A stretch of 64,000 bases of DNA from Callorhinchus milii (Eukaryota). Made by a program: the position numbers and the translations under genes. The stretch covers positions 130,016,001 to 130,080,000 of the forward strand of contig NW_024704742.1 in assembly GCF_018977255.1 (NCBI RefSeq), in the 5' to 3' direction. The notes beneath the pieces were generated by a model. The model worked only from the letters and a program-made list of their open reading frames with translations, was not told the origin of the DNA and did no database searches. This document shows, piece by piece, positions 1-64,000 of the stretch (the first letter of the stretch is position 1; each line of letters begins with the position of its first letter).

Positions 1-283
1 ATCTGGGGGTGGGAGCCGAACGGGAAAGATGACCGAAAGCACGGTCAAAGAGTTAATTCTCATTACGGGCCTTGAAAGAAGTGAGGGAGCCAGTGATAAC
101 ATTCCCATCTGATTACATCTTCTACAGTAAATAAAAGGTTTTGCTTTTTTTTGAAAAAAACAAATTGTAATCGAGACCCATCTGAGATAACTGGGTTTGG
201 TATAATATTAAATTAACATTTTGCAGTTGAGAGCAACACTATATAATGAACAACATTATGTAAGACAATGATTTGGAGCTCAC

Positions 284-416
284 CTCTTGTGAGATATCTT
301 CTCGTGGTGCCAGCTGCTGGCTGATCGCTGCCAAGGAAGCCTGGTCCAAATCCCTAATGCATTGGTTGAGGGCATCAATGGCATCATCACACTCTCTCTG
401 TCCTGGGGCTTTATCT
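284..416 (-). CDS. TLN1: Talin coding exon 37: (R)[44 protein letters not shown], start of R9
   Basis: tcgcag|A ... GAG|gtgagc, 133 nt. Confidence 0.96.
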
Positions 417-3400
417 CTGCGAAAGAGTGAAATAAACAATAAGAATCCTTGCATTTGATATAACACCTTATCACATCGTTGAGACATCTCAAAGCACGGC
501 ACAGAATAAACTGTAAAGTGAATTGACTGTAAATTTTATGGGCAAAATATGAAAACATAAAATATAAAAATAATAGATACTATACAGATTACAAGATCTG
601 CAACCAATCAATCCAAACCTAGTAGTCTCCACTTCTCCTGAAAGAGATATCGAGCAATGAAAATTGGAACGTAAAAAAAACTCTCATCTTAGTGTCAAAC
701 TTCCAACTACTGCCCTTTGTTGACCTTGAAACAGCATTTGAAAGAACTTTGAAGCACTGAATGCACTGGCGTCTCTCGTGGTGCACTGATCAGGTGTCTG
801 ACAGCATAGCTCCACAAACCATCTTGTGGAAGACAATGTCTAACACAAATAAACGGTGCACGTTTCTGCTACACTGGTTCCCAAATCTAACGCAAAGTCA
901 ACATTTGCGAAACAAAGTACGGTTACAGCTCATTTCACAACAGCAAAGGTTGAAAGAAAACAGCGAGCAAAGCTTTAGATTATAAAGAGAAACAGACCCT
1001 CAGTCACAAATCCTAATCTGTGCTATTAGCTGATCGCAAGCCAGGGAGCAGTAGTGGAGGAGTAAAGCCTTTAAATACCTGATTGAAGTAATGAGTTTCT
1101 TGATCGAGTCCGACACAGTTCGAGAATGTCCAGCCAAGACCGACCACTTTGGTGGGTCTTTGGGATTCACAGCAAGAGAGCGAGCGGTCTGAATGAGACC
1201 AGTGGAACTGTCCAGCATAGTCTTTGCAGCCACCACAATAGGCTCCATGGCATTGAGGCCCTGTCACGAGCAATCACAATTATACACAGATACACACAAG
1301 ATTTTTCTTTTAAGCAGTGATTTGCGTTGATTTATAAATGATTCTGTTACTGCTAACATGACTATTGAAAACAAATCAGCAATGGTTTCAATCCAGCTTT
1401 TGATAACTGCTGCCCTCTTGCGTGCAAAGCATTTCATTGCAGGTTACCTGCATTGATTTTAAACACGGCAAGTTAAGCGCGATGGAAAATGTAGGTCAGA
1501 TTCTGCTGAGATGAATTATTGGATAAATGAGCTGCATAACACCCGCCCCTCAGCAAACACTGGTGACTAAGAACCCGACCTGCATTTTAATTCCCATGGA
1601 TAGTATTCAGCCTGGTTCAATTGCTAATACTTTTGTCTTGTTTTAGAGAGGGGATTGGGGGGTGGAGACTCAGGTGGCATATAAACGCCAACACAGACAA
1701 GTTGGACCAAATGGCCACTTCCTGTACTGTGGAGAATGAACGTAATTCTACAATAATAATCCTTGCATTTGATATAGCGCTTTTCACGTCTTCTAGACGT
1801 CCCAAAGCGCTTCACAGAATAGACTGTAAAGTGAATTGACTGTATATTTGTGGGCGAACACGGCAGCCAATTGCGCACAGCAATGTCCCACAAACAGTCG
1901 TGGATTGAAAATGACCAATTTATTATTGTTTTGTTTTGGAGGGATTATTATTAGGCGTGTGGAGTAAGGAAACTTGCCCAAGGTTTCGCCCTATCTGGAA
2001 TTGAACTCAGATCTCGCTTGCAAAGCGAATGCTCTAACCACTGAGCTACAGGACTCCACATGTATAAAATGCACACCACAAATTTGAGCATTATACCTTC
2101 TCCTAACTTTGAACATGAATATTTCCAACTACCGATTGAGGAATTACTACTAGATGCTGGGTGTCAATTACAGTTTAGGTTGAAGAAGATTTTTAGTTGC
2201 ACATCTGCCCAACTCCAATTCCCCCGTTCAACACAAGACTTCGGTTACTGCTTACCTCTGCACTGATCTGAGCTGGAATACTGGCAAACTCGGGGTTGGA
2301 AGCAAAAGCGGTCAGATTTTCAACTGCTTCAATCAGAGGCATCGTGGCAGCACGGCATTTCTCCCGGTTCTCGTCCACGAAAGCACCATCAAGAGCCTAA
2401 CAAAACACAACACATTGCAAATAAAATAGATTTACTGATGATGCCGAGTATGTGCCCCAAGTAAGCCAACCTTTTGTGTATTAAATAAGCCTGTACCTTA
2501 TCAGGGTGTACACATCACTTCAACATCTGTATGTAGACAACATCAGGATGTAGACTAAATCATACAGAATTAATTGCTATTAACATCTCCATTATCTTAG
2601 CATACGACTACCAGGATGGTAGAAAGTGAATTAGATGGACCTTGTTCTTTGTTCGTCTAGCAATTCCTACGTTCCTATCTGGCCAATACAAGTCTGTTTG
2701 AAGACCTTACTTGTGATTAAAACTGAAGATAGGCATCTGTAACAACTACAGAGTAGTTTTAAAGTTTTTAAAATGTACTTTAAAGATTTTAAAATAAGGA
2801 GACGCATCAAGTTTCTACAGATAAAACTCAAGAGATATAGTGGATAATCAGTACAGCAAGTTACCTTGATGGTCTTCACAAGGTTGGCTGTGCTATTTGC
2901 CACCTCTTTGGCCGACTGAACAAACTGTCTCTTTGCAACAGGGTTGGATGTCTTTGATGAGGCGAGACGGCAGGCATTGCACAAGGCAGAAGTGTGCTTT
3001 GCAACAATGGTGGCAGCAGAGAGAACCTGTGGGGTTGGGGAAAGAGGGGGGAAGAGAAAGAATATCAGTTTATTTGCTTTGAGCCAGCATCTTCCTTCAA
3101 TAATGTCCCACATTATACTAATAATCCGTGCATTTGTTGTATATGTTGAATATGTTGTAAAATGGATTCACTGTGTATTTTGTGAGCTAAATAATAATAA
3201 TAATCCTTGCATTTGATATAGCGCTTTTCACGTCGGGAGGACGTCCCAAAGCGCTTCACAGAACACACTGTAAAGTGAATTGACTGTATATTTGTGGGCG
3301 AACGCGGCAGCCAATTGCGCACAGCAATGTCCCACAAACAGTCATGGATTGAAAATGACCAATTTTATAAGGGACCAAGGACAGAGCCCTAAGGAAAGCT

Positions 3401-6400
3401 GCACAAGACGATGCGGGGGCCAGAGGAGAAACCGTTTGTGGAGATGAAGTGGAGACAGTGTGAGAGGTATGATCTGAACCAGTCAAGGACAAAACCATGA
3501 AGGTTGAGATGAGAGGAGAGATGGTGGATGAGGATACAGTGGTCAACGGTATCGAAGGCAGCAGAAAGGTCAAGGAGGACGAGGAGGCAGAGGGAGCCCT
3601 GGTCCCAGATGGACAAAATGTCATTTGTCACTTTGACCAAGGTTGCTTCTGTGCTGTGGGCGGCACAGAAACCCAATTGGAGGGGTTCGTGAAGGGAGTG
3701 GCGGGAGAAGAAGGAGCGAAACAATGACTCGTTCCAGGACCTTGGAAAGGAAAGGGTTATTGGAGATGGGGTGGTAATTTAAAGTGAGAGATGTTGGAGA
3801 AATAGGAAGTCAGAGAGAGAGGAATAGAAAGAGTGTGTGAAAGAGAGAGACTCAGAGAGAAAAAAGCTGAATGAATAATTATAAACCTCACACATAGTAT
3901 AGCGCCTTTCACATCTGGAGGAAGTTTGAATGCGCTTCATGAGATAAACTGAAGTGGTGTGTGTTTTGTTGAAGAGAATGTGTGCGAGAGCGAGCGACTG
4001 AGTGAGAGAAGGGCTAGCAGAGTGTGATGCTATACAAACAGGATGCCTCCTGTTGGAACAATTTGTTAATTAGCACTGTGTTAGGAAGATTGAGTCTCAC
4101 CTGTGTCTGGATGCATGCTGGATCCACTAAGTTTTGACAAGCCATCTGGATTGCTTGATTTGCTCTGGCAAATTGGGCTGGATCAACCAATCCTTGCTGA
4201 CCTGCGTGACTGTTAGGATCTGAAATCCCTACAAGGTATGCAGCCTGCAAATAAGATGAAAAGATGTGAAAAAAAATTGTTAGCTACATCTCTACTCTAC
4301 CTTAGCTTTGTCACCTTCACAGTCGTTTGCTAGAGTTAATACTATTCAAGTCATATAATGGACATCAATTGCTCTGCATTTGCAATTACTTTTATTTGGT
4401 CACCTAAGGTGTCCGCTACATGTGGAAAGCCATCACCATACTTGAGAGTATAGTATCCAAACCAAACCGAGTTCCAATTATATATGTCACCTCTGCGTGG
4501 AAATTTCCTCGTGTTTGAAATGAAAAATGCACTCTCTCCCTGGAGGGGCACATCTTGATTACCTAATTCCAGAGAATATTAGGTGTTGATTGGCGAGAGC
4601 CAAGGCTTGGAAACTACAGAATGTGTGTTGGGGTATTGCTGGAATTTAACCAGCTAAAACTGCACAGATTGCCACTGAAAGCACTGTCTGGCAGTTTTCC
4701 TGCAGCTTGTCCAGCTAGGACCACCCTACCCGTTAGGTCTTTGGCTTCCAGGGTTAACAGAAGCTGAGTGTGAAGATTCTCTGTCTCTCCAGCCCTGACG
4801 ATCAACCAGGTTGACTTCATCTGCCATTAGCAGTGCACTGGAGTACTGCGGATTTGACTCTGGAACCAGATTACTGAGACTGGACTACCGAGGCTGGCAC
4901 CAGAAAATTAGGCCATTTTTCCTCATAGGCTGCCAGCAGAGGTGAACTACGCAAATTCAGAATGCAAAATAATAATAATCCTTGCATTTTGATATAACTT
5001 CAAGACGTCTCAAAGCGTTTCACAGAATATACTGTAAAGTGAATTGACTGTATATTTTGTGGGCAAAAAGTGGCACAAGTAACTGGGACAAGTGAATTAG
5101 TGAAAAGTACGGAAACCTTTGACTTTTACAGTTTGCTTCCCAAATACACTTGCTAAGTTATGGTTTTAATTGCTGAATTTAACCGAAAGGACGAGGTAAA
5201 CTGAGATGAGAAGATGACCTTTAGCTTTACTGACTTCAGTTTAAGAACAGGAACAAAACTCACCTGTGCGGCTGCTTCTGTGAGTCCACATAAAGCCTTG
5301 GAGCCAGCGCTGACTGAGTCACCAAAAGCTGGCAGGTCACTATTCTTAGCATTGTGAGAGATTCCAGTCATTGCCTCTCCAAGAACCTGGACAAAGATTG
5401 GAGGGCAAAGCTAGATTTTAGTCCAAACTTCACATCCTGGGCCAACGATAGAAGAGTAGGACCATGAATTTCATTACAGTTCAAACCACAAGTAACCAAA
5501 TTCATCAATTTCATTCCAAACATTTTCAAAGAAACTAGTCGAGGATTAATTTTTTGTACTAAATTCCTTCAAGGCAACTATCCATTCCCAACACTAAGGC
5601 TCCAGCTTGGTTTACACACCTAATAAATGCTGAAGCTCTTAAGCACAGATTTATACAGTCAGAAACACTTGTAGAAATATCCACACGAAAGCAACACATT
5701 GTGACATCTCCAAAGTAAAAGGTAAGTATAATGTGCCCTTTGCAAATGTTACCACTGTTCGATGGCGAACTGAGATCAAGTTATAGCATATACTATTAAT
5801 CTAATAATTCAACTATTTTTTGTATAGAATTGCAATGCAAGGTCAAGTATTGATATTCCCTCAAAACATTCTGTCAAAGGGCAAATTTTCTTAGCTGTAA
5901 GTGTCAATATTGGACAACTGTGACAATCCATGGAAAAGCAAAGTACAGCAATAAGGATAATAATCCCCGCATTTGATATAGTGCCTTATATCATCAAAAC
6001 ATCTCAAAACAATTCACAGGATTTTAATATAATATAGTCACCCTATTTGTAGATGAATGCAGCAGCCAATCTGCGAACACAACTGTCCCGTGAACAAAAA
6101 TGTTTGTACACATACCTTGGAATTCTCCATAACACTGTCGATGCAGTCAAAGTAAGACAAGTCATTGACAGCCTCGGTGGGATTGTCCAGCATTCCTTTG
6201 ACAGTCTGTAAGAAAGTCACATTTAGATTTATACAGTAGTTTGTGAGAACAACATCCCAGGAAAGATAGAATTGTAGTTTTGCTAAACTGACACACATGG
6301 TGCAAGCTCGTGCATCTGCGTCTAGCATTGTGACACTTCAACTTTGTCATGGTCTGTTGCCACTTTTATGGAGCTCCTTATGTAAATAAAGATGCTAATA

Positions 6401-9400
6401 GGATTAATGCAAATCCAATTTGGTTTCACTTTAATCCCATGAACAAACACACCAATATGGATAACAAGACATTAGCAGCCTCAGACACGTGCATTAATTT
6501 CATTGTGAGGGAGGGGGATGGGAGAGAGAGGGGAGAAAAATCAGGTCAAAAGGTTTGGAAAGGAAATGATTGAATTAAAGGGCTGGAGGAAAGAAACCCT
6601 AAAGTAACACTTTATCCATATAGTTTCACTGTTCTCCACTTTGAAAAATACAAAGATAGACGTTGACACGGCATTCAAATGTTGGCTCCAAATAAAAGTG
6701 CAGCTTTCTGATCAGACAGTGCCTTATACTGCTTTAACTTGAGGAATTCCTTTCGGATGCTAGCCCACACCTGGAGGTAACCCGATGGAAGACATCCTCG
6801 CTCAATCCATCCTAAACTCCGAAGCAATTTAAAGTGGCAGAGGCTCATAGCAGGGGCAATGTCTCCGGTGTGTTGGTATATTATAACTTTCCTGAGCCAG
6901 AACATAAAACAACTAGAATTTTATATTTTGATAGCACCTCCCTCATCAGGAGGACTTCTCAAACAGCTTTGCAGAACTGACTGGGAGCCCGAGCCTGGGG
7001 GGGGGGGGTTGGTAAGAGCTGAAGATAAGTGCAAATTGTGATCAACAACAGTCAAAGAGAAAGGTCTTAAGGCAGGCTTTAAAGTGGAAAGAGAGTTTGG
7101 TGGGGGGGGGGGGGGGGGGAGGGATGAGACTTTGAGAGAGCAGGGGGTGGAATTAATTCCATACTAATGCAAACAACAACTGATCCTATCAACACCAGAC
7201 AGAGGCACAGAGGGCACTTCTTCCTGTACGGAAAGCCAGGAAGAAATTATCGCCTCCCATTAGAGGCTCATTCACTAAGTCAGAAAGTGTAGATGTGGTT
7301 TGTTGATCTCTAATCATTTCACATCTCCTACAGGAAATAGTGTTTCTGGTTACAAGGTCCCCATTGGCAGTTCATGGCCTTTATTTGGCAGCATTTATTT
7401 CAGTGATTATTTGGCCTGGAATATCTGTTTACACGTGCTGTGAAGTGAAATACAAACACTACTGTTGAACTCAGCTTGGCAGTTTGGGTGGGTGGGGAGA
7501 AGAGGGGTTTTAATACCAAGGACAGCTATCATACCTTCATTCATTTCCTTGACCATTTTGGATGCATTTTCTGTACATACCCAATAAGATAATAATCCTT
7601 GCATTTGGTAAAGCTGCCTTATGTCATCAAAGCACTTCACAAGAATAATTCTGTAAAGTGGCATGACTGTGTATTTTGTGGGCGAATGTGGCAGCCAACT
7701 TACACACCAATGTCCCATTTAATAAAAGTTATGAACAGGAGTTACAGATGCTTATGGAATGATGAAAGTAATCTAACCTGTCTATACCCATAGAGCGCTG
7801 TGAATGATCTGACTCAGTTTCACAGCTTTAGACAGCTCTTTAACTAAATCGTATCTGTTAATATAACAGTGTATAATACAGAACCTATGTCTGCAATCCT
7901 GTCAAAAATCCCCAGCACAAATGTCAAACTAGATATAAGAGGCTCCAGAGGAGCTTGTGCATGAGAGAACTGCTGCCTCCTTATCCCATCATTAATACCA
8001 TTTGAATATTTTATAGTGGATTGAGAAAGGAGTTTCAGAGAAAATGTACGCTGCGAGGATGAATCTTGCAGAAGAGATGAGGAAAATGGCAGGGCCTCAT
8101 CACGTTGTTGAGACGTCTCAAAGCGTTTCACAGAATATATTATAAAGTGTATATTGTAGACTGTATTTTGTGGGCGAAACGCAGCAGCCAATTTTGCACA
8201 CAGCCGTGCCCCACAAACAGCCTTGTTTTTGAGGGGATTATTACCCGCCGGAAAATAATCCACCAATCGACTAATAACCGGGTTCCTACTTAATGCTAAT
8301 GTAAACAGACCATGTGAAGTAAAGAAACTTGCCTAAGGTGTCGCCCTGCCCGGGAATCGAACCTGGATCCTCTCGCTCACGAGGCGAACACGCTAACCAC
8401 TATCAAATGACCAATTAAGAGCGGTGGTGTTCACCACATACCTCCAGCTCACGGAGAGCATTGTCACATTCCTTCTGTCCCGGCGCCTGCTGCGTACACA
8501 TGGTGATCAGCTGGTTGATGCTTTCAGTCACAGCCCTGCAGAAGAAGAAAAACAAACAGCTTTACTGCAAGACTCACACATCCACAAAAATCAAACCACA
8601 CATATTTGATTTGAACGACCAGTTGCTGCTTCCTTTGTAGAAACAAGCCCTGGGCTGTTTTTCAGGTTTGCATTTCAATTTCCATATTCCATTATAAATT
8701 GAACTCGACTTATAAACAATCTGAACTTCTGCAACCTCACATGACATTTGCTCGTTTATCAGATTTAGACTCATTAAAGAAACGCATTTGCCCGTTTTTC
8801 ACCCCAAGATCCAACTTCCAAGATTGGTCCGCTCATGTAACTGAATCAACAGCCTTTCTGTATTAGGCTTAACATGGAGCAGATTCCATCCAGGGCTGCA
8901 TTAAAACACAACTCTCATTGAAGCAAGACCCAATTCCTATTTGGTTACAGAGATGATGGACCACCCCGAATACCCAAGTGCTAAACTTTAATGAAAGACA
9001 GACAAACATAAGGATAGGACACTTCCAGCAGATAACTGGATGACAACTGGTATTGCGAACCCTTCCAATTTTCACCTATTCCAGCCTCAAACAACAAAGA
9101 CTCCAGTGCCCCCTACAGCTATTTGGGTAACATTACAAAGCGACATTGTCACATTATAGCTAAATCACTGAAAGTCACCATTGTATTACTTACTCAAGAC
9201 TAGAATCTCTACCTCTGTTGATCACCAGGATGAATGTTAATTTAAATACTCTAAGAGTTAACTGCACAATAAGTATTTTGCTCTTCTGTGCCCTTGCAGC
9301 TGCAGTGATTAGATATCTTTTGACAAAGTTTGCCACTGACACACACAAGAAAGCTGCTTCAGAAGATTGCTGTAAAACGCAACTTTCCTGTACTATTTAA

Positions 9401-12400
9401 TGCAAACAATTTTTTTTAATGGAATGCACCAAGTATACTAGAGCTTTATAAACTCGGAATTACAGTCTGCCTGGAAGACAGAAATTGCCCTTTTTCTTCT
9501 CTTCTGAAGGCAAGGACTCTGGCTGAGGTATACTTTGACAAAACTAGTCAACAACAACAACAACTTGCATGTATATATTTATTTTGTAGTCGCCCTAAGG
9601 CATCTCACTCAAAAATCCAGTTCCTCAGGGCTCTGTCCTCGGTCCCCTCCTTTTCACCCTCTACATGCTCCCCCTTGGTGACATCATCCGCAGACATGAG
9701 ATAAATTTCCACATGTATGGTGATGACACCCAACTATATCGCTCTGCCTCCACCCTCAACTCCAGGACTACTGGCGTCCTGACCGACTGCCTGTCCGACG
9801 TCAAGTCCTGGACGAGGGACAACGTTCTCTAGTTGAATGTTAGCAAGTCCAACGCCCTCCTTATTGGCTTGTGCCAGCGCCTCCGCATCTCAGGCGCTGG
9901 CAGCATCAGCATCCACGGCTGCACACTCAACCTCACTAAGCTAGTCAGGAACCTGGTATCTTGTTTGACCCTGAACTGTCCTTTCTCCTCCACATCCGCA
10001 CCATAACTGGCACTGCCTACCACCACCTTGCCAGACTCCGCCACCACCTCACCCCTCAGGCTGCCGAAATCCTCACCCACGCATTAGTCACATCAAGGCT
10101 TGATTACGGGAACTCCTTCCTCATCAGCCTTCACAACTCTTCCCTTCACAAGCTGCAGATCATCCAAAACTCTGCAGCTCGTGTATTCTCGGGCACCAGG
10201 CTCCGTGACCCCATCACTCCCACCCTCGCCCGACTCCACTGGTTCCCCATCCCTCAGAGGATCGAATTCAGGATTCTCGTCCTCACTTTCAAGGCCATCC
10301 TCCTACCTCTCTGACCTGCTGACTCCCTACCAACCTGCCCGCTCTCTCCGTTCAGCTGGCTCCGACCTGCTCCATGTCTTCTGCCCAACTCGCCCTACCA
10401 TCGGTGGCCAGGCTTTCAGCTTCTCTGCCCCTACACTCTGGAACTCCATCCCACAGTCCCTTCGACTCACTTCCTCCCTTGCCTCCTTCAAGGCCAGTCT
10501 CAAGACCCTCCTCTTCGATCGTGCCTTCAGTCTCCCTCCCACCTCTCTGCCTTCCCTCACCCCAACCCCACCCCTCCCCCATGCTTGGGGCCTGATCCGA
10601 TTGTCCAGCGCCTTGGGACATCCTCCCGACGTGAAAGGTGCTCTATAATATAATTTTGTTGTTGTTGTTGTATTGAGCTGCGATGTTGGACAGGGAATAT
10701 AAGTAGACTACATAACTGTGGATTGCGGGGGTGGGAGGGGGTTGGGTGAAGGGGATACACCCGACTCTGATCAATCCTCAACCGATGTCTTTCTCTTTCC
10801 ACCACATCCCCTACAAACTCTACATAACTGTGGATTGCGGGGGTGGGAGGGGGTTGGGTGAAGGGGATACACCCGACTCTGATCAATCCTCAACCGATGT
10901 CTTTCTCTTTCCACTACACCCCCTACAAATTCACGGCCACAACCACAGGAGCAGGTGTCATAGTCATAATGCAATGATCAGGAACCCTTCCCCTCCCCAG
11001 ATCGGGGAAACCGAGGCCAACTATAGCGAGCTATACTGGCTGAGATTCCCTCAAGGTCTCATCTCAGAGGAGAGCAAGGTGTGCCTCTTTGGTGAGATTG
11101 CTGGAACAGGATAGAAACAAGAGGCATGTTAAAAACTGACTAAAATGAGTCTCACTTTTTTTTCTACTCACTGAATCTAGCTCTCAACCAATTCCTTTTC
11201 AAGTCACAAACTCACTTAAAAAAAACAAGGGAAACCTGATAAGTTTCAATGCACATTTGTTTACACAAGAATCAAAATAGTAATGAGTGACAAACTAGAA
11301 TGTCGGCTTCTAGGGTTTCTGCCCATTTAAGGAAGGAACATAAAATCCCATGACTGACATTCATATGTACCTTGCTGCAGCCGCAAGTTGATTCTTGATG
11401 TTGGGAGCGGTCGGATCAGCAGAGAGAGCTTTAGCTGCGAGTAAAAGTTTGCTGGAAGCCATGGAAATGCTCTTCAGGTTTCCGATCACCTGAACCTTGT
11501 CTTCTTTGTCCTGTTGAGGTGTAAAGGTTAAATGAGAACGGACAGCCAACAGAAATTTGTGTCCCCCAATCTGTTCACTTGTTTTTTTAATCCACGATTT
11601 TCCTCAAAAACAAGGGCGAGCACAGCCTACTTAAATTCAATCTCAGCAGCATTTTTAAAAATTATAAATAATATATATGGCTGGGAATAAATTATAGATG
11701 AGTGAGTCATCCGGAGTTGTTTGATGTCACTGTGCAAGCCAAATTCTGTTTGACAATACAGGTATGTGCACATTCTCTAACGCTCACACACACACCCATT
11801 TACGTTGGACATGTAAAATGAGAGAATTGCCATTCTACAGAAATATGCAAAATTTTCTGAAGTAATTTGTTACTTTGGTACCACTTTACGTGTATGTAAT
11901 GCACACTATATACTGATAGATACTTCAAAAACTATGAAGGAATAGGTAGGATAGCTTACATCCAGTTTCACACCATCAAATTGTACCATTGCAACTGATC
12001 TGGTTGATGTTGGACACGGTGTCATTGAAATAAGGAAACATTCCTCACAGAGTGGTTAAATGCATCTTTAGTAAGTAGGGAACTTCAAAAATTTCATTCG
12101 GATTTTTCATACTAAGTGCACCAATCTCCAACTACTTTTCAACAGCAAAGATACAATATCTGGATGATCCAATGTACTTGTCAATCAATTTGATACTAGA
12201 TTATTGTGGAAAAGGCTCAAATGCCTCCCCTACAGTGACTGAGCTCCTGACCTCAGTTGTGATCACAATGAGAGGAACCTAAACAGATGTTGGTGCTTCA
12301 CAAATATAGATCAAAAAATTTAAGACTTCCTGATTTACTCCCAGCCTGAGGCAATATAATAATAATCCTTGGATTTGATATAGGGCCTTATTACGTCATT

Positions 12401-15400
12401 GAGCCGTCGCAAAGCACTTCACAGAATGTACTGTAAAGTGGATTGACTGTATATTTTGTGGGTGAAAAATGGCAGCCAATTTCTATTACAATATCTATAT
12501 TGTAGTTATTAAAAAAACTTTAACCCTTAATAATAAGGTTACTTCTAAACCTTTAAGGAAGTGAAGCACTGACTCAATCTCAGGATCAGTAGACAGGTTG
12601 GCTTCATGCGAATCATTAATGAACAGGAAGAGGTTTTTATAGATTCATAGATTCATAGAATGTTACGTCACAGAAGGAGGCCATTCGGCCCATCGAGTCT
12701 GTGCCGGCTCTTTGACAGAGCAAGTCACTTTCACTAACCCCGATCACCAGCTTTCTCCCCATAACCCTGCAAACCCGTCTTCCCCAGATACCTATCCAGT
12801 TCTCTCTTAAAAGCTGTTATCGAATCGGACTTCACTACCCTTTCAGGCAGATCATTCCAAATTCGAACAACTCGCTGAGTGAAAACATTTCTTCTAACCT
12901 CCCCTCTGCTTCTTTTGGTAGATATCTTAAGACTGTGACCACAGGTCACAGACACACCTACCAGCGGAAACAGCTTTTCCTTATCTAGCCTGTTGAAACC
13001 TTTCATGATCTTGAAGACCTCTATCAGGTCCCCGCGTAACCTTCTCTGCTCTAATGGGAAAAGTCCTAACTTCTCCAGCCTGTCCTCATAGCTAAGGTTC
13101 CCCATTCCTGGTATCATTCTCGTGAATCTCCTCTGCACCCTTTCCAGTGCCTTAATGTCCTTCCTGAAGTAAGGTGCCCAGAACTGGACGCAGTACTCCA
13201 GCTGAGGCCTAACCAGTGTTTTGTATAGATTAACCATAACCTCCCTACTCTTATACTCTATGCCCCTACTAATAAAGCTCAGTACACCAAATGCCTTTTT
13301 TACTGCCTTATCTACCTGCCCCGCTACCTTTAATGATTCGCTTACTTGAACACCCAGATCTCTCTGTACGTTCACCCCCTTAAGATTGAGCTACCAAGTC
13401 TATATTGCCTCCTATCATTTTTCCTACCTAAGTGTATCACCTCACACTTATCCACATTGAAATCCATCTGCCACATGTCAGCCCATTCCACCATTCTGTG
13501 TATGTCTGCTTGCAGTTGGTTACAGTCTTCCTCACTATTTACTACCCTACCTAACTTTGTATCATCTGCAAACTTGGAAATAGTGCTCTCTATGCCCAAG
13601 TCCAGATCATTAATATATATTAGAAAGAGCAGTGGTCCCAATACCGATCCCTGAGGGACACCGCTGCACACCTCCTTCCATTTCGAGAAACACCCATTAA
13701 CCACCACCCTCTGCTTTCTGTCACTTAGCCAGTTCTTAATCCAAACTGCCACTGTCCCCTTAATACCGTGGGCCTCTAATTTTTTTATTAATCTTTTATG
13801 TGGTACTGTGTCAAAAGCCTTTTTGAAATCCATGTAAATAACGTCCACCGCATTTCCCTCATCAACCCTCATAGTCAGCTCTTAAAAAAATTCTATTAGA
13901 TTTGTTAGGCAAGATTTGCCTTTAACAAATCCATGTTGGCCGTTTCTAATTACCTCATGTTCCTCTAAGTAGAGATTTATTCTGTCCCGGATTATGGTCT
14001 CCAGTAGTTTTCCTATTACCGAAGTTAGGCTGACTGGTCTGATGCAACAATTAGTAACCTCAATGTTCACTCTCTCTGTAAAGTGGTGCAATTCACTCAG
14101 CGTGAATCTCTAAATACAAGCAGGACATCTATTTGGTGGTTCAATAATACATCACTGTGGTTGGGCTATACTGTTTGTAGCTGTAGGTATGCTGATCTTG
14201 GCACACTCTGAGCTTCCATTATACCTTAGCACCCTTCCACTATGAGTGAATGCACGTCTAAAGTCAGATTCTTTCCAATTTGTTTTCTTCCTTCCTCCCA
14301 CCACTATCTGTAAGGAGAATCTCCAACTGTGTACATCTGATAATGAGCACTATCCAACTCTGTCCAGCAACTGACGACTGAGCTCAAGCTTCTAGTCAGG
14401 AGTGTAACACTACTTGTATTACTATCAAAACCATGACAAGAGTGTAACACTACTTGTATTACTGTCAAAACCATGACACATCAGGTGCTATATAATCAAT
14501 GTAATCAGAGTAAAAGAAAAACAAAAAAAGTACCTCAATGTTTCAACCCATTCGGGTTTTAAAATATAGTGCCTTATCATGTCGTTGAAATGTCTCTAAT
14601 TGGCTAAAATAGACTGGGAAATTAGATTAAAAAATGACAGTAGACCAGCAATGGCAAACGTTTAAAGATATAATACATAATTCCCAGCGATCATATATTC
14701 CCTTGAAAAATAAAAATACCACAGGAAAAGTGGTTCAACCTTGGCTAAATGGAGAAGTTAGGGAAAGTATAAATAATAATAATAATAATAATAATAATGA
14801 AATATACATATAAAATGAAAAGAAGAGGCCTATAATACTGCCAAAAAGAGCAATAAACCTGAGGATTGGGAGGGCTTTAGAGATCAGCAAAGGAAAATCA
14901 AGAAACTGATTAAGAGGGAGAAAATGGAATATGGGGGTAAACTAGCTGAGAACTAAAGACAGATTGTACGAGTTTTTACAAGTTCATAAAGAGGAAGAGA
15001 CTATCAAAAGTGAATGTGGGTTCATTGTAGGCACAGACAGGAGAAATTATAATGGGGAATAAAGAAATGGCAGAGTCATTTCTGGCATTTGTTCTGGCAA
15101 ACAAATATTTTGCTTCTGTCTTCACGATGGAGGACACTGAAAACTTACTGAAAATAGAGGGGAACCTGGAGGCTAATGTTAGTGAGGAACTTAAAGAAAT
15201 GAACATCAGTAAAGCAATAGTACTAGAGAAATTGATAGGATTAAAAACCGATAAATACCCTGGACCTGATGGCCTGCATCCTAGGGTTTTAAAAGAGGCG
15301 GCTGCAGAGGTAGTGGATGCTTTGCTTTTGATCTTCCAAAATTTCCTGGATTCTGGAACGGTTCCCATTGATTGGAAGATCGCAAACGTAACGTCGATAT

Positions 15401-18400
15401 TTAAGAAGGGTGGGAGACAAAAAATGGGGAACTATAGACCAGTTAGTCTGACATCAGTGGTAGGGAAAATTCTAGAGTTTTTAATTAGGGACATCGTTGT
15501 GGGGTTACTTAGAAAATCATAACATGATTAGGCAGAGTCAACATGGCTTTATGAAAGGGAAATCATGTTGAACAAATCCACCCATCCCAAAGTGTGCCTT
15601 GAACCATAAAAACAGTGAAAACAGTACATTTACTTGCATTTTTCTCCCTCCAAACCAGAAGCCATTCATTCATATTTGTGCTCATGGATCATCTTTTCAG
15701 GCCATTTCTCCTACCTTGGACTGTCCAGCCATTTCAACTCCAGCCTCCAGAAATTCATTGAAGTCTTCACCAAATTTCCCTGAAGCCTTTGCCAGATCCT
15801 GTGTAGTTCCACGCGAGGCCTGTACCAGCTCATTGGCAGATTGGTTCAAGCCAGCAGCAGCTTGGTTCAGGTGGCTCTGCGCCTCCTGGAAGTTCCTGGA
15901 ACCTGGAGGGAACTAAATAAAACATTGAGGGAAAAGCGGTTATTACAGGATCAAAATCTTCAGAACTTACAAAACAATACGCCCCCACTTCAACATTAAC
16001 AGCCTGGAACATAAGAAATGCTAGACGAAAAAACAGACCAAAGTCCATCTAGTTCGCCTTCCACCTACCTGGGGGTTGCATGCACATATGTCCCAAACTA
16101 CCTATGTAGTATATCCCGTAATGTTATTTCCTGGAAGAAAACTATCTAAGCTTCTTTTAAGCACTACAGAAAAAACGTTCTCAAAGCTAAGGCTGAATTC
16201 AATAATTTGGCAAGTTCTGGGCACTCTCTAAAATGCTACATAAACTGTATACAGGTGGAATATCACGTCCAAACGTGTGGTAACTGACATTTCCTGGTTA
16301 CCAGTTATGGCTTTCCTGCCTTCACTTCAATTTCAGATTTTTCAGCATCTGTTTCTGGTCTGTTCATTAAACCTGACCAGCAATGCCCTCTGCCCCGCGA
16401 GACATGGAGGTGGCCAATTTGTCAACTGAACCAAACCGGCGGTGAGTAAATCCAAGCGATTGCTCTGACTGCATTTAGAACTTCTGTTTACAAAGATTCA
16501 GAACATCCACTTGCACAAATGTAAGATGATAACCTTTGCATCAGATACTGTGCAATACGACATTGTCAAAACATCAATGTGTTTCATAGGATTTACTGAA
16601 GTGTCGTGACTGCACGGATTTTGCAGGCAAACAAAGCAGGTAATTTATGCACAGCAATGTACCATAATCAGCGATGAAGTGAATGACCAATTTTATCTAG
16701 GAGATTGTTAGACACTGGGAGAAGGAACTCCTTTCTGTTTTCGAAGGTGCCGCAGGAAATTTCACGTCATCTCACGAGGCAGATATTGGATACTGAGCGC
16801 TGAGAGGGCTGGCTTGAGAAACAGACGACCACTTACAGAATTTGCAAGCAGTCTTTTGCTAGCCTCCCCAACAGTTCGTAAAGCTGCGTCCACATCTCTC
16901 TGGCCTGGCAAGCAGTTCACGCATCTGTTCAGAGAGGTTGACATGGCCTTAGCCACCTGTGGAGGGGAAAACAAAATATCAAAGTCAGCAAAATCAGTTC
17001 AGTTCATTACGGATCATTTCAGACACAATTACAACCACATCAGCAACAGTAAATTTCATTTATATAGCACCTTTCACGTCGAGAGGGCATCCCAATGCGG
17101 TGAGGCTTGCATTTACAACGTTTCAGAATTTACGTGGCTTTGGAATGAGTCTGAATTACAGGAAAGATTTCAATGCAACCACAGAAGCTTTCAAAGCCTT
17201 TGGAGCCAGGCTGCATTTGTTTAAACTTGCACGACAGCACATTTGGGAGTGTCCCGGGATGTGACACCCACCAGCCTGCAGCAGGTGTGTTACCTCAGCA
17301 GGCTCTCCAGTTACAGGCTGAGAGCAACCAGTTCCTCTCCACAGTCATAGGGTGGGTGAGACAACAACTTGCAATTATTCAGTGTCCTTCACACTGGTGG
17401 TTTCCCAGGGATGCCAGTAGCCAGTCATTTCTCTCATAGACGTTTCAAATCAGATCATCCACATATTTGAAAATTGTTCCCCGCTTCAAATGCTCAAAGA
17501 GCCTTGATCTTTAAGCGAGTCAGAGGTATTAACTTGGTTTAAGTTGTACAGAATTATAACCCAACTAAAAGCTCTTCGAAGTACTAGATGGCTTACAATT
17601 CATTCTCCAGACAGAGTTCCTGATTCAGGCTGATCCAAGAACAACACTACTCATTTCTCCCCTTCCCAGCTATTCCAGCTCTGCTGCTCACCACATCCTA
17701 CACAATGTACTGGTGAACTTCATATGAACAGCACAAGATGGAAATGGGATGCCAAACAAGGATGAATATTGCCTTTACCACATTAAAACCTTAACGCAAA
17801 GTATATATTCTTTTTGCCAACACTTTCCCAACAGTGCTGTGCTTTGTAGTGGGATTCAGATTCGGAATCAAATGGCCTCATCAAGACAGATCCAGCTGCA
17901 ATCCAGACTTCAGACTAAAATGCTTTGGGAATTAGTTCTACAGTTATTGGGATCTGATTACATTGGGTGCCTTTAAAATTAACTTCTAAGCCATTGTATA
18001 CATGAACATTGTAGTATATACCGCTTTGTCCCAGGACAGAATCCACTAAGTTCTATAGGATGATGAACCAGTCAAGTGTATCAGGGTTAATGTGCTTTTG
18101 GCTGGTTAGACTCCAGCAGTACCCCACAAACCTTGGGAGTCCCCAAGGTGTCCCCAAGCTTTGACTCTTGCCAGCTTGTGCTCAATACGGTCCAGAATTA
18201 GGTAGGCAGTGTGCTTCCCTCCAGGGAAAGAGTATGCATTCAATTCCAGACACAAAAATGTCCATATGTAGGACATTTACATATAAGAACATAAGAAATG
18301 CGGGATGAGAAAAGACCAAGGTCCATCTAGTTCGCCTTCCGGCTTCCTGGCTGTCGCATGAACATATGTCCCGAACTATTATGTACTGTAACCCATAATG

Positions 18401-21400
18401 TTATTTCCTAAAAGAAAACTATCTAATCTGTGTTTGAAAGAATCCATATTCATATTTACATGGAACTTTCAATCTGGTTTCAGCTCTGAAGTATGGTGGA
18501 GGGTTACTGCACTTGTTAGACACCTGGCTGACCAAAAAATAAATAGCTTTTATGTATTACAATCAGATCAGGACACCTTGCACCAGATGAGACTTTTATT
18601 ACATAAAATGAAATATACACTGCCATTTGGGATACATTATTTGGTTGTTTTGACTCAAATCTAAAGGGATGAAGTGGCCAACAATGACATCTTGCCCGAA
18701 GTGAAGCTCCTGCTGTTTCTGTGCAGCTGAACAGCTTCCCCGATAACAAAGCAAACAAAAGCTTCACCTATTTCCTGACGCATACAAACAGAAGCATCAC
18801 TCTGCCTGCACAGGCACACATGACCAGAGTGTGCTCTATAAAACTGTTATGGGACTTTAAGGGGTTCAGAAAGTCAGGCACTTTAGCAGCATCAGACAGT
18901 CACATTAAAGGGAAACATGACTTTTGGGGAAGAATGCAGAACTTTGTTAGCAAATTTTGGACTGTCATCTACTAGACGAGGTCATTAACGCTACATAATG
19001 GAACACTCTCACTTTGCCCAAACTAGCAGCTGAAGCATTATAAAGAAGATCTCAGTCAGGTTCAGCTTTGCTCAGTTGTTATCATTCTTGCCTCAAGTCA
19101 GGACCTGAGTTCACAGTCTCGGCTGCCAGTCCAGTGCTGGGGAGCACTATCGTTGGATGTATCATTCATTCCAATGAAACGTTATAATAATAATAATAAT
19201 CCTTGCATGTGATATAACGCTTTTCACATCGGGAGGACGTCCCAAAACGCTTCACAGAACACACTGTAAAGTGAATTGACTGTATATTTGTGGGCAATTG
19301 CGCACAGCAATGTCCCACAAACAGTCGTAGATTAAAAATGACCAATTTATTATTGTTTTTGGTTTTGGAGGGATTATTATTAGGCGTGTGGAGTAAGGAA
19401 ACTTGCCCAAGGTTTCGCCCTGCCTGGAATTGAACTCAGGTCTCTCACTTGCAAAGCGAGTGCTCTAACCACTGAGCTACAGGACTCCATAGTCGTTAAA
19501 CAGTGGTCCTGTTTGTCTGCTCTTCCAGACTCTAAAGATCCCATAGCAATTAAATAATAATTCTTGCATTTCACAGAGTGCCATATGTCAAAATATCTCA
19601 AGGCGCTACTGTAAAGTGTAGTGACTGTTTATAGGCAAAGGCAACAGCCGATTCCACACACAGCAATGTCTCACAGCCACAAAGTTGAAAAACCAACTTT
19701 TTTATCTGGGGAATTGTTGGCCATGACATAGGGAGAAACTCCCTTCTCTTTTCAAATAGTGCCATGGGATGTTTAACGTTCGCTTTAACAGGCACTCAGG
19801 ACCTCAGTTTAATGTCTGATTCAAAGGACGGAACTTCAGAGCACAGAGTACTCCTCCAGCACTGCACTGAAGACTATGCGAGGGAGAGGGGGGTGAAGAA
19901 CAAGATGAAAGACCAATATGCTTGAACAGACCAACCTGTGCCAGTCGTTGCTGGTTTTCTGGGTCACCAGGCTTAGCCATAGCTTTCCTGGCCTCTTCAA
20001 TCAGATTGCTCGATTTATCCATAAGGTCACTCGCAGACTCCAGCATTGCGTTGCGAGCCTGGGGATCAGTAGTGTTGGCTGCAACGCCCCGGGCAGCCGA
20101 GCTCAGAGCTTTTAAGGCTTGAGCCACTTCTCTGGCAGCCAACCCTGAGAGAGAAACACAGCGAATCAGAATACATTCTCACTCTTTATTATTTTAATCT
20201 TATAGTTAATTGCTCTCAAAACATCCAGACACCTTAATTAAGAGGAGGAATAGGCAACTCTTGAAATTGCGCACTTTCTACATACAGAAATCACTGCCCC
20301 CCCCACCCCCATCCCCTTTGATAAATATCCAGCAACTTTATATGGTTCATGAAGTCATTCTATTGTAATGTTGCCTCTCTTTAACAACAACATGCATTTT
20401 ACACAGCGGCTTTCACGTGGGGCAGCGTTTCGGAGTGTTTTAAGCAGCTTCTATAGTCTTGGCCCCGATTGTCTTCCAATAGGAAGTTTGGTCACTGCTG
20501 GCAAGTGCTTTGTAATATGGTGCGTAGAATCATAGATATTTCATCCTTTTTTTTATAAAAAAGGCCTCTCCTGATGGGATGGTTCTGGCAGAAACACAGA
20601 AATTTAGTAAAATGTAATTGGCCATTTAGCTCATTGATCCTGCTCCACTACAGCTAATTCCACAGCACTATGACCTCCCCTAATCCACGCCACTGACAGA
20701 TTCCCAAGACTCCCTTTCACTCAGACTGAGAGAGCCTGGACAGTGAGGATCAGAAGCTAATTCAATGACAAGTGACATTAAATTCAACTCTGGGCTCATA
20801 TGATGTCTATAACAAAAGCAACAGGGGAAAGGTTTGGAAATAACGTTAATTTTTTCTCCTCCACTCTCCCTAGCCTAGTGAATTTCATTTCTAGTCTCTT
20901 CTCTTCCCTCTCCCATGCTTTTCCCTATTGACTGATGCTCTCCAATTTAGACATATCTGATGCTTAATCCCAGATCTGTCCAAGTTTCTCAGTAGTAGCC
21001 AGTATCACAAACTATCCAGTTCATTTAACCGCTGAGCTTCTGGAGAAACTGTTTTTCTCTATAAACTGAACATTGACAAGAGGACTTTGAGATACATCTC
21101 TCGATTTGTAAAAGGAACAGGTAGAGACGCATCATCAAATCCTATCGACAGTTATGGTTAGAGCTTTAATTTTTTTTAAGCTTAAAAATTATCCATTTCA
21201 ACAAAACAGTAAGTCGAGACGTATTTAAAAACAGGGACAAGAGGTTAGCTCCCATATGTACACTGGGAGGAAAAAAAATAAACTGTGCGCACCTGATAAT
21301 GAGCACCAAGAAACAGCCTACAACAGGATGAGACAGAAATGGCGTCATTAAATTCAGTCGCCTAACAAAACACAGGCAGGCTTCGTCCGGTTTACAAACA

Positions 21401-24400
21401 GCAAGCAAAGCACTCGAGGGACTTCCTGATATTGTTAGACCAGGGCAACACCACACTCTCACATCAGTGACTGCCATCATTCATTACACTGAGTTTGCTG
21501 CACATCTGTTTGCGTTTGAGGATGCACCAGAACGAAGAGGTCACACACTCAGTATTTGTTCTCAGGACCGTCAGTGCCAATAAAAACCCCACGCTTCACA
21601 CAGTGGGCAAGAAACAAATCCTTAGAAAGGAAGTTAAAATAGCCAATGTGACATGCTTTCAGACTTCCTCTGGTAAATAGAAATACAGGATATCCTTTAC
21701 CCTAAAAACCTCTTTAAAAATCAGGTTAAAAACTAACATTTGCTAAACAGATTGAAGTAGAAAATCCTTGACCAAGTGTCTTGGGGTAAGATAGACCAAA
21801 AATCAATACATTATGAGCACAAGGTCAGCAATGCTTGTAATAATAAAAATAATATTAATCCTTGCATTCGATATAGAGCCTGTCATGGAGGCAGCTCAAA
21901 GCAATTCACAGGATATACTGTGAAGTATAGAGATAGAGTGTATTTTTGTAGGCTAACACGGCAGCCAATTTGTGCACAGCAATATCCCACAACCAGTCAT
22001 GAAGTGGTCACTGTTATAATAACCACAACAATGTGAAATCAATCACATTGGTGAAAAAAGGATAATGATAGACCTTGCATTTGATACAGTGCCTTATCAT
22101 ATCTTCGAGACGTCTCAAGGGCTTCACAGAATAAACTGTAAATTGAATTGATTGTATATTTTGTGGGCAAAACGAAAAGGATGCCCATATACCTTACGTT
22201 TTTTAATCCCAATTTTTCACCAATGATAACAGGTTAAAAACCACAGGTGCTGGTAGGTAGTGAGGTGGAGCCCTGGACTCATGTGAAACTCACTTTATTA
22301 GTGAAGTGAACTTCTTCACTCATAAAGCTGCGCTTACCATTACCAGCACAAGGTGGCATGAGTGAACCCAGAAAGTTGTGTTGTCGCTAAAATTAAAAAC
22401 TCTTGTTTACAGTCAGCTGAGCAATAACGTCTGCTTCAAACTATTTTGTTGCGGGATTTGGGCTCCTGCATTGCATTCTGCACTCTTGGGAAATAATAAT
22501 AATAATCCTTGCATTTGATATAGCGCTTTCCACGTCTTCTCGACGTCTCAAAGTGCTTCACAGAATGGACTGCAAAGTGAATTGACCGTATATTTGTGGG
22601 CGAAACGCAGCAGCCAATTACGCACAGCAGTGTCCCACAAACAGTCGTGAATTGAAAATGACCAATTTTTTTTTTTGGAGGGATTATTATTAGGCATGTG
22701 TAGTAAGGAAACTTGCCCAAGGTTTTGCCCTGCCTGGAATTGAACTGAGGTCTCTCGCTTGCAAGGCGAGCGCTCTAACCACTGAGATACAGGACTCCAC
22801 ATTTGGAGTGAGGCATTTGGAAATCAGAAGCATAGCACATTGGTGTAGCAATCCAATGCCAGAGCTAGGCCGCATATCTGCATATCTGCAACATCAATCT
22901 GATGTCCAGGGGCCTGATTCACATGTAGCTCAAAACAGACAACGTATTATACCAACATACTTCAGAGTTCATATAAGGCTTTAAACCTACTTTGGATTAT
23001 TTTCACTATTATTCACTGCATGGCGTGCTAGTGGAAGAATCGGCCAAGCAACAACTAATATTTCTCCACTGGGAATCAGGTGGGGGTGAGGAAAAAAATG
23101 ATACACATTTAGTGCAGACAACTCTCACACATCGCAAGGAAATGACCTCAAACAAAACAGCAACAATTTGCACCTATATCGAATCTTTCACTTGGCGAGA
23201 ACATCGAAGGAAAAGTCTGAGTGGGAGCCCAGCCAGCAGGGAGTTAGGGGGAAGGTGGCCGAAATCACAGTCAAAAGAAATAGGTTTGTAAGTGGGTTTT
23301 GAAAGCAGAGGGAGCGAAGTAAAGGGAGAGAGTGGGGGCAAAGTAATTGAAAGCTCACCCACTATGGATGGAGTGGAGCAGGCAGGGAATAGCAAGCAGG
23401 CCTGAGTTGGTGGGGCAGAGGGAGTAAGAAGTAGAGCTGGATTGTAAGAGATCTCAGAGATACGGTGGGGCTGGGCGGTGAGGCATTTGGAAACAAGGAA
23501 CAAGATTTTGGAGTCTTGTGGTTAAGGAAATGGGCTTGCGGAGCTTGCTGATAGAGAGAGAGAATGTGGCTGCAGAGGTCTGAGGCCAGCAAGCAGAGAA
23601 CTAGAGACTTGGATAAGGGTTTTGGCTGCATTGGGGATGGGGAGGGAAGGGAGTGGGGGGGGTGGGGTGGCGGAGACTAAGGTTGTGACAGAGGCAGGTA
23701 ATGGTCCCTGGTCCGATTATTCCTCGCACGCCCTTGTCTGTCTCTCTCTTGCTGCTACTTGTGGAGTCCTGTGGCTCAGTGGTTAGAGCACTCGCTTTGC
23801 AAGTGAGAGACCTGAGTTCAATTCCAGGCAGGGCGAAACCTTGGGCAAGTTTCCTTACTCCACACAGAGCCTAATAATAATCCCTCCAAAACCCAAAACA
23901 ATAATAAATTGGTCATTTTCAATCTACGACTGTTTGTGGGACATTGCTGTGCGTTTGCCCACAAATATACAGTCAATTCACTTTACAGTGTACTCTGTGA
24001 AGCGCTTTGGGACGTCCTCCCGACGTGAAAAGCGCTATATATATGGTGGAGTCCTGTAGCTCAGTGGTTAGAGCACTCGCTTTGCAAGCGAGAGACCTGA
24101 GTTCAATTCCAGGCAGGACGAAACCTTGGGCAAGTTTCCTTACTCCATACAGAGCCTAATAATAATCCCTCCAAAACCAAAAACAATAATAAATTGGTCA
24201 TTTTCATTCTACGACTGTTTGTGGGACATTGCTGTGCGCAATTGGCTGCCGCGTTCGCCCACAAATATACAGTCAATTCACTTTACAGTGTGTTCTGTGA
24301 AGCGCTTTGGGATGTCCTCCTGACATGAAAAGCGCTATATCAAATGCAAGGATTATTATTATTATTATTATATCAAATGCAAGGATTATTATTATAAAGC

Positions 24401-27400
24401 AGATTTGGTCAGAGACCAGAAAGGCGAACTGAGGGTCAAAAATAAACAGTGCGGTATCTGGGAACAAATCTAAACAGATTGGGGAAGAGAAATATTTTAA
24501 GAAATCAAGGGAATTATAAAAATAGAAAAATCTCCTCTTCAAGGTGACATCTGGAAAGTGACTTTACTACAGCATCCATGGCAATAATTTGACCTCTGGC
24601 ACACATCTCATTAACTGAGTTATGTTGACAGCTATTATAATCTATTTCACCACATAACAAGTCTAACGCACCTGTGTAATTCTCATTTCCTTGTGTGACC
24701 GCACTCAGCAGCTGAGCAACGGAGGCACCGACCATCTTGGCACTACTTCCCAAGTCCTGGGAACACTTTTCCAGCTGTCAAAAGAAAGCATAGAAAATGA
24801 GCATTTTCCCCTCCCAAGCCTGCAGCTGTGCAATCAGGAATAAGATAACCCCCTCATTGGTACCTGTGCCATGATTCGCGTACCTACGCCACATTATAAC
24901 GCAATATCCTTCACCGTGTTATGGTAATATAGAATAAAATGGAATCAAGAAATTCACTGTCATTTTAAACAAGCAGCATATCATTCCCATTTATCTTCCC
25001 CCCACCAATCTAAACACTCTTGTAGGTTTCTTAAAATTCAGCCAGATGTTAATCTGCTGTTTACATTATAGCAGGCAGGCATTTGAACCTTCACATTTAA
25101 ATTTGTGCTTTGCTCCCCCCATGTCCTAGCCACTCTGCATTAAGAAAACTCATTCCTCCTAACCTCTCCATTTGCTTGTTTAAACTATAAAGAGGTCAGA
25201 TTAAAATGCTTGCAGCTGGGCAACATTTTCTTCAGAACAGCTGATGCTGATTTTCCATCACCTGGAAAGCACTGCATTCCAGCTCCATAGATTAGTATTA
25301 GAAACCTGGTGCTGGCACCAAAAAAGATGGTGTTTTTGTTTTAATATTTACTTCATTCAACATGGGGTACAAGCAACATCAAAGCACCGTGTTCTGAATG
25401 AATGGAGAGCACTGACAGGTCGTTTCTGTTTGTGCTCCATTTAAGATGAATCCCCCTCAGTTGGTCCAGTGCAATCTCCGAATAAGATAACCTCTAGTTT
25501 AGATATGATGGATATTTATTCATTTGTGTCTTACCGTTTCCCCTGGCAGTGGTCGGAGTTTTCCTTCTGCTGCAGATGCTTTTGCTTCCTGTAAATCTTT
25601 CTCCATTGTCCTGATCTGGCTCAGGGCAGAGTCCATTGCCAATGGACCACAAGCTTCCTGGGCCTGTATATGGAAAACAGTGGAATGTTATTAGGAATAT
25701 AGGAATAGCTGGACGAAAAAAGACCAAGGTCTAACTAGGTCATCTTCTACCATCCTGGTAGTCACGTATTACAATAATAATGTAGACAACAACAACAACA
25801 AGATTACATTTGTATAGCGCCTTTCACGTCGGGAGGACGTCCCAAGATTATTCATAATAATAATATTCATAATTATTCATAAGAATAATAGACGATTATT
25901 CATGGCAATCAATCTCTATCGATTAGTCTACTTCAGAAGCAGGCATGAGACGAGGAAAACCCACCAGTGGTGAAAAGCTTTGGGAACCACAGATTTAACG
26001 AGGAATCTGTGAAACTCCCTCTCTACCCCTCCACCTCGTTATCCGTCTTTTATTCTTCCCTAAAAATCTCTCTTCAGCACCATCTGTGATCACCAACCCT
26101 TCTCTCCCAGGCTTTAATTGTATAAAGTTACAACCGCACAGGACAAACATCACATAGCGAACACTCATACTCAGTGTCAACTCCAATTGCAAATCATTCT
26201 AACTTGCCTTCTGTGCAGCCGCTCGCAGTTCTTGTAAGGTGTTGGCCAGGTTCTTAGCGCACTGGCTTAGCTGCATGGCCGAGGCCTGCTCTCCCACAGT
26301 GGGAATTGTAGCTCTGGCAGCAGCAACCATCTTAGCACCAGGCTACAAACAAACAAACAGTCAATAATAATAATTTTTCAAAGCACTTCCCAGAATATTC
26401 TGTATATTTTGTGGGCGAAACGCGGCAGCCAAATGCACACAGCAGTGTCCCACAAACAGTCATGGATTGAGTGACCAGATTCTTATATATATTTTTTAAA
26501 GGGGATTATTACCCCTGGAAAAGCGATCCACCAAAAGACTAGAAGCTGGGTTCCTATTTACTGGTATGTAAACAGAGGTGTGTGGAGTAAGGAAACTTGC
26601 CTAAGGTTTCGCCCTGCCCGGGAATCGAACCTGGATCCTCTCGCTTGCGAGGCGCGTGCTCTAACCAATACGCTACTGGACTCCACAAGAATGCTTCAGG
26701 CATACTATGCGATAGGTTCCATGCACTCTCTTACTGAGAAAACTATGAATGTGGATAAATCATCATTGCGACTATCAATTTCTTTCGGTTTTGTGCTCAA
26801 ACTTTTTGTAAAAAAGAATTGTGAAATTAGAAAAATTAAAAAAATGAATAGTTGATATCTGACAAAAAAACACCAGAAAAATTAAAAACTTATTTTTCCC
26901 AACCCCCATGTGTGGTGCATGGACAAGATGCATGCACCACACTTGAGCTGTTCATCATGTGTACAGAGCAATGGACTAGGCTGTTCAGCTGTGTGGTGTA
27001 TAGAGCGGGCGACCAGGTGGGATTGTAGACCTGGCGAGTGTGTACCTGCAGGAAGTTCTGGCTCGCACTTATGAGTGCCAACTGGGCGCTGGGACTGTCG
27101 GGCTGGGATTGGCTGCCCCGTACACCTTGGACCAGCAGTGGAATCTGTTCAGCAACAACCTGCAAACACAAGAAGAAGCGTCCTGAAGCCTAACCCCAGA
27201 CCTAAACGTTCCACGACCTTGTATCCATGCAGGATAGAACTTTGAGTAGCGCTTAAAAAAAAATTTGGGGTGATGGGAGGAGCAGAAAGAGAAGATTATG
27301 AACACCCAATGTTCCAGAAACAACCGTTTCATGACAAGTATAAATTTAAGGTATTGAGGGTTACAAGAGGTGTAGTTCGGGATTACATCTGTTCATATTT

Positions 27401-30400
27401 TGGGACAGTGCTCAATGATGGAAGCAGTGGGCACAGACCAAGAAATGAAAGGAATTTAGAGGTCATCGAAGGTAACAAACAGAAGGATGAGCTTTTAGGG
27501 GGTTTTTGGAGGTTAAAAGGAGAGATGCAGCAAGGCAAAGTGATCTTGGAAGAGTGCCATAGAGGACAGCATTGATGGCTAAACACCAACCTCTCTCTCA
27601 CCCAACAAACAATAGTGAAGGAGAGGGAATTGAGTACAAGCAATAAACCAGAGAGAGACTGGCATAAATTATTTGATAAATTTGGTATAGCGCTTTTCAC
27701 GTCTTCTAGACGTCCCAAAGCGCCTCACAGAATATACTGTAAAGTGAATTGACTGTATATTTGTGGGCGAACGCGGTAGCCAATTGCGCACAGCAGTGTC
27801 CCACAAACAGTCGTGGATTGAAAATGACCAATTTATTATTGTGTTGTTTTTTTGGAGGGATTATTATGAGGCGTGTGGAGTAAAGAAACTTGCCCAAGGT
27901 TTCGCCCTGACCTGCCTGGAATTGAACTCAGGTCTCTCACTTGCAAAGCGAGTGCTCTAACCACTGAGCTACAGGACTCCATAAGGCCAGAGAGGAGCAC
28001 AGAATAGGTATATCAAGATAGTGGAGGGAGCAGAACAAAAGTACTGAAACAAATTTATTTCAAAGGCGTGGCAAGGATGGGGTGGGGGGGATGAGTGACA
28101 GATGGGGAGTCTGTAAGGAGTACAGTAAATCTCACATAAGACATATCAGTTGGGACTACATATTTAACATGAGTTATGCAAGGTGTGAGTTATGTGAAAC
28201 TCACGTAAGTCGCATCATGTACAACTTATTTAAAATTATGTACAGGTAGGATTTTATGTGACTTACACATCATAAATACAAACATACTGAATTGGCTGGT
28301 GACATTACGGCAAGGTTTAACTATGTTTAACCCATGCATATTAAAGCTCTGCGGGTTTTACTTTAGAAAGAGGTAGTCTTTTTCCATACGACTACTTCTG
28401 GATAAGGGTTTAGTAAAAGGGCTTGAAATAAATATTCCTTTGAAACACTGCAAAGGTGAAAACTATAATAGAGCTCTCACCTTACAGCTCTGGACCATCT
28501 GCTGCTGTACGGCTGGGTTCTTGTTTGACGAGGCAGCGTGTTGAGCCGCAGCAATAGTCTGTGTTGCAGCAGCTGCAGCTTGCTTCGCTGCGTTCTGAAG
28601 AGAGAAAGGCACGACCGTAAAATTCAAGTTCAACATTTCCCCCTCCTCGTTTTGTTACGAAACTAGAATTATTTTACAAATCATATACAACACCAGATAA
28701 AACCATTAACTCTGCATTCACTCACAAAATACACTTTACAGTGCGTTGAGATGGCTCAAAGACATGATAAGCCACTAAATCAAATGCAAGGATTATTATT
28801 ATTATCATCATCATCATCTACTGAGCTTCAACTCATGCTGTTAAAAACATGCATGAGCAATAACAGCCATTCAGAGAGTTTTGTGCGATGGTCCAAGAGC
28901 ATTAATGTCCAGTAATGATAAAAAATACTCGATGCTCAAAGTTTTTCAGAAGTTGATTTGTAAAGTGCAGGGATTGCAATTATCTGCAAACATAGCAGCT
29001 ATTTTGAGCGAAACAATGCTCCCTTGTCAAGCAGTGAACCAATTTCTTCAGTTTAATGTCTAATCTGAAGGACAGCACCTCTGACAATGCAGTACTCCTC
29101 CAGCACTGAATTGAGATGTCAGCTTAGAGTTTGGCTTGAACCCATTAACATCTGACTCGGAGGCGAGAATGTTATCAACTGTGCCAGGCTGACACCTTGA
29201 AGAGCTTTTTGGCTGAGCCAAAAAAACAATTTTCAAGCAAGACTACCCAGTTAATAATGATGCATGACAACTCTGGCTTAATCTCTCTCTATAGTCATTG
29301 GACACTAGTGTCAAGTGTGTTCATCAAATGCCCCGTTGAGATCAATTAACTCAGTCCACTGAATGTGGGACCTTTTGGACAGGATGGACCAGGGCATTTC
29401 TCCATGAATGCACATTGCTATCAGAGAAGCCTGAAAACCCCACTTCAGGCTTTACCTCTGTTAGTACAGTCCTTGCTATGACAATAACTGACAAAGGCTA
29501 CAGGCAACATTCACCTGTTACATCAGGTTTTTCCACTCACCTCTAATTTGTTCATTAATTTCTTCTTGATGGCATTCTGGGCTGCTGCATTGGTGGCCAT
29601 TCGCAAACCTTCAGCAGCTTCTCTCAACCTCTGCTGCTGCTCTTCACTGTCAGGATTAGCTGCTGCACCCTAAACACCAAGAGACAACAACAAAATAATT
29701 CAACCTTCCCTTTGTACAACCAACATCAACACAGAATGGTGTAATAAAACTACAAAAAAAATGAAACTGGAAAAAAACTTTTCTCCAGGCTTCTTTTATG
29801 CTCTTGAAACCACGATTTGGCAAGTAGACACTGGGAAAGAAAAAAAAACTAGCAGCACTTTGTATTTGTGTGGACTTTGATGCTACAGACTACACACAAA
29901 CTCTCTTAGCTATCCCAATTTTAACGTTACCTTTGCAGCTTCCACCATCTTGGCAGTGGCGTCTGCTAACAGCTTGGCTGCAGAGAGCAGCTTCCTGGAG
30001 TGCTCGAGGTCTGATTCACCTTCAGCATCGGCTTTGATGGCGTTCACCAGATCCGAAGTCGCTTGAGCCAGAATTCTTGCCTGACGTACCATTTCACCTG
30101 TTTTGGGGATAGGTGATAGGAGGGGAAAAATAGAGAGAAAACGCATGAGAAAATGGCATTTACTATTTAATAAATATTCTGCACAAAATGCTTTATGGAG
30201 ATCAAATTAGCCAGAGGACAAGAAGCGCACATCACAGTACCATTGAGACAAATCAATACTAATACAGTTAACAAGATTAGTTTATGAATACAGAAGTGAT
30301 GATACTGATGGAAGCTTTAGCCACGCATCACATTTCATTTGTAAGCAGATGTTTAAATGTAGAAGGACTTTTTTTAAAAAAAATCTTATGGTGGTTTCCC

Positions 30401-33400
30401 AATCGAGATAATAAGACATTACATGTTCACCTGCAGCAACCCGTAAAGTCACAAGCCTGCGCATTCATCAAAAGCACAAACATCCTTACCAGCATCCCCC
30501 ATGGAGCTGAAAATGTTCTCAGTGACTGTCAGGATGGTGTCTGTGGCCTGATCGTAACGTCCTAACGGGTGTCCTCCGGTGGCGTACAGCTTGATGTGCT
30601 GGAGGAGGTCATTGAGGGCCTGTGATACAGTGGTGGCAGCCACTCCAACCTGCTTCAGCAGCTGCTCGTCTTGTGTGGCAGCCTGCGAGGCCTCCACACA
30701 GCCCTCCACTGACTTAGCGACCAGCTTGCCAGCTTCAATCAGCTGCTCCTGACATGCCGGGGAACTAATGGTTGGAGCTACAACCTGCAAGAGTAGAAAT
30801 AGATGCAACTTCCTTACCAGTGCTTTACTTGTACAATCAGATGTCTCTTAGGGGAACCTCATTTTGCTCTGATGGTAGTTAAATCAGAACACAGAATAAA
30901 ATGTTTACATACATATCACATTTATTATATGTGAATTACTTACAATATATTATAAATCGTGTTATCATCATATTTTATATACGGATATTATAATCACAAG
31001 ATTACCCCAAAAAATCTATTACAAGATTAAAATACTATTTTAAGAAAATGCTCATTTTTATAAAGCTTTCCAACCAGAATCCTTTCTGAAAATTTGGCTA
31101 TAGCTAGTCTGCCCAATACAGTTTTTATTTTTTATACTGCATATACATTGGAAAATAAATCTGTGTAAACAAGGGGTCAAATAGGACAGTCTCTTCCTAA
31201 AATACCCCAAAAGGCCATTTGGAACATACTCAAAAGAAATAATTTGTCTGCAAAATACCGCCATGACACTTTAGAGTGAATCCTGTGAAACAATTTGAGG
31301 CATCCTCCTGATGTGAAATTCCCTATATCAAATGCAAGGATTCTTAGTGTTGTGATAACGTATAATGTACTTCAACGATGGATAATTATTTCTGCTACAA
31401 TGATTTGTGCTGCATATAAGGGGTTTGTTTCACTATATAAGGCATAATATTTTCATCAAGGAGTGCGGAAGCTGTCTGTTGCAGTGGTGGATGTTTAGTT
31501 CTGTAAGGTCTGAAGAACCTATCTTGAGGTGGCAGCGGGCAGAGCTTTCTTGTGTCTGAATAAAAGTACCCAGTGCAATCATAGGAGTATAGGAACAGGA
31601 GTAGGCCATTCAGCCCCTCAAGTCTGTTCCATCATTCTATTAGATTATGACTAATCTGTACCTCAACTCCAAATACCGACTGTTGCCCATATCCTTTGAT
31701 ACCCATACCTAACAGAAATCTATCCACCGGAGTCTTGAAAATCTGACTGGATGCAGCATCTACAGCCTTTTGGGGGAGAGAGATCCAGATTTCCACTACG
31801 CTTCCACCAATTTCATTAATACTTTAAAAGTTCACCGCGTGCTCGTGACCAACAAACGAGGTCTTGTAAACGCTTACCTTAGTACAAGCCACGAGCTGCG
31901 AGGTGGAGAGAGCACACTGTGTCGCAGCGGCTATGACACGATTCTGCAAACCCGAATCATCTGCTTTCTGAGCCACATTTTTCGACCTCAGGACCAGTGC
32001 TGCTGCCGCATTTGCCACAGCTTTGGCCAGCTGCATGAGGACCTCCTGGAAATGGTCAGAAAATCGACAAAATTAAGAACGGCAACATTCGACAAACGTG
32101 GGAGAAGAATCAATAGGAATCTACTATTCATCAGCTCAGTAAATTCAAGATTTCCACAAGTTACTCCAGAGAGTTTGTTTGATCCAAAATTCCAGGGCAA
32201 CATAAACCAAGATCATCCATGTTGCTAGATTATATTGGATTACTAGTTATATTATGGACACTGAAAGGCTCTATCTGGCTTGCACGGCATTGTTTAACCT
32301 CATTTCCCAGGTTTATTAACGCTAATGTAAGCTACGTCAGGTCTAGGTGGTAACAGAGATACGGTCAACAATCCCCTATATTTAATAAAATTGGTCATTC
32401 ATTTAGTTTGTGCAGCATTGGAGGGTGCAAACTTGTTGCTACTTTCACCTACAAATACACAATATGCTTCGCAGGAAAACAGTAAAACCTGTGAAGCACT
32501 CCGAGACATTTGGACGGCCTGCATGATGTGGCATTATATTCGGGATGCTAACCCGTGTGAAGGGCGCTATGTAAATGCAAGTTGTTGTTGTTGCATATCA
32601 AATGAAGGGATTTTATTGATATTATTGTAATATAAAACAAATTGGAATAGTTTTGTGTGGTTTCCCTTTGCTAAATATCCATAATTTCATACACTTAAGT
32701 CATTGTTTCCTGACAGCCTATCCAGTCACAGCACTAATTTAAAAATTAGAGCAAAGTTTAAAATAAACCATATCAACCAGATAGTTCCTTTTCAAAGATT
32801 AAACAGTATAATAGTCAAAACAAACTGAGGATTAAACTGAAATGTGTGCATTAAAGAAATTATTGGTGAACACCACTCTGTACTTATCCCAAAGTGCACT
32901 GATCAGGCAAGAAATGGACCCCTGCTGCGGAGCCTTCATATGTAAGCATTCTTGCTGCTGAAACGTCATTCATGAATCTAGTTTCCAGCTTTAGGAATTG
33001 AATGACTTGTTGTTAAGTTCTGGTACTTCGCTGCCCAAAATACCTGGGTCAAAAAGTGCCAATGATCTCTGCATCTAATTTTTTTTTATAAACTGATTCC
33101 CTCCATACTATGAACCAACACAGGTTTCTTGCAATTACAAGACAAACACTAACCAATGCAGCGTGGGATACCTGCAAAGTGGTTTGATTAAAATTTAATC
33201 TGGAGAGAAATGCAATCAGATACATCCACCTCAAATAGTTAGTACATTTTCTAACGAGACTTCAGTTATTATTGCCAATTCTGATTCCATGGCACTTTCA
33301 GATTCGGAGAAAGAGAAAAAAAATCAAATCCCAATTATTCAAAATATATAATAATTTTTAAAAAGCACTGAACGAATTGCATTTACCGGTCTGAGAACAA

Positions 33401-36400
33401 AGCCTGAAACAATCCTTGATGTGTATTTGTGTGCATCTACAGGAAGCTGTACAAAGCATTTACAAAAATCCAACAGAAGGTTAAGACACTTTAAAACGCA
33501 GCTGTAAATGTGCAATTATACTACGACTGAAAAAAAATGTAATTTCCATTAGCGCATACCTGAAATCGTGGATCGGCATCGCTTTCCCCGATCTGCTGCA
33601 GAAGCTCACCACTTGTGTGGCCCACAGTTCCAGCAGCAGTGAGTAGGTGCTGACGAGGCTGAAACACAGACAGGGGCGAGTATGAATGCTTTCTGCATCT
33701 CATTCAATAAACAAATCCTTACTGTCAACTTGTACCAATTATCAGCTTTGACTGATAAATTGGAAGGGGGGAAGAACGTAGTAACACTGGGCACTGCACA
33801 GTAGATGTCGTCTGTTTACTGTGACAAAGATCACCTGCTCTTTCCGTCACTTGCATGCATCTTTAATACGGAACATCGACTGGTGATTCTAGTCGACAAA
33901 TCCTACATAATTTACAAGGTAAATGTGATAAGGAGGACTGTAAATAATTCACTTGCTCAACTTTGCTGCACATTGCCTAAAAACAGACAATGTGCCAGTT
34001 ATACTAGGAACTGACACCGTTGTCCTATAAAACCTTAGCCAGTGCCTTTAACTCTCTGCAACATGCAGTCATGAAAAAGCCATGGCTCATGTCCTCTTAA
34101 GTGTCTTATCTAAAGCAGAGCTTGCAAAACCCAACTTTCCCTCACGTCCCAATCTATTACAAGGGCACCTGCAATTTGCTGTTGATCAGTTGCAATGCAA
34201 CCTTGCGTGCTCCCCCGCTGCATTTAGGTAGATTTTAAAGTGGGTAATGGTTGGAATTTATTGCGCTTTGCATAGGCCAACATATATTTGCCCACAAAAC
34301 ATATAGTCAATTCACTTCACAGAATATTATGTGAAGCGCTTTGAAATGCCTTGAAGACGTGATATGGCGCTATATCAAATGCAGGGATTATTATTATATA
34401 CAGCAACAGTTTGCTGCTTGTATACAGCACTGGCCCACTTGACTCAGTACTTTGATGAATCAAACAGTACAAGTTAACCTCAGCAGTTGCTGGCTGAGCT
34501 GTCTTCAATAACTCTGAAACAGCACAGGCCAGGTTCTTGGCAGCTTTCAGCAGCTGCTGTCCATTCGCGCCCTCGTCTTCCATCAGGGCCGCCAGTAGTT
34601 TGACGCCTTTTGACATTTCCGTCAGGTTTGAGGAGATGGTGGTCACTGCACACCCAACGGCACTGTAATCTGTATCAGCAGGGTTTCCTGTTACATAAAA
34701 CCAGCAGACCAAGATTAATATAATGCAACTCCTAAGCAATAAGTATGAAAATAAAAAGCTTCTCCGCTGCATCCCTAGGAGCTCAGAACCATAAAGGAGA
34801 ACTGTTTCGACACAGGAGTTTTATGCCACAAGCTTAAAATGTACTTGAAAGTTGCTGTCCTTGGAGACAAGAACAGAGTGCTTGTTGTCCCTTCTAAACA
34901 GAATTCAAATTACATATTGCACAGACATAAATGTTCTTGCTTTTATTAACTTAATGAAACATGCTAATTATTATACCCAGGAATAAAACTTAAAAGTTAT
35001 TCATAAATCATCCCAAATCAGCTTTGATTTTCTCTGCTAAAAGCACAACCACATAACCGCTTACTTAACGCTCAAAATTACACCCAATACTTAAGACCAA
35101 TTTGTCTTAAAAATTTAACAAGAATTAGGATTTTAATTGTGTTTATTTTTGCACTGCACCAAATTTAAGAATTTTCCACCAAGATATTAAAAATGTAAAT
35201 AAAATGCAAATTAAATCAAATACTTGACTGCCCAGCAGTTTGGGACGTCCTCCCGATGTGAAAGATGCTATACAAATGGAATTGTTGTTGTTGATGATGT
35301 TGTCGTTGTAAATCAAAATGGTTTTATTGGCTAAGACGAAGGAAATTTCTGCCAATGAGTTCACGAACCTGCGGTGAGATTGACCACTGATGCTGTGCCT
35401 GCAGTAATCGCATCAACCTGGGAATGGATCTCATGTTTGGATTCATCCATTTTCATTTTTTTCCATTCATTTGAGGCCTAGGGGCACAAACATAACATTA
35501 TTGCAATCTCTTCAACAGCAAAGGACACACAATACAATTAATGCAGTACTATTGCTCACCAGTGCTGCAAAACAACCTGTGTAATGGACTCACAAATCAA
35601 GACTACAATATACAGTAGAGCTTTATGAAACTGTTAAAAAGAAATCTATTAAATATGAGTAAAAGTAGCAGCGGTGAAAAGTATGACCACAACAAATGTT
35701 AATTCAATATGCATCCATCAAAACAAACTACTTAAGGAATAATCCTAGAGATTATTGTTCTAGTCAGTTATTTAACTAGACTAATAAGTGGCTTGCTTGG
35801 TTCGGGTGAGAACAATGTAGTGAGTAGATTGTGCATTTGAACTCCACAACAGGACTTTTAATCATAATAGAAATAAACATGACAAGGGAACACTGGATGT
35901 ACTGTCTTGCTGGTGAGATGTTAGCCTGTTGCGATGAACATTAAGATCCAATGGTACTGTTTTAAAAAACAGGACATTTTCTCCTACCAAGTTCAATATT
36001 CCTCTCATTCAAATTCAGGCCCAGTAAACCTTACTCTGGAAGATGAATAATTGATGAGTAAATAACTGGGTTTTTTCTCAGATTTCTTGGCCAGCAATCA
36101 CCCAGATTAAAATTGCTGAATCATTTCAGTGCTGCTTGTGGAATCTTACCGTGTGACCATTGGCTGCCGTGTTTGTCTACAAAAACAAAGTCACTATACT
36201 TTGCAATAAATCCTGTGAAATATTGTGAGAGGTTATGATGATGTGATAAGGTACTATACCAAATGCGGAGTGCGTGTGTATGTGGCAGAAAGCTTGGACA
36301 GTACACAGTTCATTTGAATCTGTGTTAAAGGTTCTGACTTACAGCATCGTGTCCAAGGGGTGGCAAGGCATCAAGATCATCCAGACTGGCTGTTGCTTGC

Positions 36401-39400
36401 TGAACAGCCTGCATGCTGGAGTTCAGAGTTCCCATCAGCGCTTGCTGTGCAGATGTCTACAAATAAAACATGCAATGTAAAAACCAAGTAAGAACAAATA
36501 GGATTTTAATCATGTTTATTTTTGCACAGTTCATTGCTTCTATTATTGGGTTGTCGATATTATTATTATATATTATTAGTACTGAATATTGCAAACTGAT
36601 ACAGCACCCTGAAAGCAACCACTAAACCCTCAAGGATGGCAAAGAAAATCTTCGGAAAAATAATCATTGAGAAATCATTAGTTGTGGTATGTTTCATCAG
36701 GGGTCTCCAGACCGCAGTGAGGAGCAGGAAGCCTGCACTCCCCCCACAAGCCTAACCCAATGGTGCCGAAGCCAAAGTCCTTATACATGTTTGTATGCCT
36801 GAAACATGTATATGGAAGGGCACTGGTCTGATATTCCCTGGTTGCAAAAATCCGAAATAGTGGCAAGGCAATAAACTATTTATTTCAAAGGCTTAGCCTT
36901 GGTATTCATTTTACATCATTTAACTGGTTGGCACTGAAGAGTTCTAGTTCCAGGAAACATTTCTTACCAGTGGAGGCATGTGTCCACAGTGCATCTGTCC
37001 ACTGGTCACCTGCTGCTGGGCTGCTGGCATTGACCCAACCTGGAAATTCTCCCGACCCCCAGCACCAGAACGCATGATGGCTGGTAACGCTACTGACCCA
37101 TGCTCCAAAGTCCCAATTCTGTTAAACTGTTGCTGCATGATGGTAGATCTGTAAAGAGCAATAGTGTGAGCAGAAGTCATTCCGTATGCATTTTCAAACA
37201 AAAACTATTAACTCATTTTATCTCATTGCAGAACTACACACGGAAAACCTCAAAAAATGATCGCCATAAGAATACAGACTCTGAACACATCAATACATTC
37301 AGGCGTACAGAGTTCGAAAACTTCTTTCTGGTCAACCAGATGTTTGACACTTGTACAGCTCAACTCCACAGAGACCGTTCGCCCCCCCACCCGCCACTTA
37401 CCTCCCACAACAAGGAGTTCAGTTGTATTTTCACTGATGTCTCAAAGTGCTTTACAGGATATACTGTAAAGTGGTCCGACTGTATTTTGTGGGGGAGCAA
37501 AATGGTGCCCACTGTTCAGCTCCGGATCCAGTGTTCAAGCATGAGTAGAGTTCTAGTTCCAGGAAACATTTCTTACCAGTGGAGGCATGTGTCCACAGTG
37601 CATCTGTCCACTGGTCACCTAATATAGTGAGCTAATATAGTGGTATAAGAACTAGTTCTTAAATTAATGAAATGAACACCTTTTTTTTTGTGACTTACTT
37701 CTTAGGAGACACAGAATCCTCCAACATTGTGGATTCTTCATCACCTTCTAGTCCAAAATGATCTTTGCTTTTTTTCTGCAACAGATACAAAGTTGAGTTG
37801 ATTCAACAGCTTTCACTTGTAATAGCACCTTTTACCTAGAATGTGAAAACTTCATAGGGAGAAGGAGAAAAATGTTTTTAAAGAGGATTTTCAAGGCAAA
37901 GACCTTTTGGAAGGGTGTTCCAGAGAGGCAAACACAGAGTGTCTGGAGGCTCGACCACCAATAGTAGGACAGAGGGAGTGAGTAAAAATAAGTATTGCTT
38001 TGAAGGAACCTATAATAGTAGTAACAATTATTCGGTGCCCTTCCCCTACCTCAAAAGTTCAAACTCTTAATTCCAGGGCATATTTTTGTCACTTCTTGAC
38101 CACTAGGTGGTGCATTTTCTGGTCACCAAAAAAACAGTGGGACCTGCGCAGACCAAATAGCAGCAGCAACTTGCATTTATACAGTGCCCTTCAATAGGAG
38201 GAAGGGTTTATAATGCACCCTTTGTGTCCTTGGATACATCACTCAAGTGATCCTCCTTTTGTATTGAATTGTCCCTGTATTGTACAGGCACAAGCATGGG
38301 CAAGGCATTGAGATACTAATCTGCCACAGGAGCTGTCATAGCTAAGATCACTCCGCCTCTCCCAGCCCATGTTCTCATTCCTACACCCACACTGGACTGT
38401 AATCAGGGACAAAAACTGGCCAAAATCTCGCCTCCCTAACCCAGGTGGTGCTGAAACCAAATGAGTCAGTCTGCTCCCTGTCATCGATCCATGAACCCCA
38501 CAGATCAGGGAAGAAACGTGAACCTTCCTGGTGAGTACAGCTTACTCACTCTCCACTGCTATTTTTTACCCTCCGTTACTGCCTTCCTGTGGTCAAGCAC
38601 TGTAACAGAACAACAGGCATAGCTTTGTGCCAATCACACCGAAAGTGCACGAAATTGTAAACTTCTCTGAAAATCATGGCATTCTTCTTCATCAATATCT
38701 CTTGGAAACCACTGTAAACTTTTAGGCAAGGGAATCTTGGGGATTTCTTCCGATATCTGCGCATTCATTTACGTACAATTAACCAGCTGTAAAATGTACT
38801 GGATTGAATACCTTTTTCAAAATGATATCGATGTATCCAGCTATTAGCTGTGCAATTTGTTCCCCCTCAGTTGTCTGAACTGAATAGTAACCGTCCTGGT
38901 AGTCACCAAAATCCTGAAAAATAGAAATACATTTAATGAGGTGAAGAAATTCAGCCCCAATCAGCAATGTGCTCTAATTTGTATCAATGTCATCGTCATC
39001 GCCATCCGCCCAAAAAATCTAGGCTCCTAGGCTTCCTCCTTGCCTATGACATGTAACAATGGAGGGAGTATTCCTCCCATTCGTCTCCAAGGTTCTGGAA
39101 CGTCGTCGGGTCCCAGCTCCGCTCCTTTCTTTCTTGCCATTCCCTCTTTGAAACCCTCCAATCCGGCTTCCGCGCAGCCCACAGCACAGAAACAGCCCTG
39201 GTCAAAGTCACTGATGACATTCTGAACATCTGTGATCAGGGCTCCCTCTGCCTCCTTGTCCTCCTCGACATCTCTGCTGCCTTCGACCACTCCATCCTCA
39301 TACACTGCCTCTCTTCTTTACTTAATCTTCATGGACCTGCCCTTGCCTGGTTCGATTCCTATCTCTCTCACCGTCTCCATTTTGTTGCCTCTTAACGGTT

Positions 39401-42400
39401 TCTCCTCCACCCCCTGCACTGTCACGTCTGGTGTCCCCCAGGGCTCTGTCCTTGGCCCTCTCCTCTTTAATACCTACATGCTCCCCCTTGGTGACATCAT
39501 CCGCAGACATGGGGTCAACTTCCATATGTTTGCGGATGACACCCAACTTTATCTTTCTGCCTCCAACCTTAACTCCAGGACCACTGCTGTCCTGACAAAC
39601 TGCCTATCGGACATCAAGTCCTGGATGCGGGCAAATTTACTACAGTTGAATGTGAACAAGACTGAGGCCCTCCTGATTGGCTCGCGCCAGCGCCTCAGCA
39701 CCTCAGGCTCTGGCAGCATCAACCTCCATGGTTGCACACTACAACTCACCGCCAGTCAGGAACCCAGGTGTCTTGTTCGACCCTCAACTGTCTTTTCTTC
39801 CCCACATCCAAGCCATGACCCGCTCTGCCTTCCCTCACCTCCATAACATCGCCCGACTCCGCCACTACCTCACCCCTCAGGCCGCTGAAACTCTTGTTCA
39901 TGCCTTCGTCACCTCCAGGCTCGACTATGCAAACCCCCTGCTTGTCGGCCTTCCCAACTCCTCCCCCCACAGGCTGCAGATAATCCAGAACTCTGCAGCC
40001 CGTGTCCTCTCCCACACCAAACTCCGTGACCCCCATCTCCCCCATTCTCGCCCGACTCCATTGGCTCCCTATCCTTCAGGGGATCCAGTTCAAACTCCTG
40101 GTACTCACCTATAAAGCCCTTCATGGCCTCGCTCCACCCTATCTCTGTGACCTCCTAACCCCCTAACAACCCACCCGCTCCCTCTGCTCAGCCGGCTCCA
40201 GCCTGCTCCAGGTCCCCAACCCACTTGCCCCACCATTGGCGGGAGAGCCTTCAGCCACTCTGCCACCATCCTCTGGAATTCCATCCCCCAAACACTCCTC
40301 CTCGCTCCCTCCTTAGCCTCCTTCAAGTCCCGCCTCAAGACCCTCCTCTTTGACCCTGCCATCGGTCACCCCCCTTCCCCTCCCCTCCCTTCTCCCCCCG
40401 ACCCCTACTCGGATCTGAAATGCTGTGCACTGTCCAGCGCCTTGGGACGTCCTCCTGACATGAAAGGCGCTATACAAATATTCAGAGGTGTGCAAGATCA
40501 GTTGACTCAAATTTCAATTTTGCTCTATGGGGATTTCTGTCTGCTTGGTAGCTGCTGCAAACAAATCGACTGTGAAGGAACCCAATATAGGGGAGTAAGG
40601 GAAATGAAAGAGGGCAAATAAATGAATAGTAATATCCAACAAATTTAGATACAATCTTTAGTCTGTGTAGAGTGGGTTAATGTCACTCGAGACTGAAATA
40701 GGGGTTGCCAAATTAGCCTCGGTGTTCCTATGCCATGGGATTAGGGGGGTGGGGAGGTCGAAGAAAGAAAAAAAGACTACAAAGACTCTCACTCAGTCTT
40801 CACTGGAAAGTACATGTGTGGGAATAGGATCAGGAAGGATTTACCCAGAACTAAATATTTTTATCCAGGCTTACATGAAGAATGGTCTTTTTCTTTAGAA
40901 AGGTTTTTCACTTCTTCATGCAGCCAGGCTGTGGGAACGTTCTGCAGCACAGTGCACTGATGTGATTTTGGTGTTTTATCCTAGTTTACAAGAACGCTCA
41001 TATTGTTGACAACAGAACGTTAAATTGTACTTTTGGCCTTTGGCTAATGAGCAGTAAAACTAGCCAAGGACATCTCTGACTGAAACAAATGCCACTCCTT
41101 AATAAGCATGTCAGGAGACGTCCTGAGCACACATTTTATCTAAAAAAAATTGTCATTCTGAATGACTGAGTTAAAGTTTAATCAACAGGATGTTACATCA
41201 CGACAGACTCAACATACACTCACTCCATCAGGAACTTGCACAATTGGTTTGATATATCAGAACGTTCCATTTCAATTACCAATTGGCACAGCTCCAGAGA
41301 CAGGTGACCCAATTGAGATGAGTCAGAAGGTGGAATAAGAATATTTATGGTCTATAACTTTAAGACACTGACTGTCTAGCTGAACACTAAATTATACAGA
41401 TCATTTGTTTTTGGGGGGTTGGGGGATGGGGTGAAGAGGAGCCCTTCCAAATCCTGCCAATGAGCCAGACTGGCTGTGCTGTCTTCATCAGCATCCTGGA
41501 GAACTGCGGTCCTGCCTGGCTCAGGGTACAGATCAATTCAGTGTGTGTTAAGTTAGTTAATCTTAGCAAGAGCTGTTGTTGGGGTATGACATTGGCACCA
41601 ACATTCAAGATGCACCTGGACAGAGTAATGATTCTCCAATTTAACTGGTCATTTTTCTCAAGTTGGAACTCACTGGAATAACTGGCTATCGAGAAAGACA
41701 GTCACTATATTTAGTAATTTAAGACATTTTGATGCAAGTTCAGTCTTTTTCGTGAATCTCAGGTGAGGCAATAATTAAGCATTGCAACAGAAGCCTCACT
41801 GGTTGCATCATTGCAAGTTACAGGAAGCTTGGGGATTAAAATGTTTATAGAAGCACTTGACTAAAGAATTTAAGAAACCAAACAAATCCAAATTGGACCT
41901 TTTAGAACCTGCACTTACAAGGACTGTGAAGATAGCCAGTGGTCTAATAGTTTAGACAGTAAAATGAATTATCATGGGTATCAATGACCATGCTGTTGAA
42001 ACTAATTGTTTTTTTNATTGTTGAGCGAAGTTAGACCTGCTCACCCGCATTAACCGAATTAGAATTAACCGAATCACACCCCAGGACGTGGTGGCGGGGT
42101 GGCTGTCATCACCCGGTCCTCGCTCAGCCCTTTCCCTTCCTCCTCTGGAACTTTCCCCTCCTTTGAGAACCTTACACTCTATCACCCCTCCAACCTTTTC
42201 CTCAAAATTCTTCTCCCCCCCAAGCCTTCCCCCACCTTCATCCCCAACATCTCCACCCTTCTATCTTCCCTCTCCCTCAGCTCTGAACGCCTCCTCATCC
42301 TTGGCGATTTCAACCTTCACTTCACCCTTCCTGCTCTACCTCCCTCCAATCGGACTTCCGTGCCGCTCACAGTACAGAAACCGCCCTGGTCAAAGTGACA

Positions 42401-45400
42401 AGTGACATTCTGTCCATCTGCGACCAGGGCTCCCTCTGCCTCCTCGACCTCTCTGCTGTTTTCGATAATGTTGACCACTCTATCCTCATCCACAACCTCT
42501 CCTCTCACCTCAACCTCCACAGCGCTGTCCTTGACTTGTTCAGATTCATATCTCTCGCACCGCCTGCACTTCATCTCCTCTAGTCCCCATACCGCCTTGT
42601 GTGGTGTTCCTAGGGGTCTGTCCTTGGTCCCCTCCTCTTCAATATCTATATGCTTCCTCTTGGTGACATCATCCGCAAACATGGGGTCAACTTCCACATG
42701 TATGCGGATGACACCTAACTCTACCTCTCTGCCTCCTTGACTCCAGGACCACTGCTGTGCTGACTGAGTGTCTGTCAGACATCAAGTCTTGGATGAGAGC
42801 TAACTTTCTTCAATTGAACGTCAACAAGACCGAGGCTCTCCTGATTGGTTCCCATCAGCGCCTCCTCACCTCAGGCGCTGACCGCATCACCAGCCATGGT
42901 TGCACACTCCACCTTACTAAGCCAGTCCAGAACCTTGGGGTCTTGTTTGACTTCAACTATTCTTTCTACCCCACATCTGCGCCATGACCTGCTCTGCCTT
43001 CCCCCACCTCCGCAACATTGCCCAGCTCTGACACTGTCTCACACCGCAGGCCGCCGAAATCCTCATACGTGCTTTCATTACATCGAGGCTCAACTATGCA
43101 AACTCACTGCTTGTCGGCCTCCCCAACTCCTCCCTCCACAGGCTGCAGATCATCCAGAACTCTGCAGCTCGTGTCCTCTCCCACACTAGGCTCCATGACC
43201 CTATCACCTTCATCCTTGCCCAATTCCACTGGCTTCCCATCACACAGTGGATACAGTTCAAGATCCTAGTTCTCACCTTCAGAGCCCTCCACTGTCTTAC
43301 ACCCCCCTACCTCACCAACCTCCTCCCACTACCAACCTGTTCACTCCGACCTGCTTCATGTCCCCCGGCTTGCTTGCCCCACTATTGATGGGTGGGCCTT
43401 CCGCCACTCTGTACCCACCCTATGGAACTCCATCCCGCAGTCCCTCCGTCTCATTCCCTCCCTCACCACGTTTAAGACCCACCTCAAGATCCTCCTCTTC
43501 GACTATGCTTTCGATCTCCTTGCTTCCCCCCCGCCCTCCACCCTCCCCCATCCCGACCCTCAGCTCAGGTCCGTAGCTCTGTCTGTCCAGCACCTCCCAA
43601 CTTGAAAGGTGCTATACAAATGTTATTTTGTTGTTGTTGTAGAATGAATATGTTCCACTAGGGAATGAGGGTTGTCCCCAGAAACAAGCCCCAATCCCCT
43701 CCCCCCCACCCCCACCCCAAACTCATCTAGGCCAAATTTTCAATGAACAATGCAGACCTGAACCATGTCTTCAAGACCACACAAGCAAGTCAGGTGTCGG
43801 GGTGGCCTTTCTGGCAGGGCAAGCCTGGCCTGAGGCTGGTGATTAAGTTCTCAAGTGAGCTCTGCGTTCCGGTATCTCCGCTTCCTCTTGTGAGAGCACA
43901 TCAAACTCCTCAGATCGGATGCACTGCAGTACCAAACCCAAACTAACTGTTGCAAAAACACTTACCAGGGTAAAACTCTTTGGTGATGCTGCCCAGCGCT
44001 TGATATTGGTCAGGCTCCATTCCTGTATCACCTCTTTTGTTCTCTCATCCACACGCATCACACTTTCCTTGGTAATTCCCAGCAAACGTGGGACAAGCTT
44101 ATTCTTCCCTTTCATTTTCTCCTACAAAGGGTTCAATACATTCATATTAGTTCACTGCATTTCTTGAGAATGCTTAAAGAAACATAGCCATCTCAATCTG
44201 TAATACAAGTCATTTCTCACATTAAGGTTCACTCCATACGCTATAGTCTATATGGAGAGCTTGCCTTAATAATATAACAATGAATAACACACATTAAAAT
44301 TTTATTACAATTTCAAATAAATATTCACCTTAACCAAAAAGAAGGACACTCCATATGTCTTCAGTGAGCGGGCCAGCTTTACGTACAGCACTTTAGCCTC
44401 CATCTCGGTCATGTTTGCGCAGTTCTTATGTGCCTATGTAAAAAAAGAATATTTTTATGGTTGTTTGATATTTGGCTTCGGGCTTATGTGCAAATGAGAG
44501 AGAGAGAGAGAGAGTGTGTGAGAGAGAGAGAGAGAGAGAAAGAAAGAGAGAGAGAGAGAGAGAGACAAGACGGAGAGAGACAAGACGGAGAGAGCAAGAG
44601 ACGATGGTTGGCCACCCATGGTTTAATGTAAAGTTAGTGACTGTATTTACAGTCAATTTGCACACACAATAAAATGAAATCTGTCTTCAATTTGAAAATT
44701 GAAGAATACATCCTGCGCCACAGAGAGGAGACACTATGAGTTGACTGTGACACAGTCAGTCTCCAGCAGGATATTCTGTCTGGTGTCGGGAGTCCCTACT
44801 GGTTAACACAGTAGAAAAACGCCAGTTGGAAGGAAACTTGTTTAAGAGAGGTTACTGAGCCAGTCAACATGAGGCACTGGAATTAAACGTCTGAAAGGGA
44901 ATAGCACTATGGTGCAGCATATGTTTGGAACATCAAAGCACAGTGCCACAGACATGCAGAGGCAAAGGTAAAATTCCTCTTATTCTCCTTTTTCCAATAG
45001 TTCCCAAATCTGTGGTGAGGCATCATCAACTGAAGGCCAGGTCAGGACTGAGTCATTGGCTCACCCTCTTTCTGTAGGTGGTGTGTTCTCTAGATTCACG
45101 TGGAGGTAAAAGGATTTCATCCACTCATTAAACATAAAATCAAACTGAAATCATACAGGCTCAGTAACACCTCCAAACTAGATCCCCAGCAGATATTGTC
45201 AGTGTATTTAACCAAAACACAATTGAATACAAACTATTTGACACCCACACCCTCACTTTCATCAAACAAGTCCTCGCCAAGCTCTACTTACTACTCTGTC
45301 TCCCAACCGATCAACTTCAAAATCCTCAACCTCACCTATAAATCCCTTCATGCCCAGCACCTCCCTCACTATGTCCCTTATCTCTAGAACTCCCTCTACC

Positions 45401-48400
45401 CCTCCACCTCAATTTCTCTCTATCTGTCTTTAAAGACCAGCAAATAAACATCTTCAGTTGTGCTTATGGTTGCCTCTTTCCTCGCTCAGTATCTAACACA
45501 GTCTCTGTGAAGCACTCCGCTGTATAAAAGCAAGCTATTGTTGCTGTTGAACAATCAAATCACTCGCTAGCAACAGTTTGAATTTATAAAGATTCATCCT
45601 GATGATGAAAAATGTTTTCCGACAATTGCAAACAGAACTACCTTCACATAATATAGGTCTCACTGTCTGCTCACATTTTAACAAAGGATTCAAAGGATAC
45701 CAAATTCAGCACAACCTCTTCCCCCGCAAAGCACTGAAATTAATATGTGTTGAGTCAATTACGCAAATCATTTTGATCTTCCTACAGTATAGCAAAAGAA
45801 AAACATTCAGTGTCAGGAGCAATGACCAGCCTTTCCTGACACCAGGTTTGGCCTTTGTAAAAATAGACTCCTCGTGTTTCCTTTCCAGAAAGTCTGCCAT
45901 TTCCCTACAATGCACAGCTGATAATCTACCCTGCCAAGGCTCCATCAATGCATAAGATGCAGTGAAAATCTAAAACCACCTCCATTGGCCCTGCCACAGG
46001 ATGGAAGCAAATTCACAATATGACAGTGACCCTGCTTTGCAGCAATGTCCAGGGGAAAGTCTGGGCTCTTATTTCTTAACATGTAGACATTTAAAATGCA
46101 GCTTAGTTAGACTGAGATTAGTTTCAAGAGGAGGATAAGTCAAGCCAAGTCACATTTAAATAAAGATTTAATTGGGGGTGGGAGGGGACACTGGAAGCAA
46201 TTTCATTAGATTTTCCAATTGGTATTGGAACGTGCAAGAGTTTACACAAAGGGACAGCAGATCCACAATATTGTGTCATCTTGTTTATCCTTTTCCTTGG
46301 GAATTCGTAAGAGGAAACACAAGTCAGAAAGGACAGGAAATCAAATGCCTGTCCAATTGTATTCATTTAATCATACCATGAATATTTTCTTTTCCCCTTT
46401 CTGTTTGATGTATTCTTTAGGCAGGAATTCTTTCAAGCTAAAGAAAAAAACAAAGAACATAGAGGTAAGTTTAATTTTCTGTAATGATTTATTCACCAGT
46501 CTTCCTTTTTAAAAAAAATCCAAGTCAAAATATAATTTGTTTTTAAAAACAAAGCACTCACATCTCAAAGCACTTCACTGGATGTACTATAAAAAGAGAA
46601 TTGACTTGTTTTGGGGAGCAAATGGAGTTCTTTTGATATCTTCATTCTCTCCACCTCATACTCCCCCACCCTCCACCCCCTCATCCTCCTACCCTCATTC
46701 CCACGCCCATCTGAAGACATTCTGACTGGGTCTTGGGCTACCTCCTCCCTAACCCTGTCAGTTTGGGGTCCCACAATCGATGTCTTTGTAAAGCACTTTG
46801 CTATGAACATACAGACAATTTCCAAGACACTAAATCAATCAGCTTGCACTGATGCAGCAGCATTTATGTCAAAGAATCTCTCAATGCGCTTGAAGAGATC
46901 AGTGGACAAAAGGGCAAAAGAAGTGTGAGGAATTTTAAGGCGATTTAAGTTGCTTTCAAAGGAATGGGTCTTTTGAGATTTTTGAATGCCGGTAGAAAGG
47001 CAGATTATTTGGCTTTCAAAAGGAGTCTCAAAGGGCTCAAAGGCAGAAAGCTGGTAGTGCAGCAGAGGGCACGAGGCACAAGCAGTAAATTAAGTTAGCT
47101 GCGGAGTTGTCGCCCTGGCGAAGCTTGAACATATAGGATGGAGCTTGAGATTTGTAAATTGTTCTGCTGAGGAGACAGGAAGCCGGAGATGCTTGGAACG
47201 ATGCAAGTGTGGGACTTGGTACAGGCCAGGCCTCAGAACAGTCAAGTTCTGGATGCATTAAAGTTTGTAAAGTCAGTTACTAAGTCAATGCTTCATAAGA
47301 CCTTAAGATTCCCTTTTGACAATCGCTGTATTTTCATATTGAAATCAATCTTTTCTTTCCTGATCTTCCTCTGAATACCTCCAGCCCTCCTGATGCCAAC
47401 CCCCTACTTGGGTCCAAATCCCTGACTGTCCAGCACCTTGGGACGTCCTCCTGATGTGAAAGGCACTATACCAATGTAATTTGTTGTTGTTGAAGACAAT
47501 TGACTCATTATTTTTCCTTCTATTGGCATCTGGGTCCACAGCCACCAATCGCCCTCATGGACAGTTTCTCACAGATGTGATTATTAATCATGTGAGATCC
47601 TTGCCACACTCTATAACAAGGGTGATTGGTGGAAGGCCATCACATATACATATACATTTTCAACAACAACAACAACAAGATTCCATTTATTGAGCGCCTT
47701 TCACGTCGGGAGTACGACAATATGGAGACAGTAATGGAAAGTCATGTAATACAAGATCTCCAAGTACAAGAACTTGAAATGGATTGAAAGAAATGGTGAG
47801 AGGTTTAGAAATATGAATGTGCTATTGTGCTGTCATTCATTCATTCATTCATTCATTAATTCATTCATTCAGTCATTCAGTCACATTTGTGGTCACTTCT
47901 ACCTTGAAGAGTGAAACCAAGTTACCCAGGACCTGAGGGTTGACGGGGTGCGTGTACAAAGTACAACGGGTCAAAGCAAAGCAACTGAAGTATTGTGAAA
48001 TATTATATTGCCAAGGAAAGCTTTAGACAGTTTTTTTAAAAACAATTAACCAACTGTAGGTCTTACTAAATTATGGAGTGTCAAGGATTTGACCTCTGTT
48101 CTGCAAGCTCACAAATCAGGACAAAGAACCATATACATACAACAAATATACAGGAATTTGGGGGGCATAACAATTTAATATTCTATGTGAAGAGCTGCCA
48201 TCCATTTCCTGTGAATTGTTTCATGAGTGAGTGATTAGGGTTAGATTATTGGCCCCTTCCAATGGCTCATCATGTTTTTGACAATAGCAGATCAGGAAAG
48301 TCCCTTTCAATCTCTCGTCTTTGCTAAATTGACTGATTTCAATTGGGAAAGCACTTTGGGCACCACAATCTAGCGTGTCAAGGATCTCGCATGATTAATG

Positions 48401-51400
48401 GTCACTATCCAATGGAAACTATCCACAAGGGCAACTGGTACCTGTGGACCCAGACCTCAGAAGGAAAAATAATGAGTCAATTGTCTTCAGAGGAAAAAAT
48501 TTGCAAAACAAAAGCACCAATTTCAATAGCTAAGGTCTAAGGAATCTAAAGTCTTGTGAGGCATTCACTTAGTAAGTACATTTTAAGACATTTTACAGCA
48601 TGCATTTTGTTTTACATGAGCTTATTGTAACAAAACAACAAAGGAAAGATTGTCTCAAAATCTAGAACTGTTAGCCCAATTTTCTCTACTGAACTCTCCC
48701 TCCACCAGCCCAAATTCAGATTTGTGGTGGGATAATAACAACAATAATAATCCTTACATTTGATATAGTGCCTTATCATGACTTCTAGACATCTCAAAGC
48801 GCTTCACAGAATATACTGTAAAGTAAATGGACTGTATATTTGTGGATGAAATGCGGCAGCCAATTGCGCACAGCAGTGTCCCACAATCAGTCAGGATTTC
48901 CAGGTACAGTTTCCAAGTGATCATTCAGTGTCCCCCTGAACATTATCACTTGTCTCAAAGGTGAACTCTTTGGGTTGCTCACATGAAATGAATATTCCCT
49001 TGGATCCACTTGGGAAGACTGGTTGGCGATGTATAAATTCGTAATGTTTGACCTGACAGAAAATAAGTTCAAAGTGTATTTTGCATCTATTCTGGGGGCT
49101 GAAATCACTTCTCATACCTGTGCAAATCACTTCTCATACCTGTGCAAAGCCCTTTTCTAAAACTGGAAGCTTTGATAAAAGGCTGGTACTCACTCCAAGA
49201 AGCCAGGTTTGTGCTTCAGTTCATTGTGTGGTCCAAACTGAATCTGACTCTGATACCCTGCAAAGTCACAGGCTTTGTCAAAGGAGACAGGATGAGAACC
49301 ATTCAGAATATCGTCTCTGGCCTGAAATATACCACCACAAATACAAAAAAAATCAAAAGTCATAAACAGCTCTGACCTACGGCATACATGATTCAAGAGG
49401 TCACGCGAGTTTTCCAGGAATCTAATTTAATTTGTTTTTGGTTTTGCAGGTGCACTAGGGGGAAAAAAAAGGGAAAGAAAATCTTTCAAGAAATAAAGGC
49501 TGGGAGTTTCAGGAGATTACTGGAGCTGGGGAAAAAAAATCCCGCTCTGCCAAAGGTACACTCAGTTACCGGAGAAGCAATCAGAATGTTTCGGGTGGCA
49601 TTGGAGACATGTGAGGGCAGGAATTCTTCCCTTCCGAATAGGGGCAGATGTGGAAGCTGATTACAATTAATCTTAGGCAGTGAATCCAACACCCAGGGTT
49701 TTAAAACCAGCACTCTGTTGGAATTCGAGATAGGAGGTGTAAAGAGTAAGAGAAAGGCTGTGTGTGGCAGGGCAATGTGTAACCTGCGACTTTTTGAACG
49801 CTGTACTAAAATAAAACTTTTTGGGGTTCAAAGTTCCTTTCCTAAATTCCTACATTCCTAAATTCAGTCTGAACTGAAAGAAAAACGTTATTGCTCTTCA
49901 ACTGTATCCCCAAAATTTCAACCAATCCTTCAGATGTCGCTCCCCATCAGTTCCAGCCTTTTGGGGTTTTTATATCTATATAGTTTTGTGCCTGAAATAC
50001 CAACTCCTCGGGACAATCTCAATAACAAGTGAAAATAAATACTGCTCAGCAGTGCTGGGGGCCAAAAGGTTGTTTCTGCTCGGGGGTGGACACTGCCATT
50101 CAGGATATAATAATGCAAGAAGGCTTCAGAGGTCTGAAATTCCATCCTGTAAATCAATATAGCACCACAAATTTTTGACTTAAAATTTAAGATTGGGCAG
50201 AAAGGTGGAACATTCCTAAATTCAGTCTGAATTTAGAAGCTATAAAGAGCTGGAAAAANCAGGCTCCCAAATTAAGATTGAATTGAAGGATGGTGCATTA
50301 CTCTAAATCACCTTAGGATGTCCTTTCAAATGGAAAGGATTTTTCCCTTTTTCTGCATTCCAGATAAAACACATGGGGAACCTTATTTGAGCTGCGTAAC
50401 ATAAATGTTTTGTTTAGCCTGCAATTGATAAGTCCTGCTGCCTTACCTGCACATAGAGTAAGTTCAATTGCACCGGATCTCTTGAATCAACATTTTGATC
50501 TGAATAGAAGAATTTTCGCCTGAGAAGTAAGGTTTCATTTTCATCGACTCCTTGTTCTCGAAGTGTTCGCCCATGGTCCAACCAGTTCACTGCAAACAGC
50601 AAACACAGGAGCATGAAAACACAACTGGCCACAGCAACATTCCCCACATCCCATGGAAGCCACAAGGCAAAAACCTTCAAAACTTAACGTTGCTCTCAAA
50701 AATGACAGGATTCCAAATGGGAGCCCGCTAACCTTCCAGTTGAGTTTCAACTGAATTAAAATATCTGCATAGCCCCCAAAAAGGTAATAAACCAAAACAG
50801 CATTGCATTTTCAGATTTTATATTTTACCTCAAAACCAACTGCGCAAAAATATCTCACCTATGTCCATAATACAAAATCACTACCCCGCAATGTTATTTT
50901 TGAAAGCTACTATCGAATCTGCTTCCATCACCCTTTCAAGCAGTGCATTCCAGATGGTAGCAACTCATGCATAAAAACATTTCTCCTAGTCTTCAGTCTG
51001 GTTCTTTTGCCAATTGTCTTAAATTTGTGTCCTCTGATTACCCATCCGCCAGAAGAAACAGTTTCTCCTCTTATATACATACAGGCATTGATAAAATAGC
51101 CACTCACAATCATCATCTGTGTGCAGTTTCTGCTTCAGTTTTTCCATTTTCTTATCGTCTCTCAGCAGAGTTTTGTCTTTCTTCAACGTCCCTGTCATTT
51201 CTTCTTTCTTTTCTTCCACAATTTCATGTACAAGTGAATATTCATCGTGGTTTGTGATTCCTACATTTTGTGAAAAACACAAGACACATGGAATTCCATT
51301 GCACTGTACAACTTCTCCACAACCGAATGAACGCAAAATATATTATCACATCTTCTAAAATAAAATTTCTGAAAACGTTCAAGCATAAGAATTGAGCGCA

Positions 51401-54400
51401 GTGAGCCAAGCGCTTCCTGAATGTATGAAGCAAACTTACGCTGTCAATACTACTCCTTTTTGTTTTTTAAGATACATTGCAATCAATCAGCGTTACATGC
51501 ACACATTGTACATTACCACAGCTTTGAGTGCTACCAGAAGCAAGGACTCGAAATCAGTTTACACACTTCATCAATTCATAGCCTGAGACACTGAAAGATG
51601 GAAGAAAACTGACACCCCATTGTCTTGCTGCCGCTTCAGCTATGGAGGGTCACTGAGGCCAAGAGCAGTCCATTCACACGCCAAAGCAACTTCGGAAACA
51701 GACCCTGAACTTGGTACTTTCCCAGCACCAGGCACAGACAATGTATTACCCAAATTGGCAACATTTCTCAAAGGAAACTTGGCCCACACATTTGCTCAGA
51801 GACCCTTCCAATTGCTGCAGGTTGTAAGAAGTGAGCTAACTTGAATGATGTAGGGGTTCCTGTATTCCTGGGTAGGCTGCCAAGCGGTCCATAGGAAACC
51901 CAGGTCTGATGACTGCTCAGAAGGCTCAACGCAAACTTAAAGCAATGAAGCCTAAAGCAGAGTGCACATTAGAGGCCATATTCTGTTGGCCAGGATAGAT
52001 GGAAAGAACAGAGCCTGTGCAGCGTTCAGAATTTGGTTGACAGCATTCTACTGAATGCAAACGCCAGGACCAAGTGCTTCCATATCTGCCAATGTTCCTC
52101 TGGTGTTGTGGGGCTGCTTAGGTCTCGTCGGGGCTGCCTTAAGCCTTCTGTACTCTCTGAACACATGCAGAGAATGTCTCATAAACTTGGGCCATTCAGC
52201 CCATCAAGCTTCTCCCTCCATTATTGGATTTTCTTTCAATTCAATTTCCCCACACTCCTTAAAACGTAAACTAAACAATCAACCACCTTTCAAGCATCCC
52301 AGTTGATTCTGGCTCTACTGCCTTCTGAGACAGTGTATTGCACAACTCTGTGTCAATGTTTCTTCACACACTACAGAGATGTGGCAAGAGTGTGCTCTCA
52401 GGGTGGAGATGTACAATCCAAGAGGGTTAGGTAGAATTTGCGAAGCATAATAAAAGTAGCAGCTTTGGAGGTCTTTAGATATTTCCTGCCCAACTCACAA
52501 AAGGCCAAGTCCCATGTGGAGCAGTTGGCCTAGCTCTGTGATGTCTTTTCTCATGCCAAGTCTTCAGGGGGGTATGGCTTTAGGGAATTATTATTGCACC
52601 AGAGGGGAATTTTAATCTTCCTACCTATTCTGGCACAGATTGTCATCAGCATGTCGCTCACTATTTTTGAGTCATCCACCATAACTGTTTTGATACTTCC
52701 ATCCAGCATTCTGATCTTCAGAGGCCTATGCTTTCTCTTATAGTCCAGCGTGTCCTGAAAGGGGTGGAAAGAAGATGATGAGAGATTTAGAACCTGTCCT
52801 GCCACAGTTTATAAAGTAATACTTTATTTTTGCAATGGGGAGGTCCATTTCTGTTTTGATAAGCCAGGCTGTCAATGACTTGGGATGTCCTCTCGAAAGG
52901 CACAATTTTATTTTTNGGAGGGGGTGGGGGTGGTTGGTCAGCTGGATGTCCGACACATGTTGAAACCCATCACTGTGCTTAAGAGTATCCAAACCAAACT
53001 GAAAATTCCATGCATTTCACCTACACATGGACATTCCAGAGACAGAATGTGCTCTCTCACCCTGGAGGGATGTATCCTGCTTACCTAATTCCGGAAAGTA
53101 TTAGCTGTTGATTCACGCGGAATATAATCACCGTAATTTAAGAGTATCCAAATCAAAACTATTGAGTGTTCCACAAGTACGTGGTGTAATGTTTGTCTCG
53201 AAACACTACAAAAAAAGAGCAATGGGACCAAAAGTTCTGAAGTTTCAAAAAGATGCACCATGGATGATGGCAGGTTCATTCCCAAGGGGAAAATAAGGAA
53301 GTCACACTACAACAGAACATTGCCCAGATGTGTGGAAGGGGTTACAAACAAACTGAAATGAAGGCTAAGATTCAATTTTCTTCCCTCAAATTTACATTAT
53401 ATCATAGGACAGAGGTATGAGATACAAAAGAGAAGTATGATGAACTTACTCCATTCCTTAACATGTAATAGTCCAAGGCTTTGGCAGACTCCAACCAGAT
53501 GCCCTTCTTTGGGTCCTCATCGGACAGAAATAATCCATAATCATTCGCTGGAAGGCAATAAATCAAACATTGTTACAATGCAATCAATAGTTTTCAGAGT
53601 AGAGGAACAATTTGGTGCATTTGATCGGTAAAAATCATTTATCAAATTAGCAAAAATCTGGTAAATCCCTGCAACATACAAAGTCTGATGTAGTTTACAA
53701 ACTGCAAAGTCACTACACTTTATAGTAATCTGAGATGTCCTCCCCATATGAAAGGCACTTATCAAGCGAAAGGATTACTATTAAAGTAGAGGAAACCAAA
53801 GTTAAACATAAACATCAGGCAAAACTGTGACGTGGCCAAATGGCCCCTTAAGCTTAGACACTTAAGAGGTGAAGCAATATATTATTATGTATGAGAGCAT
53901 TCAGACAACTGCACCTTAACTGGCTGACATTTCCTGTTTGGCGCCTGTCGAGCTATTTTTGCTCGTGAGCCAGAGATAGACGTTTGCCTTAGTCTGGCTG
54001 TAATTTGTCTTTACTTTTAAACCAAGCAGTAAGCTGTCAAAACAAAATCTGTCCATACATCAATTTCAACATATACCAGGTGTTATACCAAAGACCTGGT
54101 TATGGATTTTGCAGTAGGACAGTGATAAAGGTTAAACATTGCTGTCTTCACGAGACAGCATTCTCTAGCCAAAATAGTAAGGAAATGATTTGCTTCCAAG
54201 CATTCGCCAACTCTACGCTAACAAGTTATTTTGAGATCTAGGAATAGCATTAAGGTTGTTCGAGCTGTGATCTTACACTCTGCGGTAGCCTATAAATACA
54301 GTCACTACATATCCCAATATATCCTGTGAAGCGCTTCGAGACATCCTCCTAACATGAAAAGGCCTGTATAAAATGCATTGAATATTATTTATCATCATCA

Positions 54401-56098
54401 GTGTCATCACGGACAAAATTAGATACAACGGCAACAACATTCTTACATTTATAGAGCATTTTTCAATTCAGAAGGACGTCTCAAAGTCCTTTACACAGCT
54501 AACTGGTCATCACATGCAACCAAAGAGACACATTTGCATCATAATGCTTTGTATTAATCTTATTTTTGTTTTAAAACAAATGTAGATTTTGATAGTTTAC
54601 TCAGACAGCACCTTGAATACTGCATACAGTTCTGGTCACTGCAATATAAGGGGCTGCCTTGGCCCTAGAGAAGGTGCAACAGGAGAATGAGGATGGATGA
54701 TCCCCAGTGTTAGAGGAATAGCGGAGCAGCAATGATTAGACAGACTAGGGCTCTTCAGCCTTGAGAGAAGATGACTGAGAAAGGACCTCATAGAGGTGTA
54801 GAAAATAAGATTTTAAATGGGATTGAAAAAGTAAACCAAGATCAATACTTTAGGATGTATTAAGGCGATAGAACAAGAGGGTGTAGGATTAGAGTTGTAA
54901 AAGACAATTTCAGGATAGATACCAAGAAGTTTTTCTTTATGCAGAGATTAATCATCAACTAGAATGGGTTGCTAGGAAAGATGACATAGTCCAGGATATT
55001 AGATTAATTTAAAGAGCAACTTGATGCAGTGATCGGTAGTGGTTGCAATTAATTACGCTGCAATTAATAACTTGCTATGTAGCTGTATGTTTTCAATCTA
55101 CTTTGAAGGGTACGAATGAAATGGGCCATTAAACTGTACTGAATTATGCATCAGAAGCCTGCTCGTCCGCTCGTTAAAATTCCCATTCAATTGAATGCAT
55201 GCACACACATATATAGTGAATATGTATATATAGATAAAAATATATTTATTCGCAAGTGTAACATTTTCAAAACAAAACCAGAGGGTTTTATTTCTCAGTG
55301 AAACATTCCCTTCTCTTCCCCTGGTCCTCAAATTGAGTGAGGGCCAAACAGTGAAAGATCAGCTGCCATAAAGTCAATGGTTAGGAGGAAAAACTAAATA
55401 TGGCCTTGGACATTAAACTAAAAACATGGCACCATGTAAATTGTTCACACAGAATCTTTGCATTTGGTTAAGATTACTTTTGGTATTGGCCCAAAATGTC
55501 CAATGTGCAACATACATTTCTGACCACCATTAATGCAAAATATAATTCAAATGTATGATTTTGTCAATACAGAAAACACAACTCAATAAAATTCTCTTTC
55601 CCCCATACTACCCCCCCAACCCGCACACTTTTTTTTTTGCTTTGCCTCACAATGCCAGCAGCCCTGTTCAGGCTAAATGAATCTGATTTTTAAATACCAC
55701 TGCCATGCAAAAAGCAGTAAGCATGGAGAAAATAGATGGAATTAAGAAGAAGCACTTTTAATGCAACTCAGGTGATGTAGTGCATTGAGCGACAGCTTAT
55801 GGACTGAGATCCCGCTGGTTTGAATCTCGGTTTGCGCAAAGCTTTCTGGTCTCAGCAGTGGGGAAAAATATTGTAAAAGTAATTGGATGCAATAAATTTT
55901 AAAAAATGTTACTTCTGGAAAAGCAACAAAAACTTGTGTAAAGAAAGGAGGAACAGTGGGTGACTTACGCTGTCCTGTCTGTGCCTCAGGAACTCGGTCA
56001 CGGATCATCCGACAGGCATCATACACCATTGTCGAGGGCTCAAACTGCATCGTTTTGATGGCATTGCCAACACCAATCTTCAAGGATAAGGCAACCAT
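284..56098 (-). CDS. TLN1: Talin-1, spliced CDS (37 coding exons in window, residues 1-1695; 3'-partial, continues beyond left edge)
   Basis: Exon translations join in frame with matching phases and AG/GT(GC) sites into recognisable talin. TLN1 rather than TLN2: no 2-aa insert in F0 ([10 protein letters not shown]), KQKGEKKIF without the TLN2 extra residue, [21 protein letters not shown]. Confidence 0.9.
1079..1260 (-). CDS. TLN1: Talin coding exon 36: [60 protein letters not shown](R)
   Basis: tgacag|GGC ... AG|gtattt, 182 nt. Confidence 0.96.
1751..2059 (-). mobile_element. Full-length tRNA-Ala-derived DeuSINE (short subfamily)
   Basis: Head GTGGAGTCCTGTAGCTCAGTGGTTAGAGC with A/B boxes and TGC anticodon remnant; Deu core GCTGTGCGCAATTGGCTGCC; L2-like tail plus (ATT)n. 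Confidence 0.9.
2256..2396 (-). CDS. TLN1: Talin coding exon 35: [47 protein letters not shown]
   Basis: gttag|GCT ... GAG|gtaagc, 141 nt. Confidence 0.96.
2865..3026 (-). CDS. TLN1: Talin coding exon 34: [55 protein letters not shown]8
   Basis: ccacag|GTT ... AAG|gtaact, 162 nt. Confidence 0.97.
3189..3367 (-). mobile_element. DeuSINE 3' half
   Basis: Near-identical to the 3' half of the copy at 61017-61340. Confidence 0.9.
3370..3785 (-). mobile_element. L2-clade LINE fragment (RT N-terminal region)
   Basis: ORF with [12 protein letters not shown]...[13 protein letters not shown]. Confidence 0.85.
4101..4244 (-). CDS. TLN1: Talin coding exon 33: [49 protein letters not shown]7/R8
   Basis: ttgcag|GCT ... 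CAG|gtgaga, 144 nt. Confidence 0.96.
5264..5386 (-). CDS. TLN1: Talin coding exon 32: [42 protein letters not shown]7
   Basis: gtccag|GTT ... CAG|gtgagt, 123 nt. Confidence 0.96.
6116..6205 (-). CDS. TLN1: Talin coding exon 31: [30 protein letters not shown]
   Basis: ttacag|ACT ... AAG|gtatgt, 90 nt. Confidence 0.96.
8095..8401 (-). mobile_element. DeuSINE, long subfamily (extra central segment)
   Basis: Deu core plus an insert containing ggaacccggttattagtcgattggtggat; tRNA head. Confidence 0.8.
8442..8535 (-). CDS. TLN1: Talin coding exon 30: (R)[32 protein letters not shown]6/R7
   Basis: ctgcag|G ... GAG|gtatgt, 94 nt. Confidence 0.96.
9615..10672 (+). mobile_element. L2-clade LINE, 5'-truncated, degenerate RT and 3' end with (TTG)n tail
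   Basis: VPQGSVLGP and YGDDTQ remnants; SRLDYGNS...[10 protein letters not shown]...LHWFP; 3' hairpin plus ttgttgttg. Confidence 0.9.
10708..10929. repeat. Tandem duplication, 2 copies of a 112-bp unit, G-rich
   Basis: Unit ctacataactgtggattgcgggggtgggagggggttggg... starts at 10708 and 10820. Confidence 0.95.
11371..11510 (-). CDS. TLN1: Talin coding exon 29: [46 protein letters not shown](R)
   Basis: caacag|GAC ... AG|gtacat, 140 nt. Confidence 0.95.
12639..14040 (-). mobile_element. CR1-clade LINE, 5'-truncated, fairly young, frameshifted RT
   Basis: ORFs with [47 protein letters not shown]; 3' (ATCTATGA)n-type tail. Confidence 0.93.
14400..14478. repeat. Tandem duplication, 2 copies of a 40-bp unit
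   Basis: gagtgtaacactacttgtattactRtcaaaaccatgaca occurs twice. Confidence 0.9.
14600..15578 (+). mobile_element. CR1-clade LINE internal fragment (pre-RT region), degenerate
   Basis: [30 protein letters not shown]; interrupted by (AAT)n near 14772. Confidence 0.88.
15715..15912 (-). CDS. TLN1: Talin coding exon 28: [67 protein letters not shown]6
   Basis: atttag|TTC ... AAG|gtagga, 198 nt. Confidence 0.95.
16005..16160 (-). mobile_element. CR1-type 3'-end short repeat; related copies at 18285-18437, 25695-25780 and, in opposite orientation, 2585-2680
   Basis: Shared gaacataagaaatgc...gaccaaRgtccatctagttcgccttcc. Confidence 0.65.
16837..16956 (-). CDS. TLN1: Talin coding exon 27: [40 protein letters not shown]
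   Basis: ccacag|GTG ... TCT|gtaagt, 120 nt. Confidence 0.96.
19186..19489 (-). mobile_element. Full-length DeuSINE (short subfamily, small Deu-core deletion)
   Basis: Head, core and tail as in the other copies. Confidence 0.9.
19553..19870 (-). mobile_element. Older SacSINE1-like DeuSINE; related fragments near 16520-16780, 19063-19183, 29050-29197 and 35880-36270
   Basis: Recognisable ttcaaatagtgccatgggat...tttaatgtct...cagcactgcactg segment typical of shark DeuSINEs. Confidence 0.7.
19936..20144 (-). CDS. TLN1: Talin coding exon 26: (G)[69 protein letters not shown]
   Basis: tctcag|GG ... CAG|gttggt, 209 nt. Confidence 0.95.
22492..22800 (-). mobile_element. Full-length DeuSINE
   Basis: Head, core and tail present. 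Confidence 0.9.
23165..23700 (-). mobile_element. Old degenerate L2-like fragment
   Basis: Purine-rich plus strand with L2 3'-region remnants; no intact ORF. Confidence 0.45.
23761..24395 (+). mobile_element. Two nested DeuSINEs (inner copy 24046-24369 inserted in the tail of the outer copy)
   Basis: Outer tail breaks at gcgctatat (24040) and resumes as atatcaaatgcaagg at 24370. Confidence 0.9.
24672..24774 (-). CDS. TLN1: Talin coding exon 25: [34 protein letters not shown](G)
   Basis: tgacag|CTG ... G|gtgcgt, 103 nt. Confidence 0.95.
25535..25663 (-). CDS. TLN1: Talin coding exon 24: [44 protein letters not shown]5
   Basis: atacag|GCC ... ACG|gtaaga, 129 nt. Confidence 0.95.
26208..26342 (-). 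CDS. TLN1: Talin coding exon 23: [45 protein letters not shown] (GC donor)
   Basis: ttgtag|CCT ... AAG|gcaagt, 135 nt. Confidence 0.93.
26363..26686 (-). mobile_element. DeuSINE, long subfamily (CGC anticodon remnant)
   Basis: Head GTGGAGTCCAGTAGCGTATTGGTTAGAGCACGCGCCTCGCAAGCGAGAGGATCCAGGTTCGATTCCC plus central insert. Confidence 0.88.
27046..27159 (-). CDS. TLN1: Talin coding exon 22: [38 protein letters not shown]
   Basis: ttgcag|GTT ... CAG|gtacac, 114 nt. Confidence 0.96.
27686..27981 (-). mobile_element. DeuSINE (terminal tail truncated)
   Basis: Head, core and hairpin present. Confidence 0.9.
28481..28594 (-). CDS. TLN1: Talin coding exon 21: [39 protein letters not shown]4
   Basis: cttcag|AAC ... 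AAG|gtgaga, 114 nt. Confidence 0.95.
29541..29669 (-). CDS. TLN1: Talin coding exon 20: [43 protein letters not shown]
   Basis: tttag|GGT ... GAG|gtgagt, 129 nt. Confidence 0.96.
29931..30097 (-). CDS. TLN1: Talin coding exon 19: (G)[56 protein letters not shown]3
   Basis: aacag|GT ... AAG|gtaacg, 167 nt. Confidence 0.96.
30490..30784 (-). CDS. TLN1: Talin coding exon 18: [14 protein letters not shown]...[19 protein letters not shown](G), R2/R3
   Basis: ttgcag|GTT ... G|gtaagg, 295 nt. Confidence 0.96.
31878..32045 (-). CDS. TLN1: Talin coding exon 17: [57 protein letters not shown]2
   Basis: ttccag|GAG ... AAG|gtaagc, 168 nt. Confidence 0.95.
33154..33171 (-). CDS. Candidate alternative 18-nt microexon (VSHAAL) after Gln665
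   Basis: cactttgcag|GTATCCCACGCTGCATTG|gttagt; symmetric phase 0, no stop. Prediction only, no transcript support. Confidence 0.3.
33560..33658 (-). CDS. TLN1: Talin coding exon 16: [33 protein letters not shown] (ends at Gln665)
   Basis: tttcag|CCT ... CAG|gtatgc, 99 nt. Confidence 0.95.
34479..34687 (-). CDS. TLN1: Talin coding exon 15: (G)[69 protein letters not shown]
   Basis: aacag|GA ... GAG|gttaac, 209 nt. Confidence 0.95.
35369..35477 (-). CDS. TLN1: Talin coding exon 14: [36 protein letters not shown](G)
   Basis: ccctag|GCC ... G|gttcgt, 109 nt. Confidence 0.95.
36343..36456 (-). CDS. TLN1: Talin coding exon 13: [39 protein letters not shown]1
   Basis: ttgtag|ACA ... GCT|gtaagt, 114 nt. 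Confidence 0.95.
36968..37148 (-). CDS. TLN1: Talin coding exon 12: [60 protein letters not shown] (includes calpain site Q433/Q434)
   Basis: ttacag|A ... CTG|gtaaga, 181 nt. Confidence 0.96.
37547..37620 (-). repeat. Exact 74-bp duplicate of 36938-37011 (3' part of coding exon 12 plus donor); pseudo-exon 37577-37618
   Basis: Base-for-base identity read directly from the sequence. Confidence 0.95.
37699..37775 (-). CDS. TLN1: Talin coding exon 11: [25 protein letters not shown](K), head-rod linker
   Basis: tgcag|AAA ... AA|gtaagt, 77 nt. Confidence 0.96.
38812..38913 (-). CDS. TLN1: Talin coding exon 10: [34 protein letters not shown]
   Basis: tttcag|GAT ... AAG|gtattc, 102 nt. Confidence 0.97.
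39050..40482 (+). mobile_element. L2-clade LINE, 5'-truncated, RT and 3' end
   Basis: [13 protein letters not shown]...[15 protein letters not shown], 3' hairpin gcgccttgggacgtcc...aaaggcgct. Confidence 0.92.
42040..43640 (+). mobile_element. L2-clade LINE with APE endonuclease remnant, large internal deletion, RT and (TTG)n tail
   Basis: GGGVAVI...[10 protein letters not shown] directly followed by a QSGF/HSTET-like RT start; YADD; tail at 43620-43640. Confidence 0.88.
43966..44121 (-). CDS. TLN1: Talin coding exon 9: [53 protein letters not shown]3 integrin-binding PTB domain
   Basis: tgtag|GAG ... CTG|gtaagt, 156 nt. Confidence 0.97.
44329..44433 (-). CDS. TLN1: Talin coding exon 8: [35 protein letters not shown]
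   Basis: catag|GCA ... AAG|gtgaat, 105 nt; read by hand. Confidence 0.96.
44497..44600. repeat. (GA)n-rich microsatellite
   Basis: Visible in the sequence. Confidence 0.95.
46377..46437 (-). CDS. TLN1: Talin coding exon 7: (D)[20 protein letters not shown]
   Basis: ctttag|C ... ATG|gtatga, 61 nt; read by hand. Confidence 0.95.
49194..49321 (-). CDS. TLN1: Talin coding exon 6: [42 protein letters not shown](D), F2
   Basis: tttcag|GCC ... GA|gtgagt, 128 nt. Confidence 0.96.
50447..50589 (-). CDS. TLN1: Talin coding exon 5: (L)[47 protein letters not shown]
   Basis: ttgcag|TG ... CAG|gtaagg, 143 nt. Confidence 0.96.
51108..51260 (-). CDS. TLN1: Talin coding exon 4: (G)[50 protein letters not shown](L), F1 loop
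   Basis: tgtag|GA ... T|gtgagt, 153 nt. Confidence 0.96.
52625..52754 (-). CDS. TLN1: Talin coding exon 3: [43 protein letters not shown](G)
   Basis: tttcag|GAC ... G|gtagga, 130 nt. Confidence 0.96.
53450..53547 (-). CDS. TLN1: Talin coding exon 2: (P)[32 protein letters not shown]
   Basis: Not in the ORF track; read by hand. cttccag|CG ... GGA|gtaagt, 98 nt. Confidence 0.96.
54595..55050 (+). mobile_element. Degenerate CR1 3' fragment
   Basis: [13 protein letters not shown], LFSLEKR and DLIEVYK remnants. Confidence 0.75.
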
Positions 56099-56123
56099 GA
56101 TGTCCTTCTCGTCACAATTTTAT
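55969..56123 (-). CDS. TLN1: Talin coding exon 1 (CDS 55969-56098 plus about 25 nt 5'UTR): [43 protein letters not shown](P), F0
   Basis: ATG at 56098; acceptor ttttgtag ending at 56124; donor C|gtaagt; 130 coding nt. Confidence 0.96.
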
Positions 56124-57072
56124 CTACAAAATAAAGCACCACTTAAACAAAGCCATCAGATCGGGGAACCTCAATCTTTCAAAAGAACTCTCAACCAAAA
56201 TATTGGTTTAGATTTGAGTCATTTTACTCCTTATGCAAACACAGCTGTGGCGTACATCGTGTGTAAACACAGGTATACAAAGGGAATTAAAGGTATCCTT
56301 AATTACATAATCATCAACAACATGCATTTATATAGGACCCTTCACATATGGAAACATCTCCATCCAGTTTACAGGAATGACTATGTGCACATTCAAAGAG
56401 GTAGGATTTGATACAGGATGTAAAAGATAGAAAGAGAGAGGGAAACGAGATGGCATAGTAGAGGGAGGTTTAGAGATTAGGGGAGTAGGAAGTGTAGGCT
56501 CAATCACTGATGGTGACCATAATTCTTTGTGGTCCACATGTTGTCTCAGTTCACTTGCTTATCGTTCTGTAAATAAAATGATGTCTCAATCGGACATGGG
56601 CCTGAGCGGCTTGTAATATTTCCATCTACCAAAGAGCATTTGAAGTATAGCAAAGGTCTTGTAGAGTCTGATGACCATAAAGGGGGTTCACTGTGGTCTG
56701 GAAAGGCACACTTACTAAAAAGATAAACGCTTGCAAGGTGCAATTCTAGAATCAAAGGGATGCAGTGCCTGGATGTGTGAATGGCCTGCGTGCTTTAATA
56801 AGAAATGCCTTACATTTCTGCAATATCTTTCAACTTGAAAGACTGCATTGACCTCAGGGCATGCTGGTAAGTGAACACCTTGTGCAAATGTATGAGTGCA
56901 GCAAGCGGTAATCTGGAGCAAACTGGCCAGCAAGTAGTGACCACCAGTGGCGTGCTAAATAGCCTGTGTCGGGTCACAAGTTTTTCAATGAGCTGCCTTG
57001 CACAATTCACAATGAAAAAAAAAGCTAACATAGCTAGGGTGTAACACATGCCAGTATACACACTTGCCTTTG

Positions 57073-57712
57073 AATAATAATAATCTTTGCATTTGATATA
57101 GCGCTTCATATATTTTTTATATAAAATTTTTTAAAAGCCTCACAAGCGAGAGACCTGAATTTGATTCCTGGCAGGGCGATACCTTGGGCAAGTTTCCTTA
57201 TTCCACACACCTGATAATAATCCCTCAAGAAAAAAACAATAATAAATTGGTCACTTCAATCCACAACAGTTTGTGGCACACTGCTGTGTGCACTTGACTG
57301 CCACGTTTCGCCCATAAACATGCAGACAATTCACTTTACAGTATATTCTGTGAAGTGCTTTGAGATGCCTAGAAGACTTGAAAAGCGCTATATCAAATTC
57401 AAGGATTATTATTATCATCACGTCTTTGAAACATCTCAAAGCGCTTCACTGAATACACTGTAAAGGGAATTGACTGCATATTTTGTGAGCGAAACGTAGC
57501 AGCCAATTACACCCAGCAGTGTCCCACAAACAGTCATGGATTGAGCGACCAAATTAGTTTTTTAAGGAATTATTACCCCCGGAAAAGCGATCCACCAATC
57601 AATTAACAACCAGGTTCCTACTTTACTGCTGGGTAAATAGAGGCGTGCAAGTGTAAGGAAACTTGCCCAACATTTCGCCCTGCCGAGTGCTCTAACCACT
57701 AAGCTACAGGAC
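57073..57712. mobile_element. Minus-strand long-subfamily DeuSINE (57073-57096 plus 57418-57712) interrupted by a plus-strand DeuSINE (about 57138-57415)
   Basis: Split tail and opposite orientations read directly. Confidence 0.82.
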
Positions 57713-58119
57713 ATATGAACCAGAATCAACTCTGATTAATGTTTGGATCATCAGTTTGGAGTGAAATTAAATAAGTCAGTTCCATTAGGATGTAGGCAGT
57801 GGTTTCAAAAGTAAAACTGTTTGCATAAAATTTAATTCGTTTTAGAAGAGAATCTTCTTTTCCAGTAGCTCCTTCAGCTAGCTATAGCTTTTATTGATAG
57901 CACAGGAATGTCTATTTGAGGACCATGTTAGTGGCGAAGAGTCCATTTATTTTTAACCAAAAGTGTTTTTGTGGTTACCACATAGACACAAATAATCTCA
58001 GTTAAGCAGCAAGGGCTGGTCTCACTGATGGGCAGACAGTTCACTCAGTGATAATGGGTTTGGGTGAAATGTACTCGTCAGGCGTGAAAGATGACAATGA
58101 GCAACGATTAGACAAACTG

Positions 58120-58452
58120 TAATTATAATACTTGCATTTGAAACCGCGCCTTATTGTTTTTAAGGAATCTCAAAGCGCTTCACAGAATGTAAAATGGATT
58201 GGCTGTGAATTTGTGGACAAAACACAGCAGTGTTCCACAAATAGTCGTGGATTGAATAAACATTCTTTTGTGTGTGGGGGAGAAGGGATTATTACCCCTA
58301 GAAAGCTATTCGTCCATCGACTAACAACTGGGTTTCTACTTACTGCGAGGTAAACCAAGGCGTGTTGGAGTAAGGAAACTTATCCAAGGTTTTGCTCAGT
58401 CTCCACCCTCGAACCTCGATCCTTTCGCTAACCACTACACCAAGGACTCCTC
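58120..58452 (-). mobile_element. Diverged DeuSINE, long subfamily
   Basis: Core, central insert and head remnant. Confidence 0.75.
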
Positions 58453-61016
58453 TACGGTTAATTGCTCCCCTCAATCATCTCAACGTTAGAGAGAAAAGCT
58501 CAACCAGTCCGTCCAATCTTTCTTGATAACTGTATCCACTCATCTCTAGAAAACCCCTTGTAAATCAATGCTGGACACTCTCCAATCCTACAATATCCTT
58601 CCTGGAATAAGTTTTCCCCAAGTATAGTATTTATCAATTTCCTTTTAAAATGCTGTCACTGGTTAGCAGCCAACTGTCACAGGGCATTCTACACTCTTAA
58701 CTATTCTGTTTTGGAAACAAAATCTTCTACCCTCCCTCTTTTCTTTATAAGATAGCTTGAGGCACCAGTGTGCAGTTAAACCCTTGCATCCTTCGAAGAT
58801 TAAATCTTCATTTGGACATCTACATCTTCACACGTTTGACATGTTTTACAGATGTTTTGAACAACAAAAAAGAAGCTAATTTGCAACTTCAATGGCAAGT
58901 GCATGAAAAAGCTGCTAAAATTGGTCAGGAAACCCCTAGAGAAAGACAAGAGACACATTCAGAGAGACTGAGACGCAGAAAGACAGAGCTTTCCTTTGAT
59001 GACAATACAGCAGACAAAGGAAACAATGGGTCTGTTTTAGCACCAGAAACACCCCCCATCCCTCCCCTCTCCACCTAAACTTCTCAGAGCAAACCCAAGA
59101 TTCTGTTACAATCTCACCATCCCCACCCCCAAGGCCACAAACTGAGGTTTCTGGAATGCTCCTGTCAAACAGGTCGAAAAGCAGCGATGTGATTCTCTTC
59201 AACTGTATCTGTGCTGTAATCCTGGCTAAAACGAGTTTGTTTTTCACTTGGTTTAAGTTTGATCAATATCTGTGTTGACCAATTGCTGGGCGATTGGCAC
59301 CCATGTGGGGGTGCTGGCATCAGGCACTACTCCGATGCCACACTCCAACCAGGGCTTTGCTGGCACACCTGCCAGACATCGCAGGCTGCCGTGGTGAAAA
59401 ATACACCCATGCCCAAATCCTTTTAGCCATTCTTCTTATGATTAACATTATTACTTTTCAGATCCCTCCTCCAACAAAGAAGGACTTTCAGCAGCAGATG
59501 GTTTCAGTCACACTTGTGCATGGACCCCTTAGGATAATAATAATTTTCCTTGCATTTGATATAGCGCCTTATCACGTCTTCGAGACGTCTCAAAGCCCTT
59601 CACAGAATATAATGGATGATTATATCCTGGTCCCCATCACTCAAGGGAAAAAGAGACCAAGAGCAGTCACCTGATACTGTCACTTGGCAGTCAATCAGAA
59701 AGAGAGAAAAAAACTTTGTCAAATTAAATACTTTCCGACACTAAGGTTCCTTTAAGGAAAGGGGAAAGAAATCTTGGCTTTACTTCCTGAAATACAGTAA
59801 CCGGTTTACTTTACAAACCACACTGTTTTGTCATGTCTCTGGATGTCTGAGCTTTAGAAGCTGAACTGGGCACAGGACATTTACTAGAAAAAGTTCCCAC
59901 CCAGAAAGGTACAGATTTTCTGTCTCTCTGCTGATGTTCGAAGGAAGGCAACATGTACAGAAATACTTCAGTGAGTGAAAAACAATTCAAAGCCAAGCCC
60001 AGAGTTTGACATACTCATCAATGGATCACAATGGGGCAGAAAATAAAACATTCCACTTCCTCATCCTGGTTATGTCAGAAAGTACTTGTTGTACCCTCGA
60101 CTGCACAAATGTACTTACATTTGATACAGAGTCGAATCACATTTAAAAAATCTGAGAAGTGCTCATTAGAACAAGCAAGTTCATTTGAAGTGTAAGTGAC
60201 TGATTTATTGGAAAATTGAACCGTTCAAGGTTGAATTTGAATGAGGGATGAACAATAGCCAGAACAGTAGGAGAAAATCTAGGAGAAAATACAGTCACTG
60301 TAATATCCTCTTACATCAGGAGAAAGTTTTGAGATAGCCTACAATATGTGAAAGGCACAATAGCAAATGTAAGGGTTACTATTCTTATTACTATATTATC
60401 ATACTCATCACAATATAGTTCGCCCACTTTACAGTATATCCTGTTAAGCGCTTTGAGATGTCGATGATGTGATAATGCACTCCAAATGCAGGGATTATTA
60501 TTATAATATTGTGGGAACCAGACAAGCCTGGGGTGAAGAGCACAAGATTGGTCTGGATGAAGAATGTCCTACAGCCCAAGCGTTCACATCCTTCCAGAAC
60601 ACCCCACCCTACTATCCCCTGATCATATGTAGAGTTCTAACATCCTTGCCCCGGTGTAACTGAAGAGGGGAAAAGAGGGGACAAGGCGGAGGGACTGAGG
60701 CAGGCAAAATTAACTCAAACAGGATCATGTCTCGAAACACCCTGGAGTGAGAAAAAAACATTTAGTAAAGAAACATTACAGTAGGATTGTGATTGGGCTA
60801 ATGAACCTATAAGGCCATTCTTCAAAATGAACACTTCAATGTCCTCTATTACTATCCCAGCTGCACATCCAACTTGGCACAAGACGGTCCTGTAGGTGTA
60901 GTTCTGAGATCTGCACAATAATACAACTACTACTAGCACTCTGGGATGCTACCCTGTGTGAGGGGCGCAATATAAATGCAGGTTGTTGTTGTAATAATAA
61001 CACTTGAATTTGATAT

Positions 61017-61340
61017 ATAATAATAATAATAATCCTTGCATTTGATATAGCGCTTTTCACGTCGGGAGGACGTCCCAAAGCGCTTCACAGAACACACTGT
61101 AAAGTGAATTGACTGTATATTTGTGGGCGAACGCGGCAGCCAATTGCGCACAGCAATGTCCCACAAACAGTCGTAGATTGAAAATGACCAATTTAATTAT
61201 TGTTTTTTTTTGGAGGGATTATTATTAGGCTCTGTGTGGAGTAAAGAAACTTGCCCAAGGTTTCGCCCTCTGCCTGGAATTGAACTCAGGTCTCTCACTT
61301 GCAAAGCGAGTGCTCTAACCACTGAGCTACAGGACTCCAC
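61017..61340 (-). mobile_element. Full-length young DeuSINE nested in the tail of an older SINE (60991-61016 plus 61341-61430)
   Basis: Older tail split at gctatat|caaat. Confidence 0.9.
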
Positions 61341-61811
61341 ATATAGCCCCTTATCCAGTCGTTGAGGCATCTCAAAGCCCTTCACAGAATATATTGCAAA
61401 GTGAATTGAGTGTAAATGTTTTGGTGAAATAACTCTTTGAAGCCCATGTTACAGGTGAGTGTCTTCATCACGCACAAACCAAAAGCCTGCTCTGCCTGGC
61501 CGCAAGCTAAATCGAAGCCACCGTCATTACAGTAAAAGCTTACGAACAGTTCTTTCCTGGAGCCAGGAAGCAGGGAGGAGGGAGGGGGAGGAGGCGTTAC
61601 ATAACATTCCATTCCAGAGATGGATGAGCAGAACAAGAACTCATAAATTTGTTCTTTCTCCGTCTTTTTTGCATGCTGCACAAACACTTCACAGAGAGTG
61701 AGTCGAGCTCCACATCCTTTTTTTTAAAAAAAACACTTCTCAGTTTCAAGCACGGAGTGAATTTGCTTCTTTCGGACATCACTTCTGCACCCTCCTTCCC
61801 CCCACCCACAG

Positions 61812-61828
61812 ACACACACGCGCGCGCG

Positions 61829-61862
<34 letters not shown>
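61812..61862. repeat. Alternating purine-pyrimidine tract (AC)n(CG)9(CA)13, Z-DNA prone
   Basis: Visible in the sequence. Confidence 0.9.
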
Positions 61863-62969
61863 GGCCTCAAAAAAAGTAACTCACTATGAATTGCCCGAAT
61901 TCAAGAGACTCCTCTATCAAGCTGAAGATTCCAGTTAACAGTAACTCCTTTGTGGTTGGGAGTTTTTTGACCTCTGTTTCAGGTTCAAATACGTACACAC
62001 TGCATTGAGGCAGGCTCTTGGCTTTAAAATTAGCACTTCTGCAGGAACTGAAATCCATACTTTTTTTTTTTACAAGCTGCCTTTCACAAGACATCCTGTC
62101 CAGAGTTTTAAGAACGTGCATTCTCCTGTAAAACCATTACTGCAAGGAAATGATGATGGCCATTTACACAGAATGAGGGGTTAGATGACATCACCAGCCG
62201 TGAGCATGAGGTTTGAAGTTATTTATATCTCGATCTGAAGACACAAATAGCCTTCGGAACATCTTTGCCATTATGTGTAAACCACATACATTTCTACTTT
62301 AACTTAGTACTTGTACATACATGACCTTGCTTTTGGCCACATTTATTTTCTCACACCTCCCCTCCTTTCCCCACACTCAGTTCAGGCTCCCAGTCATTTG
62401 TGTGAAGGGCTTTGCGATGTCCATCTAATGTGAAAGATACTGTATCAATATAAATTGCTGCTGTTATATACAAATGTTCAAATAATACTACTAATAATAA
62501 CAATCCTTGCATTTGATATAGCGCCTTATCACGTCTTCGAGACGTCTCAAAGCGCTTCACAGTGTACACTATATTGAATTGACTGTATGTTTTGTGGATG
62601 AAAATATATAAGGAGAAAAAAAACTTTTCCTTTACACAGAATTTCAATCTTTTCCATCTACTTCTAATCATCTTTATACATGTGTGTATCTACCTATAAT
62701 ATGCCAGGAAATTTTAATAGCCAACAATGTGGCTTAACCTCAGCCCCTGAAGAGCACGCCAACTGCACCACTGGGACACTTCCATTTCCCAAACCAGTTA
62801 TCCCCGTGGCCTTTCCTAACTAGTCTGACAGTTAACAGCAACTGGTGCCAGATTACAACAGTAGCACATTTTGGACTCATACTCATAGGGAAATGAATTT
62901 AGATGGTCGAAACCCATTCATTTAGGACCTTTCCTGCCAGTGGAAAAAGAGAAACTCGTTCTGAGTAAG

Positions 62970-64000
62970 TTATCATTAACTACTGCCCCATCTACAATCT
63001 TCCTTTCCGAGGTTCTTGAAAGAGTTGTTGCTTCCCAGCTTCACTCCTTCCTCTCCTGCCACTCTCTTTACGAACCCCTCCAATCGGGTTTCTGTGCTGC
63101 CCACAGTAAGGTGATAAATGACATTCTGTGACAAGGGCTCCCTCTGTCTCCTTGTCCTCCTCAACCTTTCTGCTGCCTTTGACACTGTGGACTACTCTAT
63201 CCTCCTCCACCACCTCTCCTCTCACCTTAATCTTCAGGGTTCTGTCGTCGAATGGTTCAGATCCTATCACTCGCACCAGCTCCACTTTGTATCCACAAAT
63301 GGCTTCTCCGCCAGCTCCTGCACTGTCTTGTGCAGTGTTCCTCAGGGCTCTGTCCTCGGTCCTCTCCTCTTCAACTTGTACATGCTCCCTCTTGGTGATA
63401 TCAACCACAGCCACGGGGTCAACTTCCCCATGTATGCGGATGACATCTAACTCTATTTCTCGGCCTCCAACTCAATCACAGGACCACTGATGTCCTGACA
63501 GAATGTTTGTTAGACATCAAGTCCTGGATGAGAGCCAACTTTCTACAGTTGAACGTCAGCAAGACCGAGACTCTCCTGATTGGTTTCTGGCAGCGCCTCT
63601 GCACCTTAAGCACTGGCAGTATCAGCATACAAGGATGCACACTCCACCTTCCCAAGCCAGTCAGGAACCTAGGTATCTTGTTCGACCGTCCTTTCTTCCC
63701 CACATCCATGCCATGACCCGCTCTGCCTTCCCCTACCTTTACAATATTGCCCGACTCCGCCACTGCCTCACCCCCCCAGGCTGCCAAAATCCTCATACAT
63801 GCCTTTATTACAACCAGGCTTGACTGTGCCGATGCCCTGTCCATCAGCCTTCCCATCTCTTCCCTCCACAAGCTGCAGATCATTCAGAACTCTGCAGCTC
63901 GTTTCCTCTCCTGCACCAGGCTCCGTGACCCTGTCACCCCCAGCCTCACTCGGCTCCACTGGCTCCCCATCCCTCAGAGAACTGAGTTGAAAATTCTCGT
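62970..64000 (+). mobile_element. L2-clade LINE (RT region; runs off the right edge)
   Basis: [38 protein letters not shown]. Confidence 0.9.

What the first reader, a model, noticed from the sequence alone, without database searches (positions are those of the whole stretch)
33154..33403. Candidate in-frame microexon cluster at the R1-R2 junction after Gln665, the site of human TLN1 cassette exon 17b
Seen in sequence: the phase-0 intron after Gln665 has a stretch with no repeat I recognise and several compatible splice signals on the minus strand. (a) An 18-nt symmetric exon, 33154-33171, cactttgcag|GTATCCCACGCTGCATTG|gttagt = VSHAAL, followed by a GU-rich tract. (b) An upstream acceptor ctgattgcatttctctccag (exon edge 33199) with a UGC in the pyrimidine tract, giving 28- or 46-nt versions; alone these hit TAA at codon 4. 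(c) A 17-nt phase 0-to-2 exon, 33387-33403, gtttcag|GCTTTGTTCTCAGACCG|gtaaat. The 17+28 and 17+46 combinations restore frame: [15 protein letters not shown](VSHAAL). Established: human TLN1 has a 51-nt cassette (17b) inserted after Gln665 that alters R1-R2 stability and vinculin binding; UGC near acceptors is typical of SRRM3/4-regulated microexons. Inference: an unannotated splice switch at the same mechanosensitive junction may exist in this lineage, convergent or ancient. The 17-nt exon has a weak pyrimidine tract and may be chance.
Basis: partly seen in the sequence, partly recalled or inferred. Interest (0 to 1): 0.75.

Follow-up and report, generated by a model that had tools for sequence, protein, structure and literature searches.

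The report
Ancient optional exon in chimaera talin-1
This chimaera's talin-1 gene carries a 60-base optional exon, seen spliced in and out of RNA and matching shark and ray versions, at the same spot as a human cancer-linked exon, so this likely force-tuning splice switch probably dates from the first jawed vertebrates, while the tiny exons first proposed have no support.

Summary
Right place, wrong exons. The window is TLN1: 36 exons splice to 1650 aa with 0 mismatches to Callorhinchus milii talin-1. The proposed 18-, 28-, 46- and 17-nt exons show no junction in 5 RNA-like runs and match no homolog. A different exon is real: 60 nt, 33446-33387 (minus), phase 0-0, joined to both neighbours in run X2 beside the skip form, and not seen in the other 4 runs. 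Its peptide [20 protein letters not shown] is 7-10/20 identical to inserts after Q665 in 11 of 20 shark and ray species, ranks first of 48,570 intronic windows, and is absent from 12 of 12 C. milii models fetched. Inserts of 17-22 aa sit at the same junction in ray-finned fishes, amphibians, sauropsids and mammals. One origin in the jawed-vertebrate ancestor is likely, but core similarity to tetrapod inserts is not detectable. Likely function, by analogy with human 17b: a flexible spacer that weakens R1-R2. The scan noted the lizard counterpart earlier (e1-9569259). Not a microexon.

The parts
33560..33658 (-). TLN1 coding exon 16 (human exon 17), residues 633-665, ends at Q665
   Evidence: exact spliced match to P0162; RNA joints
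33447..33559 (-). 113-nt GT-AG intron upstream of the cassette; weak, T-rich acceptor with TGC
   Evidence: joint 33560 to 33446 in run X2, depth 61.3; acceptor score 5.2 against a median of 7.0 for true acceptors
33387..33446 (-). 60-nt phase 0-0 cassette exon, [20 protein letters not shown]; likely counterpart of human exon 17b
   Evidence: both joints in X2; homology to shark and ray inserts
32046..33386 (-). 1341-nt GT-AG intron downstream of the cassette
   Evidence: joint 33387 to 32045 in X2; donor score 7.2 against a median of 7.4
31878..32045 (-). TLN1 coding exon 17 (human exon 18), residues 666-721, start of R2
   Evidence: S-G is kept in the shark inserts
   Evidence: scores and motif counts; no junctions; one unspliced X1 contig ends at 33172

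Best explanation
The intron after Gln665 of chimaera talin-1 holds one 60-base in-frame cassette exon (33446-33387) that is both included and skipped in RNA and is homologous to the 19-20-residue inserts of shark and ray talin-1; it is likely the ortholog of human exon 17b and would add a predicted flexible spacer that likely loosens the R1-R2 force switch. Shown: exon boundaries, frame, inclusion and skipping, homology within cartilaginous fishes, and same-junction inserts in every major jawed-vertebrate group sampled except lungfish and coelacanth. Inferred: sample differences reflect tissue-regulated splicing; a single origin in the jawed-vertebrate ancestor; the insert unwinds the first turn of R2 helix 1, lengthens the R1-R2 linker, lowers unfolding force and raises vinculin binding as measured for human 17b; and length, disorder and the end residues matter more than the core sequence.
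For: RNA: X2 has joints 33560 to 33446 and 33387 to 32045 (GT-AG, depth 61.3) plus the skip joint (27.5); X1, X3, X4, X5 show only the skip form. Run X6 (kind not on record, behaves as DNA) runs unbroken through 32815-33566 with no difference inside the exon. Homology: 7-10/20 identity to 11 shark and ray inserts; z 8.7 and 6.1, 0 of 1000 shuffles; best of 48,570 intronic 20-codon windows, 44.3 against 18.7 for the next. Distribution: of 400 fetched proteins spanning the junction, 287 have no insert and 107 have 17-22 aa, a few of them intron read-through artefacts; real-looking ones occur in gar, eels, herring, caecilians, salamanders, frogs, squamates, crocodilians, birds, echidna, marsupials and placentals including primates. 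Amphibian, sauropsid and mammal inserts are mutually similar (z 3.5-6.5 even with ends trimmed). Of 60 distinct inserts, 52 are net basic and 51 end in K-T, P-T, R-T or N-T. Fold models of Heptranchias R1R2: without insert pTM 0.87 and R2 helix 1 from P662; with insert pTM 0.54, low confidence over 658-683, helix 1 starting late. Human data: unfolding peaks shift from about 15 and 25 pN to 13 and 21 pN (PMC9997659 section 13).
Against: Inclusion is seen in 1 of 5 runs, one contig, tissue unknown. The chimaera peptide has no detectable similarity to mammal (z -1.2), sauropsid (0.6), amphibian (0.5) or ray-finned (0.1) inserts. The shark-ray to tetrapod signal (z 3.0-3.7) falls to z 0.3-0.7 once the first and last two residues are removed, and 21 group pairs were tested. 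No insert in 3 coelacanth models, 1 lungfish model, or 9 of 20 shark and ray species. Most homolog inserts are automatic gene models whose RNA support I could not see. The low confidence of the fold model is partly expected, because only 1 of 14 aligned rows has an insert. The chimaera isoform itself was not folded and nothing mechanical was measured.
Confidence: 0.75

Rival explanations
1. The exon is real and ancestral to cartilaginous fishes, but arose independently of the ray-finned and tetrapod exons; the same intron was exonised two or three times because this junction tolerates or favours an insert.
For: No core sequence similarity between cartilaginous-fish and tetrapod inserts after trimming ends; lengths differ by group (19-20, 19-22, 17-18); no insert in fetched coelacanth and lungfish models.
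Against: Same intron, same phase, similar length, hydrophobic first residue and K-T end shared by sharks and tetrapods. In 9 same-species isoform pairs the only other differences were at residue 2255. Short disordered exons diverge fast: mammal against sauropsid inserts already score low. Missing gene models are weak evidence, as C. milii itself shows.
Confidence: 0.17
2. Besides the 60-nt exon, the downstream signal cluster is also used at low level: as an 18-nt in-frame microexon, as a 28- or 46-nt frame-shifting poison exon, as a recursive AG|GT site at 33172/33171, or as an intronic regulatory element for the cassette.
For: TACTAAC, 2 copies in 50.7 kb of introns, lies about 40 nt upstream of an acceptor in the top 1.8%. 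An unspliced X1 contig ends exactly at 33172. Contigs drop rare and decay-targeted forms.
Against: 0 of 5 runs show a junction. No fetched homolog carries a 6-aa or 25-26-aa insert (0 of 400). The X1 contig has no loose end, and other intronic contigs of that run end at arbitrary places.
Confidence: 0.15
3. One reading: a microexon cluster (18-nt, or 17+28, 17+46) under SRRM3/4 control is the splice switch.
For: The splice signals and reading frames exist; frame-restoring pairs occur only in this intron, 1 of 36.
Against: The 17-nt piece is part of the 60-nt exon in another frame; no junctions in 5 runs; peptides match no shark or ray insert (the one marginal score, 17+46 against sauropsids, 34 of 1000 shuffles, is 1 of 24 tests).
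Confidence: 0.03
4. The exon is real and old, but it acts through a short binding or modification motif rather than as a mechanical spacer.
For: Within cartilaginous fishes P-V/I, K-Y and R are kept between chimaera and sharks or rays; inserts are basic and rich in Ser, Thr and Pro. The human paper leaves this possibility open.
Against: No core motif is shared between groups, so any motif would be lineage-specific.
Confidence: 0.2

Closest known systems
Human TLN1 exon 17b (Gallego-Paez et al. 2023, PMC9997659; outline, passages and sections 7, 9, 13, 15 read; figures and supplements not seen)
   Same: Same gene, same intron, in-frame insert directly after Gln665, both included and skipped, predicted to lengthen the R1-R2 linker.
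   Different: 60 nt and 20 aa against 51 nt and 17 aa; no detectable peptide similarity to the mammalian inserts fetched (primate models stood in, the human peptide itself was not retrieved); regulation and mechanics untested here. The passages read take conservation only as far as mammals.
RefSeq-type 'talin-1 isoform X1' models of sharks and rays (for example XP_078077806.1 Mustelus, XP_067841052.1 Heptranchias, XP_059845520.1 Hypanus)
   Same: Clearly homologous 19-20-aa insert at Q665 (7-10/20 identity).
   Different: Automatic models in elasmobranchs only; none of 12 C. milii models fetched has it, so this adds the holocephalan branch.
Neural microexons regulated by SRRM3/4, RBFOX or PTBP1 (Li et al. 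2015, PMC4317164, passages; the SRRM/UGC link is recalled)
   Same: Symmetric, alternative, weak acceptor with a UGC.
   Different: 60 nt exceeds the 51-nt limit; no TGCATG in this intron; human 17b is highest in skin and pancreas, not a neural pattern.

Membership tests
TLN1 exon 17b cassette | Lies in TLN1, not TLN2 | tested here: met
   0 mismatches over 1650 aa to C. milii talin-1 P0162
TLN1 exon 17b cassette | In-frame insert directly after Gln665 | tested here: met
   phase 0-0, 60 nt, no stop; upstream exon ends at residue 665
TLN1 exon 17b cassette | Alternatively spliced, both forms expressed | tested here: met
   inclusion and skip joints in X2; skip only in X1, X3, X4, X5
TLN1 exon 17b cassette | Sequence homology to the mammalian 17-aa peptide | tested here: inconclusive
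   no direct similarity (z -1.2); indirect link via sharks and amphibians or sauropsids rests on terminal residues only
TLN1 exon 17b cassette | 51-nt, 17-aa length | tested here: not met
   60 nt, 20 aa; length ranges 17-22 aa across groups
TLN1 exon 17b cassette | Lowers R1/R2 unfolding force, raises vinculin binding | not testable with these tools
   only fold models of a shark homolog, consistent with a loosened linker
TLN1 exon 17b cassette | Control by TGF-beta/SMAD3/PCBP1; high in skin and pancreas | not testable with these tools
   tissues of the runs are not given
Chondrichthyan TLN1 Q665 cassette | Homology to shark and ray inserts above chance | tested here: met
   0 of 1000 shuffles; rank 1 of 48,570 windows
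SRRM3/4-type microexon | Length at most 51 nt (27 nt in the stricter usage, recalled) | tested here: not met
   the supported exon is 60 nt; shorter candidates lack junctions
SRRM3/4-type microexon | UGC in the acceptor tract above background | tested here: inconclusive
   present at 33446 and 33199, but also at 880 of 3228 intronic AGs and 12 of 36 true acceptors
SRRM3/4-type microexon | Neural-enriched, SRRM-dependent inclusion | not testable with these tools
   no tissue labels, no perturbation data

The most novel reading that the evidence does not exclude
Exon 17b, described as a human cancer-associated exon, is a splice-controlled force dial on talin R1-R2 present since the last common ancestor of jawed vertebrates. 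Its position, phase, size and end residues are kept while the core is rewritten in each lineage, so it works as a sequence-tolerant spacer, and chimaera, shark, teleost, amphibian and mammal inserts form a ready natural series for testing spacer against motif.
Probability: 0.55. Interest if true: 0.62.

Novelty: new member of a known kind. Interest (0 to 1): 0.5.

Why it matters
Talin-1 was long taken as a single isoform, and the human exon was framed through cancer, with conservation stated only for mammals in the passages read. A homologous-position exon in a chimaera, shared with sharks and rays, puts the switch at or near the origin of jawed vertebrates and argues for a normal physiological role. 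It also bears on the question that paper leaves open, whether the insert is a ligand motif or only destabilises R1-R2: core sequences are not shared across groups, which favours the spacer reading and supplies natural variants to test it. Tempering this, databases already model the exon in sharks and tetrapods; what is new is the holocephalan copy and the depth of the comparison.

Tried and rejected
Run search listed no holder on record as RNA; spliced joints showed X1-X5 behave as RNA. X4 depth in bin 33172-33338 vanished on the narrower lay: rejected as a repeat-type placement. Contig depths 61.3 and 27.5 were not turned into an inclusion percentage, since the tool says contig depth cannot give levels. 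A direct protein search with the cassette frame was not run after one search failed on a parameter; exon and homolog queries answered the question. The first search reached only proteins up to 2000 aa and showed no genuine insert. No whole genome is held, so the TLN2 intron and orthologous shark introns could not be read; conservation of splice sites and flanks is untested at DNA level. TLN2: 9 named fish TLN2 models have no insert and the Tln2 splicing paper's passages name other exons (PMC2702505): too thin to conclude. Inserts starting with V and similar intron read-throughs were dropped from the 60 distinct inserts, and only 60 of the insert-bearing models were grouped. Splice scores come from a matrix built on only 36 sites. 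Literature: 8 searches found the 2023 paper, its preprint (listing only) and one carcinoma paper (PMC13534237, passages), and none on non-mammalian 17b; subscription journals, figures, supplements and splicing databases were not seen and may hold it. An ESRP link was looked for and not found.
Full report
Setting. The window holds the 5' two thirds of a talin gene on the minus strand. A spliced mapping gave 36 complete coding exons that translate to 1650 residues with 0 mismatches to the C. milii talin-1 record P0162. The gene is therefore TLN1 of a chimaera. Coding exon 16 (33658-33560) ends at residue 665, and the 1514-nt intron 33559-32046 is phase 0. This is the junction where the 51-nt human exon 17b inserts 17 residues (PMC9997659, passages).

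Every motif and translation quoted is present. With a matrix trained on this gene's 36 introns, the acceptors score 4.2 (33403), 7.5 (33199) and 7.0 (33171), the donors 7.2 (33387), 6.2 (33172) and 4.4 (33154), against medians of 7.0 and 7.4 for true sites. At the weakest of these scores, 12 in-frame pseudo-exons of 6-51 nt occur in 10 of 36 introns, and TGC precedes 880 of 3228 intronic AGs. The downstream cluster is still better than most: only 2 pseudo-microexons in 50.7 kb score as well as the 18-nt one, itself included.

RNA. Five RNA-like runs were laid (X1-X4; X1, X4, X5 again or newly). All five carry the direct joint from 33560 to 32045. Run X2 shows instead a 119-nt contig that joins 33560 to 33446 and 33387 to 32045, both GT-AG, at depth 61.3 beside the skip contig at 27.5. 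That defines a 60-nt phase 0-0 exon, [20 protein letters not shown]. Run X6 runs unspliced through the region with no difference inside the exon.

Homology in cartilaginous fishes. Of 20 shark and ray species whose talin-1 models were fetched, 11 have a 19-20-residue insert after Q665 (only 15 of the 29 members of the main shark cluster were listed). The chimaera peptide is 7-10/20 identical to them, beats 1000 of 1000 shuffles, and ranks first among 48,570 intronic 20-codon windows of this gene, 44.3 against 18.7. None of the 12 C. milii models fetched contains the peptide. The exon therefore predates the split of chimaeras from sharks and rays (about 400 million years or more; date recalled).

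Beyond cartilaginous fishes. Among 400 fetched proteins spanning the junction, 287 have no insert and 107 have 17-22 residues, a few being intron read-through artefacts. Real-looking inserts occur in gar, eels and herring (19-22 aa), caecilians, salamanders and frogs (17-18), squamates, crocodilians and birds (17), and echidna, marsupials and placentals (17). None was seen in 3 coelacanth models or 1 lungfish model. Tetrapod groups are mutually similar even with ends trimmed (z 3.5-6.5). The shark-ray to amphibian and sauropsid signal (z 3.0 and 3.7) depends on the first and last residues and falls to 0.3 and 0.7 without them, and the chimaera peptide alone resembles no non-chondrichthyan group. 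One origin is thus supported by position, phase, size, ends and parsimony, not by core sequence. I put it at about 0.8 against repeated gain.

Mechanism. Fold models of Heptranchias R1R2 gave, without the insert, pTM 0.87 and R2 helix 1 starting at P662; with the 20-residue insert, pTM 0.54, low confidence over residues 658-683 and a late start of that helix. This matches the paper's model of human 17b, but the alignment is nearly empty across the insert, so part of the drop is expected anyway. In human talin the insert lowers the R2 and R1 unfolding peaks from about 15 and 25 pN to 13 and 21 pN and raises vinculin binding. By inference, regulated inclusion of the chimaera exon would do the same. 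The lack of a shared core motif favours a spacer over a conserved ligand site, a choice the paper leaves open; lineage-specific motifs remain possible, since P-V, K-Y and R are kept from chimaera to sharks.

What remains unexplained. A TACTAAC (2 copies in 50.7 kb of introns) lies about 40 nt upstream of the strong 33199 acceptor, followed by AG|GT at 33172/33171, and one unspliced X1 contig ends exactly at 33172 without a loose end. A rare poison exon, recursive site or regulatory element cannot be excluded; I give it 0.15.

Novelty. Eight literature searches found no paper on the exon outside mammals; the 2023 paper's main text has no occurrence of 'conserv', 'vertebrate' or 'zebrafish' and reports constraint in mammals. 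Figures, supplements, subscription journals and splicing databases were not seen. Automatic database models already contain the exon in sharks and tetrapods, and an unchecked note of this scan described the lizard copy and traced it to bony fishes (e1-9569259, read after my analysis). This finding adds an RNA-supported holocephalan copy that the fetched models lack, and moves the likely origin to the base of jawed vertebrates. Verdict: new member of a known kind, interest 0.5.

Noticed in passing
window 33244-33154, minus strand: Perfect TACTAAC about 40 nt upstream of a strong acceptor (33199), then AG|GT at 33172/33171; an unspliced X1 contig ends exactly at 33172. Possible poison exon, recursive site or QKI-type element (motif reading recalled); no junction seen.
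   Followed up: partly
proteins P0269, P0283, P0163, P0303, P0310 at residue 2254-2255 (outside the window): A single proline insert distinguishes isoforms in catshark, skate, gar, alligator and herring; coelacanth P0301 has 13 residues there. Possibly the 3-nt TLN1 microexon mentioned by Li et al. 2015; position not checked. The scan has a note on it (e1-9988585).
   Followed up: no
window 34478-34370 (intron after coding exon 15): Three C. milii UniRef models (P0289, P0290, P0294) read through into this intron and omit coding exon 16, while RNA joints support the normal splice: likely mis-modelled.
   Followed up: partly
window 26207-26206: The intron after coding exon 23 starts with GC (AAG|gcaagt), a GC-AG intron.
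   Followed up: no
window about 31325-31346, 31590-31800, 32557-32594, 34324-34400, 35240-35283: Short intronic stretches attract hundreds to thousands of contigs with loose ends in all runs: interspersed repeats.
   Followed up: no
skates (Amblyraja, Rhinoraja, Leucoraja), Mobula, Pristis, Narcine; coelacanth; lungfish: Fetched talin-1 models lack the Q665 insert: annotation gaps or true losses.
   Followed up: no
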